Notes: generated by a model not told the origin, from the letters alone. Shown: positions 1 through 64,000, numbered from the stretch's first letter. The stretch: DNA of 64,000 nt from an uncultured Chloroflexia bacterium (GCA_963797095.1 CAWCNY010000003.1:416001-480000), one strand, 5' to 3'. Numbers and translations are program-made.

Positions 1-78
1 AGGTATGGATGCATGGCGGGCGGCAGGCGGCCAGATCGGGTAGCTGATGCCCTGAACACTATTGAATGCAACTATGAG

Positions 79-1032
79 CTAATCAGCACGCCTCAACCTG
101 TTGACCAGCGTAGAGAAGAAATAGTCACGCTCCTGCACTCGAGCAAACTGGCACGGCTTCGGAGCCACCGTTATCCTGATGCGATCCGCGTCGTTCAAAG
201 CCACAAACGACTGCCCATCCACCGTCAGGAACGACTCGTCATCTGTATCTATCTCAAGCTCAATCACGTTATCGTCGGGCAGCACCATGCTCTTGATCAC
301 CGTCAGGTAAGGCGCAACAGGCGTAAGCACTATACTCCGCAATTCCGGGTGCAAAATCGGCCCGCCCGCCGCCATCGAGTACGCCGTCGAACCTGTGGGC
401 GTCGCCACGATTACGCCGTCCGCCACTATTGTGGTCACTCGCGCGCCGTTCACAGTCAGGTGGCAGTTCACCACGCGAGATAGCGAAGCCCGGCTCGCCA
501 CCACATCGTTCAGCGCCAGGTAGCTCCCCACCAGCCTCTCGCCACGCCACAACTCGGCCTTCAGCATCGCTCGCTTCTCCAGCCAGTAGTCGCCATCGAG
601 AAAAAGGGGCAAACGCTCCTGCAATTGCCAGGGGTTGATCTCTGTCAGGAACCCCACCCGCCCCAGGTTCACGCCCAGGATCGGCACCCCCAACGGCGCT
701 GCTGCCTGCGCAGCCCGCAGGATCGTGCCATCGCCGCCGAAGGTGAGCAGCAGGTCCAGTTCATCCTCAGGCTTCCACTTGACCGCCCTGTCGGGGCGCG
801 CTGAGTGAGTGGCGTACACCTGTACACCCTTGCTCTCCAGCAGTTTGTCGATCCGGTCGGCCTGCTCGCTTGCCGCCTGGATGGTATCGTTCACCACGAA
901 TCCCACCTTCTTGACCGGCTTTCCCTCGTGCGGTCCGGGCGCGGCAGGCGGCTCGGCCGCCACCCCGCTTGCCATCATCGCCTCTTTGAGAACATCCTGC
1001 GGCTGCTGTTGCGAGCCGTCGCTATTCGTCAT
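79..1032 (-). CDS. nadK: NAD(+) kinase
   Basis: GGDGTIL, NLGRVGFL, LNDVV and TPTGSTAYSMAAGGP motifs; next to tlyA. Confidence 0.95.
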   Translation of the reverse strand: MTNSDGSQQQPQDVLKEAMMASGVAAEPPAAPGPHEGKPVKKVGFVVNDTIQAASEQADRIDKLLESKGVQVYATHSARPDRAVKWKPEDELDLLLTFGGDGTILRAAQAAAPLGVPILGVNLGRVGFLTEINPWQLQERLPLFLDGDYWLEKRAMLKAELWRGERLVGSYLALNDVVASRASLSRVVNCHLTVNGARVTTIVADGVIVATPTGSTAYSMAAGGPILHPELRSIVLTPVAPYLTVIKSMVLPDDNVIELEIDTDDESFLTVDGQSFVALNDADRIRITVAPKPCQFARVQERDYFFSTLVNRLRRAD

Positions 1033-1867
1033 GCCCGAATACCTCTCTGTCGATCTCAGATCCCAGGTTATAGCCCTCCACCAACCCGCCCGGCACCTGC
1101 TCCCCCCTTTCCAGGTAGGCCAGGTACTCCACGTTGCCCGCCGGGCCGGTGATAGGCGAACGCGCCAGACCCCTAAAAGAGAGGCCCAGTTCGCCCCAAC
1201 TTTGAGCCAACCGTATTATAACATCACGGTGCACGTGTGGGTCGCGCACCACGCCCCCCTTGCCCACCTTCTCCTTTCCCGCCTCGAATTGCGGCTTGAT
1301 GAGAAACACGAAGAAGGCATCCGGCATGGTGAGCCTCAAGGCTGCGGGCGCGATCAACTCCAGGCCGATGAACGACACATCGGCGGTTGCAAAGTCTGCT
1401 AGTGATACATGGTCCGGCTCTGCATTATCCTTGCTTTCGTCTGTGGGCAGGCTTCCCAGGTCGCGTATGTTGGTCTGCTCCATCACTACCACCCTGGGGT
1501 CGTTTCTGATCTTCCAGGCAAGCTGGTTGGTGCCGACATCCACCGCGTACACGCGTGCGGCCCCAGCCTGCAACAGCACATCGGTGAAGCCCCCCGTCGA
1601 AGCCCCGATATCGAGCGCCACCTTGCCCGCGACACGCCCGCGCAGCCCGAATACATCCAGCCCGTGCGCCAATTTTAGCCCACCCCGGCTCACATAAGGC
1701 AGCCCGGTCCGTACCTCGATCTCTGCCTCTGTTGCGATCTGCGTGCCCGCCTTGTCAACCCGCCTCCCATCTACAAACACGCTTCCGGCCATGATCAACG
1801 AATGCGCCCTGGCGCGCGTTTCCGCCAGCCCGCGCTCTACAAGCGATACATCAAGACGCTGCTTCAT
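1022..1867 (-). CDS. tlyA: TlyA family rRNA methyltransferase
   Basis: N-terminal S4 domain; YVSRGGLKL, DIGASTGGFT, IKPQFE, SPITG..GNVEY. Confidence 0.95.
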   Translation of the reverse strand: MKQRLDVSLVERGLAETRARAHSLIMAGSVFVDGRRVDKAGTQIATEAEIEVRTGLPYVSRGGLKLAHGLDVFGLRGRVAGKVALDIGASTGGFTDVLLQAGAARVYAVDVGTNQLAWKIRNDPRVVVMEQTNIRDLGSLPTDESKDNAEPDHVSLADFATADVSFIGLELIAPAALRLTMPDAFFVFLIKPQFEAGKEKVGKGGVVRDPHVHRDVIIRLAQSWGELGLSFRGLARSPITGPAGNVEYLAYLERGEQVPGGLVEGYNLGSEIDREVFGHDE

Positions 1868-1883
1868 AGGTCAAAATGGGCTT

Positions 1884-2414
1884 CTACGTCCCCATCAGCT
1901 TCTCAAACGCAGAAGAATGGATATGGCATATCGCCACCGCCAGCGCATCGGCGGCATCGTCGGGCCGTGGGATGTGGTCCATATTCAGCAGCAGCATGAC
2001 CATTGCCTGCACCTGCTCCTTGGTGGCCCTGCCGTACCCCACCACCGCTTGCTTCACCTGCAAAGGCGTGTACTCGCCCAGGTGAATCCCCGCGTGCGCC
2101 GCAGCCAGGATCGCCACGCCGCGTGCGTGCCCCACCGAAAGCGCCGTGCGCACATTCTTGTTGAAAAAAAGCTCTTCAAGGGCCATCGCATCGGGCTTGT
2201 ACTCCTGCAAGAGGTCCATTAGCCCTTTGTAAAGTTGCGGCAGCCGCTCGGAAAGAGGCGCGTTGGCGGGAGTATAAAGCGCCCCGTACTCGACCATGCG
2301 CAGTTGCTCCCCGCCGCTGACCCGTGAGCCGGAAGTCACAGAAACAGCAGCACCGCTCTCAACAAGGCCGTAGCCCATGATAGCGGTGCCGGGATCGATC
2401 CCTAAAGTGATCAT
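1884..2414 (-). CDS. ruvC: Holliday junction resolvase RuvC
   Basis: LGIDPG, EELFF, YTPLQVKQAVVGYGRATKEQV, DDAADALAVAICH. Confidence 0.97.
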   Translation of the reverse strand: MITLGIDPGTAIMGYGLVESGAAVSVTSGSRVSGGEQLRMVEYGALYTPANAPLSERLPQLYKGLMDLLQEYKPDAMALEELFFNKNVRTALSVGHARGVAILAAAHAGIHLGEYTPLQVKQAVVGYGRATKEQVQAMVMLLLNMDHIPRPDDAADALAVAICHIHSSAFEKLMGT

Positions 2415-2476
2415 GAAGACAAAAGACGAAGGACGAAGGACGAACGAGATTGCTTTCGTCGTTAGTCCTTCGTCGT

Positions 2477-3238
2477 CTAGCTCATACTCGCCATAAGCTC
2501 TTCTGCGCCTGTAAGATCAAGGTTGGTGTACACTGTTTGCACGTCGTCAAGGTCCTCCAGACGCTCCATCAGGCGGAGGGTCTGCTCCATCCCTTTCTCA
2601 TCAAGCGACATGGTCGTTTTCGGGACCATTGTGCGCTCCGCATTGGTCACCTGCATACCGGCAGATGTAAGCCCATCCTGCACGTGCTTGAAATCCTCAA
2701 AAGCGGTCAAAATCTCAAGCTGGCCGTCGTCGAGGTTGGTAACGTCCTCTGCGCCCGCGTCGATGGCGGCCAATGTCAATTCGTCGGGGTCTTCGCCGTT
2801 CTGCGGCTCGACCAGGATCAAACCATGTGGCTCGAAAATCCACCCCACGGATCCGGCCTCACCCAGCGACCCGCCCGCCTTCGTAAAGATCGAGCGCACC
2901 TCCGACACAGTGCGATTGCGGTTATCTGTCAGCGCCTGCACCAGAAAGGCCACACCGTGCGGCCCATAACCCTCGTACATAATCTCTTCATATGAGCTGC
3001 TGTCCGCGCCGCTACCTGAGCCGCGCTGAATTGCACGCTGGATGTTCTCAAGCGGCATGTTCTCGGCGCGTGCCTTCTGCACCGCCAGCCTCAGACGGAA
3101 ATTGGCCTCCGCATCGCCCCCGCCCTCTTTGGCGGCCACCGTGATTTCACGCGTCAGCTTGGTGAAGAGTTGCCCGCGCTTCGCGTCAGCGGCCCCCTTC
3201 TTGCGCTTGATTGTTGCCCATTTACTATGTCCTGACAT
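2477..3238 (-). CDS. yebC: YebC/PmpR family protein
   Basis: MSGHSKWATIKRKK, YEGYGP, TDNRNRT; yebC-ruvC synteny. Confidence 0.97.
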   Translation of the reverse strand: MSGHSKWATIKRKKGAADAKRGQLFTKLTREITVAAKEGGGDAEANFRLRLAVQKARAENMPLENIQRAIQRGSGSGADSSSYEEIMYEGYGPHGVAFLVQALTDNRNRTVSEVRSIFTKAGGSLGEAGSVGWIFEPHGLILVEPQNGEDPDELTLAAIDAGAEDVTNLDDGQLEILTAFEDFKHVQDGLTSAGMQVTNAERTMVPKTTMSLDEKGMEQTLRLMERLEDLDDVQTVYTNLDLTGAEELMASMS

Positions 3239-3438
3239 GACTCACCTCTCTGTGATGACCTACAGCGTCCCTGCGCTGTTCGGCGTTGGAGCGGCTTCAA
3301 AACCCACCTCTCCAGCCGGCATTCCAGGCATCCACCACTGCAATAAATAAACGACCTTTACAAAATATAGGCTCTAGCGATTATACCAGAGGCTTTATGG
3401 GTTGGCAACGACACCTGGATGTCATAAACTTCGGTGCA

Positions 3439-5448
3439 ATGATCCGAATAAGAGCCGCGCTCCCCTGGCTGGTGCCTCCTACCCTGGCCCTTATCGCCTT
3501 CGCGCCCGTACTCAGCCTCTGGTTCGTCGCCGACGACTTCGGCCACCTCCTTATCAACAACCGCCTCCCATTTCCCCAGCCGTTGCTCGCATTTGGCAAA
3601 GACGAACTCTTTTACCGGCCCTTCAGCACCGTACTCACCTGGAACTTCAGCACCGCCATCTTTGGAAGAAACGCCCTCCCGCTCCACGCCATCAGCCTGC
3701 TCGCACACGCTCTCGCCGCGTTGCTGCTAGCGCGGCTGGCTTACACTGTATCTTCATCAAAGATTACTGGTATATTAGCTGGTGCCCTCTTCGCCGTCTA
3801 CCCCCTCTGCACCGAGCCTGTAGCCTGGCTCGCCTCCCAATGGGATGTGTTAGCCACAGTCTGCACCCTCGGAGCAGCCCTCGGTTTCGCTGTCGCCTGG
3901 TGCAACTCTCTCCAGGGAAAGCCCGCAATCGTCCCCTGTGCACTCGGTCTCCTCTCTGCCCTCCTCGCGGTCGGTATGAAAGAGAGCACTCTACCCCTGC
4001 CTGCTGTCCTCCCCTTCGTCGCTTTGTCGGTATCGGCAACCAGCCACGCTCGACCATCCACGAACTCATCAATTCAGACCATCGAGTTTGAGACCCAGAA
4101 GGAACAAAGCACAAAATCCCGCATCTGGAAAGCCATAGCATGGTCTCTCCCATACGCCCTTCCCACTCTCATCTTCATCGGTCTGCGATTAGCGAGCGGA
4201 GCCGGGATCGGAGGCTACGAGAACGCCCCCACCGACTTTCAGCGCTTCTTCTGGGATGCTCTCGTTACCACTTTCCTCGCTATGCTCATGCCGCTCAATC
4301 GTCTGCTCTTCAACGCGACCCTGGTGCAGGTGCTGGGCTTCCTTATGGCCCTACTCTTCATCGGGGGCCTCATCCTCTGGGGCAGGCGACGCTGGCCTTT
4401 GCTTCTTCTCTCCCTGGCCTGGTGGCTGATTTTCCTGATACCCGCCCTCAATCTGGTGGTGCTGGGCGATAACCCCGCCAACATCCAGAATCGCTTCTAC
4501 TACCTCAGCTTCATTGGCTTTTGCCTTGCCATGGCTTCGCTCATCTCGGTGCCGCTCGAATGGCCCCGGTTCCCTCTGCAACGAGCAGCTTGGGCTGCTA
4601 TCACGATTGCCATCCTTGCCATCATCCCCGCCACCTGGAAACAACTCGAACCCTGGCTTCAGGCCTCGCAGCAAACCCACCAGGTTGTGGATGAGCTAAC
4701 CGCCATGCTACCGCCCAGGAACGACGGCTGGATCGAGATCAACGCCCGCAATCTGCCTCGTGACTACCAGGGCGCTTACGTCTTCTGGAATGGGCTGGAC
4801 ACCGCCGTGCAGGTCTTCCACCGCCAGCACGTCCATCTCAAGACCACCTCGGCTCTAGATCACCAGGCCCTTGCCACTCCCCTGGCCGGCGAAACAGGCC
4901 GCTGGAATCTCGATTTCAGCTTCGACCAGAGCAGCCGCCTCTATCACATAAACAGTTTGTCGGGCGTTACCGGAATCACCGGTCCTCCTGTCGAGCCGGG
5001 CACCTTGCTGTGGGATTTTCGCACCTGCGAAAAAGGTATCCCGCCAGGCATGCAGATCAATAACGCCAGCACACGGTGCGCCCAGGATCGGATCGTCGTC
5101 CTACCTACCTCCTCCGATCCCGCCATCATCTTCCCCGGTCTGGACATGGATCTCACAGGCGTACGATGGCTCCGGCTTGCGGTCTCAGCACGATATGCCG
5201 CCTTCGATGCACCTCACATGGGGCAGTGGTACTGGGCAGGCGATAACCAATCATGGAGCGAGGAAGATAGCGCAGGCTATTATCTCGATTCCGGTCAGCA
5301 ACGGAGGGTCTACTGGACCTACGTACGCGCCGCCGATATCGGCGCTCGCCTCACCGATCTTCGCTTCGACCCCGTAAACGACTATGCAGACGCGCAGATT
5401 AGCTGGCTCGCCCTCACCCCGATCGACCAGGAAGCATCGGCACCCTAA
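3439..5448 (+). CDS. Polytopic membrane protein, probable GT-C type glycosyltransferase with a C-terminal extracellular domain
   Basis: DD and YRP motifs after the first TM, EPVAW, KE motif, many TM segments; ATG at 3439 preferred over the ORF-track start at 3286. Confidence 0.6.
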   Translation: MIRIRAALPWLVPPTLALIAFAPVLSLWFVADDFGHLLINNRLPFPQPLLAFGKDELFYRPFSTVLTWNFSTAIFGRNALPLHAISLLAHALAALLLARLAYTVSSSKITGILAGALFAVYPLCTEPVAWLASQWDVLATVCTLGAALGFAVAWCNSLQGKPAIVPCALGLLSALLAVGMKESTLPLPAVLPFVALSVSATSHARPSTNSSIQTIEFETQKEQSTKSRIWKAIAWSLPYALPTLIFIGLRLASGAGIGGYENAPTDFQRFFWDALVTTFLAMLMPLNRLLFNATLVQVLGFLMALLFIGGLILWGRRRWPLLLLSLAWWLIFLIPALNLVVLGDNPANIQNRFYYLSFIGFCLAMASLISVPLEWPRFPLQRAAWAAITIAILAIIPATWKQLEPWLQASQQTHQVVDELTAMLPPRNDGWIEINARNLPRDYQGAYVFWNGLDTAVQVFHRQHVHLKTTSALDHQALATPLAGETGRWNLDFSFDQSSRLYHINSLSGVTGITGPPVEPGTLLWDFRTCEKGIPPGMQINNASTRCAQDRIVVLPTSSDPAIIFPGLDMDLTGVRWLRLAVSARYAAFDAPHMGQWYWAGDNQSWSEEDSAGYYLDSGQQRRVYWTYVRAADIGARLTDLRFDPVNDYADAQISWLALTPIDQEASAP

Positions 5449-7733
5449 CGAGCGTTATCGAATAGAACGGTGGTCTGATTCGTCACCACGTTCAGTTTAA
5501 TCATGCGGAAGGTCGGCTCGTCGTTGTAGCGGGCGGTCGGCACGTTTGGTGCCGTTATCGTTTCGCGGTAAATCAGACTCTTGCCATCGGGCGACCAATC
5601 CAAATCTGCCGCTCCGTTGTAACCCTCAGGGATCGGCATACTCTTGACATTGAACAGGCTCCCACTCGAGATATCGGCAGTCCACAGGCCCGCCAGCTTG
5701 TCGGCACGATTGGCAAAATCGTTGTAATAGCCGGTGAAAGCTATCTTACCCCACCCTGAGTATGCGATCTGGGTAACCTGCAATAGCTCCGGCTTATAGG
5801 TCATCAGCACAGATGGATCCACCAGGGGACCAATAGAGTTGCGCGGCCCTGAGTACAACGCCCCTCCCAGCACGGAAGTTGGGCTGTACGAATTGCCGCA
5901 TGTAAAGAGTATTCTGGCTACGTAACCATCAGCCTCAAGATGCCCCTCAAGCCATAGATACGACTTGATCGCCTGGCTCTCCGGTGTCAGCACAGGGTTG
6001 CCATCCTTCAAGACCGCTACGGGCGAGGCGTGCGATATGATCACATGGAGGTCGCTGCCATCGGGGCGCACCCCATAAATATCGCTTGACTCTTTCTCTC
6101 CCAGGGGTGCCAGGAAAGTGATAAGTTGCCGGTCGGGTGATACCGCCAGAGATCTTGCACCCCTCAGGTCATAGTCCAGTGTCACCAGCAAATCCGGGCT
6201 CAGTTTGGGAGCTTCATCCGTGCTCCCAACCAACGGCACGCTCAACCTGTAGAGACCGAGTGCGCCCCCTGTGGTTTCCGCCAGGAACATCAGCTCATGG
6301 TCGCCATACCAGGCCACGTCGTGGACTGCCGCCATGCCGCTCACCAGCAGCACCGGAGTCTGGGTCGTGCCATCGGCGTTAAAATCGACCATGTAGATAT
6401 ATTTCGCCCAGGGGTCCCTCGCCTGGTTCTGGATCGTAGCAGCGTAGGCCACCCTATCCATAGCCGGGGAGAGGGCGAAACTCTTTACGCCCCCATCCCA
6501 CGTCAGCCAGTTGTAACCTCCGTCGCTCCTGGTCATAAGAAGGTCTGAGCCGTGATCGGGATCGCTGCCCTTCAAGAAAAGCACGCCGCCGTAGGCCGAT
6601 CCGCCGCTGGCGTAATCGCCCACCAGGCTCATCCTGCCGCTCATTATGCCGAAAATGCTCTCCCCTTCAGCCGAACGGGCCACGAGGTCGCCCAGGCCGT
6701 CCAACGCGGTGAGCGGTACGCTCAGCCTCAGCCTGTAGACATAGTTCTCATCGAACAAATAGCCTTCGTGGTAGAAATTGTTATCATCCCCGTCGGTCCG
6801 CTCCAACCAGACAGCATTACCACCGGAGCCTGGAACGGGCGCACACTCACCATTGCACAAAATATCGTTAGCCGTGTCAGCGGTTAGCCCCTTGTCGTTG
6901 GAGTCAACCTCAAGCTCGATCCAATACGGGGCATACTTCGTGCCGCCTGAGTTCCAGGGGTAGAAATAGCGGGTGTTCTGCTGCGTCTGTGTCCACCAGT
7001 TGGGGGGATAGCCCACTTTGTAACCGTACATGGGGTCGCGAACCGTATGCCAATCGGTCTTGCCATTGGGGTCGCCTTCCTCGATGACGGGGGTGGGCTG
7101 TCTCAATTCAAGCATCGTATAAGGGCCAAGTGTGGCTGTGGCGCTCATGTAGGTGGTCGTAGAGGCCGCGGGCGACTGCACGCTCACCCCTACACCCCTC
7201 GTTTCAATAGGAGGCGGCGGCTGCGCGACCACATCCATAGGGGATTCCCGTGTGGGAATAGGAGGCAGAGCAACATTCAGGACCTGAGGATCGTTAGCGG
7301 GTTTCTGGAACCACTTGCCGCTCAGGATCAACGCCCCGAGCAAGAAGAATATGGCTATAACGGCAGCCATCACCGGGCTTGCCGCCCGCACCAATCGCCT
7401 CGAAAATGGCAGAGTTGGCGCAATCTCGCGTGCAGGCTCAGTCGCTCCCAATGCAAGCGGAGCGGCAGGCAGGCGCTCTTCCTTCCCTCGTAACTCTTCC
7501 TCTTTTATCTCTCGGATCGCGTGGAAAAGCCCCGTGCGAAGTTCCGGTTCCGGCTGGCGCATGGGGCTTTCGGCAAAGATAACCGCCATCTCCACGTATT
7601 GCAGCAAGCGACAGGAACACGCCTCGCATGTTGCTACATGCGCTTCCACAAGCTCGCGTTCCCCGGCTGTGACCTCGTCGTCAACGAACCTGGAGATGAG
7701 CAATTGTATCTCTTCGCAACTACTTTGTTGCAT
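5445..7733 (-). CDS. Zinc-finger (zf-HC2) anti-sigma factor with TM helix and large extracellular TolB/beta-propeller-like domain
   Basis: HVATCEAC (HxxxCxxC), one TM, SPD/WSPDGK repeats; directly downstream of the ECF sigma gene. Confidence 0.8.
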   Translation of the reverse strand: MQQSSCEEIQLLISRFVDDEVTAGERELVEAHVATCEACSCRLLQYVEMAVIFAESPMRQPEPELRTGLFHAIREIKEEELRGKEERLPAAPLALGATEPAREIAPTLPFSRRLVRAASPVMAAVIAIFFLLGALILSGKWFQKPANDPQVLNVALPPIPTRESPMDVVAQPPPPIETRGVGVSVQSPAASTTTYMSATATLGPYTMLELRQPTPVIEEGDPNGKTDWHTVRDPMYGYKVGYPPNWWTQTQQNTRYFYPWNSGGTKYAPYWIELEVDSNDKGLTADTANDILCNGECAPVPGSGGNAVWLERTDGDDNNFYHEGYLFDENYVYRLRLSVPLTALDGLGDLVARSAEGESIFGIMSGRMSLVGDYASGGSAYGGVLFLKGSDPDHGSDLLMTRSDGGYNWLTWDGGVKSFALSPAMDRVAYAATIQNQARDPWAKYIYMVDFNADGTTQTPVLLVSGMAAVHDVAWYGDHELMFLAETTGGALGLYRLSVPLVGSTDEAPKLSPDLLVTLDYDLRGARSLAVSPDRQLITFLAPLGEKESSDIYGVRPDGSDLHVIISHASPVAVLKDGNPVLTPESQAIKSYLWLEGHLEADGYVARILFTCGNSYSPTSVLGGALYSGPRNSIGPLVDPSVLMTYKPELLQVTQIAYSGWGKIAFTGYYNDFANRADKLAGLWTADISSGSLFNVKSMPIPEGYNGAADLDWSPDGKSLIYRETITAPNVPTARYNDEPTFRMIKLNVVTNQTTVLFDNAR

Positions 7734-7817
7734 CGTCAATTCCTGGCTCCCAACTCGCTATTCCATGTGCCATCAAACAGGCGCCACGAACGAGAGATCA
7801 AGAACCGCTTGTTCCGC

Positions 7818-8465
7818 TTATTCTGCGGGATTTGCTTTCTTATAAGCCTCAATGAACTTCTCCCGTCCACGGAAAATACGCACCGCCACCAGGTTGACCG
7901 AGATACCGAGCGTGTCGGCTATCTCTTTATAGGAAAGGCCCTGGTACAGGTTCAGCACCAGGCATGTTCTCTGGTCGGCCGGCACCACCTGGAGCGCGCG
8001 TTGGATGGCATCCTGGTCGGCCTGCCTGGGAGCGTGATCCGACATAGGGGCTACAGCCTCCATCTCTATCTTGAAAGGTACCCAGGTGATGCGCTTGCGC
8101 CTCCGTAGCGAGTCGAGCGCTGTGTTGGTGGCGATACGATAGAGCCAGGGCGAAATCTGGAGGGTGTCTTCGGTGCGTGGTAAGGCGTTGTACGCTTTCA
8201 GGAACGTATCCTGGGCGAGGTCATTCGCAGCATCCCAATCGCCAACGAGCCTGTAAATGTAATTGACTATAGGAGCCTGGAAGCGCTCGAAGATCGACGT
8301 AAATGCGCTCTCCGAACCGGCCCGCGCTTCGTGTGTAAGCAGAACAAGCTCATCATCCGAGCCTGCGCCCTGCACCACCTTCGATGTGGGCCTGGCGTTC
8401 CACGAAATCGCCCCTACCTGGGTAGTCACGCGCCTTATTCTCCTCGGTATTTGCTCGTGTTCCAC
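7818..8465 (-). CDS. ECF RNA polymerase sigma-70 factor
   Basis: DLAQDTFLKAY, WLYRIATN, GLSYKEIA..LG..V..RIFRGR. Confidence 0.92.
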   Translation of the reverse strand: MEHEQIPRRIRRVTTQVGAISWNARPTSKVVQGAGSDDELVLLTHEARAGSESAFTSIFERFQAPIVNYIYRLVGDWDAANDLAQDTFLKAYNALPRTEDTLQISPWLYRIATNTALDSLRRRKRITWVPFKIEMEAVAPMSDHAPRQADQDAIQRALQVVPADQRTCLVLNLYQGLSYKEIADTLGISVNLVAVRIFRGREKFIEAYKKANPAE

Positions 8466-8559
8466 AGCCGCGCCCTGGCCTTCATCACATTCGTTTTACG
8501 GGGCGGCCCCTGCTGTCGAGCGTCACTGATATAGCGTTGGTGGCAAAGTACCACCGATT

Positions 8560-8590
8560 GTATGACGCTTGAGGGGGCCCGATTCTTACA
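8560..8590 (-). promoter_or_regulatory. Possible ECF-type (autoregulatory) promoter
   Basis: Minus strand reads TGTAAGAAT...GCGTCATAC upstream of the ECF gene. Confidence 0.35.
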
Positions 8591-8725
8591 CCACCTTGCG
8601 TTTGGTGTAGTAACTCAAGGGTACTCCATCCGCCATCGTCGTGTCAACGTCTTAAGCCTGGCTTGCCAGGGCGATTGCATCTAAATTGGTCCACGCATGG
8701 CGGTAGGAGGGCATCCGACCTCGTC

Positions 8726-9087
8726 GTCGGGTAAGGAGACGGCGTTGCCGCCGCCTCCTCCCCTAAGAACTGCTCGTGCTACTTTCGCAGCAAGCAGCTC
8801 AAGCCTTTCGCTCGCCCCTTTCAGGACGCGGTTTCGCTACCTCTAACCCTTGACTATGCACTTGCCGGTGGCAGTTGGGATGCACCAACACTCGGTTTTC
8901 CACCCCGTCATCGCCGCCATACACTCGCCACACGATGTGGTGATTATCCCACCCAGTTAGCTTCGTGATTTTCTGTTGGCAAACCGGGCAAATCCCCTTC
9001 TTTGCTGCCATAGGTACAGCAGTTTCCGCCGTCCTTGCAGGCTGCTTGCCATTTCGAGGTCTAACCGTTTCTCGAAATAGCCTTCCC
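8726..9087 (-). mobile_element. Group II intron 3' remnant (HNH end of intron-encoded protein, domains V-VI)
   Basis: CPVC..HHI..N..LVHPNCH..H; DV GAGCTGCTTGCTGCGAAAGTAGCACGAGCAGTTC; DVI ending CCCGAC; cut at 9088. Confidence 0.9.
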
Positions 9088-9256
9088 TGTGATGGCTACT
9101 ATACAAGTCCGTGCGTGGGATCACCGCTTGCGCAACCTTCCAGAACCGACAATCTCTCCCACACCCCATTTCTCCTTGGCATAACTGAACCCTCAACGAT
9201 TAGAATTAACGTGCCGTGGTTAGCTCGGCATTCTTGTACAAGGAGAAGCATTCTGA

Positions 9257-10150
9257 TTGGTTGCCTTTCTTGAGTTCTTCGTGCTCCTTATCATCCCCGC
9301 CTTCCGGCGTCGCCTCGTCAATTGGCTGTTCTGGATTTGGAACAAGCCAACCCGGGATTCTCTTCTGTCAGGTTCGGTTCTGTCCAGATTGGTCCTCGAC
9401 CTTTGTCGGAGTAAACACGAACTGCTGGTGGAGAATGCTCTACTGCGCCAGCAACTCGTTGTGCTGCGCAGGCAGGTCAACCGTCCTCAACTCACCAATC
9501 TGACCGCGCTCTGTTGGTGCTGTTAGCTGGTAGGCTCCGAACTTGGAAGGGCGCTCTACTCATCGTCCAACCCGATACTCTGCTCCGCTGGCACCGAGCG
9601 GGCTTCCGTTTGCTCTGGAGGAGAAAGTCCAAGACCGATTCTCGCAAACCGAAGATACCTGCTGAGACTGTACAGCTGATCAAGCGGATGGCCGTCGAGA
9701 ACAGACTGTGGGGAGCAGAGCGCATAAAGGGTGAACTGCTCAAGCTCGATATTCAGGTATGCAAACGCACTGTTCAAAAGTACATACGCCAGGTACGCAG
9801 GCCAGCACCTTCGGACCACAAGTCGAATCAGAACTGGCGTACCTTTGTCCGTAACCACGCAAGCCAAATCTGGGCAGTTGATTTCCTTCCTGTGTACGAT
9901 TTGTTCTTCCGGCCTATGTTCATCTTCTTCATTATAGAGCTTGGCTCCCGACGTGTTGTGCACTTCGGCGTTACCCGTTCTCCCACTGATGAGTGGACTG
10001 CACAGCAACTTAGGGAGGCAACGCCATTCGGTGAGGCACCGAGGTTCCGGATCAGGGACAACGATAGCAAGTACGGAGAGAAGTTCACCGTGTAGCAGTC
10101 AATAGTGGCATCAAGGTGCTGCGGACGCCGTATAGAGCACCAAGGGCGAA
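9257..10150 (+). pseudogene. Integrase-core (rve) transposase, 5' part
   Basis: ENALLRQQL, TLLRWHR, WGAERIKGEL, WAVDF, RDNDSKY, RTPYRAPRA; frameshifts near 9500 and 10090. Confidence 0.85.
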
Positions 10151-10160
10151 GGAGTAGGCT

Positions 10161-12272
10161 TCATACTGCACCTCCATTGGCTGTTTGCGTGTAGAGTTTC
10201 TCGTGTCCGCGTTTGCGTTGCCATTTTGCCGGTAGGCTAGCCTCCGGCAGGTAGTAGAGCCACTCACCTTTGTCACTGCCTCGTTTGTCACTGCCTCGTT
10301 CGGCCCCCAACAATCCCCACCGCCGCCAGCACTTCACCGTGTCTGCGCATACATCCAGGCGCCCCGCTAGCTCCGCCTCGGTCAGTAACCCCCGTTCCCG
10401 TAACCGTTCGTAATGATCCTTCAATTGGTGGCTCCGCCGTAGCTTGCCGATCAGTGCTCCATGGAACCGTTTGCCGTCTCGCGAGTGCCAACCCCTAGCA
10501 TTTAGCTCAGACGCTACCTGCCCGTCCGTGTGATCCTCCAGCAAACGGTCGATCTCCTCTACCGTCCCTCGCTCGGTTGGTCGCATCTCCACTGCTGATT
10601 TAGGCTTGGTGATTTGCACTGTTGTCGTCCTCCCGCCTCGGAAGCGCACCTGCGCCACGATCTGCTCTCCTTTGAGTAACGTCACATCGCTAATCATCAA
10701 GCGCATCATCCGCTTTCGCTCCCGGTCCGGCGTGCGCTCATCATACCACAGCCGAGGCACGTCACGAGCCAGCCCCAGCACCGCCTCCCGTTGAGCCGTA
10801 CTTGGGATGTGCGCTGCCTGACGTTGTTGCTCGGCTTCCTCTTGTGCCTTGGCAAGCAGTCGTAGCTTGCTGTTCCACTCGGCTTCCAGCACGTCTGCTA
10901 CCAATCGGTTTTCCGGGTCCACCCGCAGGTACCGCCGCTGCGCCAACTCGGCCTCGTATCGTGCCCGCTCTACCTGCTGACGGCGCAGCCTATCAGCCTC
11001 TTCTGCCCTTGCCACTACCTCAGCTTGCACAGCCAGCGCCACCTCCAGCGCCTCGGGTGTAATTGCCGCCACCAGCAACTCCCCTATCGCCACATCAACT
11101 ACTCCGCCTGGTACTACCTGGCAAGCCGTCCGTCCCTGCTGGATCGTCCTGCTCTGGCAGACGTAGTCTGGCACCAACCGCCCTCTCCGCTGGTGGTAAC
11201 GCAGTGTCATTTGTTCTCCGCATCGTCCGCAGATTACCAGCCCTTGCAGTAATGCTGGACCTTCCCGCGCAAGACAACCAACTCGCTCGCTGGTATGCCC
11301 CTTGGTATGCGCTCGGGCGTTCTCGCTTAGCTGGCGTTGGTTACGCTCATACTCCTCCAGGCTAATGTAACCCTCATGTGCCTGCGGGTACAGCACCATC
11401 CACTGCTCACGAGGCAATATTCGTACGCGTACCCGCCCCTCGACCAGGGACGTACGGGTGCGACCGAACACAAACACCCCAGCATAGCGTGGGTTGTGCA
11501 ACAGGTGCAGCGCCGTGGAGTGCAGCAATGGCCCCCAGTACACCTCGCCGCGGTGAGGACCAGTGCGCACATGATGGGGGAAGTTCAGCCCCGCTTCGCG
11601 GAAGCTGCGCACCGTGCCGCTCGCCGAATCGGTGCGACGAAAGGTCTCAAACAAGAGCTGTACTGCCTGCTGCACCTGCTGATCCGGGTCGCGGATCACC
11701 TGTTCGTCCTCGCGGTAAGCAAAGCCAATTGGCAGCGGCAATTTCAGTGCCCCGCGCCGCGCTTTGTTAAGGATGCCACCCCGCAGCCGTGCCCGCAACA
11801 CATGCAGTTCGGCTTCACTCATGGCACCCTTCAGCCCGAGCAATAGCCTGTCGTTGAAGGCAGAGGGATCGTAGACGCCGTCCTCGTCCAGGATAAGGGT
11901 GTCGGTCAGAGCGCAAATCTCCAGCAAGCGGTGCCAGTCCGAGTTGTTGCGCGCCAGCCGTGAAACCTCCAACCCCAGCACGATGCCGACATGGCCCAAG
12001 CCGACTTCGGCGACAAGGGTCTGGAAACCGGCCCGGTCAGCAGCAGAAGCACCCGATTGACCCTGGTCGCCATCGATGACTACGATGCGCTCCAGTGGCC
12101 AGCCGAGAGCGACCGCCCGCTCACGCAAGGCGTATTGGCGTTTGGTGCTCTCGCTGTTCTCCAGCACCTGCCGAAGGGAACTCTGTCTGATGTACAGGTA
12201 GGCGGTGCGCTGCAGGTGCTGAGCGGTAACCTTGTCGTGGTCCGCGTGGTTCATCTGGTTCATCTGGTTCAT
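10161..12272 (-). CDS. Large serine recombinase
   Basis: YIRQSS catalytic Ser, DQGQSG, EVSRLARN, recombinase domain NPRYAG, zinc ribbon CGRC..YVC..C, coiled coil, C-terminal HTH. Confidence 0.95.
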   Translation of the reverse strand: MNQMNQMNHADHDKVTAQHLQRTAYLYIRQSSLRQVLENSESTKRQYALRERAVALGWPLERIVVIDGDQGQSGASAADRAGFQTLVAEVGLGHVGIVLGLEVSRLARNNSDWHRLLEICALTDTLILDEDGVYDPSAFNDRLLLGLKGAMSEAELHVLRARLRGGILNKARRGALKLPLPIGFAYREDEQVIRDPDQQVQQAVQLLFETFRRTDSASGTVRSFREAGLNFPHHVRTGPHRGEVYWGPLLHSTALHLLHNPRYAGVFVFGRTRTSLVEGRVRVRILPREQWMVLYPQAHEGYISLEEYERNQRQLSENARAHTKGHTSERVGCLAREGPALLQGLVICGRCGEQMTLRYHQRRGRLVPDYVCQSRTIQQGRTACQVVPGGVVDVAIGELLVAAITPEALEVALAVQAEVVARAEEADRLRRQQVERARYEAELAQRRYLRVDPENRLVADVLEAEWNSKLRLLAKAQEEAEQQRQAAHIPSTAQREAVLGLARDVPRLWYDERTPDRERKRMMRLMISDVTLLKGEQIVAQVRFRGGRTTTVQITKPKSAVEMRPTERGTVEEIDRLLEDHTDGQVASELNARGWHSRDGKRFHGALIGKLRRSHQLKDHYERLRERGLLTEAELAGRLDVCADTVKCWRRWGLLGAERGSDKRGSDKGEWLYYLPEASLPAKWQRKRGHEKLYTQTANGGAV

Positions 12273-12627
12273 CGTGCGACCTCCCGCTGTGCGTGTTGTG
12301 CATGTTGTGCATGTTGTGCGTGTTCGACCATAGTGTGGCCAATACGGTGATGAAGGTGCGAGCGTGCTCAGAGCTGGCTATGGTGGGTGTGGTGGGTGTG
12401 GTGGGTGTGGTGGGTGTGGTGGGTGTGGTGGGTGTGGTGGGGTTTGGCCCATTAGGCCCAAGGTCGGCCGGGGGTTGCTGCCGGGCTGCAAATGGCGGGT
12501 CCGCCCTGGACTGCAACCAGGCAGCTATGCCCCGCCTTAGCACCAAGGCCATTCCTACCGGGGCTCTGCTCGGGCGTGGCATAGCCAGAGCCCAATTGCG
12601 TAGCACCTCGTAGTCCGAAGTTGCCAA
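12121..12627 (-). CDS. Small LSR-associated protein, probably expressed as a -1 frameshift extension of the HTH gene
   Basis: DYEVLR..AL..GMALVLRRGIAAWL; weak TTG start; frame stays open back to the A7 run at 12708-12714; contains (PTT)n repeats. Confidence 0.55.
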   Translation of the reverse strand: MATSDYEVLRNWALAMPRPSRAPVGMALVLRRGIAAWLQSRADPPFAARQQPPADLGPNGPNPTTPTTPTTPTTPTTPTTPTIASSEHARTFITVLATLWSNTHNMHNMHNTHSGRSHDEPDEPDEPRGPRQGYRSAPAAHRLPVHQTEFPSAGAGEQREHQTPIRLA

Positions 12628-12701
12628 TGAAGTTGCCGATGAAGTTGCCGATGAAGTTGCTGACGACGCCAGGTTGGGCCTCGTCAGCGCGGCGGGGCCC
12701 G

Positions 12702-13172
12702 TCAGGCTTTTTTTCCGTGCCTGGCCAGAGCACGCTCGACGCTGCGCGGGTGCACCAGCAGGCCAAAACGTAGTTCGAGCAGTTCGACCAGGTCGGCTGT
12801 CCGCAGGCGTGGCTGCTGCTCCAGTTGTTCGAGCAGGAAACCGACGACCTTGGGAGTGAGCTTGTGAGCGGAGCGGGGCCCTGGTCGAGCGGGCAACAGT
12901 CCTGAGAGGCCGCCAGTTTTCCAGGCAGCCTGGGCAGCGTAGAATGAGGGACGTGAGAAGCCGAAGGCGGCTGCGGTGGAACTGACAGGTTGGCCTTCGA
13001 CCAGTACCCGGCGCAGCATCTCGTACTTGACTTGCAGCAGATCGCGGGGGTCGAAGAAAGGGTCGCCCTGGGTGAAGGCAGGATCGAGTACAGCCTCGGG
13101 ATGGGGATTGAGGGTTCGGGTGGTGTGCAGAGCAGCGACCTTGGGGTCGAGATCGGGCAAGTGCAACTCCAA
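12702..13172 (-). CDS. Helix-turn-helix protein (Y4bC-like)
   Basis: FFDPRDLLQVKYEMLR, FGFSRPSFY, GL.GL.P.RPGP..AHKL, HPRSVERAL. Confidence 0.85.
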   Translation of the reverse strand: MELHLPDLDPKVAALHTTRTLNPHPEAVLDPAFTQGDPFFDPRDLLQVKYEMLRRVLVEGQPVSSTAAAFGFSRPSFYAAQAAWKTGGLSGLLPARPGPRSAHKLTPKVVGFLLEQLEQQPRLRTADLVELLELRFGLLVHPRSVERALARHGKKA

Positions 13173-13226
13173 CTACACTAATTACACCCGTTGCGGCAGC
13201 TAGGATAGCTGAGGTAAGGTAAGGCG

Positions 13227-13255
13227 ATTATGCCACCATATGAGTGCATAGTCAA
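13227..13255 (-). promoter_or_regulatory. Sigma70-like promoter for HTH-ORF2-LSR
   Basis: TTGACT-N17-CATAAT on the minus strand. Confidence 0.65.
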
Positions 13256-13398
13256 GACCTGAGTGGCAAATCTGAGCGAGAGAATGGCCAGTCTGGAAGT
13301 CACAATTGGGACAACTACGGCGTAATCCGCTTGACAGAGACTGCATAATCCGCCTAACACTCCTAACACTACTTATGAGAAAGGCTGGTGGGATCGGT

Positions 13399-13697
13399 CT
13401 ACCCACGGAGCACCTCACAGAGTAACACCAATTGCAGGAGATCCTCAAAGCGGAAGAGGGCACGGCCGGCGGCAATAGCGACGAAAGGATCAGGCGACGC
13501 TAGACTGGTCCACTCGAGTGGTAGGGAGCGGACTTGGGAGTCCAGAGGGTCCGCAAAGAAGCAGACACGCCAATGGCCCCAGTTATGACGGATACTAAAG
13601 ACCTCGAAGCGCCGTCCAAACCAAGGGCGGAAGGGGTGGATTACTTCGAAGAACTGTGGACCGTCAGCCTCACCGGGTGTAGTTGACGGCTTAGAAT
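13399..13697 (-). CDS. DUF5372 (Y4bD/Y4pK)-like ORF with no start codon in the integrated state
   Basis: Hand translation: [99 protein letters not shown]; not in the ORF track; family assigned from recalled motifs. Confidence 0.8.
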
Positions 13698-13970
13698 AAT
13701 GCTTTCTGTGAGAGATTCCTGGGGAGCGTCCGCCGCGAGTGCCTGGACCATGTGCTGATTCTTGGCGAGAAGCACCTATACCGAGTGGTCAGAGAATACG
13801 TCCAGTACTACAACTCGGCGCGCCCGCACCAAGGCATTGCCCAAGCTATCCCGAAAGTGGCACGATCACCTGTGCAAGAAGGTCAATCGGGTGCTGATGG
13901 TGTTGCTGCTAAGATAATCAGCTTTCCTGTTTTGGGTGGCTTGCATCACGATTACCGAAGGGCGGTCTGA
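13698..13970 (+). pseudogene. rve transposase, 3' part
   Basis: [35 protein letters not shown]. Confidence 0.88.
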
Positions 13971-14136
13971 GCGCGCATGAGCATGGTGGCCACAACGACC
14001 AGCGGAAGGCATCTATATCCAGATCCAGCACACTCCGTTCTGATGCTTCTGGTCTTGCGGTCCTATTGCCATGCGCTCCCAAAAGCCCTACAATGACAGT
14101 GCAGCTTCTCAACTGCACATACAAGAGAGAAATACT

Positions 14137-14469
14137 ATGGCTACTACATCCCCAACATCCCCAACATTCCCAATCGACATCGGAACGTTGATAACCAGGT
14201 CACCCGGATTGCGTGGTGGACGCCCGTGTATCGCGGGTAGAGGCGTATCGGTGATGCGCATCGCAGGCTGGTATAAGCAGGGCTGGATCCCCGAGGAGAT
14301 AGCACGGAGGCTGGAACTGACACTCGCTCAGGTCCATGCTGCGCTGGCTTACTACCACGCTAACCAGGAGGAAATCGAAACTGATCTAGCGACTGAAGCT
14401 GTTGAGTACGATAGGTTGGAGCAGAAGCAGAAGCAGGGGCAAGAGCAGAACCACGCAAACGAAGGGTAA
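14137..14469 (+). CDS. DUF433 family antitoxin
   Basis: PGLRGGRPCIAGRGVSV, LTLAQVHAALAYY. Confidence 0.85.
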   Translation: MATTSPTSPTFPIDIGTLITRSPGLRGGRPCIAGRGVSVMRIAGWYKQGWIPEEIARRLELTLAQVHAALAYYHANQEEIETDLATEAVEYDRLEQKQKQGQEQNHANEG

Positions 14470-14471
14470 GT

Positions 14472-14831
14472 ATGAAGCTCGCCCTCTATATAGATGAAGA
14501 TGCCATGGACACCGATCTGGTGCAAGCTCTTCGAGTACGAGGCATTGACGTTACTACGCCAAAGGAGTCAAAGGCAGAGGGCTGGACTGACGAGCAACAG
14601 CTGGAGCTTGCCACCAGTCAACACCGCGCACTATACAGCTTCAACGTCAAGGACTACATCCCTCTACACTCCCGCTTTCTTGAAGAGGGTAAGTCGCATG
14701 CGGGGATTATATTGGCAGAACAGCGCCAGTATTCGATAGGCGAGCAGTTACGCCAACTCCTGACGCTAGTTTCTACCAAGTCCGCTGAGGAGATGCGAGA
14801 TCAGGTGGTGTTTCTGAGTTCTTTGCATTAG
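14472..14831 (+). CDS. DUF5615 PIN-like toxin
   Basis: LYIDED, G.DV, DEQQL..A, FNVKDY, HAGII; 2 nt after the DUF433 gene. Confidence 0.85.
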   Translation: MKLALYIDEDAMDTDLVQALRVRGIDVTTPKESKAEGWTDEQQLELATSQHRALYSFNVKDYIPLHSRFLEEGKSHAGIILAEQRQYSIGEQLRQLLTLVSTKSAEEMRDQVVFLSSLH

Positions 14832-14910
14832 CGCGGTTGGGCACTCCATTACCCAATCGGCGCCCAGAGACGGCCCTTGAAAGCCACAGATGATCAAAGT
14901 AGCCAGGACA

Positions 14911-15024
14911 GGCCGCAGCAAGAGAAGCGCGTGACATAGGAGCCTGGTCACACAACGTATTGAGAATTATGGAAAGATTGATCTCACGAACGAGTGCCTG
15001 GTCGCCTGTCCTGGCTCGCATCAT
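14911..15024 (-). pseudogene. ROK/XylR family repressor, N-terminal fragment
   Basis: TGDQALVREINLSIILNTL...PMSRASLA, cut at the element end at 14910. Confidence 0.75.
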
Positions 15025-15065
15025 GTGGTTACTACCCTCGACAATTAAAAGGTCCGAACCAGTCC

Positions 15066-15132
15066 CGAATTAGTTTGTTGCAGCAACAAACTAATTCGAA
15101 CAGAGTTTACTACAGGCAACAGAGGCTGTCAA
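15066..15132 (-). promoter_or_regulatory. XylR-type operator plus sigma70 promoter
   Basis: Perfect 16-bp arms CGAATTAGTTTGTTGC-A-GCAACAAACTAATTCG (15066-15098); TTGACA-N17-TAAACT on the minus strand (15132-15104). Confidence 0.75.
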
Positions 15133-15331
15133 TACAACTCCCTCATGGGAAGTGGCGGACATCACAGAGAGCGCATAGAATGGTGCAACTGAAGAGAAAC
15201 AGGAGCCGAAACGCCTGCTTCGTGGGTGAATAAGGTAGTCGGGTGAGTAGCCGTAGCCGTTCCGAACAACAAAGGTGACAAGCGACTTTTCAGATGCCGG
15301 GCCAACTTGACTTTGCAAGGAGATGTAATCG

Positions 15332-17368
15332 ATGGCGAACAGCAACCGGGCCACTGCAGCCACGCTCGATGCTCTGATTGGGGGAGAAACCGGGGCGATT
15401 TTCGATGTGATCAGTGGTGCCCCGGGGCCCGCCGGTACGCTGCCCCTGACCGAGTTTATGTTGCTGGACTCTCCCAGCGGTGACGTGTTCGCTCTCAGCC
15501 AGAACGCCGGCATGGGCTGGGACCCGTCGGAGCTGAACCACGAACAGGTGCTGATCCTGAGCACACAAGGCGGCATCCGCGCGCCGGATGGCACGCCAAT
15601 CGCGCTGGGCTATCATACAGGTCACTGGGAGGTGGGGTTGCTTATGCAGGCGGCGGCCGAGGAATTGCGCGGTCATGAGGCTATACCCTTTGCCGCGTAC
15701 TGCACCGACCCGTGCGATGGCCGCACGCAAGGCACCACAGGGATGCTCGACAGCCTGCCGTACCGCAACGATGCAGCGCAGGTGTTCCGCAGGCTGATCC
15801 GCTCTCTGCCGACCCGCGACGCGGTAATAGGCGTGGCGACCTGCGACAAAGGGCTGCCGGCAATGTTGATGGCGCTGGCAGGCATGCCGAACTTACCGTG
15901 CGTGCTGGTGCCGGGTGGGGTCACGCTGCCGCCCGAACAGGGCGAGGATGCGGGCAAGATCCAGTCTATAGGAGCCCGGTTCGCCCACGGAGAGATCACG
16001 CTGCAGGAGGCTGCGTTGCTGGGTTGTCGTGCTTGCGCGTCGCCGGGCGGCGGGTGCCAGTTCCTGGGCACCGCTGCTACCTCGCAGGTAGTGGCCGAGG
16101 CATTGGGGCTCGCGCTGCCGCACAGCGCGCTCGCCCCGTCAGGCCAGCCGATCTGGCTCGAATTGGGGCGAGCGGCTGCACGGGCGGCGCTGCAGCTGCG
16201 CGAGAGAAAGCTTACGACCCGCGATATTCTGACCGGCAAATCGATCCACAACGCAATGATGGTCCACGCGGCCTTCGGAGGCTCGACCAACCTTCTGCTG
16301 CACATCCCGGCGATAGCCCACGCCGCGGGGCTGCCACGACCAACGATAGACGATTGGACAGCAATCAATCGCCAGGTGCCGAGGCTGGTGGACGTGCTGC
16401 CTAACGGGCCGTCGAATCACCCCACGGTGCGGGTGTTTATGGCGGGCGGCGTGCCTGAGGTGATGCTTCATCTTCGCCGGCTGGGGCTAGTGCATACGGA
16501 TGTGTTCACCGTCACGGGGGAGCGTCTTGGGACCGTGCTCGACTGGTGGGAAGGCAGCGAACGGCGGTTCAGGTTGCGGGCGTTGCTACGCGAGCGCGAC
16601 GGGGTCGACCCCGACTCCGTAATCATGAGTCCTGAGAGGGCGCGCGAAAAAGGACTGACAGGCACGATGAGCCTTGTAAGGGGCAACCTTGCTCCTGAGG
16701 GTGCCGTGATCAAGAGCACATCGATCGACCCACGCGTGGTGGATGCCAACGGCGTTTATCGCAAGCTGGGGCGAGCGCGTGTCTTTACGCGCGAGCGCGA
16801 GGCAATAAAGGCGATCAAGAGCCGTAATGAAGATAGGGTCCTGCCTGGTGAGATTGTGGTGCTGATCTGTGGGGGTCCGCTCGGCACAGGTATGGAGGAG
16901 ATTTACCAGGTGACTTCGGCCCTCAGGCACCTGCGCTGGGGGCACGAGGTGGCTGTGCTGACCGATGCACGCTTCTCCGGCGTGAGTACAGGGGCATGTA
17001 TCGGACACATCGGCCCGGAGGCCCTGGCGGGAGGGCCGATCGGGCGTGTGCAAGATGGCGACCTGATCCGGATCGTCATCGACAGGAACAGTCTCACCGG
17101 CAGCGTGGACCTGGTTGGAGAAGGCGATGCAGTGTTCGACCCGGAGTGGGGCATAGTCGAGCTGGCTCGCCGCGGCCCTCGACCCGACCTGGCACCGCAC
17201 CCGGAACTGCCCGCAGATACCCGGCTGTGGGCAGTTCTGCAACAGGCGAGCGGTGGCGTCTGGGGTGGTTGCGTGTACGATGCTGAGGCGATAGCCTCTG
17301 TCATGGCGCGTGGTATGCGATATGCAGATCGGCAAGGGAGCAGCGAGGTGGAGGAGGTACAACCTTGA
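15332..17368 (+). CDS. YjhG/YagF family D-xylonate dehydratase (IlvD/Edd superfamily)
   Basis: [49 protein letters not shown]. Confidence 0.9.
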
Positions 17369-17437
17369 CTCAGGCATGCTCCCCGGCCCGATATATTGCA
17401 GATGAAAAAGGAAGGGAAGAGTTGCCAAATCTCATCA

Positions 17438-17788
17438 GTGATGACTCCGCATGGCGTAGACGCCAGCAGCTTCTACGGTATTGCACCGATGCATACTCAT
17501 CTATATGCAACTAAGGTTTGTACAAGTATGATACTTGATACATTTTACGCCATACAAGATTTCGGTACGGCAACCCTCTATGTATCCTATTATCAATGTA
17601 CGCCTACTGCCCTCTTGCGAGGGAGTAGTAGCAGGTGGTGCTTCCAACCTCCCTGTTACACACATTATAGCATATAAAGAGAACTTATGTGCTACGTTTC
17701 TCGCAAATGCATGCACATATACGCATTTACGCATTACGCATTCATCCACAGCCCATAAATGGGCGTGGCTTTCTGCTTACGTACTGTA
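17438..17788 (-). mobile_element. Non-coding IS200/IS605-derived cassette, divergent copy 1
   Basis: Same terminal hairpins as the copies at 33702 and 62144; right end ...GGAGTCATCAC on the minus strand. Confidence 0.75.
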
Positions 17789-18104
17789 GCCTTAACAAAC
17801 CTCCAACGTCGGAGCGCAATAGCGGGTCATGTGTCGAGGATAAAAGGCGAGATTGTAGATAAGTCCCACCCAGGCCCGAGTATGAAGCCAGGGTTGCGCG
17901 CATCCGTAGATTACTCCGGCAGGCTTTTTGCTGTTATTGGCTGGGTGCTTTGGGTTATTCAGGCATTCCCCAGGGAGCGCCTGAAAATTCGCTTTCCACC
18001 TGTGTTATGGCTACGTGCGTTATCCGTGCCTATAGACTGGGCAAACATCTTCCAATAAGTGCCCATCAAGAGCCGTGACTGCGACTGGCATAACCTGCAT
18101 TTCC

Positions 18105-18150
18105 TTGACAATCCTTTCTCCCTGAGCTATCATCTAGACAGACTAGACAG
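18105..18150 (+). promoter_or_regulatory. TA operon promoter with CTAGACAG direct repeats
   Basis: TTGACA-N17-TATCAT followed by CTAGACAGACTAGACAG. Confidence 0.6.
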
Positions 18151-18171
18151 CACACTGAAGGAGGAGTTATT

Positions 18172-18426
18172 ATGGTACGCAACTGGCAGCTTCAAGAGGC
18201 TAAAAACCGGTTCAGCCAAGTCATCGATGAGGCCCTGAAGGACGGACCGCAAGTTATTACCCGGCGCGGCGTTGAGACCGCGGTTGTTCTGTCGTTTGCA
18301 GATTATCGGAAGATGCTTCTTGGCCGCAAAAGGCTGTCCGAGTTCTTCCGGGATTCCCCCCTCGCTGGCCTTGATCTCGATCTGAGGCGCGATACCAGCC
18401 CCGCACGTGACGGGGTTGCCTTGTGA
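18172..18426 (+). CDS. Phd/YefM antitoxin
   Basis: WQLQEAKNRFSQVI..A..GPQVITRRG; AAGGAGGAG RBS. Confidence 0.9.
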   Translation: MVRNWQLQEAKNRFSQVIDEALKDGPQVITRRGVETAVVLSFADYRKMLLGRKRLSEFFRDSPLAGLDLDLRRDTSPARDGVAL

Positions 18427-18427
18427 A

Positions 18428-18847
18428 GTGAAATACCTTCTTGATACCAACGTCATCTCGGAGCTTATTACCAGACAACCGAACCAGCAAGTAGTCCGGT
18501 GGATCGATACCTTGGACACGAACAGTGTCTACCTCAGCGTTATCACTATAGGTGAACTCCGCAAAGGTATTGAGAAGTTGGCGGACTCGCCGCGCAAGGA
18601 TACCCTTAGTGCCTGGCTCACTGACGATCTGCTAGTTCGCTTTAGTGGTCGAGTGTTGCCTGTGGATGTAGATGTGATGCTGACTTGGGGCGAACTAACA
18701 GGGAGGTTGGAACGCGCCGGTCGGCCGCTCCCAGCTATCAACTCATTTATCTCTGCTCTCGCGATTCATCACAGATGTAGCTTGGTGACGCGCAACGAAG
18801 ACGACTTCAAGGATACAGGTGTAACAGTCCTCAATCCATGGAAGTGA
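18428..18847 (+). CDS. vapC: VapC PIN toxin
   Basis: YLLDTNVISE, SVITIGEL..G, LVTRNEDDF; the third acidic position reads N (AINSFISA). Confidence 0.9.
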   Translation: MKYLLDTNVISELITRQPNQQVVRWIDTLDTNSVYLSVITIGELRKGIEKLADSPRKDTLSAWLTDDLLVRFSGRVLPVDVDVMLTWGELTGRLERAGRPLPAINSFISALAIHHRCSLVTRNEDDFKDTGVTVLNPWK

Positions 18848-19387
18848 CGGCGGCGCATGACCGTCTGAACCTGTGCTTTGTATGGTCGACCGGTCGATTT
18901 GTGTTCGCGCACCAGGTCACGCAGCTTCTGCTCGCCGACGATCGGATAGACGACATCACGCACGAGTTCATCCGGGTGCTCAAGGGACACCTCAGCTATC
19001 TGGTAGAGCAAACCGGTCTTGCCTGCGACACGCTTGAAGTCTTCCAGGAGGATCTTGTCGACACGCTGCTCGGCGGTGACACCAATCTTATGTACGAGAC
19101 CAATGAGCAGGTCAATCAGGCTGTCGGTTATCTCGTGGCTTCGCAGCGGGCAGAAAGCTGCAACCAGGGTTACCCGTATGGGGCGGGAATGGCGCCTCAC
19201 CTCTCGGACCGACTCGCTTGCTACTCGATCTCGATAGCGCTGCAACAGTCGGGGCGAGACTCCAGCGAAGAGGTCGGGCAGCAAGCTGGCCGTGATCTGT
19301 CTCAAACGCTGCAATTTGGCGATCTCTCGCAGCATACTGTCCAGCCCAATACGTCCAGGATCAGCCTTGAGGTCCAGGAATGTTACC
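18848..19387 (-). pseudogene. Tn3 family transposase internal fragment
   Basis: LKADPGRIGLDSMLREIAKL, ITDSLIDLLIGLVHKI, VRDVVYPIVGE..L. Confidence 0.75.
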
Positions 19388-19543
19388 TGTCCAGCAGTTC
19401 GTGCAGTTGATGCCGTTTGAGCCGTTCGTTGCTCATCGGACATAGCCAGACTTGGCCCGTTGCTAAGATTCCGACGGAATAGTACAACGCCCCAGATAAC
19501 TGCTCTGTTGTGACGCCCCATGGTGCCAGATAACTACCGGACA
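19388..19543. mobile_element. Possible 156-bp mini-element or pair of transposon ends
   Basis: TGTCCAGCAGTT versus (reverse complement) TGTCCGGTAGTT; CCAGATAACT occurs twice; abuts the Tn3 fragment; no TSD. Confidence 0.35.
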
Positions 19544-19562
19544 ACGGGGATCCGGCCTCATC

Positions 19563-19735
19563 GTCGGGTAAGGAGACGGCGTTGCCGCCGCCTCCTGCCC
19601 TAAGAACTGCTCGTGCTACTTTCGCAGCAAGCAGCTCAAGCCTTTCGCTCGCCCCTTTCAGGACGCGGTTTCGCTACCTCTAACCCTTGACTATGCACTT
19701 GCCGGTGGCAGTTGGGATGCACCAACACTCGGTTT
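19563..19735 (-). mobile_element. Second group II intron 3' remnant
   Basis: 173 bp near-identical to 8726-8898, one mismatch seen; cut by the ISAs1-type end. Confidence 0.9.
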
Positions 19736-19813
19736 GCAATCGCCCTGCCTGGCTTGCCCGCTTTTGCAACATTCCATTATGAAATAGACACGAGGGATAC
19801 GGCCACTGCATTA

Positions 19814-19841
19814 TTGACAGGTGGTGGTTAGGGGCTATAAT
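19814..19841 (+). promoter_or_regulatory. Sigma70 promoter
   Basis: TTGACA-N16-TATAAT upstream of the SLH gene. Confidence 0.7.
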
Positions 19842-19899
19842 TAGAAAGCTATCTAACTTCCTCGCACAATGGAATTGCGTACCAGATCGGAGTTTAGCT

Positions 19900-22221
19900 A
19901 TGAACAAAACAGCGCGTATCTTACTTTCGGCAATGTCGCTCATAATTGCCGGGTTAATAATATGGCTGGGCCAGCGCACTACAAGCGCCGCCACACCCGA
20001 TGCCATTACCCTCACCAACCCAGCACCCAACACTACAATCCCCGAATCGGATGACTACGCTACACAGGTCCTCAACGACCCCTGGGACATGAACAACCTG
20101 AACGACGTGGATCAGCCATACCATGTGACCAATTGGGGCGTGGATAACGGCATCTGGTCGGGCACCACCACAGGACCTGCCAACACAGCATCTGTCTTCT
20201 TCCAATACCAGAATTACACTACTTCCTACTCCTATCTTGGAGAAGATGACGGCGTCAACAATCCCATCGACTCCAACAGATACAGCAGGCTTCTGGTGCG
20301 CATGTACAGTTCGGCAGACGACCGCTCGGTGGTCTACTTCTTCAAGCATTACACTTATACACCCGCCGGCAACTCTAACATCATACCAGTCTCGGCAGGC
20401 TGGCACATCTACTCGGTCGATTTGCGCGCAACCGGGGGCGGAGGCAGCGGTACCTGGACCGGCAATGGCCCCTATGAGGGCTTCCGCTTCGATCCTCCCT
20501 CACCTGCCGCCGGCACTCAGGTGCAACTTGACTGGGCGCGCCTCACCCCCGACCAGGGCACTCCCGTTCGCATTACATGGACCGCCTCTGGAGGCGGCAA
20601 CGTCAATCTCTACCTGAGCTACAGCTCCACAGCCAACGACGACAATGAATACCTGATAGCCACCACATCATCAACAGCAGGCGCGTATACGTGGTATACC
20701 ACCGGAATGACCCCAGGCTCCTACTACATCCACGCCGAGTTGAACGGCTCATGGAGCTCAATCGGCCCGTTGATTGTAGGCCAGGCCCCTCTGGTGCGCA
20801 TAGATGCCCCGGGCCCGCTATCCGGCGAAGAGTACGCGTACGCTGTCAAAGCCGCAGGCTGGGATGGCAACTATCCCAACCAGTTTGAAGCTGTTTCCCA
20901 TATCAACAACCTTACCTTTGCGGCCGACGGCATCAGGGGAGTACCTGCCACCGGCGATCCCCAGATGTACTGGCTGAACCGTGATTTGTCCAACCCCATC
21001 GACGCCAGTAAGTATCACTACTTCAACATCAGGTTCTTGCTCAGTCCACCCGCGGTACGACCGTACTCGCCGTACAACGCAGGTACTCGCCTCCTGTGGA
21101 GCACAAGCAATAACAACGTCATCACCACCAAGATCATCCTCGCACCTTACAACAGATGGATCGACGCCGCCTATGATTTGCGCCAGATCCAACAAGCCAA
21201 CGGCAACCCAAGCAACTGGGGAGGCACCATAACTACTTTCAGATTCGATCCTCTTGAAGAAGACGACCTTTACGGCGAGCCTACCGCTTTGCCTGCGGGC
21301 TTCTGGATTCAGGAGGCCCACCTCACAGCCGACCCTGTGGCGGGCTATATAGGCGGCCCCTCAAGCGGGCTGGTGGGCACGCTGATCAGATGGACTCCCC
21401 TGCAAGGTACAGGTACGCTCAACATCTATGGCGAAGCTGCCAGCAACGGCGCTAGCGATCAGAAAGGCTCCAGTCCTGAGGCATTCCTCATCGCCAGCAA
21501 CGTCCCGATGGAGCAGGGCCAGTACCTGTGGGATGCCAGCAATATAGCTCCCGGCACCTACCGAATATATGCCGATGTCAGCAATGGCAGAAACGCCAGC
21601 CGCGCCAACGCCCTTGCACCCATCGTAGTCAACCGCCAGCAGCCCGCCAGCCTCTTCAACGATGTGCCAAGCAACCTGTGGGCCGTGGACTTTATCAGCC
21701 GTCTGGCCCGGCTCGGTATCATCGGTGGCAACCGGCAGCCCGATACGACAATCCTCTTCAAGCCTAACAGCACGGCTACCCGCGCCCAGTTGAGCAAGAT
21801 GGTGGTGCTGGCTGCCGGCTGGACCCTCCTTAACCCAACCACGCCTACCTTCAGAGACGTAGCGCGGGGCAGCACCTTCTACCAGTATGTTGAGACGGCA
21901 GCTAACCACGGCGTTATCAATGGTTACGATTGCGGCGGCGCCGGCGAGCCTTGCCCCGGTCGCTACTTCCGACCTGGCAATAACGTCACCCGCGCCCAAA
22001 CAACCAAGATGGTTGCGATCGCGTTTAATTTCCCCGATAACACCTCAGGTGGTCCTCACTTCAACGACGTAGCCCCAGGTTCAACCTTCTACAACACCGT
22101 CGAAACTCTGTATAACCTGGGCATCATCAACGGCTATGATGATGGTTCATTCCGCCCCAACAACAACGTCACCCGCGCCCAGTTGAGCAAGATGATCTCG
22201 CTGTCTCTGGATGTGCACTAA
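19900..22221 (+). CDS. Secreted S-layer homology (SLH) domain protein
   Basis: Signal/TM N-terminus; three C-terminal SLH repeats (F.DV...G.I.G...F.P....TRAQ..KM). Confidence 0.88.
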   Translation: MNKTARILLSAMSLIIAGLIIWLGQRTTSAATPDAITLTNPAPNTTIPESDDYATQVLNDPWDMNNLNDVDQPYHVTNWGVDNGIWSGTTTGPANTASVFFQYQNYTTSYSYLGEDDGVNNPIDSNRYSRLLVRMYSSADDRSVVYFFKHYTYTPAGNSNIIPVSAGWHIYSVDLRATGGGGSGTWTGNGPYEGFRFDPPSPAAGTQVQLDWARLTPDQGTPVRITWTASGGGNVNLYLSYSSTANDDNEYLIATTSSTAGAYTWYTTGMTPGSYYIHAELNGSWSSIGPLIVGQAPLVRIDAPGPLSGEEYAYAVKAAGWDGNYPNQFEAVSHINNLTFAADGIRGVPATGDPQMYWLNRDLSNPIDASKYHYFNIRFLLSPPAVRPYSPYNAGTRLLWSTSNNNVITTKIILAPYNRWIDAAYDLRQIQQANGNPSNWGGTITTFRFDPLEEDDLYGEPTALPAGFWIQEAHLTADPVAGYIGGPSSGLVGTLIRWTPLQGTGTLNIYGEAASNGASDQKGSSPEAFLIASNVPMEQGQYLWDASNIAPGTYRIYADVSNGRNASRANALAPIVVNRQQPASLFNDVPSNLWAVDFISRLARLGIIGGNRQPDTTILFKPNSTATRAQLSKMVVLAAGWTLLNPTTPTFRDVARGSTFYQYVETAANHGVINGYDCGGAGEPCPGRYFRPGNNVTRAQTTKMVAIAFNFPDNTSGGPHFNDVAPGSTFYNTVETLYNLGIINGYDDGSFRPNNNVTRAQLSKMISLSLDVH

Positions 22222-22233
22222 TCGAAACTCCGT

Positions 22234-22273
22234 AATAACAAGAGGCCAGCCACACAGCTGGCCTCTTGTTATT
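22234..22273 (+). terminator. Intrinsic terminator hairpin
   Basis: AATAACAAGAGGCCAGC / GCTGGCCTCTTGTTATT. Confidence 0.75.
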
Positions 22274-22299
22274 CTACCTCCTGATCTCAATGCGTCTTG

Positions 22300-22334
22300 C
22301 GATGTATTGACAAACATCGATATAGTGCTATAAT
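22300..22334 (+). promoter_or_regulatory. ars promoter with overlapping ArsR-type operator
   Basis: TTGACA-N16-TATAAT; ATTGA-N6-TCGAT box, similar inverted box at about 22741-22758; ATG starts 7 nt after the -10. Confidence 0.65.
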
Positions 22335-22340
22335 AGGCAC

Positions 22341-22712
22341 ATGGCAAGCGTAAAATCACAGCTAGACCCCCAAAGCATCATCCCTCTAGCTCAGGTGGAT
22401 AGTTGCTGCGTGGCTCCCGTCCGGATCGACACCGCCGAATTGGCCCCGCAGGTCAAGCTTCTCTCGGCCCTTGCCGACCCTACCCGCCTCGGTATCGTTG
22501 CTATGCTCTCCAAGTGTGATGAACCCTTGTGTGTATGCGAGATCGTAGACGGCTTCAACCTGGGCCAGCCTACCATCTCACACCATCTGAGATTACTTCG
22601 CGAGGCTGGGCTCATCGACTGCGAAAAGCGCGGCCTGTGGGTCCATTATTGGCTCAAGCGAGAGGCATTGCAGGAGATCGCAGGCTACCTGACCGGCCTC
22701 TCCTCCCCCTAA
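22341..22712 (+). CDS. arsR: ArsR family repressor
   Basis: ALADPTRL, LCVCEI, QPTISHHLRLLREAGL; N-terminal CC. Confidence 0.9.
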   Translation: MASVKSQLDPQSIIPLAQVDSCCVAPVRIDTAELAPQVKLLSALADPTRLGIVAMLSKCDEPLCVCEIVDGFNLGQPTISHHLRLLREAGLIDCEKRGLWVHYWLKREALQEIAGYLTGLSSP

Positions 22713-22772
22713 CCCTACGCTCTCTTTTTTTGCCCAGTAAATCGAAAAACTTCAATATAGGAGGCGATCAAA

Positions 22773-23651
22773 ATGACTAATGTGCAATGGATGGACAAAC
22801 AAGCGATAAGAGAACAGGTCAGAGAGCGCTACAGCGAGGCCGCACGCCGGGTGACCGCCGGTGAAGGCGGGTGCTGTGGAGCAGACGATGGCTGTTGCTC
22901 CACAAGCGCCGGCATAAGTGCCAGTGCCATTACCTCCAATCTCTATACAAGCGAAGAAGCAGGACAGGTGCCCGTCGAGGCCTTCCTAGCCTCCCTCGGC
23001 TGCGGCAACCCCACCGCCCTCGCCCGCCTCAACCCCGGCGAAACCGTGCTAGACCTCGGCTCAGGCGGCGGTATCGACGTACTCCTGTCGGCCCGCCGTG
23101 TGGGCCCCACAGGTTTCGCCTACGGCCTCGATATGACCGACGAAATGCTGGCCCTCGCCGAAAAGAATCGCCAGGAAGCAGGAGTAACAAACGTCCAGTT
23201 CCTCAAAGGCTACATCGAAAGCATCCCTCTGCCCGACAACTCGGTAGACGTGATTATCTCCAACTGCGTGATCAACCTCGCCGCCGACAAGCGCCCTGTC
23301 CTGCGCGAGGCGTTCCGCGTTCTCAAGCCCGGTGGGCGATTCGCGGTGTCCGACGTTGTGGTGCAAGGCAGCGCCCCCGAGTCGATAGTCAAAAGCATGG
23401 AAATGTGGACAGGGTGCATCGCGGGCGCCCTCCACGAGGACGAATACAAACGCTTACTGGCCGAATCGGGTTTCACCGGCATCGGCATAGAGGTCACACG
23501 CCGCTACTCAACCGACGATATGGAGGGCTGGAGCAACAACGAAGATGCCTGTTGCGGCGGCCCAGCCATCTCTCTCAGCAGCGCCGACCTTGAGAAAGCC
23601 GGGGGCCTCTTCGTCAGCGCCTTCGTTCGAGCCGTCAAGCCGCTCAAATAG
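22773..23651 (+). CDS. arsM: Arsenite S-adenosylmethionine methyltransferase
   Basis: SLGCGNP, LDLGSGGG.D, SNCVINL, WTGCIAGA. Confidence 0.93.
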   Translation: MTNVQWMDKQAIREQVRERYSEAARRVTAGEGGCCGADDGCCSTSAGISASAITSNLYTSEEAGQVPVEAFLASLGCGNPTALARLNPGETVLDLGSGGGIDVLLSARRVGPTGFAYGLDMTDEMLALAEKNRQEAGVTNVQFLKGYIESIPLPDNSVDVIISNCVINLAADKRPVLREAFRVLKPGGRFAVSDVVVQGSAPESIVKSMEMWTGCIAGALHEDEYKRLLAESGFTGIGIEVTRRYSTDDMEGWSNNEDACCGGPAISLSSADLEKAGGLFVSAFVRAVKPLK

Positions 23652-23685
23652 AGCACACAAACGCATTGCAAAGGAGGTGACAACC

Positions 23686-23754
23686 ATGACAACCACCGAC
23701 AAATGCCCATGCCCGTGCGACTGCGATGTATGCGGCCCATGCGATTGCTGCTAG
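23686..23754 (+). CDS. 22-aa Cys-rich peptide, metallothionein-like
   Basis: AAGGAGGTG RBS, then MTTTDKCPCPCDCDVCGPCDCC*. Confidence 0.65.
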   Translation: MTTTDKCPCPCDCDVCGPCDCC

Positions 23755-23829
23755 GCCCACTTGAGCAGAGAGTCCACTCTGATGCACAGGTGGACTCTCT
23801 GCTAACATACCAGCATCAAAACAAAAGCA

Positions 23830-24384
23830 ATGTCTACATTTCTCACCACAATCGAACCCGCCAATCCAGGCGATCTCCCCGCCATCCTCAACCTGTTGGC
23901 GCAAAGCGGCCTCCCCACCGAAGGTCTCAGCAATCACCTTGATACAACGCTGGTGGCCCGCGAAGGCAACAAGTTGGTGGGTAGTGCAGCCCTCGAAGTT
24001 TACGGCGGCGCCGCCCTCCTGCGCTCGGTCGCCGTTGAGCAACGCCTAAGAGGGCACGGCCTGGGCCATCGCCTGGCACAAGCGGCCCTCACCTACGCCC
24101 GAACTCTTGACATCAAGCATATCTACCTCCTGACCGAAACAGCAGCCGACTTCTTCCCGCGCTTCGGCTTCCACCCGATCACCAGGGCAGACGTGCCCCT
24201 ATCTATCCGCCAATCAGTAGAATTCACAACCGCCTGCCCCGACACCGCCGTAGCAATGACCACCCAACTACAGCAACGGCCAATAAACAACAGAAAGAAC
24301 CAGGAACCCGGAACTCGGAACTCGGAACTACCCCCCACCCCATGCAAGCAAGACCCGCAACCCCCCATGACGCCCAGGCAATAG
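23830..24384 (+). CDS. arsN2: ArsN2 family GNAT acetyltransferase
   Basis: ALLRSVAV..RGHGLG, YLLTETAADFF.RFGF, S.EF...CP; ars context. Confidence 0.82.
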   Translation: MSTFLTTIEPANPGDLPAILNLLAQSGLPTEGLSNHLDTTLVAREGNKLVGSAALEVYGGAALLRSVAVEQRLRGHGLGHRLAQAALTYARTLDIKHIYLLTETAADFFPRFGFHPITRADVPLSIRQSVEFTTACPDTAVAMTTQLQQRPINNRKNQEPGTRNSELPPTPCKQDPQPPMTPRQ

Positions 24385-24836
24385 CCCGCATCTACAACCA
24401 GGGCATCGAAGACCGCATAGCCACCTTCGAAACCCGCCTCCGTACGGCTGACGACATCCTCTCCTGGTTCGACGGCGTCCACCCTATCACCGTAGTCGAA
24501 GACAACGGCGAAGTGATTGCTTTTGCCTCCACTTCCACCTACCGCCCGCGAGATTGCTATGCAGGCATCGCCGAGTACTCCTTCTACGTGGCCCGCGAGC
24601 ACCGTGGACGGGGAGCTGGAGGCCTAGTCCTCCAAAGCCTGATCGAAGCGGCCGAGCAAGCCGGGTTCTGGAAGCTCGTGTCACGAATCTTCCCCGAGAA
24701 CAAAGCCAGCCTGCACCTCTCCCGCAGCCTCGGCTTCCGCGAGGTCGGCATCTACGAAAAACACGGCAAGCTCGATGGCACCTGGCGCGACGTAGTGATC
24801 GTAGAACTCCTACTTGACAACAACCTGACCTCATGA
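24342..24836 (+). CDS. arsN1: ArsN1 family (arsinothricin/phosphinothricin) N-acetyltransferase
   Basis: IYNQGIEDRIATFET, YRPRDCYAGI, KLVSRIFPEN.AS, HGKLDG.WRDV. Confidence 0.85.
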   Translation: MQARPATPHDAQAIARIYNQGIEDRIATFETRLRTADDILSWFDGVHPITVVEDNGEVIAFASTSTYRPRDCYAGIAEYSFYVAREHRGRGAGGLVLQSLIEAAEQAGFWKLVSRIFPENKASLHLSRSLGFREVGIYEKHGKLDGTWRDVVIVELLLDNNLTS

Positions 24837-24880
24837 TATACTTCAAATTAGATTGATGCAATTTAGTTTGGAGGAATATC

Positions 24881-25681
24881 ATGGCTACAACTATCGCTCT
24901 CCATGAGCCACCCACGCTGCTGAAGCTACTCGCCAACGACGTAAGATGGACCGTCCTATCGGCCCTGGCTCGCAGTGATTATCGCGTTCAGGAACTGGCA
25001 GGCATGGTAAGTCAGCCCCTGAATCTCGTCTCGTACCACCTGAAAAAACTGCGCGACGAGCGCTTGGTGCGCGAGCACCGCAGTGGGGCCGACGCCAGGG
25101 ATATCTACTACAGCCTCGATCACCCACGGTTGAACGAGATGTTCTTTGCGGCAGGTCGCGCACTGCACATCTCCGAAAGCGCCCCCGACCCCACCGAAAC
25201 CTCTACGGAACAATCCCAGAGCAAGGACCACAAGTCCCTCAGAGTGCTTTTCCTCTGCACCCACAACAGCGCACGCTCGCAACTGGCCGAGGGCATCCTG
25301 CGCAAAATAGGGGGCGACGAGGTTGAAGTATTCAGCGCTGGCACCGAGCCTTCCAGGGTTCACCCCGACGCGATCCGTGCGGCGGCCAGCATCGGCATCG
25401 ACATTAGCGGCCAAAGATCGAAGCATCTCGATGAATACCGGGACCAGCAATTCGATTATATGGTCACCGTATGCGACCGCGCCCGCGAGTTGTGCCCCAT
25501 CTTCCCCGGCGACCCCGTGAAAATGCACTGGAGCTTCCCCGATCCCGCCGCCATAGAGGACCCTGACAAGCGATACCAGGCCTTCCTCAGAACCGCCTCC
25601 GAGCTACGCATCCGCGCGCAGTACCTCCTGCAAATCATGGAGCACGACCGGCGCGAAAGCGCACACAACGCGCACAAGTGA
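24881..25681 (+). CDS. ArsR-HTH / ArsC (LMW-PTP type arsenate reductase) fusion
   Basis: N-terminal wHTH (VSYHLKKLR); CTHNSARS, TVCDRARELCP, HWSFPDP; TCAA-N6-TTGA box at about 24843-24856. Confidence 0.88.
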   Translation: MATTIALHEPPTLLKLLANDVRWTVLSALARSDYRVQELAGMVSQPLNLVSYHLKKLRDERLVREHRSGADARDIYYSLDHPRLNEMFFAAGRALHISESAPDPTETSTEQSQSKDHKSLRVLFLCTHNSARSQLAEGILRKIGGDEVEVFSAGTEPSRVHPDAIRAAASIGIDISGQRSKHLDEYRDQQFDYMVTVCDRARELCPIFPGDPVKMHWSFPDPAAIEDPDKRYQAFLRTASELRIRAQYLLQIMEHDRRESAHNAHK

Positions 25682-26346
25682 ACGCCGACCTCTGGAGACG
25701 GGCCGGTGCCGAGTTTGCCGGTACATACGCATTAGTAACAGCAGGATGCGGCGCGATCACGGTCGATTCGCTCACGGGCGCGTTAGGCCACCTGGGCGTG
25801 GCGCTCGTGTTCGGCCTGATCATCACAGTCATGGTCGCCTCAACAGGCCATCTATCGGGCGCGCACTTCAACCCCTCCGTCACTCTCGCTTTCGCCCTCA
25901 TCCGCCACTTCCCCCTGCGCACTGTTCCCCTCTACATCGGCAGCCAGCTTGCCGGGGCCATAGCGGGCGCGCTCACCTTGCAGCTAATCTTCGGGCCGGT
26001 GGCCGCCCTCGGCGCGACCGTTCCAGCAGGCTCGGCCTGGCAAGCCCTGGCCCTCGAAACACTCCTTACCGCCGTCCTGATGTACGTGATCACAGCAGTC
26101 GCCACAGACACACGGGCCGTAGGCGAACTGGCAGCCATAGCCATCGGCGCGACGATTGCCCTCGACGCGCTGTGGGCAGGCCCCATAACCGGTGCCTCCA
26201 TGAACCCCGCCCGATCCCTCGGACCTGCCCTCATCTCAGGAGAGTGGCGCGACCACTGGGTCTATTGGCTAGGTCCAATAGCAGGCGCGATGCTCGGTGC
26301 CGGAGTGTACGGGTTACTCCGTGGCGCGAACAACAATAAGCAATAA
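25678..26346 (+). CDS. MIP/aquaporin channel, probable arsenite conduit
   Basis: SGAHFNPSVT and GASMNPARSLGP. Confidence 0.9.
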   Translation: MNADLWRRAGAEFAGTYALVTAGCGAITVDSLTGALGHLGVALVFGLIITVMVASTGHLSGAHFNPSVTLAFALIRHFPLRTVPLYIGSQLAGAIAGALTLQLIFGPVAALGATVPAGSAWQALALETLLTAVLMYVITAVATDTRAVGELAAIAIGATIALDALWAGPITGASMNPARSLGPALISGEWRDHWVYWLGPIAGAMLGAGVYGLLRGANNNKQ

Positions 26347-26369
26347 ACCATGATCAAGCGTGACGAAGT

Positions 26370-26507
26370 GTCATCCCGAATCTAAAATTCGGGTTCGCAG
26401 GCGCACAATCTGGTTCTAAAACGAATAAAATCTTGGGGAGGGGTTGGGGTGGGGTCTTTGGTCGTCTCCAATCTGTTTCACGCAAGGATCTAAAATTCGG
26501 GATGACT
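26370..26507. repeat. Partial copy of the dispersed palindromic repeat family
   Basis: TTCGCAGGCG..CAATCTGGTTCTAAAA and GGGGTTGGGGTGGGGTC are shared with 33535-33678. Confidence 0.65.
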
Positions 26508-26856
26508 CATAGACACAACTACCCACCAACCAAACTAACCCACAACAAGGAGACCATTCAAAATCGGAGGCTAGAAGTCTCCTCTCCCACGGGTCCACGA
26601 GTTAGGCCGCTTGCCTCTGTACTTCGATTTCCTCCCTCCCATCCTGCTTCATCTCTGCGTACCATCCGCAGAATGTCTGTCTCAGATCATCATTTTGTAC
26701 CTGCATTCGTACCTGCATCAGCTGGTGCGCTCCTGGTTTGGTCCTGTTCTGGCTACTTGCCCCATCCGCACCTGAAAATGCCTGTCAACGAGCCGAGGAT
26801 GCGATTTCCGCGCACTGCAGGTTATCTGAGTGAATAGTGAATACGACTGCTTGCGC

Positions 26857-26885
26857 TTGACCGGTGTATAGACAAAGTCTATACT
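26857..26885 (+). promoter_or_regulatory. Promoter with palindromic operator upstream of brnT
   Basis: TTGACC-N17-TATACT; GTATAGAC-AAA-GTCTATAC. Confidence 0.6.
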
Positions 26886-26968
26886 TTATGGTAACCGACC
26901 CCACTGCCTGTACCGTAACTGGCAGGTCAGACAGGTCAGACAGGTCACAGGTGAGAACCTGAGAAACG

Positions 26969-27238
26969 ATGGAGTACCTACGTTTCGAGTGGGGCGAGCA
27001 GAATCTGGAACACATCGCCCGGCACGACGTCGATCCCGATGAAGCAGAGGCCACTATCGATAACTACCCCCTGATCCTACGGACCGCCGACGACAAGTAC
27101 CTGGCCTATGGCCAGACTGACGAGGACCGCTTCCTCCTCGTTGTGTTTATCCGCAAGCCTGGGCAACGTGTTCGGGTGATTACGGCCCGAGAGTTGACAG
27201 AAGGTGAGAAGAAACAATACCGAAGGAGACGCAAATAA
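26969..27238 (+). CDS. BrnT family toxin
   Basis: FEW...N..HI.RH, G.T...R.L.VVF, RVITAR...EKKQY. Confidence 0.85.
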   Translation: MEYLRFEWGEQNLEHIARHDVDPDEAEATIDNYPLILRTADDKYLAYGQTDEDRFLLVVFIRKPGQRVRVITARELTEGEKKQYRRRRK

Positions 27239-27239
27239 G

Positions 27240-27539
27240 ATGCCAAATAGAGTGCCGAAATTGCAATTACCCAGCTTTGCTAATGAGCAGGAAGCCGCCG
27301 AATGGTTTGATGCTCATGATACTGCTCCGTATATGGACCAACTGGAAGAGGTGCAGGAGCAGATCGCTGTGACCCGCTCCAACCCGACCAAAAAACCGGT
27401 AGGGCTGCGGCTTCGCAGTGACTATCTACAGGCGATCAAGCAAGTCGCCCAGAGAAAAGGTATCCCTTATCAAACGCTTATCCAGATGTGGTTGGTGGAG
27501 AAATTGAGGCAAGAAGCTCCGGAGCTGCTCCGGCGATAG
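27240..27539 (+). CDS. BrnA/CopG-like antitoxin
   Basis: PSFANEQEAAEWFD.HD, LRL, A..KGIPYQTLIQMW. Confidence 0.82.
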   Translation: MPNRVPKLQLPSFANEQEAAEWFDAHDTAPYMDQLEEVQEQIAVTRSNPTKKPVGLRLRSDYLQAIKQVAQRKGIPYQTLIQMWLVEKLRQEAPELLRR

Positions 27540-27722
27540 TGTGGCGCTCATCTCGGTCCATATAGTGGTCCTCACAGCCCTCATCACCCTCACTATGGTT
27601 GCGATTTTCGATTCCACATGCTACAGGGTCGGGCATCTAATCACGGCGCAGCAGATTTGGAGCAGATGTGGAATAGATTTGGAGCTGGAACTTGACATTC
27701 AACATTCGCCAAAAGGTGTTTG

Positions 27723-27826
27723 GTGACAACTCCCCACGGCTAAAGCCGGCGGCTTCTAGGCCGAAACCGGAGATTGTTGCCCCAATCTCAAAATATTCCG
27801 AGCCCTAGCAAGTGTAGTTCCGGTGT
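27723..27826 (-). mobile_element. Isolated IS200/IS605 right-end remnant
   Basis: AGAAGCCGCCGGCTTTAGCCGTGGGGAGTTGTCAC on the minus strand. Confidence 0.7.
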
Positions 27827-27828
27827 CT

Positions 27829-28761
27829 CTATTGTGATTTGCTTAACTTGACGCGGATGGGGTTAGGGCCAACAAGCAGAATCTTGTTGCGCCAGGGATC
27901 CTCAACCACTACGCCCCCTGGTTCACTCCGATCCGGCACACCCGCAGCATCCAATCGGCCAAGCACCTCATTCCGCGCCTGCTCGTCAGGCAAATGAACC
28001 GTGAAATACTGCAACCCCACGTTCTTTTCCGGGGCCGGGCCTCGGCCCCTGCTGTGCCAGATGTTCATCCCGATGTGGTGATGATACCCCCCTGCGCTGA
28101 CGAACAGCGCTCCCATCCGCTCCATATCCACAATAATATCGAAGCCAAGCACCCCGTGGTAGAACTCACGAGCCGTAGCGATATCGCCCACCTGTAGGTG
28201 TATATGCCCCATGTGCGTGCCCTCCGGCATGCCCATCCAAGGCTTACCCTCGCGCTCCGCCTCGCGCAGCACTCCTTCTACATCGACCGGGTCGCTCGCC
28301 ATCTGCAATTGCCCGTTGATCCTGGGCCACTCGTCGCGAGGACGGTCCCTGTAGATCTCGATGCCATGACCGTCCGGATCCTCAAGATACAGCGCCTCGC
28401 TCACCAGGTGGTCCCCCTGGCCCGGAAAAGGCATCCCCAAACCCAACCAGTGTCCCAGCCACCGCCCCAGGTCGGCGCGTGTCGGCATCAAGATCGCGAA
28501 GTGATACAGCCCCGTATAGCTGGCCCCACTCCTCGGCCACGGATACGCCCCCTTGCGCTCGGCCAGATGTATCAGCGGCATCTCGCCCGCGCCCAGCGTT
28601 GCTTCCTGGTCGTCTCGCTCCAAAACCCTGAATCCCAATCCCTGCGTGTAATACCTGAGCGACCGCTCAAGGTCGGACACCGTGAGGGACACCAACCCAA
28701 CATGCGTATCGGGGTGGATCGAGGCCGATCTTGCCTCTACCGACTTCTCTATGCTCGTCAT
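27829..28761 (-). CDS. Two-domain VOC family protein (CatE-like)
   Basis: GLYHFAIL, DHLVSEALYLEDPDGHGIEIYRDRP, GHIHL, AGGYHHHIG.N.W. Confidence 0.9.
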   Translation of the reverse strand: MTSIEKSVEARSASIHPDTHVGLVSLTVSDLERSLRYYTQGLGFRVLERDDQEATLGAGEMPLIHLAERKGAYPWPRSGASYTGLYHFAILMPTRADLGRWLGHWLGLGMPFPGQGDHLVSEALYLEDPDGHGIEIYRDRPRDEWPRINGQLQMASDPVDVEGVLREAEREGKPWMGMPEGTHMGHIHLQVGDIATAREFYHGVLGFDIIVDMERMGALFVSAGGYHHHIGMNIWHSRGRGPAPEKNVGLQYFTVHLPDEQARNEVLGRLDAAGVPDRSEPGGVVVEDPWRNKILLVGPNPIRVKLSKSQ

Positions 28762-28779
28762 TTTCTTCTCCTGTAACCT

Positions 28780-29211
28780 CTAATTTGCGGGCGCAAGCAC
28801 GTCGCTCAGCACATCGCCGATCGTCGAGCGTGCTAACTCCTCCTCCAATACCTGTCTGGCAGCCCGGTAGCGTCCCATCAGCGACTGCTGTATACCTCTC
28901 CCCACCGGACATCGAGGGTTCGGCTCCCGCGAGTGCATCGAGAAGAGCGGTTCGCTTTCATCCTCAACGGCACGATAAACGTCCCGCAAGGTGATCGCCT
29001 CCCCTTCCCGCGCCAGCCGCCAACCCCCACCGTTGCCGCCCTGCGAAGTAACCAGCCCGGCTCCGCGCAAGGTGCCCAGGATACGCCGGATGACCACGGG
29101 ATTCGTACTTACGCTCTCCGCGATATATTCAGACGTGAGCGGTTCGTCCCGCTGCTGAGCAAGCAAGGTCAAAGTGTGAACTGCCACAGTAAAACGGCTG
29201 TTATGACTCAT
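28780..29211 (-). CDS. Rrf2 family regulator
   Basis: SRFTVAVH.L, TSEYIA.SV.TNPVVIRRI, ITLRDVYRAV, PNPRCPVG. Confidence 0.9.
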   Translation of the reverse strand: MSHNSRFTVAVHTLTLLAQQRDEPLTSEYIAESVSTNPVVIRRILGTLRGAGLVTSQGGNGGGWRLAREGEAITLRDVYRAVEDESEPLFSMHSREPNPRCPVGRGIQQSLMGRYRAARQVLEEELARSTIGDVLSDVLAPAN

Positions 29212-29232
29212 TTGTAGATATACCGTCCTTCC

Positions 29233-29267
29233 GTAACCATTATCGTTACAGTAACATCGCTTGTCAA
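29233..29267 (-). promoter_or_regulatory. Rrf2 operon promoter and operator
   Basis: TTGACA-N17-GATAAT on the minus strand; GTAAC-N7-GTTAC palindrome. Confidence 0.65.
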
Positions 29268-29304
29268 GCGTAGGCATGTCCCGGGCCAGGCCGCAGCCAA
29301 GACG

Positions 29305-29334
29305 TGTAGGGGCGAGGCATGCCTCGCCCCTACA
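29305..29334. repeat. GTAG-type REP palindrome
   Basis: Perfect 30-bp palindrome TGTAGGGGCGAGGCATGCCTCGCCCCTACA. Confidence 0.75.
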
Positions 29335-29406
29335 ACCAATTCTTCCTTCCTACAACATACCGACTTTGCAATCGCCCTGATGCCTCAGGAAACCGCCCAG
29401 ACCGCC

Positions 29407-29469
29407 TTGCAAGCAGCACGGCCCTGTGATATAATTACAGTGCAAAACCCCACCCATGGGGGTAGGGTT
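29407..29469 (+). promoter_or_regulatory. cso promoter and CsoR-type operator
   Basis: TTGCAA-N17-TATAAT; AACCCCACCCATGGGGGTAGGGTT pseudo-palindrome with C/G tracts. Confidence 0.7.
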
Positions 29470-29483
29470 AAGGAGAAATAACT

Positions 29484-29753
29484 ATGAGAACAGAAAGCGC
29501 CAAGCAAGAGGCCCTGAAGCGCCTCGCCTATATCGAAGGCCACCTACGGGGCATCCGCAAAATGGTCGAAGACGACCAGTACTGCGTTGACGTACTAAAG
29601 CAGACCTACGCGGTCCAGAAAGCCCTCGAAAAGTTCGAGAGCACCCTCCTACGTGGGCACCTCAATTCATGCGTCCCCGAAGGCATCCGAGAAGGCCGCG
29701 CCGAACAAGTAATAGATGAGCTAGCCGAGCTATACGAGCTAGCAAGGAAATGA
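29484..29753 (+). CDS. csoR: Copper-sensing repressor CsoR
   Basis: RL..IEGH.RGI.KM, YCVDVL.Q, HLNSCV. Confidence 0.9.
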   Translation: MRTESAKQEALKRLAYIEGHLRGIRKMVEDDQYCVDVLKQTYAVQKALEKFESTLLRGHLNSCVPEGIREGRAEQVIDELAELYELARK

Positions 29754-29853
29754 AACGTGACGAGTAACGAGTGACAAGTATGCGCCCTATTGCGCACTAA
29801 CCTACTGCCTGCCCAACTACTCGTCACTCGTCACTCGTCAAAGAGTCGTCTCC

Positions 29854-32800
29854 ATGTCAATCCAACAAACACAAACCACAGAAGATACCGAAGCCACCCT
29901 CCCCATAGAAGGCATGACCTGCGCTTCCTGCGTGCGTCGCGTCGAAAAAGCCCTTGCCAAACTGCCTGGAGTGGAACTTGCCAACGTCAACCTCGCCACC
30001 GAGCAGGCCACCGTCCGCTACAATCCCTCCCTCATAGGTCGCGACGAATTCCGCCGCGCCGTAGAAAAGGCGGGGTACGGCCTGGAAGACGAACCCCGAA
30101 CCACGCACGACGAAAGCTCCACACAATCCGAGGCTGCGCAGCTATCCAGAAAGAAGGGTCTTCTTTCGTCCTTCGTCTTTCGTCCTTCGTCCTCAACCGC
30201 GTCCCTCCGCCTCAAGTTCATAGTCAGCCTGATTGCCGGCCTCCTGATCATGGCCGGGATGTTTATCCCACTATCATGGCTCCCCATCTCAATAGAGGTT
30301 CGCTACTACATCATGTTCCTCCTCGCCACCCCCGTCCAACTGTGGGCAGGCTGGCAGTTCTACAAGGGCGCATGGCAGGCCACCCGCCACCTCGCCACCA
30401 ACATGAACACGCTAATCGCGGTCGGCACCTCCGTCGCCTACCTCTACAGTGTCTTCATAACCTTCTTCCCCGACACTGTGAGCCGCGCGGGTCTCCTGCC
30501 CGAAGCCTACTACGATACCTCCACCCTCATCATCGCCCTCATCCTAATGGGCCGCTATTTCGAGGCGCGTGCCAAAGGCCGCACAGGCGATGCCATCAAG
30601 AAGCTGATGGGTCTCGCACCCCGCACCGCCCGCCTCGTGCGTGGCGACCAGGAAATCGACGTGCCAATCGAGCAGGTACAACCCGGCGACCTCCTTCGCG
30701 TGCGCCCAGGTGACAAAGTACCCGTGGACGGTGTGATCGCCGAAGGTCACTCATCTCTCGACGAATCGATGCTCACAGGCGAGAGCCTCCCCGTGGACAA
30801 GACCCCAGGCGACAAAGTGATCGGCGCTACCATCAACAAGAGCGGCTCCTTCCTCTTCCGAGCCACCAAAGTAGGCAAAGACACCGCCCTCGCGCAGATA
30901 GTTCGCATGGTCGAGGAGGCACAAGGCTCCAAAGCCCCCATCCAGCGTCTTGCCGACGAGATCTCGTCCTACTTCGTGCCCGCCGTGCTGGTCCTCTCCG
31001 CCATTACCTTCGTCCTCTGGTTCTGGCTGGGCCCCGAACCGAAGTTCACCCTCTCCCTCATCTCGATGATCTCCGTCCTCATCATCGCTTGCCCCTGCGC
31101 GCTCGGCCTCGCCACCCCCACCGCCATCATGGTCGGCACGGGCAAAGGCGCTGAATACGGCATCCTGATAAGAGGCGGCGAAGCCCTCGAAAGCGCCCAC
31201 AAGATCAACGCCATAGTCCTCGACAAAACAGGCACCCTGACGCGAGGCAAACCCACAGTCACCGACATAATTACCGCCCAAAACAACGGCACGAACGACG
31301 ATACGCAATACGCAGTACGCAATACGCAATACGCAGTACGCAATACGCAGTACGCAATAACCCCATATCCCCCCAATCCCCTACTCCGCATTCCGAACTC
31401 CGAACTCCTCTCCCTTGTCGCATCAGCCGAAAAAGGCTCCGAGCACCCATTGGGCGAGGCAATCGTAAGCTATGCCACCGGCCAAAACCTGGTCCTCACC
31501 TCCGCGCACGATTTCCAGGCCCTTTCCGGCCTCGGCATCTCGGCCCAGGTAGACGGGCGCTCTATTCTGGTCGGCAACGAACGTCTCCTGATCGATAACA
31601 GCGTCACCCTCAACGGCCTTGGCGACCGGGGCCGCACCCTCGCTCTCGAAGGCAAGACACCCATGTACGTTGCCATCGACGGCCAGCCTGCTGGCATCGT
31701 CGCCGTGGCCGACACCATCAAGCCGGAGTCGCGTCAGGCCGTCCGCGAGCTTGAGGCCCTCGGTCTCGAAGTATGGATGCTCACAGGCGACAACGAGGCC
31801 ACCGCTCACGCCATCGCCTCACAGCTTGGCATCCGCAACGTCATCGCAAACGTCCTCCCCGACCAGAAAGCCGCCAGGGTGGCCGAGCTACAGGCCGCTG
31901 GCAAGAAGGTAGCGATGGTAGGCGACGGCATCAACGACGCCCCCGCCCTCGCCCGCGCCGACCTCGGTATCGCCATCGGCACCGGGGCCGACATAGCAAT
32001 GGAAGCCTCCGACATAACCCTGGTCGGCGGCGACGTGCGCGGCGTGGTCACCGCCATCGCCCTCTCGCGCCGCACCGTGGGCACGATCCGCCAGAACCTC
32101 TTCTGGGCCTTCTTCTACAACATCATCCTGATCCCCGTAGCCGCAGGCATCCTCTACCCTCTTTTCGGCCTCCTCCTCAACCCGGTGATCGCGGGTGCGG
32201 CAATGGCGATGTCCTCCGTAAGCGTGGTCAGCAACTCCCTTCGCCTCAGGGGCTTCGCGTCACCCGCCAACCCCGACGAGATCCTCCACCCGCCCTTGCG
32301 CCGCCGCCTCACCGACGTGGGTTATCTCCTCGCAATCGGCATCCTCGCCCTGGTAATAGGCGCGGCATCCCTTTTCGCGCTCCAACCCGGCATGAATGCC
32401 CTGCACGACAATTCGGAGATGCTCACCCTCGTACCCACAGGCACAACCGCCGCCAACGTCAGGCTTGACCTCGGCAGTTCGGCCCTCCCCGGCCAACCCA
32501 CCATCCTCACCTTCTTCCTGACCGACAAGACCACCGGCCAGCCCATTCAGGATCTTGCAATCGAGCACGAAGCCGCCATACACGCCATAATCGTCAGCTA
32601 CGACCTGTCCTACTTCGCCTACGTACACCCACAGTCCGCTCCCAACGCCCAGGGCCGCTACACAATCGAGCACACCTTCCCGGCCAAAGGCGACTACGTG
32701 GTCTACATCGAGTTTGCCCCCGAAGGCAAGCCCACAGAGGTCCACCGATTCGATCTCCCCGTTGGCGGTGGAGGCACTTCCCTGCCCGACCTCGCCCCCA

Positions 32801-33183
32801 ACCTGGCCCCAGCGCAAACAGGCAGCTACACCGCCACCATCGCTGACATCTCGGACGCGCAGGGCAAGGCATACACCGTCCACATCGAGCGCGACGGCCA
32901 ACCCGTCACCGACCTGCAACCCTACCTCGGTGCTGCCGCCCACATAGTCACCCTCGACCAGTACACAGGCAGTTTCGGCCACGCCCACGCTGTAGAGGGC
33001 ACCAATGCCGCAAGCCTCGATAGCATGGAGAATATGAGCGCAATGGAGGCCACACCCGCCGCTTTCGGCCCCGACATCACCTTCCGTCCCGCTTCCGCCG
33101 GACCCGGTCTCTACAAAATGTGGGTTCAATTTGAGCACCAGGGACAGGTGCAGACCGTCTCCTGGGTTGTGGAGGTAAAATAA
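29854..33183 (+). CDS. copA: Cu(I) P1B-ATPase with long C-terminal extension
   Basis: [39 protein letters not shown]. Confidence 0.93.
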
Positions 33184-33251
33184 ACCATACAAATCCAATC
33201 ATTTCAGGCCAATCCAAAATCGATCAGACTATAATGAAAGGACAAAACAAA

Positions 33252-33467
33252 ATGACCCAGGTAACACTCAACGTACCCGATATATCATGCGAGCACTGCG
33301 AAAAAACGATAGTCGAAGCCCTCCGCGACAAACCAGGAGTAGAAGCAGTAGCCGTGAGCATCCCAGGCAAAATCGTCCTACTCAAATACGACGAAGGCCG
33401 TATCAACCTCAACGAAGTCAAAGTGATCCTCGACGAAGAAGGCTACCCTGTAGCCGGCACAAGATAA
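33252..33467 (+). CDS. copZ: Copper chaperone
   Basis: ISCEHC HMA motif; follows copA. Confidence 0.88.
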   Translation: MTQVTLNVPDISCEHCEKTIVEALRDKPGVEAVAVSIPGKIVLLKYDEGRINLNEVKVILDEEGYPVAGTR

Positions 33468-33534
33468 CACGCTAAGATTCGCTCAAGAGGAAATGCCTGC
33501 CAGGCCCACAACTCAAATCTAAACATGAAACTCT

Positions 33535-33678
33535 AAACATGAAACACCCCGAATTCTTAGATGCAGCTTCGCAGGCGTGCAATCTGGTTCTAAAACAAGC
33601 AAAATGGCGGCAAAGCCGCCATTTTGCTTGTTTTAGAAAGCCCCTCCCCAAGATTTTGGTAGGGGTTGGGGTGGGGTC
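33535..33678 (+). repeat. Dispersed palindromic repeat (MITE/REP-like)
   Basis: Perfect 24-bp arms at 33588-33638; inverted copy at 61866-62008. Confidence 0.75.
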
Positions 33679-33701
33679 AAAGAGGGCAAATCAGAAACCT
33701 T

Positions 33702-34013
33702 GTGATGACTCCGCATGGCGTAAACGCCAGCAGCTTCTACGGTTTTGCACCGATGCATACTCATCCATATGCCATTAAGGTTGCACTATAGGAGACACCT
33801 AAGATGCTTTTACGCTGCACAAGGGTTTCGTGCAACAACCCGCTAACATCTTGCATTATCAAAGTGCGGACTACTACCCGAAGGCAATAGTGGCGTGTAG
33901 CATTGGTTAGCTTCCACGTTACTTCAATTATACGACAAAGGAGAGACTATGAGCAACCTTTTATCAGCCGAACCACAGCCCATAAATGGGCATGGCTTTC
34001 AAGGTTTTCTGTA
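33702..34013 (-). mobile_element. Non-coding IS200/IS605-derived cassette, copy 2 (312 bp)
   Basis: Near-identical to 62144-62455; terminal hairpins; TCAC right end. Confidence 0.85.
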
Positions 34014-34041
34014 ATCGTCAAGAGCACGGGCAGCCCCGCGT

Positions 34042-35598
34042 TTACCCCTCCTCAAGCGCCGACCGAATAAGCTCCTGCTTCAAATCCCACAACCTCTGCG
34101 TCAGCGACACGTGATACACGTGCGGGTTGATCAACCTCCGCACGCCCGCATCCAACCGCTCCACATCTTTGATCCTCTGCGTTCGGATCGCTTCAATATC
34201 TGGCAAGTCATACACCAACTTCCCCTCCCGCAGCACCTCCACATACAACGGCTCCACCTCCGAAAGACTTTCCCTACCGATGGTCCTCATCAGCGTATGG
34301 TCTGACGGGTGCCGCGCCACGATCCTCTCCATCCCCGCAGGGTCCTCATCAACCAACCCAAGCAGGTCCGCCGTTGCCTTCCCCCGGCTGTCATACAATC
34401 GCCAGGCCCCCTTCCTGCCGGGGTTGGGCGTCTTGGTCGTCTGCTCCGATATCTTGATGGCCGGCTTCCAATCTCCCCCATGCTCCACCGCCACCAACTT
34501 ATACACCCCGCCCAGCGCAGGCTCCCCCTCCGACGTGATCAGCCGCGTACCAACCCCGAACGCCAGCCGCTTGATCAGCGCATCCGCGTCCACTCCATAG
34601 CGTGGGGCCTCCTCCGATATCTGGGCAAGTATTTGCCAGATCACAAGTTCGTCCAGGTCGTTCGACAGCGTAATTGAAGTGTTTTCAAACCCCGCCTGAT
34701 TCAGCATCCGCGCCGCCTGTATGCTCAAATACGCCAGGTCGCCCGAATCGAGCCTGATCCCCACCGGCTCATGCCCCTTCGCCCTCAACTCCTCGAACAC
34801 CCTGATGGCGTTGGGCACCCCGCTCTCCAGCGTATTGATCGTATCCACCAGCAGCAAACAGTCGTCCGGGTATGCCTCCGCATACGCCCGAAACGCCCCC
34901 AGTTCCCCCTCCCCGAGCGTCATAAACACCTGCACCATGCTGTGCGCGTGCGTTCCCTTCGGGTCAAATCCAAGCACGTGCGACGCCCCCACATTCGACG
35001 AAAAATCGGCCCCACCGATCAACGCCGCTCGCGTCCCCGCATTCGCTCCCTTCCCCTGCGCCCTCCTCAGCCCGAACTCCAGCACCAACCTGCCGCGCCC
35101 CATATCATGCACCAGCGCGGCTTTGGTCGCGATCAGCGTCTGGAAATTAAGGTGGTTCAGCAGCGACGTTTCCAGTATCTGCGCCATCGCCATCGGCCCC
35201 TCCACCACAGTCAGCGGCACCTGCGGATGCACCACCCTCCCCTCCGGTATAGCATGCAGCGAAATCGCGCTGAAATCCCCCTCTTTCCGCAGCCACCCCA
35301 GAAAATCGTCGTCAAACACCCGCCTGCCCGACCTACCTTTCTGCCCCCGCAAATAATCGATCTCCACGTCCCCAAACCGCGACTGCCCCATCCAATCGAG
35401 CAGCCACTCCAAGCCCGCGTTCACGCAATACCCCGCCTGGTGCGTCCCATAATTCGGGTAAGACCTGAAAAAATGGTCGAACTGCACCTTGCGCGTATGC
35501 AACCCCGCGCGGAAATAGACCTGGGCCATCGTCAACTGGTACTCGTCTGTGTAAAGTATTCCCTCGGCCATAGCTCTATCTTTGCTCTTCATCCCCAC
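34042..35598 (-). CDS. pncB: Nicotinate phosphoribosyltransferase
   Basis: [39 protein letters not shown]; exact start uncertain. Confidence 0.93.
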
Positions 35599-35696
35599 CT
35601 CACTATCACTTGCGAATCATGCAGACCGCGCTCCAATCCCGCCCCCAGGACCCCAAGCCCCACCATCGTCCTCCCTCACTCGTCACGCGTCACTTG

Positions 35697-36770
35697 TCAC
35701 GCGTCACCCGTCCACATTCGTCCTTCGTCCTTCGTCTTTCGTCTGTTTTCATCCTCCGTGCCCCCATACAACTCCACCACCGCCCCCGCCGTATCCAGCA
35801 CCGCCATGTGCAAATCCAGAGGCTCAACCACCTCGGCGTTCACCCCCAGCCCCAAAATACTGGCCCTAGCCTCCTCGAACGATTGGAACGTCAGCGTCAA
35901 CCTGATCCACCCATCTCCGTCGGGAGGCCCCGCCCCCTCGATAAGCGCCCTCATCCCTTCCCCGTAGATGCGCGGCAGCATATACACAAAATCGGGCGAC
36001 ACCCGGATCGTCGCACTGTACTTCGGCTGCCCGTCCTGGAACTCCCTCTGCCATCTCTCCCAGTACTCCCGCAAATTGAACCATTCGGGCCTCTCAAAAT
36101 GAGCTTCCATAGCTTCAGCGTGCTGGATCCTCGACACCCTGTACACCTGCAGCGACCGCCGCGCCGCCTTCATCCGCGTAACCCCAAGCGGCCTCGCATT
36201 CGCCGCCACAGCCGCCACCACGTACCACACCCCGCCTTTCGCCACCAACCCGTAAGGCTCAAGACAGCGCCTCACCTTCCCACTATCCGATTTTACATAC
36301 ATTATGTCAACCAACTGGTCGTCCCACACCGCCCGCTGCATCAAATCCAGGTACGGCACGTCCTCAGGCGGTCGAAACCATTCCGCCGTGTCAATGTACA
36401 TCCTCTCCCGCACCTGCTCGATGCTGCGCCGCTGAGTAGGAGGCAGGCTGGCGGTCAGCTTGAGCACCGCCGCCTCAATAGACTTCCCCAACCCCAGGTC
36501 CGCCAGCGGCCCCGGCACCGCCGACAGAAACAGCGCCCGTACCTCCCCCTCGCTCAACCCTGTGAGGTTGCTCCGATAATTATCGGGCAGCAGCACCCCT
36601 CCACCCGGCCCACGCTCGGCCAGCACAGGCACCCCCGAAGCATGCAAAGCCTCCAGGTCCCGGTAGATAGTCCGCTCCGAAACCTCCAATTCCTCCGAAA
36701 GCTCGGCGGCGGTCATCCGCCCCCGCGCCTGGAGAAACATCAATATAGAAATAAGTCTATCAGCACGCAT
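35697..36770 (-). CDS. YafY-like HTH-WYL regulator
   Basis: MRADRL, EVSERTIYRD..AL, PYGLV..GVWY, YRVSRI. Confidence 0.92.
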   Translation of the reverse strand: MRADRLISILMFLQARGRMTAAELSEELEVSERTIYRDLEALHASGVPVLAERGPGGGVLLPDNYRSNLTGLSEGEVRALFLSAVPGPLADLGLGKSIEAAVLKLTASLPPTQRRSIEQVRERMYIDTAEWFRPPEDVPYLDLMQRAVWDDQLVDIMYVKSDSGKVRRCLEPYGLVAKGGVWYVVAAVAANARPLGVTRMKAARRSLQVYRVSRIQHAEAMEAHFERPEWFNLREYWERWQREFQDGQPKYSATIRVSPDFVYMLPRIYGEGMRALIEGAGPPDGDGWIRLTLTFQSFEEARASILGLGVNAEVVEPLDLHMAVLDTAGAVVELYGGTEDENRRKTKDEGRMWTGDA

Positions 36771-37044
36771 TTCTTCTTCTCTTATTCACCGCAAAGATGC
36801 AGGGCACAGAGGTCAGCGTCGGACGATCACATCCTCAACAACCCCATCCATTATATAGCTGCAGTCCAACCGTTTACTCATATACATACAGGCCAAGCCC
36901 TAAGAAACGCATGGCCTCCCTATGGCCTCCCTAATGTATAATCAAAAGAAGACCGTCATGGGCAATGCTGGTGCATAAAACCCACGAAAGCGGCTCAAGT
37001 GCAGACATCCGGAGCGGGCATCCTGGTCGGCGTTCTGCTGCATT

Positions 37045-37275
37045 GTCACCCAGGGCAAGTCCCGTAGGGATGCAAGAGACTAACCCAGAACGTAAGCCCT
37101 GTGCATCACCAACCACCCAAGCAAAGTCCGGTAGGGGTGTAAGAACACCACCTGGGGCGCGACCCCTGTGGCTCATACAACCCGAGCAAAGTCCCGGAGG
37201 GAGAGTAGCCCAGGGCGTAAGCCCTGCGGTGGGCCCAAGATAACACCGTAAGCCCCCTAGGGGCGTAAGAACAAC
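37045..37275. repeat. REP/BIME-like cluster
   Basis: Alternating CCCAG..CGTAAGCCCTG and AG(T/C)CC..TAGGGG.GTAAGAACA units. Confidence 0.6.
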
Positions 37276-37382
37276 CACTCCGTCCTGTATAATGCAATCC
37301 CCATCCTCCACTCTCCGACCTTCGTCCTTCGACTTTCGTCCTTCGTCCCCACCTATCACATATCACGCTCCAGGAGCCACCA

Positions 37383-39140
37383 TTGGAAACAGAAGCCAAA
37401 TTCACAGTATCAGACGAGGCCACTTTTGCCCACCTCAGAACCGTTGACCAATTCGGTCCCTACCAAAAACGCGACGAACGCACCAAGGAAATCACCGACC
37501 GCTACCTCGACACCTCCCGCTTCAACTTCCTCAACAAAGGCTGGGCCTTGCGATTGCGCCAGGGCAAAGAAGGCGACCTCCTCATTACAATCAAGGGCCT
37601 TGAGCGCCATCCCCTGGACGACGGCGCAGAATCCGGCGGCATCCACGCCCGCGAGGAGTACGAAACCTCGGCCCCAGGGATCACCATCGGCAGATGGCCC
37701 GCGAGTGAGGCCAGGCGGTTGGCTCGCAGCATCGCGGGCCACCTTCCCCTGCGCGACCTCGTAAGCGTAGATCAGGTCCGCAACGTGTCCCGTCTCTACG
37801 ACGGCGAGCGTGCCGTGGCCGAGCTTAGCCTGGACCACGTGACCTTCCACCGCAGCAAGGATCAGGTCGAAGCCGATACTACCTACGAACTTGAAGCCGA
37901 GCTTCTCCCCGATGGCACTGTCGTCGACCTCCGCGCCCTCTCGCACATCTTCACAGAAGAATACGGCCTGGAACCGCAACTCTATTCCAAGTTCGAGCAA
38001 GCCCTTCTGATCGCCGGTATCACCCCCGACATGACCGACCCGGCAACCCAGGTGGCTACACCCAGGAGGCGCACCCGCCAGCCCCGCGCCGCCACTCAGG
38101 AACCCGCTCCTCCCTCCCTTGAGGCCCCCGCCCCTCCGCCTCCCGCCCCGCCTGAGCCGCCTGCCAAACCCTCAAACTCTGACCCAAAGTCCCGCATCCA
38201 GAGCACCGATAGTATGGCCCTCGCCGGGCGCAAGCTGATCGCCCAACACTACGAGGCTATGCTCTCCAACGAAGAAGGCTCCCGGCTGGGCGAAGACCCC
38301 GAAGCCGTCCACGACATGCGCGTGGCAACCCGCCGCATGCGCGCCGCTATGCGCGTCTTCGGTCCCCACCTTCAGAGCAAGCGCGCCCGCGAGGTCGCTT
38401 CCGGTCTGCGCGACATCGCCCACGCCCTCGGAGAAGTGCGCGACCTCGATGTGCTCATTGGCAATGTAGAAACGTTCCGCGAGTCCCTTCCGCAGGAGCG
38501 CCAACCCGGCCTGCACGGAATGCTCGAAGAATGGCGCGTGAAGCGTTGGAAGGCGCGCAAAGCCCTCCTGCGCCTCCTCAACTCCAAAGAATACCGCCTC
38601 TTCAAGCGCGAAATGGACCGCTTCCTGAACGAAAAAATCGGTCCCCCTAACGACACCGAAGGCGCGCAACCCTACCAGGTGCGTCACCTCATCGGCAGCA
38701 CCATTATTTCGCACTACGAATCGGTTCGCTCCTTCGAAGCCCTGCCGGGCGAGCCTACCATACTCCAGTTGCACGCCCTCCGCATAGCTGGCAAATACTT
38801 CCGCTATACCCTGGAGTTCTTCCGCGATGTCCTCCCCAAAGACGTAACTGCCATGATCCGCGACGTTACAAAGCTCCAGGACAACCTGGGCGAGCTACAC
38901 GATGCCGATGTAGCCCACGCCCTCGTCGAAGACTATGCAAAAGAGCAAACAAAACACCGCGACCACAAAACGAGCGACGAAGCCCAATCTTCCACCGAAA
39001 CCACCCCACCTGGCCTGGCCGCCTACCTGGACGACCTGCACTCCACCATGGATCGCAAGCGAAAAGAATATGTAACCACCTGGGCCAATCTCCACAGTCC
39101 GGAATGGCGCAAACGCCTCGCCGCCCTGCTGGTGACCTGA
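37383..39140 (+). CDS. CYTH + CHAD domain protein
   Basis: ExExK, D.YLDT, LRLR, ELEAEL, SKFE; VHDMRVATRRMR, RDLDV, LHALRI..K.FRY, QD.LG.LHD. Confidence 0.9.
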   Translation: METEAKFTVSDEATFAHLRTVDQFGPYQKRDERTKEITDRYLDTSRFNFLNKGWALRLRQGKEGDLLITIKGLERHPLDDGAESGGIHAREEYETSAPGITIGRWPASEARRLARSIAGHLPLRDLVSVDQVRNVSRLYDGERAVAELSLDHVTFHRSKDQVEADTTYELEAELLPDGTVVDLRALSHIFTEEYGLEPQLYSKFEQALLIAGITPDMTDPATQVATPRRRTRQPRAATQEPAPPSLEAPAPPPPAPPEPPAKPSNSDPKSRIQSTDSMALAGRKLIAQHYEAMLSNEEGSRLGEDPEAVHDMRVATRRMRAAMRVFGPHLQSKRAREVASGLRDIAHALGEVRDLDVLIGNVETFRESLPQERQPGLHGMLEEWRVKRWKARKALLRLLNSKEYRLFKREMDRFLNEKIGPPNDTEGAQPYQVRHLIGSTIISHYESVRSFEALPGEPTILQLHALRIAGKYFRYTLEFFRDVLPKDVTAMIRDVTKLQDNLGELHDADVAHALVEDYAKEQTKHRDHKTSDEAQSSTETTPPGLAAYLDDLHSTMDRKRKEYVTTWANLHSPEWRKRLAALLVT

Positions 39141-39240
39141 AAAGTAATGCGTGTTACGTGTTACGCGTTACGTGTTATGTGACTATCGCTACTCGTCACT
39201 CGTCACTCGTCACTCGTCACGCGCCACTAGTCCCGCCCCA

Positions 39241-40167
39241 ATGAACAGAATAGACCGCCTCACGGCCATTCTCCTGATGCTGCAGGAGAAACCCAGGACA
39301 TCGGAGCAGATAGCAGGGCATTTCGAAGTATCGAAGCGCACCATCCTGCGCGACATGGCCGCCCTCTACGAGATCGGGGTACCTATCATCTCGCGAGAGG
39401 GCGCGGGCGGAGGATATTCGCTCTCTCCACAGTACCGGATCGCATCACCGCCTCTTACCACCCAGGAAGCCTACCTACTCTTGCTATCATTGAGCGCCGT
39501 CAGCCGCCTCAGAAGCGCACCCTTCGCCAGCAAGCGCACATCCTTGCTCGCAAAGATACGCTCAACCTTGCCCCCGCAGCAACTTCAGGACGTTGATCGA
39601 CTTCTGTCGATCTCAAGCCTCGCCATGCCCAGGCGTGAGCAAGGCACACCCTTTCTAGATCCGTTGATGAAAGCCGCCGCCGAGCGCCAATGGGTGCGCG
39701 TTACATACCGGTCTGCCCGGCGCCTATCCACCCAACACCTGCTCCCCACATCCCTATCATCTCAAAACGGCTTCTGGTACTGCCGCGCCTACTCCCACGA
39801 ACGCCACGAAGAGCGCAACTACCGCGTAGACCGTATTCAATCCCTTGAACCCGCACAGCAAGGTTTCAGCCCCGGCGTCCTTCCCCAGCGTCCCTACGAC
39901 GATCCCCAACACCCCCAGGTGGTCGCCGCCCTCACCGCGGGTGGCGTTCTCCACATGGAAACCGAGCCTGACATAGGCCATCTCGTCCAGAGAGTGGAAG
40001 ATGGCACAGGCAAGCTAGAATTCCGCTGCCCGCCCGGCGAGCTTGCCTACTTTGCCCGCTTCTTCGCCGGACTCGGCCCCGAAGCCGAAGTCATCGCCCC
40101 CGAAGAACTACGCCTGGCCCTCGCAGAACTCGGCCAACAATTGATCGAGAAATACCAGAAACGATGA
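39241..40167 (+). CDS. YafY-like HTH-WYL regulator
   Basis: MNRIDRL, FEVSKRTILRD, G.GGGYSL, WYC.AY, YRVDRI. Confidence 0.92.
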   Translation: MNRIDRLTAILLMLQEKPRTSEQIAGHFEVSKRTILRDMAALYEIGVPIISREGAGGGYSLSPQYRIASPPLTTQEAYLLLLSLSAVSRLRSAPFASKRTSLLAKIRSTLPPQQLQDVDRLLSISSLAMPRREQGTPFLDPLMKAAAERQWVRVTYRSARRLSTQHLLPTSLSSQNGFWYCRAYSHERHEERNYRVDRIQSLEPAQQGFSPGVLPQRPYDDPQHPQVVAALTAGGVLHMETEPDIGHLVQRVEDGTGKLEFRCPPGELAYFARFFAGLGPEAEVIAPEELRLALAELGQQLIEKYQKR

Positions 40168-40198
40168 CATAACGCTGTCACCATTGCCATGCTATAAT
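40165..40198 (+). promoter_or_regulatory. WYL-regulator-type operator with extended -10
   Basis: TGACA-N6-TGTCA overlapping the stop codon; TGCTATAAT downstream. Confidence 0.55.
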
Positions 40199-40299
40199 GG
40201 CACCAGGATAAGAACATACGTGCTGTATAGAGAAGGCAAGATTGACACTCCCAGATCCGAGAACAGCCTGAAAAGGCAAATCTCCCAGGCAAAAGAGGT

Positions 40300-40412
40300 T
40301 GTCATCCTGAACGAAGTGAAGGAGCTCGCTCTCCAAGATCACGCTTCGAATATGTACATGGCCCAAAAATACGCCTGAGAATCGAGATCCTTCCACCTCA
40401 TTCAGGGTGACA
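40300..40412. repeat. REP-like hairpin element
   Basis: TGTCATCCTGAACGAAGTGAAGGAGCTC ... GAGATCCTTCCACCTCATTCAGGGTGACA. Confidence 0.6.
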
Positions 40413-40662
40413 GACGGAACGGGAAGGCCCCTGCCATCTTTTTCGTAAGCATAGCGCCGAATACTCCGCCACTAGAAATCACCCGAAAGTACACCCAAAA
40501 CCTGTCCAGTTTTGTCTTACCAATGCCTTATAGTATATAAGGGGAGGTCCATCCAGATAACAAGAAAGGCTACCAAAAACCCGCAAAAAAACTTTAGACC
40601 AAAGTACACATCCACACTCGCGACCCTGATCCCCAGAACGCTAACCAACAAAGGAGAAGAAC

Positions 40663-41046
40663 ATGGCACACATAGACATGATCGGCCTGACAGTACGCGA
40701 TATGGCATCATCCCTCGCCTTCTACGGGCTCCTGGGCCTAGCCATACCCGAAGGCGTCGAAGGTGAAGACTTCGTAGAAGTGATCACCCCCAATGGCTAC
40801 CGTATCTCCTGGAATAGCCTCGAAATGGTCAAAGGCCTGGACCCCGACTGGGTAGAACCGGTTGGACAGCGCATAGGCCTCGCCTTCAAATGCGATAGCC
40901 CTTCCGAAGTAGACAAGCTCTACAACCGGCTCATCGATGAGGGCCACACGGGCCACAAAGAACCCTGGGACGCCTTCTGGGGCCAGCGCTATGCCGTAGT
41001 AGAGGACCCCGACGGCAACAACGTAGACCTCTTCGCCACCCTCTAG
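40663..41046 (+). CDS. VOC/glyoxalase family protein
   Basis: V.DM..SLAFY..LG, PWDAFWGQRYAVVEDPDGN.VDL. Confidence 0.88.
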   Translation: MAHIDMIGLTVRDMASSLAFYGLLGLAIPEGVEGEDFVEVITPNGYRISWNSLEMVKGLDPDWVEPVGQRIGLAFKCDSPSEVDKLYNRLIDEGHTGHKEPWDAFWGQRYAVVEDPDGNNVDLFATL

Positions 41047-41069
41047 CGAAACCGTTTTCTAAAATACGG

Positions 41070-41420
41070 CGTGCAGGCGGAACTGCCTGCCGGGGGTTCA
41101 GTGAGTCTCCCAACTCTATCCCAGTTATCGACCTAAAAGGGGGTGAAGCGGTACTCCCCCTGACAGGGCGAGTGATGGGGGCAGTGGGGCGTCCTCTCTT
41201 TTCTAGCCACCAAAGCACAAAGGGGGGTGCAGGGGTACTCCCCTGACAGGAGAGTGATGGGGCAGTGGGGTGTCCCCAACCCTTCCTTTACACTCCATCA
41301 ATAAGGGGGGGCAGGCGGAACTGCCTGCCGGGGGGTTTGGGGGTGTCCCCCTAACTCTCATCTCCTTTTTAGACCCCCTCTCCCCATAAAATGGGGAGAG
41401 GGGCCGGGAGGGAGGGGTCT
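41070..41420. repeat. G/C-tract REP-like repeat cluster
   Basis: GCAGGCGGAACTGCCTGCCGGGG twice; GTACTCCCC..TGACAGG..GAGTGATGGGG..CAGTGGGG twice; CCCTCTCCCC/GGGGAGAGGG hairpin. Confidence 0.65.
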
Positions 41421-41561
41421 TGACATGCCTATTACTCCCCGTAAACCAGAATCCCAATTCCAAGCACAGAAAGAGCCTGGGCATAACCGCTGTGCACAGG
41501 CACATTTCCATGATAAAATCCTGGGTACACACTCCATACCTCAAAGACCCAGGACCAACCT

Positions 41562-43220
41562 TTGACCTTACAGCGACAGGGCCATATCGTACTCTGCGGC
41601 CTGGATGGGCTTGGCCTGCGCACCCTCGATGAGCTTCGAAAACTAGGCGAAGAAGTCACCGTGGTAGCAGACAACGCCCCCGACGGATTCATCCAGCGCG
41701 CCCAGGCCCTAGGCGCGCTCTTCCTCCATGGCAACTACCGCGACGAAGCCACTCTCAAGAACGCATGCGTCTCCGACGCTCGCGCCCTCGTCGTCACCAC
41801 CGCCGATGATGTAGGCAACATCCACGCGGCCCTCGCCGCCCACGAACTCAACCCCAACATCCGAATCGTCCTGCGCATCTTCAATCAGGACTTCGGCAGG
41901 CGTCTCGAAACCCTCTTCACCAACTGCGAAGTGCTCAGCTCCTCCGCGATTGCCGCCCCTGCCTTCGTATCCGCCGCTCTCCGTCAGGACTGGCAGCAAG
42001 AAGTTACCGTAGGTGGTCGCACCCTTCAAGTCCGTACCCTACGCGCCACCGACCCCGCCACCATCGTACCTATAGCCCGCGTCACAAAGGAGCGTAGAGT
42101 AGAGCTTTTCCCCGCGTCCGGTAACGAAAACCTCCTGTGCCTCACCGAAATGAAAGCCGAGGCACGAGCCGCACCCGGTCCAACCAAACGCAGAAGCAGC
42201 AGGTGGCCGGCAGCCCTCTCCTACTTCAAGATGCTTGCCGACAGCGCTGACCGCAGGCTGGGCTATGCTCTCCTCTTCCTCCTTGCCCTCGGCATTGCCA
42301 GCGTAGCCATCTTTTTCGCCACCAACGACCTCGACCTCGTTGATGCCTTCTATAACGCAACCGCCATCATCATCTCAGGTGGCCTGGGCGACCTCGACCC
42401 CGCATCCGTGCCCCTTCCCCTCAAGTTGTTCGGCACCTTCCTGATGATCATTGGCGCAACTATCCTCACCATCTTTTACGCGCTGGTCACCGATGCCGTG
42501 GTAAGTGTGCGGTTGGACAGGGCATTAGGCCGCTCAAATGTGGACATGAATAACCACGTAGTGGTCTGCGGCCTCGGCAATATCGGCTACCGGGTCGCCA
42601 CCCAATTGCATGCCCTTGGCTACGCCGTAGCCGCCACCGAAAAGAACGAAACCACAGCAGGTATAGACAATGTCCGCCGCCTGGGCATACCTGTGTTGTT
42701 CGCCGACGCTCGCGCTCCCGAAACCCTCCGCGCTCTCAACGTCGCCGAAGCCCGCTCCATAGTCATCGCCACCGACGACGATGCTGCCAACCTCGAAACC
42801 GCCCTCAATGCCCGCGCCATCCAGCCCGGCATCCGCGTGGTCCTGCGCCTCTTCGACCCCGATCTGGCCGCCCGCGTCGAGCGCGCCTTCAGCATCCACA
42901 TCTCACGCAGCGTATCGGCCCTGGCAGGTCCGCGCTTCGCAGCCGCCGCCGTAGCCGAGCGCGTCGCCGCCACTATCCCTATCCCACCACGCGTCCTGAT
43001 CGTCGCCCAGACCGCCGTCGAACCCAGCTGCCAGATCGAAGGCAACACCGTCGCCGACCTCGAAAACGCCTTCGAAGGCCGCATCCTCATGGTGGAACAC
43101 AACGGCAGTCAGACCTGGCGCCCACCCCCAACCACCGTACTCTCCCCAGGCGACGACCTCGCCTTAGTTGCCACGCGCAAAGGGTTAGTAACGGCGCTCG
43201 CGCTTACCGGGGGAAACTAG
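41562..43220 (+). CDS. Potassium channel family protein with two TrkA-N domains and TrkA-C
   Basis: HIVLCGL..LG and HVVVCGLGNIG Rossmann motifs flanking a 2TM pore-like segment (SGGLGD). Confidence 0.85.
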   Translation: MTLQRQGHIVLCGLDGLGLRTLDELRKLGEEVTVVADNAPDGFIQRAQALGALFLHGNYRDEATLKNACVSDARALVVTTADDVGNIHAALAAHELNPNIRIVLRIFNQDFGRRLETLFTNCEVLSSSAIAAPAFVSAALRQDWQQEVTVGGRTLQVRTLRATDPATIVPIARVTKERRVELFPASGNENLLCLTEMKAEARAAPGPTKRRSSRWPAALSYFKMLADSADRRLGYALLFLLALGIASVAIFFATNDLDLVDAFYNATAIIISGGLGDLDPASVPLPLKLFGTFLMIIGATILTIFYALVTDAVVSVRLDRALGRSNVDMNNHVVVCGLGNIGYRVATQLHALGYAVAATEKNETTAGIDNVRRLGIPVLFADARAPETLRALNVAEARSIVIATDDDAANLETALNARAIQPGIRVVLRLFDPDLAARVERAFSIHISRSVSALAGPRFAAAAVAERVAATIPIPPRVLIVAQTAVEPSCQIEGNTVADLENAFEGRILMVEHNGSQTWRPPPTTVLSPGDDLALVATRKGLVTALALTGGN

Positions 43221-43251
43221 GTCGCTCACCTGGAACCGGCAACCGAGCAAA

Positions 43252-45516
43252 CTACTCGTGCGGGTCAACCCGCCCGTAGCTTGTCAAATACTTGCGGTAC
43301 TTATTAGGCAACGCCGACAGCGGCACCGCAATATCTGCGCCCTCGCTGGAAGCTTGGGCGAGTAGAAATGCCTGCGAATCCATAGCAATTCCACCTTCAG
43401 GTGGCTGTAGCCGCACGTAGCTCCCATCGGGCTGCAATACCCGGGCCTTCACATTGTCGCGCAGATACGTAGCCAACACCTCGTTGATCACATGGCTTCG
43501 GATCCCCTCGTCCTCCACGGGGAAGAGTGTTTCGACTCGGTTATCCAGGTTGCGCGGCATCATATCGGCGCTCCCCATCAACAATTCCTCTTTGCCCCCA
43601 TTCCTGAAGTAAAAGATCCTGCTGTGCTCCAGAAACCGCCCGATGATGCTGATCACCCGTATGTTCTCGCTCACCTTGGGAACCCCTGGCCTCAGACAGC
43701 AGATCCCGCGCACCAGCAAGTCCACCTGCACCCCCGCCCCCGAAGCCCTGTAAAGCGCCTCAATCGTAGCCGGGTCTACAAGCGCGTTCATTTTGAAGAT
43801 CAGCCTGCCCCCTCCGTTCTCCCTGTGCTGCTTGATCTCCCTCTCGATCAGCGCCAGCACTCCCGCCCTCAACGTGATAGGCGCTACCAACAATTTCCTG
43901 TATCGTGTCTGCTTGCTGTACCCCGTCAGGTAATTGAACAGCTCCGATACATCCGCACCAAAGTCTGGATGGCACGTCAATAACCCGAGGTCTGTGTATC
44001 CCCTTGCGGTCGATGGATTATAGTTCCCCGTGCCCAGGTGCACGTACCTCCTGATCCCCTCTCCTTCTTTGCGCACCACCAGCGCTACCTTACAGTGCGT
44101 CTTCAGCCCGATCAAACCATACGTAACGTGCACACCCGCTTGCTCCAACGCCCTCGCCCACTCAATGTTGTTCTCCTCGTCGAAGCGAGCTTTCAACTCG
44201 ACCAGCACCGCCACCTGCTTGCCCGCCTCCGCCGCCTCCAGCAGCGCCTCTACGATAGGCGAGTGACTTCCCACCCTGTACAGCGTCTGCTTGATAGCCA
44301 GCACGTTCTTGTCATGCGCAGCCGATCTTATGAAATCGACCACAGGTGTAAAAGAATCGAAAGGATGGTGCAGCAGGATGTCCCTGCTGCGGATTGCCTC
44401 GAAAATACCTGAGCCGCCCTGTATATTCCTGAGCGCAGCTGGAATGCGCGGCGTGAATGTTGGGTCCTTCAGGTCGGCGCGATCTATCTTGCTCAACTCC
44501 GACAGATCGCTCAACCCAAGTGGCCCATCCACCACGTACACTTCCTCGTTATCAAGCTCCAGGTTCTTCACCAACAATTCTCGCACCCGCTCCGGCATAT
44601 TCGGGTTGACAAACAAGGCCACAGCCGACCCGAACCGTCGCCTTGAGAGGCTTTCCTCTACTGTCTCTAACAGGTCAGCAGCCTCAAGCTCCTGGATTTC
44701 AAGGTCAGCATCTCTTATTACTCGAAATGGATGCACCTCCAACAACTGCATTTGCGGGAAAAGCGCGTGCAAATTAGCCGTCAAAACCTGCTCTAGCCAC
44801 ACATATACCATTCTGGGGGACTGCGCTTTTCCTTGTACATGCCCGTTGCGGCCCACTCGCCCACCACTAGCTTGAGGCTCAAGGGGCAAAGCCTCTAGCC
44901 TCGGCAACACATTGGGCACCTTCACGCGGGCGAAATGTCGCTGCCCGCTGGGTGTCTGCAACTCCACTGCCAGGTTCAAGCTGAGATTAGAGATATGTGG
45001 GAAAGGGTGCCCAGGGTCGACTGCGAGCGGTGTGCACACAGGAAACACCATCCGCTCGAAATATTCGCGAGCCGCTCGCTTCTGCTCCGGTGTCAACTCC
45101 TCGTAATTTGCGATCTTGATCCCCGCGTTAGCGAGTTCCGGCTTGAGCGTATCACGAAAGAATATCGCCTGCTTCTCGAACAAAGGCACTACCGCGCTTC
45201 TGATTGCCGCCATCTCCTCCACGGGCGTCATCCCATCCGGGCTGCGGTCGCTCACACCTCCCTTTACCTGCTCGCGTATCCCCGACACTCGAATCATGAA
45301 GAATTCGTCCAGCATCGAATGGAAGATCGATAGGAACTTCACCCGCTCCAGCAGTGGATCCTTCTCGTCAAATGCCTCATCCAACACCCGCGCATTGTAC
45401 TGGAGCAGGCTCAATTCCCGGTTGATGTAGAATGCAGGCTTCAGGGCCGGCTGTGATATCGCCAGCACTTCGCTACTTTTCTCTCTCTCATCGACAGCCA
45501 TTACTGTTTCCTCCAC
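43252..45516 (-). CDS. ppk1: Polyphosphate kinase 1
   Basis: NRELS, LDEFFMIRV, HPFPHI, HHPF, ELKARFDEENN, KTHCK, GTGNYN, RFLEHSR. Confidence 0.97.
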   Translation of the reverse strand: MEETVMAVDEREKSSEVLAISQPALKPAFYINRELSLLQYNARVLDEAFDEKDPLLERVKFLSIFHSMLDEFFMIRVSGIREQVKGGVSDRSPDGMTPVEEMAAIRSAVVPLFEKQAIFFRDTLKPELANAGIKIANYEELTPEQKRAAREYFERMVFPVCTPLAVDPGHPFPHISNLSLNLAVELQTPSGQRHFARVKVPNVLPRLEALPLEPQASGGRVGRNGHVQGKAQSPRMVYVWLEQVLTANLHALFPQMQLLEVHPFRVIRDADLEIQELEAADLLETVEESLSRRRFGSAVALFVNPNMPERVRELLVKNLELDNEEVYVVDGPLGLSDLSELSKIDRADLKDPTFTPRIPAALRNIQGGSGIFEAIRSRDILLHHPFDSFTPVVDFIRSAAHDKNVLAIKQTLYRVGSHSPIVEALLEAAEAGKQVAVLVELKARFDEENNIEWARALEQAGVHVTYGLIGLKTHCKVALVVRKEGEGIRRYVHLGTGNYNPSTARGYTDLGLLTCHPDFGADVSELFNYLTGYSKQTRYRKLLVAPITLRAGVLALIEREIKQHRENGGGRLIFKMNALVDPATIEALYRASGAGVQVDLLVRGICCLRPGVPKVSENIRVISIIGRFLEHSRIFYFRNGGKEELLMGSADMMPRNLDNRVETLFPVEDEGIRSHVINEVLATYLRDNVKARVLQPDGSYVRLQPPEGGIAMDSQAFLLAQASSEGADIAVPLSALPNKYRKYLTSYGRVDPHE

Positions 45517-45523
45517 CCTACCC

Positions 45524-46459
45524 TCATCTAGCCCTTGCCAGGGCCAGGATCGCGCCCTCGCGCACCCCGTACGGCGACATAATTAGAGGTGGGTCATCAT
45601 AGCCTCGCATCACCTCGCGCAACACCAGAAGTGCTGGCATCACCAGCGGCGACCGTTCGGGCTTAAGATCATACCTCGCTCCGATATCCGCCGTAGTACG
45701 CCCACGCAACATCGCCAGCATCGTCTCTACCCCATCCTTGGGAAATATCTCGCCCATCTTGAGGTCGAGCAGAGGGGGCGTCCGCCTCAACGTGCCCCCC
45801 ACCCCAAGCACCCCCGTAATGGTGGTGTCGTGCAAGGGCAGGGCAGGTGGGATAGTCTGCGCGAGATAAGTCACAAGCAGTGCTTCTTCCAGATAGGTCG
45901 GTGGGTCGCTCGGCAAGAACTGGCCTGCCACCCGCGACGCTCCCAGAGGCAGCGACACACTGTCCCACACTTCGCCGTTCTGCCCGACAGCCACCTGCAT
46001 ACTCCCGCCGCCTATATCGACCATCACCTGCGGCCCCACACTTGGACACGCCACATCCGCCCCCAGGAACGCGAACTCGGCCTCCTGCTCCGGCGACAAA
46101 ATATCCACCGGTACTTCCAGTCTACTCTCGATCTCTTTTACAACGTTATCGCGATTTGATGCAGTGCGGATCGCCTGCGTCGCAAGCAGATGTATCTCGG
46201 ATGCTCTCTCTTTGAGAGCCTGGTCGCGAAACTTCCTGAGGGTCTCCACCAATACCTCTAGCTTCTGATCAGACAGAGCACCCGCGTAATCTACATCTGC
46301 GCCCAGGCGCAAGCCCTCGCTCACATCCACCAGCGGGTCCACGTGGCGTCCGTTGGTCCTGGCGACCAACAGATGCACAGTATTGCTCCCGATATCCACC
46401 ACCCCAAGCGTCTTCTCGCGCACGGCTGCTCCCGACTGCCTGGAGGCTCTTCTGCTCAT
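45524..46459 (-). CDS. ppx: Ppx/GppA family phosphatase
   Basis: DIGSNT, AT.AIR, EA, DIGGGS, GVGGT, GVREG; start uncertain (ORF track gives 46549). Confidence 0.85.
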   Translation of the reverse strand: MSRRASRQSGAAVREKTLGVVDIGSNTVHLLVARTNGRHVDPLVDVSEGLRLGADVDYAGALSDQKLEVLVETLRKFRDQALKERASEIHLLATQAIRTASNRDNVVKEIESRLEVPVDILSPEQEAEFAFLGADVACPSVGPQVMVDIGGGSMQVAVGQNGEVWDSVSLPLGASRVAGQFLPSDPPTYLEEALLVTYLAQTIPPALPLHDTTITGVLGVGGTLRRTPPLLDLKMGEIFPKDGVETMLAMLRGRTTADIGARYDLKPERSPLVMPALLVLREVMRGYDDPPLIMSPYGVREGAILALARAR

Positions 46460-46587
46460 CTCTAGCAATACGCCAGGCTCTCGATACAATTTTACCATAC
46501 GCCCCCCGAACCCTATCATGAGATATGCCGAAATCCGTTGCGCCCACACTGCCGCAACGGATCCCAGCGTTCCATTGTACCTAGCAA

Positions 46588-47016
46588 CTAATCAGTGCTA
46601 TCGTCACCAAACTCCGTTTCGCCGGGCATATCGCCCGCCTCTTCCCCGGATTCGTCATCGCTAGCCTCTGCATCGTCCTCTTCATCATCCTCTTCGTCTT
46701 CTTCGTCACTATCATCCGCGTCTTCTTCGTCATCTGCTTCATCATCGCTATCTTCCAACGAGTCCCCGCTGTCGGTATCTTCCGCAGCCTCGTCAGCCTC
46801 ATCCGCCCCCATATCGATATCGTCACCAGCGTCAGCCGCTTCCCCCATATCACCTTCATCTTCCTCGGCACCGGCATCGCCCATATCCTCTCCGGCTTCC
46901 ATAGCTTCGGGGGCGGCACTCTCGATTGTTGCCACATCTTCCGGCTGTTCGCCATCAGAGCCCGGGCCCGGCTTATCAGCATCCACGATTTCCGCATCCA
47001 GGGTCGTAGCGTTCAT
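46588..47016 (-). CDS. Highly acidic low-complexity protein
   Basis: AAGGAGAGG RBS before the ATG at 47016; D/E-rich; co-oriented between sixA and ppx. Confidence 0.65.
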   Translation of the reverse strand: MNATTLDAEIVDADKPGPGSDGEQPEDVATIESAAPEAMEAGEDMGDAGAEEDEGDMGEAADAGDDIDMGADEADEAAEDTDSGDSLEDSDDEADDEEDADDSDEEDEEDDEEDDAEASDDESGEEAGDMPGETEFGDDSTD

Positions 47017-47133
47017 CCCGCACCTCTCCTTAAGCATTATTAGTGCCTTTACAAAGCCACTACCTCCATGATAAGAGAGACTTGTTAGCCAGTGATTAAC
47101 ATCTTTGGAACGATTGTTAAAGCTCTCTGTTTC

Positions 47134-47625
47134 TCAATCTTTGGGCGAATGCACCCTCACCAACTTGCCCTTGCCTGGCCGTACATCACGCCAGCGCGCC
47201 ACGTCGAACTCTAGATGTGCGAACCCCGCCGTCGGCAGGCGCACCGACCCGGCATCTTCTTCGGCAAGCTCTGCACTCAGATCCTCGAATCCGGGATTAT
47301 GACCGACCAGCACCACACTCTCCGCCGCATCAGGCAGCCCACGCACCACCTTCACCAGAGCATCCAACCCCGCCCCATAAATCTTGGGTTCCAATTTGAT
47401 CTCGCCGCCATACCCAAATGCTTCCGATGCAATCTCGGCTGTCTCTCGCGCCCTCACCGCATCCGACGACACCACCAACCCCGGTTCACCCAGTTTGCCT
47501 ATCAGCTTGCCCATCGCCTCGGCATCGCGCCTGCCGCGTTTGGTCAGCGCCCTGGCCCGGTCCCCTGCTATGGTCGGCGCGTAATCTCCCGCCTTCCCAT
47601 GTCTTAAGACAAACAATGTCTTCAT
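47134..47625 (-). CDS. sixA: Phosphohistidine phosphatase SixA
   Basis: LRHGKA, R.LT.RG, SS.A.RA.ETA, VGHNP. Confidence 0.9.
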   Translation of the reverse strand: MKTLFVLRHGKAGDYAPTIAGDRARALTKRGRRDAEAMGKLIGKLGEPGLVVSSDAVRARETAEIASEAFGYGGEIKLEPKIYGAGLDALVKVVRGLPDAAESVVLVGHNPGFEDLSAELAEEDAGSVRLPTAGFAHLEFDVARWRDVRPGKGKLVRVHSPKD

Positions 47626-47781
47626 CCCCTCACCTCCTCGACGATGTGCAGATCAGGTGCGTAAGAAGAATAAAGCACTCAATCCAGGCTCACCTTCCGC
47701 ACTCATACCTACTATATTACAGTGGAAACCCCTCAAGCCCTATTCTGAACTGTCCACTTTATCGGAGCCGCTCCGAATTCC

Positions 47782-47810
47782 TTGACAAAGGCCTGAGGCT
47801 TTAGTATACT
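47782..47810 (+). promoter_or_regulatory. rRNA promoter
   Basis: TTGACA-N17-TATACT about 575 nt upstream of 23S. Confidence 0.75.
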
Positions 47811-48384
47811 TAGTGTTGCGCCTGAGAAAATGGTGCAAAGAAAGAGCAAAGCATGCACATAGTTGAGGCCACAACCAGATAGGCCATCTCGCATACCAAC
47901 AGCCGCCAAGGCTTGAGGCGCGAGTGCCCAAGCCTCTTTTGTTGCCATTCGACCACATCTGCAAGCTCACTAAACACCAAAATACAAAATAAGCCGCAAC
48001 GACTTCCGCTCCTCGCCCTGCACAAGGTCGAAGACTGGCAGTGACAAGGCTGACAGGCTCCCACGGCCAACCGGTAACTGACAATTAGCGCTAGCAACAA
48101 CTAGCAACCAGGAACCAGGAACCGCCCGCAAGAGTGAGCACCTAAGGGTGCCAGCACCTTACCAAGAGAATAGCAAGCAACGAAGAAAAGCAAAATTGGG
48201 ATACAATTTCGCACACGTAGTTCGTGGAAACACGCACTACATTCAATCGATCACCGACCGAGTGTGAATTGTGACCACATCAAGCGCTACATAAAACTGC
48301 TTGTTGACCGCTTGCATCGCTCCTTCCACTCCCACAGCCCTAGGCTCGTGATGAGAGGGGGGAGGCCGAACGTAAGATAGGTTA

Positions 48385-51575
<3,191 letters not shown>

Positions 51576-51853
51576 CCCCCTATTTTACTTCTGCTTCCCC
51601 CCTCTCCTCATAGCCATATCGTATATGCAATCCGCCATATATGAAGGCAGATGAGAGCAAGAAGCAATGCAAATAGAGGAAAACAAGCAGGTTTTATAGC
51701 GACTTGTGGTCACACACCGCAGGTCAGTGATTGAAAGAACGTGCGACTAAATCAGTTTTGCTTCTCAACTCGTAAGCGTACCCTCGTCGGTCGTCATTCG
51801 CCCTTCGTCCGTACCACGCTTGCTATTCAACTCTTGTAAGCAAGAGGGGATTT

Positions 51854-51971
51854 GTTCCGTGGTCAGAGCGTACTGGACCCACCCAGCCCCATCCCGAACC
51901 TGGAAGTGAAACAGTACAGCGCCGATGATACTTCAGCTACCCGGCTGTGGGAAAGTAGGCCATTGCGGAGC
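51854..51971 (+). rRNA. rrf: 5S rRNA
   Basis: CCCATCCCGAAC, GAAGTGAAAC, GCGCCGATGATACT, GGGAAAGTAGG; paired ends. Confidence 0.95.
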
Positions 51972-52278
51972 AATCCCCTCTTTCTTTTTGCCTGCTGCAA
52001 CTTTCTCAAGCGCAATTTCCAGAGCAGTACGCCCTCACCCCAATATTAGTATTGCAATTTGCATCGAGCAAGTGTTATGCTCTTAGCACCAGCCATTGCT
52101 TGCGAAGGCTGGTTCGAGTCTTTTCTCTATCAAACACTGGAACTTCACAATCATACACTCCTGAACTCCGTATTCTCCAAGATGGTAGACATTGGTGGTC
52201 TTCACCTGATGTTGCCATGCAGGATCGTGCACCATCCGCAGGCACGCGCCGAAAGAGCAGAGTACATCACAAAGGAGG

Positions 52279-53340
52279 GTGGCAATTGTGTATGACGCCG
52301 TTATTGTTGGAGGCAGTTTTGCGGGATTGGCCGCCGCTATGCAATTGCGCGGCTTCAAGGTGCTTGTCATAGACCAGCGGCCTATTGGCACGCACCAATC
52401 CTCCACCTGCGCCACGCCTTTGCCCGTAGCGCAAGCAGTTGGAGCTACTAATGCAATCCAACAGACACATAACTACCTCGTAACTCACGTAGCTCACCGT
52501 GACCTCCGCTATCACCTTCAAGACCCATACGTCACCTTCGACTACCACACCTTCTGCCGGGCTATGCTTGCCCAGACCGGTGCAGAAGTATGGTTGGCGC
52601 GGGCCATGGGCTATCAGGACGGCCTCGTTACCACAACCCGTGGGGAGGTCAGTGCTCGCTGCATCGTCGACGCGTCCGGTTGGCAGTCACTAAAGCGCCA
52701 TGTGCCTGAGCGCGATCGGCGTCCGGTGGGCTACGGCATGGAAACCGAGCTTCCGGTCACTCTTCCGCTCAGCCCCGGCTTGCACTTCTATTTCGAGAAG
52801 AAGATCGTGCGTAATGGCTACGCATGGGTCTTTCCCTGCGGCTCAAGCTCACGTATCGGCGTGTGCAGCTTCGATCAGGGCGTGCATCTTCGATCTATGC
52901 TCGATGCCTTCCTCGACAGATTCGGCCTGCAATGTGGGAGCACCCACGGTGGGGGTATACCCATCTTACGTCGCCAACCTCTATCGAGCGACCTCTTCGT
53001 TATAGGTGATGCCGGGGGCCAGTGCCTGCCGATCTGGGCGGAAGGCATTCGCTCAGCGATATACCATGGCACAGCTTGCGGGCAAGCAATTGCGGGCGTG
53101 CTGGCCGGCGACCTCTCGCTTGAAGAGGCCCGGATACGCTACGCGACCCTGGCCCGACGCACCGAGCGCTTCCAACTCCTGCTGCTGGCTGTGCACAACA
53201 CCACGGCCTGGCTACCTGAGTGGTGGCGCGCGCTTATCCTCGCCACAATTTCACGTGTACGATTGGCGGACCCTTTTGTAAAGGTATACCAGCGCGGAAG
53301 CGGTTGGCTCTCCAGCACATCCCCGCCCATATTGTCCTAG
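52279..53340 (+). CDS. FAD-dependent oxidoreductase (geranylgeranyl reductase/lycopene cyclase-like)
   Basis: IVGGSFAGLAAA, VDASG, GYAWVFP, GDAGG..P..EGI; start may be 52288. Confidence 0.8.
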   Translation: MAIVYDAVIVGGSFAGLAAAMQLRGFKVLVIDQRPIGTHQSSTCATPLPVAQAVGATNAIQQTHNYLVTHVAHRDLRYHLQDPYVTFDYHTFCRAMLAQTGAEVWLARAMGYQDGLVTTTRGEVSARCIVDASGWQSLKRHVPERDRRPVGYGMETELPVTLPLSPGLHFYFEKKIVRNGYAWVFPCGSSSRIGVCSFDQGVHLRSMLDAFLDRFGLQCGSTHGGGIPILRRQPLSSDLFVIGDAGGQCLPIWAEGIRSAIYHGTACGQAIAGVLAGDLSLEEARIRYATLARRTERFQLLLLAVHNTTAWLPEWWRALILATISRVRLADPFVKVYQRGSGWLSSTSPPILS

Positions 53341-53460
53341 CTACTCGCACCGGCAGGCAAATCGATCGATACGACTGCATCGCCCAAGACTAGACTTACT
53401 TGCATTTCATATCATTTGCGGCAGTGATCCTGCGCAGATGAAACGATCTGGGAACGCTTC

Positions 53461-54420
53461 ATGTTGTATAAGGCGAAATATCACCCTGCTGCAAGGAGCG
53501 AGGCTATGCTATCTCGAACATGTCGGAAATCACAAACACTTGAGATGCGTTCGACGGAAGACACCAGTATAGTCGAGCCGGCAAATCGCGTGATTTCAAA
53601 AGGGCCGTGGATCATGCGGCAAAGCTGGCATAACCTGCTCTTCGCACATTGGCCCGTCGCTCCGGAAGCTATCAGGCATCTCATTCCGCAGGACCTTACC
53701 CTCGATACTTATGGTGGCCAGGCATGGGTCGGCCTGATCGCCTTCCGGCTTAGCGGGATCGCACTCAGAGGTTTCCCCGCGATCCCGCCTTTCAATGCCT
53801 TCCCTGAGATCAACGTCCGCACCTATGTCACCCGCGATGATAGACCAGGCGTTTATTTCCTCAGCCTTGATGCCAATAATTGGGCGGCAATGGCCCTGGC
53901 CAGGCCTTGGTTCCGCCTGCCCTACACTTACGCTGCAATCAACTTCAGAGAGGAAGGCGACACGATCCACTTCACCAGTCGCAGGCAGGGATCTAGGACG
54001 ACCCAGGCCGAGTTCTCCGGTAGCTACCGGCCTATCGGTGAGCCGTGCGTGTCGACTCCGGGCAGCCTCGAACATTTCCTAGTCGAGCGCTATTCCTTCT
54101 ATACGCAAGATCGGCGGCAGGAGCTTTGTAGGTCCGATGTGTATCACAATTCATGGCCTCTACAACCTGCGGAAGCTAACATAGTCAAGAACACTCTGCC
54201 TCTTTCGCATGGCATAGAACTGCCTGACGTGCAGCCGCTTCTGCATTTTGCAAGCGGCACGCAAGCGCACATCTGGCCTCTACGCAGGCTCTCGCCTGAG
54301 GCACTCTCGATAGCTCCGGGGCCGAGGCTGGCCTGGTACCGGCAGAAAGTAGTTGAAAGTCGCAAAGTTCTCATAGTCGGTTCATCTCAAACACCTCAAA
54401 AGAAGTGCTACAATAACTAA
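53461..54420 (+). CDS. YqjF/DUF2071 family protein
   Basis: M.QSW..LLFAHW, FPEINVRTYV, GVYFLSLDA, FLVERY; start uncertain. Confidence 0.85.
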   Translation: MLYKAKYHPAARSEAMLSRTCRKSQTLEMRSTEDTSIVEPANRVISKGPWIMRQSWHNLLFAHWPVAPEAIRHLIPQDLTLDTYGGQAWVGLIAFRLSGIALRGFPAIPPFNAFPEINVRTYVTRDDRPGVYFLSLDANNWAAMALARPWFRLPYTYAAINFREEGDTIHFTSRRQGSRTTQAEFSGSYRPIGEPCVSTPGSLEHFLVERYSFYTQDRRQELCRSDVYHNSWPLQPAEANIVKNTLPLSHGIELPDVQPLLHFASGTQAHIWPLRRLSPEALSIAPGPRLAWYRQKVVESRKVLIVGSSQTPQKKCYNN

Positions 54421-54510
54421 CACTTGGGCACACCCGCAGCGCTTCGGCATGGCGCGTATCGTGCCCATAATGTGGCTATTGAGGCACTTGAGTCCGTCAA
54501 GGAGACTGAT

Positions 54511-55383
54511 ATGGCTGATAATTCAATAGCTCGAGACGACAGAAGTTCGATGGCTCAAACCGTGCGTGACGACCGTATCCTGCCGGAAACACGCGTGGTT
54601 GCATTCATCGTACCACCCTTCCTCTTAGCCGCCTTCATAATCCTTTACTTCTTTCCGGGAAACACAACCGAGCTTTTCGCCTGGACCATCAAGCCTCAAA
54701 TGACACCGCTGCTCATGGGAGGCGGTTACATTTCAGGATCATACTTCTTCATCAGGCTAATTATGGGCGGAAAGTGGCACTGGTTCACGCACGGATTTCT
54801 CGCTATCAGCGCCTTCACCTGGTTTATGGGCCTCGCCACACTGCTGCACTTTGACAAATTCAACTACAGCCATATATCATTTTATGCCTGGCTGATCCTT
54901 TACATTGTCACGCCATTCCTGGTCCCCTTCATCTGGCTTCGCAACAGGGGGGCTGACCCTGGCACCCCCGATCCGGATGACGTGGTTGTGTCGCCTACAA
55001 TTCGCCTGGTAGCACGCATTGTGGGGATTGGTTTGCTTGCCATGGCCTTGTTCATGTTCATCTTCCCATCTACTATAATCAGCATTTGGCCCTGGCAACT
55101 GACACCTTTGACCACGCGCGTGACTGCCGGTTGGTTCTCTCTGCCCGCCGTGGTAGCGATTACGACCAGCACCAACTCGCGCTGGAGCTCCTGGCGGATA
55201 TTGATCGAGAGCCAACTAATCGCGTTGGCATTGCTCCTGATCAGCGTAGTGCGGGCCTGGGGCGACTTCGACACATCTAACCTCCTGACCTGGGTGTTCA
55301 TCATCGGCATCGCCCTCCTCCTCATCGCCGCTACCGCCCTTTACACCTACATGGAGTCGCAACGCCGTCAGGCGATAGCCTAA
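54511..55383 (+). CDS. Integral membrane protein
   Basis: About 8 TM segments; FAWTI.P and WPWQLTPL internal repeat; AAGGAG RBS. Confidence 0.75.
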   Translation: MADNSIARDDRSSMAQTVRDDRILPETRVVAFIVPPFLLAAFIILYFFPGNTTELFAWTIKPQMTPLLMGGGYISGSYFFIRLIMGGKWHWFTHGFLAISAFTWFMGLATLLHFDKFNYSHISFYAWLILYIVTPFLVPFIWLRNRGADPGTPDPDDVVVSPTIRLVARIVGIGLLAMALFMFIFPSTIISIWPWQLTPLTTRVTAGWFSLPAVVAITTSTNSRWSSWRILIESQLIALALLLISVVRAWGDFDTSNLLTWVFIIGIALLLIAATALYTYMESQRRQAIA

Positions 55384-55403
55384 AAGTAAGAAGCAATTCA
55401 CTT

Positions 55404-55943
55404 ATGACTAGGCTGAACATACCTTCCAACGTAGACCGAGTAATGGCCGAGTGCTTTACCTGCGAGTTTACTACGGTGAACTCGCAGGGCCAGCCGATAA
55501 CATGGCCTTCAGTGCCATATTACAACCGCGAGGAAGGTAGGCTGATAATCACCGTGTCTATTGCTTTTCCCGTGAAGGCATACAACGCCCGCAAGCACCC
55601 GCAAGTGTCTATGTTTTTCTCGGATTTCACAGGATCGCACCTGGAGGACCCTCCCGCCGTGCTGGTACAGGGCACGGCAGAGGTGGCCGAGGTGCTGGAA
55701 TATGGGCCTGATATTATCGGCCTCTTCAAGACGGTAGCGAAGCGGCAACCTGGGAGTAGCAAGTTCACCTCCACCAAGCTGGTTCGCAACCTGTTTTTCG
55801 CCTATCTGTTCCAGCGGATCGCGCTCACAGTGACCCCCAGGCGCATCCTTTACTGGCCACGTCGCGATTTTAGCTCAATGCCGAAAGTGATCGACCTGAG
55901 TGAGACGGCAACGAAGGGGAAGGAGGCCGGCGGTGTGGAATAA
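55404..55943 (+). CDS. Pyridoxamine 5'-phosphate oxidase family (split-barrel flavin/F420-binding) protein
   Basis: TVN..G.P.TWP, K..N....P.VS, VQGTA.V. Confidence 0.8.
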   Translation: MTRLNIPSNVDRVMAECFTCEFTTVNSQGQPITWPSVPYYNREEGRLIITVSIAFPVKAYNARKHPQVSMFFSDFTGSHLEDPPAVLVQGTAEVAEVLEYGPDIIGLFKTVAKRQPGSSKFTSTKLVRNLFFAYLFQRIALTVTPRRILYWPRRDFSSMPKVIDLSETATKGKEAGGVE

Positions 55944-56394
55944 GAAACTGGCCGAAGTTGCAAGCGGCTACCCGACAGTGGCCTTGACCGTGGAGGAGCC
56001 TTCGGGCTACCCGATCAGCGTGCGCTGTAAAGCTCGGTTCGATGAAGCGCACGAAATGGTCCATTTGCCATCTCCACCTGCTATCGCCTGCAATTGGCGC
56101 GGCAAAGCCTGCCTCCTGTTCCATCATCATGATGAACATTTAGAGGAGCTGCGCCAGATCGTTATTAAAGGAGAATTGGTGGAAGAAAGGGGCTTACCTG
56201 CCCTCAAAGTGACCGAGTTTGTCACAGCCAACGGACGAACCGATACTGATGTGATGCCGCATGCGGGAGCACCCTTCCGAATGTTCCAATTCCTGCTGCT
56301 GGTCCGCCGGAAAGCCCGCGAGTATATAACCAGGCGCGGCGCGCCCTGGCCCCCGGTTCCATTCGACGAAATCACCCGCAAGACATCTGAATAA
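55933..56394 (+). CDS. Hypothetical protein, probable second split-barrel protein
   Basis: GYPISVRC, ACLLFH.H, Q..IKG; AAGGAGG RBS; overlaps the upstream gene. Confidence 0.6.
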   Translation: MWNKKLAEVASGYPTVALTVEEPSGYPISVRCKARFDEAHEMVHLPSPPAIACNWRGKACLLFHHHDEHLEELRQIVIKGELVEERGLPALKVTEFVTANGRTDTDVMPHAGAPFRMFQFLLLVRRKAREYITRRGAPWPPVPFDEITRKTSE

Positions 56395-56417
56395 TGCATT
56401 GGAGTGTAAGCACCGGA

Positions 56418-56454
56418 AAGAACAACCTGGCACTTTTGCCGTCAGGTTGTTCTT
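56418..56454. terminator. Hairpin between convergent genes
   Basis: AAGAACAACCTGGC / GTCAGGTTGTTCTT. Confidence 0.65.
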
Positions 56455-56463
56455 CCTTGTGTA

Positions 56464-56715
56464 TTAGGGGTACAGTCTACCGACCGGAACCCATTTGGGC
56501 AGTCGCAGGCTTACCTGTCGTTCACCTACCAGCCTGAGTACGAGCCGCCTATGCTTATGCTCGTCGTGTTCGGCATCCGCCTTCAACTCAGCTTTGTACT
56601 GAGCATCAGGATCGTTGCGTTGGTGAGCCTTGCGATAGTACGCGGGGCCACCACGTAGAGCTTCTTGCATGACTTTCTCATTCAGGTAGCTGTTGAGGTT
56701 CTGCATGTTGTCCAT
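56464..56715 (-). CDS. Small hypothetical protein
   Basis: Strong AAAGGAGGAG RBS. Confidence 0.6.
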   Translation of the reverse strand: MDNMQNLNSYLNEKVMQEALRGGPAYYRKAHQRNDPDAQYKAELKADAEHDEHKHRRLVLRLVGERQVSLRLPKWVPVGRLYP

Positions 56716-57122
56716 TTGTCTCCTCCTTTCAGAGAACTCGGGGTGTCACCGTTGATTGGGTAACACCGTCTGCCTTGCCATTGCTCACAGTCTACGGGCT
56801 TGTTCAGACAGGCACATCGGATAAAACGCTTAACCTACACCAGTCATCTGAGGATTAAGTCGCAAGGCGGATGATTAACGTACCTCGCGAGAGGTAGCGT
56901 GGCCAGGCATGAAGGAGGATTAATCGCTGATCTGGACAATGAGCACTGAATGAGCGCAGTTTGAACTTCAATTTGAACAATGGCAGCCGGTAATATCAAA
57001 CAAGAGCATGCGGAGAACCTCAGGATGATCCATTGTCACATTCGGCCCGTATTATGTGTAGAGCCATGTATAATGCATGGCACCTGGCTGACGTGTTATG
57101 TACCCGCTGAATCTGACATGGA

Positions 57123-57629
57123 GTGACCAATAGAATGAATTACTCTTTCACAACCTACTGGCAGATAGATGCCCCTATCAATACTGTTTGGGACGCTATT
57201 TACGATGCTAAGAACTGGCCCAAGTGGTGGAAGAACGTGAAAAAGGTGACGGTGATCAAGGAAGGGGATAAGAACGGGATCGGGGCCATACAGCATCACG
57301 AATGGGGCACTGCCCTACCGTACAGGCTTGTGTTCGATATCAAGACCACCAAGGTCGAGCGCCCGCACCTGTTGCTGGCCGACTCGATTGGGCAGTTGAT
57401 CGGCACGGGACGCTGGGAGTTGAAGGAAGAGGGGAGCACAACGTTAGTGCGCTACGACTGGAACGTGCGCACCACCAAGAAGTGGATGAACCTGCTCGCG
57501 CCGATTCTGCGGCCTGTGTTCGCCTGGAACCATAAGGCGGTCATGGGTGAGGGCGGGAGAAGTCTTGCCAGGCTGCTCGGCACGAGGCTGGTACAGGAGC
57601 CGAGGCATGTCATTAACGTGACGGCGTGA
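57123..57629 (+). CDS. SRPBCC/polyketide cyclase family protein
   Basis: IDAP...VWD....NWPKWW, G.L.G.GRW, YDWNV.T, F.WNH..VM. Confidence 0.85.
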   Translation: MTNRMNYSFTTYWQIDAPINTVWDAIYDAKNWPKWWKNVKKVTVIKEGDKNGIGAIQHHEWGTALPYRLVFDIKTTKVERPHLLLADSIGQLIGTGRWELKEEGSTTLVRYDWNVRTTKKWMNLLAPILRPVFAWNHKAVMGEGGRSLARLLGTRLVQEPRHVINVTA

Positions 57630-57724
57630 AGATGAACCATGGACTATAGTTTGCAGTTCCTGGTTCCTGGTTCCTTGTTATCGGTTGTTGGAGCACAGGC
57701 GTTCCGGGGAAGGTGGGTAGTTGA

Positions 57725-58519
57725 GTGAGAACGCAGGAGCATATTACCAATCCTGTTTACGAATATGTCATGCAGAAGCCGTCGCGGTGGATGTCTACCA
57801 ATCCGCTGACTAACTTCTGTATGGTCAGTTATGCTGTGCCTCCTGAGCGGGTGCGCGATTATATCCCGGCGGGGTTGGATTTGGATACGCGCCGCGATTC
57901 CAGAGGTGATGAAAAGGCGTTCATATCGGCTGTGATATTCAAGAACGACCACATCCGGCTGCTGCCTTTGCCATGGCCCACTTTCACGTTCTTGCAGGTG
58001 AACTACCGCATTTATGTGCGCCACAAGAACACGCCGGGTGTGTGGTTCTTCTACCTGGCACAGGACTCGAAGATGGCCGGGTTCAACCGGCGGATATTTG
58101 GCACACCTACTTTCTATGCGCATATGAGGCAAGATTGTGACCTGGACGTGCAGAGGGGCACGTCCAGATATTACCGCTTTGATTCGGATGCTCCTGACCA
58201 TACGCTGCACCTGGACGTGGAGCCTGCGTCCGATTTGACCGACTTCGACGGGCTATTCTCCTCGGCTGAGGAAATGGAGGTGTTCCTTGGCTCGCGGCCT
58301 GAGGGCTACTTCAATAACCTGCGTAAGCCGGAGATTACCGGTATCAGTGTGTGGCACAATGTGATAAGACCTCACTTTGGCACTGCACGCAGGGCAGAGT
58401 TCAGCGTATTGAGCGATCGTGGCCTTGTGACCGGCGAGGAGCAGCGCAGACCTTATAGTGTGATGCTCACTCCACGAACGGTGTTGCTGGGGCAGTTGCC
58501 GAAGCGGTTTGTACCCTGA
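57725..58519 (+). CDS. DUF2071-like protein
   Basis: Y.VPP.....IP.GLDLD, F.QVNYR.YV, PGVWF. Confidence 0.7.
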   Translation: MRTQEHITNPVYEYVMQKPSRWMSTNPLTNFCMVSYAVPPERVRDYIPAGLDLDTRRDSRGDEKAFISAVIFKNDHIRLLPLPWPTFTFLQVNYRIYVRHKNTPGVWFFYLAQDSKMAGFNRRIFGTPTFYAHMRQDCDLDVQRGTSRYYRFDSDAPDHTLHLDVEPASDLTDFDGLFSSAEEMEVFLGSRPEGYFNNLRKPEITGISVWHNVIRPHFGTARRAEFSVLSDRGLVTGEEQRRPYSVMLTPRTVLLGQLPKRFVP

Positions 58520-58572
58520 GCGAGATCGCGGCCTGGTTGCCCGGCGAATCGGGCGCGTGATACAATCAGGGC

Positions 58573-59280
58573 ATGACAGACGAACAATCTCGCGCTGATG
58601 CGCACACGCTCTCACCTGCCGAGAAGGTGGAGAGGGTATATGATGCTCTCCGGCATGTGTATGGACCGCTGGAGTGGCACCCGAGCACGGACCCGCTTTC
58701 CGAGCTTATTCTTACTATCCTGTCGCAGCATACATCTGATACCAACCGCGACCGCGCCTTCAACACTATGAAGGAGCGGTTCCCCACGTGGGAAGAAGTG
58801 CGCGACGCGCCGACACAGGAACTGGCCGATGCGATCAAGTCGGGCGGGTTGTCGAATGTGAAGGCTCCACGCATTCAGGAGGTGCTGCGCCAGCTTGGAG
58901 ATGAGCGGAGCGGCGACCTCAACCTCGATTTCGTGTCGGAAATGCCCGTGGAAGATGCGAAAGCATACCTGGCGCGATTTCGTGGGGTTGGCCCCAAGAC
59001 GGCAGCCTGCGTGCTGATGTTCGCATGCGGGATGCCGGTTATGCCTGTTGACACGCATGTGCATCGAGTGTCGGGGAGGCTTGGGCTGATCGGATCGCGC
59101 ACGAGCGCCGAGCAGGCGCATGAGGAGCTTGAGGTGATTGTCCCTCCTGATAAGCGATACAGCTTCCACATTTACCTCATCTGGCATGGAAGGCAGGTTT
59201 GTAAGGCGCAACGCCCATTATGTGAGATATGTGCACTGACCTCCTTTTGCGATTACTATGCCCGCACCGGCTGGGCATAA
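58573..59280 (+). CDS. nth: Endonuclease III
   Basis: ILSQHTSD, GVGPKTA, VDTHVHRV, C-X6-C-X2-C-X5-C. Confidence 0.93.
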   Translation: MTDEQSRADAHTLSPAEKVERVYDALRHVYGPLEWHPSTDPLSELILTILSQHTSDTNRDRAFNTMKERFPTWEEVRDAPTQELADAIKSGGLSNVKAPRIQEVLRQLGDERSGDLNLDFVSEMPVEDAKAYLARFRGVGPKTAACVLMFACGMPVMPVDTHVHRVSGRLGLIGSRTSAEQAHEELEVIVPPDKRYSFHIYLIWHGRQVCKAQRPLCEICALTSFCDYYARTGWA

Positions 59281-59474
59281 TAAACACAGGTATGGACTAA
59301 TGGGGGCTTTTTCCGATTTTTGCGGTTATCGGAGTCGTTTTGTTGAACGAGGATCGGACTTCCCCTCATTTACATAATGACCTTGGTGGGACAAAACCGG
59401 ACAGGTTTCGAGGTGTACTTTAGTACAGTTTTTGGTACCTGGACGCCGACACCGAATTCTTCTCTATTTCCCTA

Positions 59475-59503
59475 TTGACATATGCGCTATTCTGTGTTAC
59501 TAT
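59475..59503 (+). promoter_or_regulatory. Sigma70 promoter of the padR operon
   Basis: TTGACA-N17-TACTAT. Confidence 0.65.
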
Positions 59504-59560
59504 ATACCAGTAGTCTGTATTACTGTATACCTGTCATACATAGTAGTGGGGGTGATCATA

Positions 59561-59887
59561 TTGAATAATCTAACGGAAATGCTGAAGGGTGTACTAGAGG
59601 GCTGTGTCCTTGAGATTATCAGCCGTAAGCAAATCTACGGCTACGAAATCACACGGCAGCTTAATGCCCTAGGATTCACGGACGTGGTGGACGGAACGGT
59701 GTACACGATTCTGGTTCGGCTTGAAAAGAACAAGCTCGTGGACATCGAGCAAAAGCCGTCCGATATGGGGCCGCCGAGAAAGTTCTTTACGCTCAACGAC
59801 GCGGGGCGCGAGGAATTACGCCGGTTCTGGGCCAAATGGGAGTTCGTCGCGTCGAAGATCAATGAATTGAAGGAGGTCCAGCTATGA
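59561..59887 (+). CDS. PadR family regulator
   Basis: EMLKGVLEGCVL, YGYEI, GTVY.IL.RLEK, GPPRK; GGTGATC RBS with TTG start. Confidence 0.9.
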   Translation: MNNLTEMLKGVLEGCVLEIISRKQIYGYEITRQLNALGFTDVVDGTVYTILVRLEKNKLVDIEQKPSDMGPPRKFFTLNDAGREELRRFWAKWEFVASKINELKEVQL

Positions 59888-60261
59888 GCGGACTGCGGGA
59901 TTTTCTCAATGATTATTTCAATTTCAGACACATCGCCCGTGAAAAGCGCAAGTTCAGGCAAATGCAGGAACGGGTGAAAGCCCTGCCGGAAGAATACACC
60001 TATGTGTACCACAAAATCCAGCACTATATGTTGAGTTACTCGGGGGGGTCGGGTATGGATATGCTGCCGATACTCACCGATTTGATCGACCTGTTCGAAA
60101 CGGGCGCGGCGGAAGGCAAGCGCGTGCTGGAAGTCACGGGCGAGGACGTGGCCGCGTTTTGCGACGAGCTTCTGCGTAACGCCAGGACATACACGGAAAA
60201 CCGGCGCGAGGCTCTGAACCACGACATTATGAAAAAACTCGGAAAGGGGAACGGTTCCTAA
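59884..60261 (+). CDS. DUF1048 family protein
   Basis: R.KALP.EY, DLFE.GAAEGK..LEVTGEDVAAFCDEL. Confidence 0.88.
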   Translation: MSGLRDFLNDYFNFRHIAREKRKFRQMQERVKALPEEYTYVYHKIQHYMLSYSGGSGMDMLPILTDLIDLFETGAAEGKRVLEVTGEDVAAFCDELLRNARTYTENRREALNHDIMKKLGKGNGS

Positions 60262-61023
60262 ATGACAGACATTGCAATTCAAGTGAAAGATTTGCGGAAA
60301 TCTTTCAAAGACACGGACGTACTGAAAGGCACTGATTTTGAGGTGCGGCGAGGCGAGATTTTCGCCTTGCTCGGCTCGAACGGCGCGGGCAAGACGACGA
60401 CCATAAACATCCTCTCGACGCTTTTGAAGCCCGACGGCGGTAGCGCGAGCGTATGCGGCTTCGACGTGGAGCGTCAGTCCGACAAGGTACGCGAGAGCAT
60501 AAGCCTTACAGGGCAATTCGCCGCCGTGGACGGCATACTCACGGGGCGTGAGAATCTCTTGCTGATTGCCAAACTGCGGAGAGTTTCCGACGCGAACAAA
60601 ATCGCCGATGAGCTGCTTTCCCGCTTTGGGCTAAGTGATGCGGCGAACCGCCGGGCAGACACGTATTCCGGCGGTATGGTTCGCAGGCTCGACATTGCGA
60701 TGAGCCTTGTCGGAACGCCCGCCGTTATCTTCCTCGACGAGCCGACGACCGGGCTTGACCCGGAGGGCCGGCTTGAAGTGTGGAGGACCGTCAAGGAGCT
60801 TGCCGATGGCGGTACAACGATCCTGCTTACGACACAATATCTTGACGAAGCGGAGCAACTCGCAGGCCGAATCGCAATCTTGCACGGAGGGAAGATCATC
60901 GCGAGTGGGACGCTTGACGAACTCAAGAAGCTGTTCCCGCCCGCCAAGGTCGAATACATAGAAAAACAGCCGTCTTTGGAGGAAATTTTCCTCGCAATCA
61001 CCGGTCGAAAGGAGAGCAAGTAA
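60262..61023 (+). CDS. ABC transporter ATP-binding protein (DrrA-like)
   Basis: GSNGAGKT, YSGGM, LDEPTTGLD. Confidence 0.93.
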   Translation: MTDIAIQVKDLRKSFKDTDVLKGTDFEVRRGEIFALLGSNGAGKTTTINILSTLLKPDGGSASVCGFDVERQSDKVRESISLTGQFAAVDGILTGRENLLLIAKLRRVSDANKIADELLSRFGLSDAANRRADTYSGGMVRRLDIAMSLVGTPAVIFLDEPTTGLDPEGRLEVWRTVKELADGGTTILLTTQYLDEAEQLAGRIAILHGGKIIASGTLDELKKLFPPAKVEYIEKQPSLEEIFLAITGRKESK

Positions 61024-61776
61024 ATGAGATTCTTGCATGATACAGGGGTGCTGCTGGGGCGTTCTATGCGCCATATTCTGCGCAGCCCTGACACAATTAT
61101 CACGGTCGCGATTATGCCGATCATGTTTATGCTGTTATTCGTCTATGTGTTCGGCGGCGCGATACAGGCGGGAACCGACAACTACGTGAATTACCTGCTG
61201 CCGGGCATACTCTTGATTGCTATAGCAAGCGGAATAGCCTACACAGCCTTTCGGTTGTTTACCGATAGGCAAAAAGGACTCTTTACGCGGTTTCACTCAA
61301 TGCCAGTGGCTCGTTCGTCAGTACTGTGGGCGCACGTGCTGACATCGCTCGTTTCCAATGCCATATCGGTTGTCGTGATTATAGTGGTCGCCTTCATCAT
61401 GGGCTTTCGCCCAGGTGCGGGCGTGCTGGAGTGGCTTGAGGTAACGGGAATACTCGTGTTGTTCACGCTGGCGCTGACTTGGCTCGCGGTTATACCCGGA
61501 CTGACGGCAAAATCGGTAGATGGCGCGAGCGCGTTCTCGTACCCGCTGATCTTCCTGCCGTTCATTAGCTCTGCATTCGTCCCAACCGCGACGATGCCCG
61601 CCATCGTCCGCGCGTTTGCTGAGAACCAGCCCGTAACGTCTATCGTCAATACGCTGCGTTCCCTGCTGAACTCGCAACCCGTAGGAAACGAGATATGGAT
61701 TGCCCTCGCGTGGTGCGTCGGGATTACAGTAGTGGCGTACTTCTTCGCAATGAGGGCGTACAAACGGATCGCGTAA
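61024..61776 (+). CDS. ABC-2 type permease
   Basis: Six TM segments; YVFGGA, NYLLPG, SSAFVP..TMP, NQP. Confidence 0.9.
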   Translation: MRFLHDTGVLLGRSMRHILRSPDTIITVAIMPIMFMLLFVYVFGGAIQAGTDNYVNYLLPGILLIAIASGIAYTAFRLFTDRQKGLFTRFHSMPVARSSVLWAHVLTSLVSNAISVVVIIVVAFIMGFRPGAGVLEWLEVTGILVLFTLALTWLAVIPGLTAKSVDGASAFSYPLIFLPFISSAFVPTATMPAIVRAFAENQPVTSIVNTLRSLLNSQPVGNEIWIALAWCVGITVVAYFFAMRAYKRIA

Positions 61777-61865
61777 AGCATGATAACGCGGGGTACCGCA
61801 AAAGTGACGCATGAGCGTGTTTGGGAGAGGATCAATGGCGCCATCCTGAGCGAACGACCAGCGAA

Positions 61866-62008
61866 GACCTATCCCCAACACCTCCCCAAATTGAGGGGGG
61901 CAGTCTAAAAAAGCAAAAATGGCGGCTTCGCCGCCATTTTTGCTTTTTTAGAACCAGATTGCACGCCTGCGAAGCATCATCTAAAATTCGGGATGTTTCA
62001 TGTTTTAG
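61866..62008 (-). repeat. Inverted copy of the 33535-33678 palindromic repeat
   Basis: TCTAAAAAAGCAAAAATGGCGGC/GCCGCCATTTTTGCTTTTTTAGA hairpin with shared flanks. Confidence 0.75.
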
Positions 62009-62143
62009 AAACAGGTTGAGTGCCTGCGAATCTGAACCTGGAAATCGGGAGCGTGCTTGTTTAGAGTGTCCGCCCCGTTAGCCGGACGGCTACCTGGGCT
62101 TATGAGGTCAGGGGAGGTGGGGCAGGCCGATGCGGGGGAGGTC

Positions 62144-62455
62144 GTGATGACTCCGCATGGCGTAAACGCCAGCAGCTTCTACGGTTTTGCACCGATGCAT
62201 ACTCATCCATATGCCATTAAGGTTGCACTATAGGAGACACCTAAGATGCTTTTACGCTGCACAAGGGTTTCGTGCAACAACCCGCTAACATCTTGCATTA
62301 TCAAAGTGCGGACTACTACCCGAAGGCAATAGTGGCGTGTAGCATTGGTTAGCTTCCACGTTACTTCAATTATGCGACAAAGGAGAGACTATGAGCAACC
62401 TTTTATCAGCCGAACCACAGCCCATAAATGGGCATGGCTTTCAAGGTTTTCTGTA
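62144..62455 (-). mobile_element. Non-coding IS200/IS605-derived cassette, copy 3 (312 bp)
   Basis: One mismatch seen versus 33702-34013; abuts the cvpA stop codon. Confidence 0.85.
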
Positions 62456-62950
62456 CTATTGTTGGAACTCCGGGGGGAGCATGGAGAGGACTACGGGCAC
62501 ATAGCCGCTGAACCAGTGGGCTACCTGCGAATCGCGCACGCCGTCGCTCAGGCCGGGGACCGGGAAGACGGTGGCTACCACCACCATCGCCATTGTGAGG
62601 GTGAGGGCTACGAGGAGGCCCAGGAGAGCACCCAGGAGGCGGTCGAGCCAGCCGAGGAAGAGGAGCCGGGCGACGATGCGCAGAACAGAGCCGACAACCC
62701 CGATAAGGAGGCTGAACAGGATCAGGATGCCGACAAAGGCGATAATATTCGCCCAGTTTTCGTCGGCTACGAGGCCTTTGCCGTCGGCGCCGTGAAGGGC
62801 TGAGGCTACATCAGCGTAGTAGCGCCCAGCGAGGAACAAACCACCGGCGAGTCCTACGAGGGCTATCACCTGGCGTATCAGGCCCCAGAAGAAACCTGCG
62901 ATGGTGCTCGTCGCCAGCGAGGCGAGAATCGTTATGTCAACTGCATTCAT
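62456..62950 (-). CDS. cvpA: CvpA family membrane protein
   Basis: MNAVDI, G...GLIRQ, LDRLLGALLG. Confidence 0.85.
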   Translation of the reverse strand: MNAVDITILASLATSTIAGFFWGLIRQVIALVGLAGGLFLAGRYYADVASALHGADGKGLVADENWANIIAFVGILILFSLLIGVVGSVLRIVARLLFLGWLDRLLGALLGLLVALTLTMAMVVVATVFPVPGLSDGVRDSQVAHWFSGYVPVVLSMLPPEFQQ

Positions 62951-64000
62951 TATTCCGGGAGGAGGCACATATCGAGGCTCCAACTGTTGAAGTAGCTGGT
63001 GGGCCACTGCTCGTTGGAATAGATGGTGACTTCGAGCACCCAGTTGCCGTGGGCTTGCTCGCCGTTTAGAGCGGAAAGCCTGCCACCATCGGGTTTGTAG
63101 GTTCCGTTGAAGTTCTGCAAGCATGAGTAGGGAATGGGGTCATTGGCCGCATCATCGAGCGTGACGTGCATGCTGACCAGGCTGCCGGGGTCGCAAGCCC
63201 AGGTAAAGAGGTGCACGCGAACGTTGTCGGGGGATATGAGGGTGCCGGTGATCACCTGCGGCTGCTCGTGGTCGCCTTTGAAGAGGTCGAGGTCCACGAT
63301 CTTGATGCTGGAGATTACGCCCGTCGCATCGACATATTGCCAGGAGACGAAGTCGGCGCGATTGGCATATTGCTTACCCTCAACTGTATAGGGGCCGAGG
63401 TCGGCAACGGGGGGCGGGATGCGGGTGTCGCGTGTACCTCTGTGCTCCATAACCCAGATGTTGCAAACCGGGGTGGCCTGGGCTACGGCGGTGGGCGTGG
63501 AGGTGCGGACGGTAGAGGTAGCGAGCGCCGCTCGCACAGTGGTAGAGGTAGGCTCGGCGCGTGCGACCGCAGTGGCGGTTGGAGCTGGGCCGGCGCTATT
63601 GGCGAAAATCCAGCCCTGGTTCCAGGCGACCAATCCGCCCACGATTACCAGGAGAATAGCCCCAAGCAAGGCGAACAAGCCCCATCGCGAGGGTTGAGGC
63701 TGGCGGGAGGCGGTCTTCTTACGAGATGAACCAACCGACAAGCGCATTGTGCCGGCTGCGCTGGCTGCATTGGCGGGGTTGGTACGCGAGTGCGCGGAGA
63801 TCGTGAATGGGTACGCGCCTGCGATTGCGCCGTTGTCCTCCGGCACGCGGACGTGCACTTTGATCTCCATGCTGTCGCCCGGGAAGAGGGTCAGGCTCTG
63901 AAGGTCGAGGGTATACCATGCGGATGGAATGCCATCTATCTCGATGGCGTACTGGTCTACCGCATCACTTGCGTTGCGGACTGTCGCGACAAAGTCGGCA
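62950..64000 (-). CDS. Membrane-anchored protein with Thr-rich linker and C-terminal proprotein-convertase P-like domain (5'-partial)
   Basis: Frame is open to the window edge; LISPD, LSALNGEQAHGNWVL, FNSWSL. Confidence 0.7.
   Translation of the reverse strand, partial: ADFVATVRNASDAVDQYAIEIDGIPSAWYTLDLQSLTLFPGDSMEIKVHVRVPEDNGAIAGAYPFTISAHSRTNPANAASAAGTMRLSVGSSRKKTASRQPQPSRWGLFALLGAILLVIVGGLVAWNQGWIFANSAGPAPTATAVARAEPTSTTVRAALATSTVRTSTPTAVAQATPVCNIWVMEHRGTRDTRIPPPVADLGPYTVEGKQYANRADFVSWQYVDATGVISSIKIVDLDLFKGDHEQPQVITGTLISPDNVRVHLFTWACDPGSLVSMHVTLDDAANDPIPYSCLQNFNGTYKPDGGRLSALNGEQAHGNWVLEVTIYSNEQWPTSYFNSWSLDMCLLPE

Follow-up and report, generated by a model that had tools for sequence, protein, structure and literature searches.

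The element examined here carries a DUF5372 gene that has a complete conserved domain and lacks a start codon of its own, which raises the question of when its protein can be made. The element lies in the window, a 64,000-nucleotide stretch of DNA from an uncultured Chloroflexia bacterium (GCA_963797095.1 CAWCNY010000003.1:416001-480000). A sequence-only reading of this DNA had proposed that the gene is completed by circularisation. Comparative analysis makes this explanation probable. In this reading, a large serine recombinase (LSR) mobilizes an IS-like element of 3549 bp whose attP site falls within the 5' end of the DUF5372 gene; the gene is whole only in the joined or circular form, and the protein would act on the LSR in the circle. 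The anatomy of the element is conserved in the family, and DNA in which its ends are joined occurs in public metagenomes.

The element and its insertion site

The element occupies positions 10149-13699 on the minus strand and contains four genes, encoding DUF5372, a helix-turn-helix (HTH) protein, a small ORF and the LSR. It interrupts an rve_3-type IS transposase gene, with the core dinucleotide TT at either end. The 5' part of the transposase gene (9514..10150, plus strand) has a frame break near 10093; its 3' part, identified from the reading frames and by comparison with an intact homologue, L003, lies at 13698..13970 (plus strand) and begins at an N-A-F-C-E-R motif. L003 (rve_3, E 2.9e-12) is an unoccupied copy of the IS in the same genome. 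It is 76% identical; its alignment with the left flank reaches 10150, and that with the right flank starts at 13698. In addition, removal of the element in silico restores the transposase reading frame. Because this empty-site homologue and the restored frame set the boundaries, the core can be defined as TT, located on the minus strand at 10149..10150 on the LSR side (attR, comprising the P arm, the core and the host B' arm) and at 13698..13699 on the DUF5372 side (attL, comprising the host B arm, the core and the P' arm). The 2-bp core proposed earlier is thus independently supported, and the 2-bp overlap at the crossover fits L003, with no target duplication beyond the core.

The P arm of attP (10151..10175, minus strand) contains a Shine-Dalgarno (SD) sequence, GGAGG, at 10175-10171, followed after six nucleotides by an ATG at 10164-10162. 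The stop codon of the LSR, TGA at 10163-10161, overlaps this ATG in the form ATGA. Both the sequence and the coordinates are as first described. Judged from the window, the family consensus and natural junction contigs, the arm also holds the first 4 2/3 codons of the DUF5372 ORF of the circular form. The P' arm (13674..13697, minus strand) lies inside the N-terminal extension of DUF5372 and is an inverted repeat of the P arm. It carries the GTCAACTACACC motif, which 82 of 90 loci have at a constant spacing from the core. Specifically, each arm holds the imperfect inverted repeat AGGTGCAGT, 14-22 nt away from the core, and in the P arm this recombinase-arm repeat forms the outer portion.

The LSR (10161..12272, minus strand; 703 aa) matches Resolvase (PF00239, 2.2e-18), Recombinase (PF07508, 3.5e-14) and Zn_ribbon_recom (PF13408, 1.4e-7), and an XisF/Ccr-like match in NCBIfam falls below the cut-off. 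Its AF2 model places long antiparallel helices at 406-450 and 456-486, forming a coiled coil (residues ~406-486) within the zinc ribbon, and the protein has a C-terminal HTH-like extension. The predicted domain order, a Resolvase catalytic domain, a recombinase domain and a zinc ribbon with an embedded coiled coil, is that of LSR elements. Among 37 aligned homologues the mean column identity is 66%, and a Y-x-R-Q-S motif at residues 27-31 is invariant (37/37); S31 is the presumed catalytic Ser.

Upstream of the LSR lies the small ORF (12400..12627, minus strand), with the conserved motif Y-E-x-L-R ... G-L-A-L ... R-G-x-x-A-W. By tblastn, 10 other loci have a counterpart of its N-terminal 40-70 residues in the corresponding place, with weak E-values (4e-8 to 6e-3), and searches of Pfam and NCBIfam gave no match. 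The end of this ORF is uncertain, as the frame stays open to 12121 across short tandem repeats. The HTH protein (12702..13172, minus strand; 156 aa), assigned from profile matches to HTH_32, HTH_28 and HTH_29 and from synteny in related loci, is similar to the N-terminal DNA-binding part of IS630/IS481 transposases. A sequence scan located a promoter-like site, TTGACT-17-CATAAT (13227..13255, minus strand; 10/12 matches, with a TG extension), between DUF5372 and the HTH gene. A comparable site is present in this spacer in 34 of 80 loci versus 0 of 295 control chunks. This is the sole strong promoter-like site and is internal to the element and the same in the integrated and circular states. 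Since it lies downstream of DUF5372, the operon of the circle would be read in the order HTH, LSR, DUF5372.

The DUF5372 gene and its missing start

The body of the DUF5372 gene (13399..13698, minus strand) consists of 99 codons and a stop (13401-13399), as defined by its frame, Pfam and AF2, and its first codon opens with the second core base. The match to PF17342 (E 1e-16; 61.2 bits against a cut-off of 25) spans residues 19-97 of 99 and profile positions 1-77 of 78. The frame stays open back to 13788 in host DNA, which adds 30 flank codons. No ATG, GTG or TTG was found upstream of the domain in the window, host flank included, and the first such codon is 119 of 129, deep inside the domain. 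The description of this frame as startless was therefore accurate. The AF2 model of the protein (pLDDT 85) is an SH3-like barrel with two helices, and comparison of the fold with solved and viral structures yielded zero matches at E <= 0.001.

When the two ends are joined, the five codons that begin at the P-arm ATG continue into the 99 codons of the body, giving the 104 codons that had been predicted. In the integrated state, the same ATG frame comprises five element codons and 12 host codons before a stop, or 17 aa in all; the earlier figure of 13 codons agrees if it is counted from the junction and includes the stop. These ends suggest how the gene would work. The operon of the excised circle, and equally one formed at any head-to-tail junction, would consist of the promoter, the HTH gene, the small ORF, the LSR gene and DUF5372. 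The SD and the ATG overlapping the LSR stop would be connected to the DUF5372 body through the 2-bp core, and the 104-aa protein could be made. Integration would split the gene between codons 5 and 6, leaving a startless body upstream of the promoter and an SD-ATG whose frame extends over 12 host codons. Production of DUF5372 would then be a readout of the excised state.

Gene-called DUF5372 homologues range from 57 to 172 aa, and the 19 homologues retrieved have 19 distinct N-termini, either host-derived or truncated at an internal Met. These erratic lengths and N-termini are explained by an absent start that gene callers cannot find.

Conservation of the junction across the family

DUF5372 has 438 relatives in species genomes, and the record titles name the Chloroflexota, Acidobacteriota, Actinomycetota, Gemmatimonadota, Planctomycetota, Verrucomicrobiota and Proteobacteria. 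From these relatives, 80 loci from many phyla were retained. On the same strand downstream of DUF5372, an LSR match is present in 70 and an HTH match in 71 of the 80. Element ends were set from DNA motifs alone, and both ends could be placed in 55 of 90 loci. Core dinucleotides are equal at the two ends in 48 of these 55 elements (44 TT, 3 CG and 1 TA), counts that come from loci sharing kinship and do not represent independent events. Outside the 48 are L127, where the P-arm codons contain a stop, L029, with unequal cores, and L067, L075, L087, L110 and L119, where an end motif was mislocated or missing. In an HTH-less subfamily, whose elements are ~2.3 kb rather than ~3.5 kb, the cores are TG/TG and TT/TT (3/3), and the in-frame join of ATG or GTG to DUF5372 also recurs in all three. 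At the sequence level, this covariation validates the predicted crossover point. The genome G047, which has several copies of the element at different sites, is a case in point: a CG core is the sole option that restores the host transposase frame, and the same core sets the ATG in frame with DUF5372. Metagenomes contain related copies in other IS variants, and the target of the family is the catalytic-Glu codons of DDE transposase genes. Together with the several sites in G047 and the joined contigs described below, these related copies are indirect evidence that the LSR may excise the element as a circle and insert it again.

The start codon at the junction is ATG in 38 of the 48 elements and GTG in 8, while the remaining 2 have TTG or an ATG shifted by 3 nt in frame. 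It is preceded at 6 nt by G-A-G-G, and the P-arm consensus reads G-A-G-G-T-G-C-A-G-T followed by the start. Among 42 unique junctions, the interval from the start codon to the HPF motif contains no stop in the DUF5372 frame (0/42), versus stops in 36/42 in each alternative frame. Linker lengths vary by multiples of 3 only (offsets 49, 46 and 70 in 81 of 82 loci), and the most variable alignment columns (21, 24, 27, 36, 45, 51 and 54) correspond to the third bases of codons when the junction is read from the ATG. The frames of homologous junctions are thus non-random, open in the DUF5372 frame in 42/42, and DUF5372 genes have no conserved start of their own. These comparisons support the proposal that attP lies inside the gene and that the start would be gained on circularisation. 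The proposed translational coupling to the LSR fares less uniformly. It is plausible and not universal, with an overlap between the LSR stop and the region of the start codon in 32 of 42 unique junctions. In 8 of 42, and in 3/3 HTH-less elements, the LSR stop is found upstream of the start codon at a distance of 4 to 34 nt (219 nt in one case). Because the motif persists where the LSR stop precedes it, LSR coding does not explain the SD-ATG.

The alternative that survives best, improbable as it is, holds that DUF5372 is translated from the integrated copy through a non-canonical or internal start, such as the GTG of the Val before HPF or a near-cognate codon. The SD-ATG would be kept merely as the P arm or as the 3' end of the LSR gene, and the in-frame join would be a by-product of fixed attP geometry. 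Part of the conservation of the P arm does have another cause, as its outer portion is a recombinase-binding inverted repeat, and the presence of AGGTGCAGT in both arms marks a protein-binding site. Moreover, the distance between motif and core is fixed on both sides, so that a frame, once present, would be inherited. However, the P' arm mirrors AGGTGCAGT alone and lacks the leading G and RTG triplet that mark the P arm, so recombinase binding does not fully explain the SD-ATG, and the motif is kept even outside the LSR ORF. The possible GTG start, at a conserved Val two codons ahead of His, occurs in 18 of 48 elements, with a different GTG in 4 others, whereas in 26 of 48 the stretch between the core and the domain is devoid of any in-frame ATG, GTG or TTG. 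Some elements have Ile before the domain, where GTG is impossible, and starting at the Val would delete the first strand of the Pfam domain. Finally, the 20 codons from the core to the domain are stop-free in 42/42, against a stop in 36/42 in the other frames; together with their third-position variability, this indicates that they are translated from further upstream.

The joined form also exists in natural DNA. The public metagenome contig L141 (2689 nt) contains a full LSR gene, the SD-ATG, a DUF5372 ORF of 103 aa (69.3 bits against PF17342), the promoter-like site and the start of the HTH gene. A second contig, L140 (1068 nt), runs from the LSR C-terminus through an ATGA overlap into a 102-aa DUF5372 ORF. 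A search for the junction thus recovered the joined form in related copies, whereas no circle or empty site was found for this organism. Both contigs are compatible with tandem copies as well as with free circles. It is accordingly conceivable, although very unlikely, that the joined ORF is real and is made mainly at head-to-tail tandem integrated copies, which L140 and L141 would reflect. Contigs cannot tell a circle from a tandem, and L130 and L136, in which the junction and a truncated DUF5372 are followed by unrelated chromosomal genes, place a junction in linear DNA. On the other hand, tandem copies were absent from the 90 genomic loci, and the junction pattern was absent from the 10 carrier genomes searched, and several elements were assembled as separate contigs whose ends coincide exactly with the cores. 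As is established for the family, LSRs normally leave attP unrecombined with attL or attR, so a tandem would require an extra event. Expression of the integrated body as a fusion started by the host flank can practically be dismissed: the frame does continue without a stop into host DNA (for 30 codons in the window, with a family median of ~14.5), and 13 of 42 open flanks have some ATG, GTG or TTG, but 29 of 42 have none, as in the window, only 5 of 42 have ATG, and the flanking sequence, which is antisense to a transposase gene, varies among copies.

A candidate recombinase cofactor and its relation to known systems

The control of LSR directionality is a central open problem in biology and in genome engineering. 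The known recombination directionality factors (RDFs) are mutually unrelated and were discovered one at a time. DUF5372, a widespread LSR partner with no known function, is a candidate cofactor family. A predicted complex of the LSR and DUF5372 scored 0.73 versus 0.00 for the best of three controls, although LSI-RDF complexes have already been solved, according to the accessible part of the source (PMC11722253), and LSR-side likeness could account for part of this pass. Among 80 solved complexes, 58 attained the mark for a positive score, as did 2 of 110 mismatched pairs, counts that hold only roughly here, as custom alignments were used. At least 88% of the contacts were common to the runs, and the partner pLDDT was at least 73. 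The modelled interface comprises LSR residues 347-352, 403-423, 487-526 and 541-549, which in the AF2 model are zinc-ribbon strands and the coiled coil's base. The available portion of one study places all LSI RDFs at the junction of DBD2, the zinc domain, and the coiled coil (PMC11795197). DUF5372 may therefore bind the LSR at the spot used by known RDFs and may bias its action while the element is circular. The interface predicted by co-folding at this hotspot supports the earlier suggestion that the protein may act in directionality or target capture.

Which direction would be favored is less certain. If DUF5372 acted as known RDFs do, a directionality factor would, paradoxically, be produced only after excision. 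A gene that is on only after excision ill suits a factor needed before it, and for this reason we tentatively prefer a role in favoring or permitting re-integration or target capture, short of an even chance. The circle-only architecture argues against a classical excision-promoting RDF, which stimulates attL x attR and inhibits attP x attB recombination, and leaves some room for one; we consider this function rather unlikely, and the same is true of some other circle-specific role. A broader scenario, which is possible and somewhat doubtful, is that site-specific recombination both builds and takes apart the gene encoding a directionality cofactor of the recombinase itself. The circle-only cofactor would turn the LSR from excision to integration mode, the reverse of RDF logic, in a self-resetting two-state toggle where every reaction abolishes the state on which it depended, and the family would hop between catalytic-Glu codons of DDE transposase genes as an IS hyperparasite across bacterial phyla.

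The closest parallel is found in the 'suicidal' tyrosine integrases of the SSV type from archaeal viruses and plasmids (SSV1, pTN3 and pT26-2), where the att site lies in an element gene that is whole only in the episome, an arrangement likened to directionality control in the accessible text of a 2021 review (PMC8371274). According to that text, archaeal tyrosine integrases are the only known case of genes that their own recombination site divides (PMC8371274). As in these systems, the recombination site lies within a gene of the element and integration splits it. In contrast, the split gene here is not the integrase but a small accessory gene, DUF5372, which loses just the SD, the start codon and five codons, while the recombinase is a bacterial LSR. 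As this recombinase is a serine enzyme and remains intact, membership in the SSV-type group was rejected, even though the element does partition a gene.

Junction-dependent expression in circular intermediates is also a feature of the Pjunc of IS911/IS3. Other examples, in the portion of the source available, include the TnpX junction promoter of Tn4451/Tn4453, Pcirc of ICEclc and P3'end of ICEKp1 (PMC13023037). Here too, circularisation would create an expression signal that is missing when integrated, and, like Tn4451, the element is moved by an LSR. However, those junctions form or reposition a promoter for the recombinase gene, whereas this one would assemble a coding sequence, the start and the ORF body, of an accessory gene. 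Assignment to the Pjunc/Pcirc type was also rejected, as the promoter-like site is internal and the junction joins the SD and start codon to the ORF body.

LSR transposons of the TnpX/TndX type and the IS607 family are small, are moved by serine recombinases, have circular intermediates and produce no target duplication. The present element resembles them in its size and serine recombinase, in a probable circular intermediate and in the absence of target duplication beyond the core. It differs from TnpX/TndX in belonging to another LSR clade (no DUF4368), in its conserved DUF5372-HTH-LSR set and in its catalytic-Glu target. The serine recombinase of IS607 is small and has its domains in inverted order, as given in the accessible part of the source (PMC4058570), unlike the large one used here. 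Finally, DUF5372 resembles RDFs such as phiC31 gp3, Bxb1 gp47, the TG1 RDF and SPbeta SprB, to the extent covered by the available portions of the sources, in being a small LSR-adjacent protein with no common fold and predicted binding at DBD2 and the coiled coil (PMC11795197, PMC5814800). In contrast to the DUF5372 gene, which is disabled when integrated, known RDFs have ordinary intact genes that are expressed from the integrated prophage and promote excision.

A search of the literature found no earlier description of a circle-completed DUF5372 gene, and the principle of a circle-dependent cofactor gene appears not to have been reported for bacteria or for serine recombinases. With the recombination site in the coding sequence of the cofactor, the state of the DNA would decide if the protein could be produced. 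The element is a compact natural module of ~3.5 kb (~2.3 kb where the HTH gene is missing) that combines a recombinase with short att sites and a state-dependent cofactor, and it might be used as a self-limiting integration device or an excision recorder. The targeting of catalytic-Glu codons in transposase genes suggests, in addition, that the element propagates by inactivating other mobile elements.

Organization and boundaries of the element

The four reading frames of the element all point the same way on the minus strand, from 13699 to 10149. The first is the DUF5372 frame (13698-13399, minus strand), which matches PF17342 with an E of 1e-16 over domain residues 19-97 of 99. It is followed by an HTH protein (13172-12702, minus strand), a small, weakly conserved ORF between the HTH and recombinase genes (12400-12627, minus strand), and a large serine recombinase (LSR) of 703 amino acids with Resolvase, Recombinase, and Zn-ribbon domains (12272-10161, minus strand). 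On either side of the element lies one half of a single plus-strand IS transposase gene. Elsewhere the same genome has an unoccupied copy of this IS (L003), which is 76% identical to the flanks and was typed as rve_3. Its alignment to the left flank ends at 10150 and its alignment to the right flank begins at 13698, so that the two share 2 bp. Moreover, removal of the element in silico restores the transposase frame through P-R-A-N-A-F-C-E-R. The element is therefore 3549 bp long, with a core at each end that reads TT on the coding strand. The window's genome has a single copy. Four whole contigs of 3322-3478 nt (L056, L110, L116, and L085) consist of the element alone and end within a few bases of both cores, as expected of a multi-copy repeat collapsed by the assembler, and they serve as an independent marker of the element ends.

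The best promoter-like site on the coding strand of the element, TTGACT-17-CATAAT with a TG extension, lies between DUF5372 and the HTH gene at 13255-13227 (minus strand). Sites of this kind, with at most one mismatch per hexamer, were found in the DUF5372-HTH spacer of 34 of 80 related loci, compared with none of 295 recombinase-gene pieces of the same size. Given a promoter in this position, the integrated DUF5372 frame is upstream of it and, in the circle, becomes the last gene of the operon.

A DUF5372 frame divided between the element ends

The sequence-only reading had claimed that the start codon and ribosome-binding site (SD) of DUF5372 are supplied from the LSR end only after circularization, and each part of the arrangement was found in the window. 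The DUF5372 frame has no ATG, GTG, or TTG until deep in the domain and stays open for 30 codons into host DNA. At the other end, the LSR stop codon overlaps an ATG with an SD (GGAGG-N6-ATG, with ATGA as the overlap). When the two ends are joined through the core, an uninterrupted frame of 104 codons results, which reads M-K-P-T-P from one end and Y-S-K-P-S from the other before entering the domain. In the integrated state the same ATG runs into host DNA and stops, giving a peptide of 17 amino acids, 12 of which are host-encoded.

Related elements are widespread. A Pfam search found DUF5372 in 16 of 301 genomes of the same phylum, and scanning a single genome for each species yielded 438 relatives. 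The 80 loci retained from these belong, according to the titles of their records, to Chloroflexota, Acidobacteriota, Actinomycetota, Gemmatimonadota, Verrucomicrobiota, Planctomycetota, Proteobacteria, and others. The order DUF5372, HTH, LSR on one strand is nearly universal, with HTH matches at 71 and LSR matches at 70 of the 80 loci, the misses being mostly contig ends. An HTH-less subfamily of about 2.3 kb (L038, L052, L060, L062, L064, and L084), from records labeled Ktedonobacteria or Chloroflexales, has the LSR directly after DUF5372. In this subfamily the SD-ATG is 14-34 nt past the LSR stop and the join is still in frame, in one case through a TG core.

The ends of these elements were located by DNA motifs, with reading frames ignored. 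The LSR end was marked by a 10-base motif, GAGGTGCAGT, close to the recombinase stop, and the DUF5372 end by GTCAACTRCACC, upstream of the invariant H-P-F. The latter motif occurs in 82 of 90 loci, and its distance to the His codon is 49, 46, or 70 nt in 81 of them, so the differences in length are multiples of three. Both ends could be located in 55 of the 90 loci. The core dinucleotides, at positions predicted from the geometry of the window, are equal at the two ends in 48 of the 55 (44 TT, 3 CG, and 1 TA), and they are also equal in 3/3 HTH-less elements (TG/TG, TT/TT, and TT/TT). Such covariation between ends is the expectation for an LSR core. The seven failures comprise four loci with a mislocated motif (L067, L075, L087, and L119), one whose contig begins within the arm (L110), one with unequal cores (L029), and one with both unequal cores and a stop within the arm codons (L127). 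For the three copies in the carrier genome G047, the core could be GG or CG by sequence alone. GG was rejected because it breaks the host reading frame; CG alone restores the transposase frame (Y-C-P-R-G-x-x-E-N-R-I) and also puts the ATG in frame. Host-frame restoration was used here because the target IS was not found unoccupied in G047 or in two other genomes, G107 and G154.

When homologous elements were circularized in silico, the frame and the SD-start proved to be conserved and the junctions did not fall in random frames, as the sequence-only reading had anticipated. The triplet 10 nt after the motif start is ATG in 38 and GTG in 8 of the 48 elements, and the remaining two have TTG or an ATG three bases further in the same frame. 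From the start codon to H-P-F, none of 42 unique junctions contains a stop in the DUF5372 frame, while each of the other frames has at least one in 36 of the 42. The most variable columns of the junction alignment are third codon positions in phase with the start codon, for example Lys or Arg as AAA, AAG, or AGA, Pro as CCN, Ser as TCA or TCG, and Ala or Thr as GCR or ACR. Residue 6, whose first base is the second base of the core, is W, Y, C, S, L, or K, as dictated by the core.

Much of the conservation of the 10-mer can be explained by a site for the recombinase itself. In the consensus, AGGTGCAGT recurs in inverted orientation in the two arms, each time 14-22 nt from the core, and is thus the recombinase-arm site. 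However, the invariant G before AGGTGCAGT, which makes GAGG and often AGGAGGTG, is not mirrored in the other arm, and neither is the RTG triplet, for which the other arm has TGA at the symmetric position. That the motif is simply the C-terminus of the LSR was rejected, since it is kept beyond the LSR stop. While this stop overlaps the start region in 32 of the 42 unique junctions (as ATGA in 19 and 8 nt downstream in 13), it is upstream of the start codon in 8 of the 42 and in 3/3 HTH-less elements. There the SD-ATG is in non-coding DNA, and recombinase coding therefore does not account for the motif. A read-through fusion of LSR and DUF5372 was rejected because the correct core puts the ATG frame, not the LSR frame, in phase.

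Other sources of a start codon are scarce. Between the core and the domain, 26 of the 48 elements have no in-frame ATG, GTG, or TTG, and in 18 a candidate, alone or beside others, is the GTG of a conserved Val two codons before the His. The flanking host DNA, as far as the frame stays open, lacks a start in 29 of 42 cases and has an ATG in just five. Database gene calls for 90 homologues of one subfamily range from 57 to 172 amino acids, and no two of 19 retrieved homologues share an N-terminus, which either derives from the host or results from a cut at an internal Met. The only protein beginning with the junction peptide is that of metagenome contig L141. These erratic lengths and N-termini agree with DUF5372 having no start of its own. 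The division of DUF5372 into a start at one end of the element and a body at the other is a real, conserved property of a widespread element family.

Junction DNA and the possible role of DUF5372

Joined ends were sought in public sequence with a degenerate pattern that spans both arms and is absent from all integrated loci. Thirteen metagenome contigs matched, of which four are real (L130, L136, L140, and L141); the other nine carry no LSR or DUF5372 and were counted as chance. L141 (2689 nt) contains the full recombinase gene, an SD-ATG overlapping its end, and an unbroken DUF5372 ORF of 103 amino acids (PF17342, 69 bits), followed by a promoter-like site (TTGACA/CATAAT) and the first HTH codons. 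Its layout is that of the element, circularly permuted. In L140 (1068 nt), the C-terminal end of the recombinase gene, with an ATGA overlap identical to that in the window, precedes an ORF of 102 amino acids. Because the ends have only the core in common, assembler overlap cannot have joined attL and attR reads. The joined contigs might stem from tandem copies instead of circles, two sources between which the contigs cannot distinguish. The pattern had no match in viral contigs or in 10 carrier genomes, including the window's own, and none of 32 contigs shorter than 6 kb had identical ends, so none of these is an assembler-circularized contig. A search of public runs listed no RNA run with the element. 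Contigs from the four best DNA runs (shares of 0.10-0.21), compared with 9900-13950, contain copies of 90-97% similarity, stop at both element ends, and continue into related transposase sequence. Over this interval they report no circle or empty-site joint and are uninformative on circles either way. In L130 (1303-1450) and L136 (439-590), the LSR end is followed by the junction SD-ATG and by the DUF5372 frame as far as T-H-P (27 codons), beyond which come unrelated ORFs of chromosomal appearance. Both contigs look like fossil junctions in linear DNA and may be remnants of a tandem.

The AF2 model of DUF5372 (pLDDT 85) shows an SH3-like barrel of five strands with two helices after it; residues 1-15 are disordered. 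At E <= 0.001, fold searches found no match in the PDB, where the best were SH3-like barrels of the PsaE, NdhS, and Spt5-KOW type (E 0.05-0.1), or in BFVD, and thus gave no functional lead. NCBIfam has no model for DUF5372. Co-folding with the LSR, which had been proposed from the sequence, supported an association: models of the full recombinase with DUF5372, for which we aligned 37 and 41 sequences ourselves, reached 0.73, 0.73, and 0.74, versus 0.00 for the best of three controls. Of 80 solved complexes, 58 attain the pass mark, as do 2 of 110 mismatched pairs; these counts hold only roughly because our own alignments were used. The runs have at least 88% of contacts in common, with a DUF5372 pLDDT of at least 73. 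At the predicted interface, DUF5372 contributes its conserved H-P-F-R-P and its C-terminal helices, and the recombinase contributes residues 347-352, 403-423, 487-526, and 541-549. [quoted passage not shown] Among the contacts are DUF5372 residues 80-91 and recombinase residues 408-416, 498, 525, and 544-546. Structurally unrelated recombination directionality factors (RDFs) are described as all predicted to bind at the junction of the zinc domain and the coiled coil, which for TG1 was shown by mutation (PMC11795197). Structures of integrase-RDF complexes have been solved (PMC11722253), and the score may therefore owe something to resemblance on the recombinase side. The models support, but do not show, binding of DUF5372 to the recombinase.

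Building on the demonstrated anatomy of the element, its conservation, and the existence of junction DNA, the proposed mechanism is that DUF5372 would be translated from the joined form only, that its translation may be coupled to that of the recombinase, and that it may act on the recombinase. A classical RDF is required before excision and harmful afterwards. A protein made only after excision would better fit a helper of re-integration or target capture, or a blocker of reversal. Hence, it is tentatively proposed that DUF5372 helps or permits re-integration or target capture, or blocks reversal. A classical RDF and other roles in the circle state are each considered only somewhat less likely. 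The element offers a directly testable natural example for directionality control in serine recombinases, and a domain whose function was unknown gains a likely role.

SSV-type tyrosine integrases, exclusive to archaea according to a 2021 review (PMC8371274), are a described case of genes that are split by their own att site. In contrast, the present case is bacterial and its serine recombinase remains whole. Junction-dependent expression is described for Tn4451 TnpX, ICEclc, and ICEKp1 as the assembly of a promoter (PMC13023037), whereas here the coding sequence of a candidate cofactor is assembled. As far as the text of Durrant et al. (2022) was available, the only multi-targeting LSRs mentioned are the DUF4368 ones; its supplementary tables may list the LSRs of this family and their targets. 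The literature searched, supplementary tables aside, contained neither a description of this element family, of a gene that spans the attP of a serine recombinase, or of LSR elements targeting transposase genes, nor the name DUF5372.

Target choice and minor features

The family inserts antisense in DDE transposase genes, at the codons just before the catalytic Glu (10100-10150 and 13698-13750 in the window; L050-L129). Once the elements are removed in silico, recognizable motifs emerge at about 29 of 40 distinct host sites, and 35 of 40 fit a loose pattern. The motifs are P-Q-T-K-G-K-V-E-R, D-N-A-x-A-E-S, N-G-K-A-E-R-F, and Y-C-P-R-G-x-x-E-N-R-I-K-E, beside the P-R-A-N-A-F-C-E-R of the window. 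We take them to be those of IS21, IS3, IS481, and IS1380; only L003 was typed in the analysis, as rve_3. The element thus looks like a parasite of insertion sequences. In the window, the reading frame of the host transposase copy is already broken about 55 nt upstream of where the element sits (10080-10110, plus strand; K-Y-G-E-K-F-T-V-stop, then shifted), and the copy is therefore a pseudogene even apart from the insertion.

Short tandem repeats of 9-12 bases crowd the HTH-LSR spacer and the first LSR codons (12280-12680). Compared with this region, related metagenome copies have 9- and 12-base deletions (12294 and 12617) and a 2-base deletion (12333), and the repeat number appears to vary between copies. 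The small ORF has no family match in Pfam or NCBIfam. Its N-terminal motif, Y-E-x-L-R ... G-L-A-L ... R-G-x-x-A-W, is conserved in tblastn with weak E-values, and counterparts occupy the same position in L051, L073, L080, L083, L087, L094, L099, L103, L111, and L126. It is probably the third gene of the element. One or two copies of GATTAYG precede the promoter-like site in the window (13300-13380, minus strand) and in the DUF5372-HTH spacers of 15 of the 80 loci. This sequence may be an operator, albeit not a general one, being absent from the other 65 spacers. The HTH protein (12705-13172) resembles the N-terminal DNA-binding region of IS630/IS481 transposases (NCBIfam E 1e-11 and 4e-11, far under the model cut-offs), and transposases of this type are the kind of gene that the element targets.
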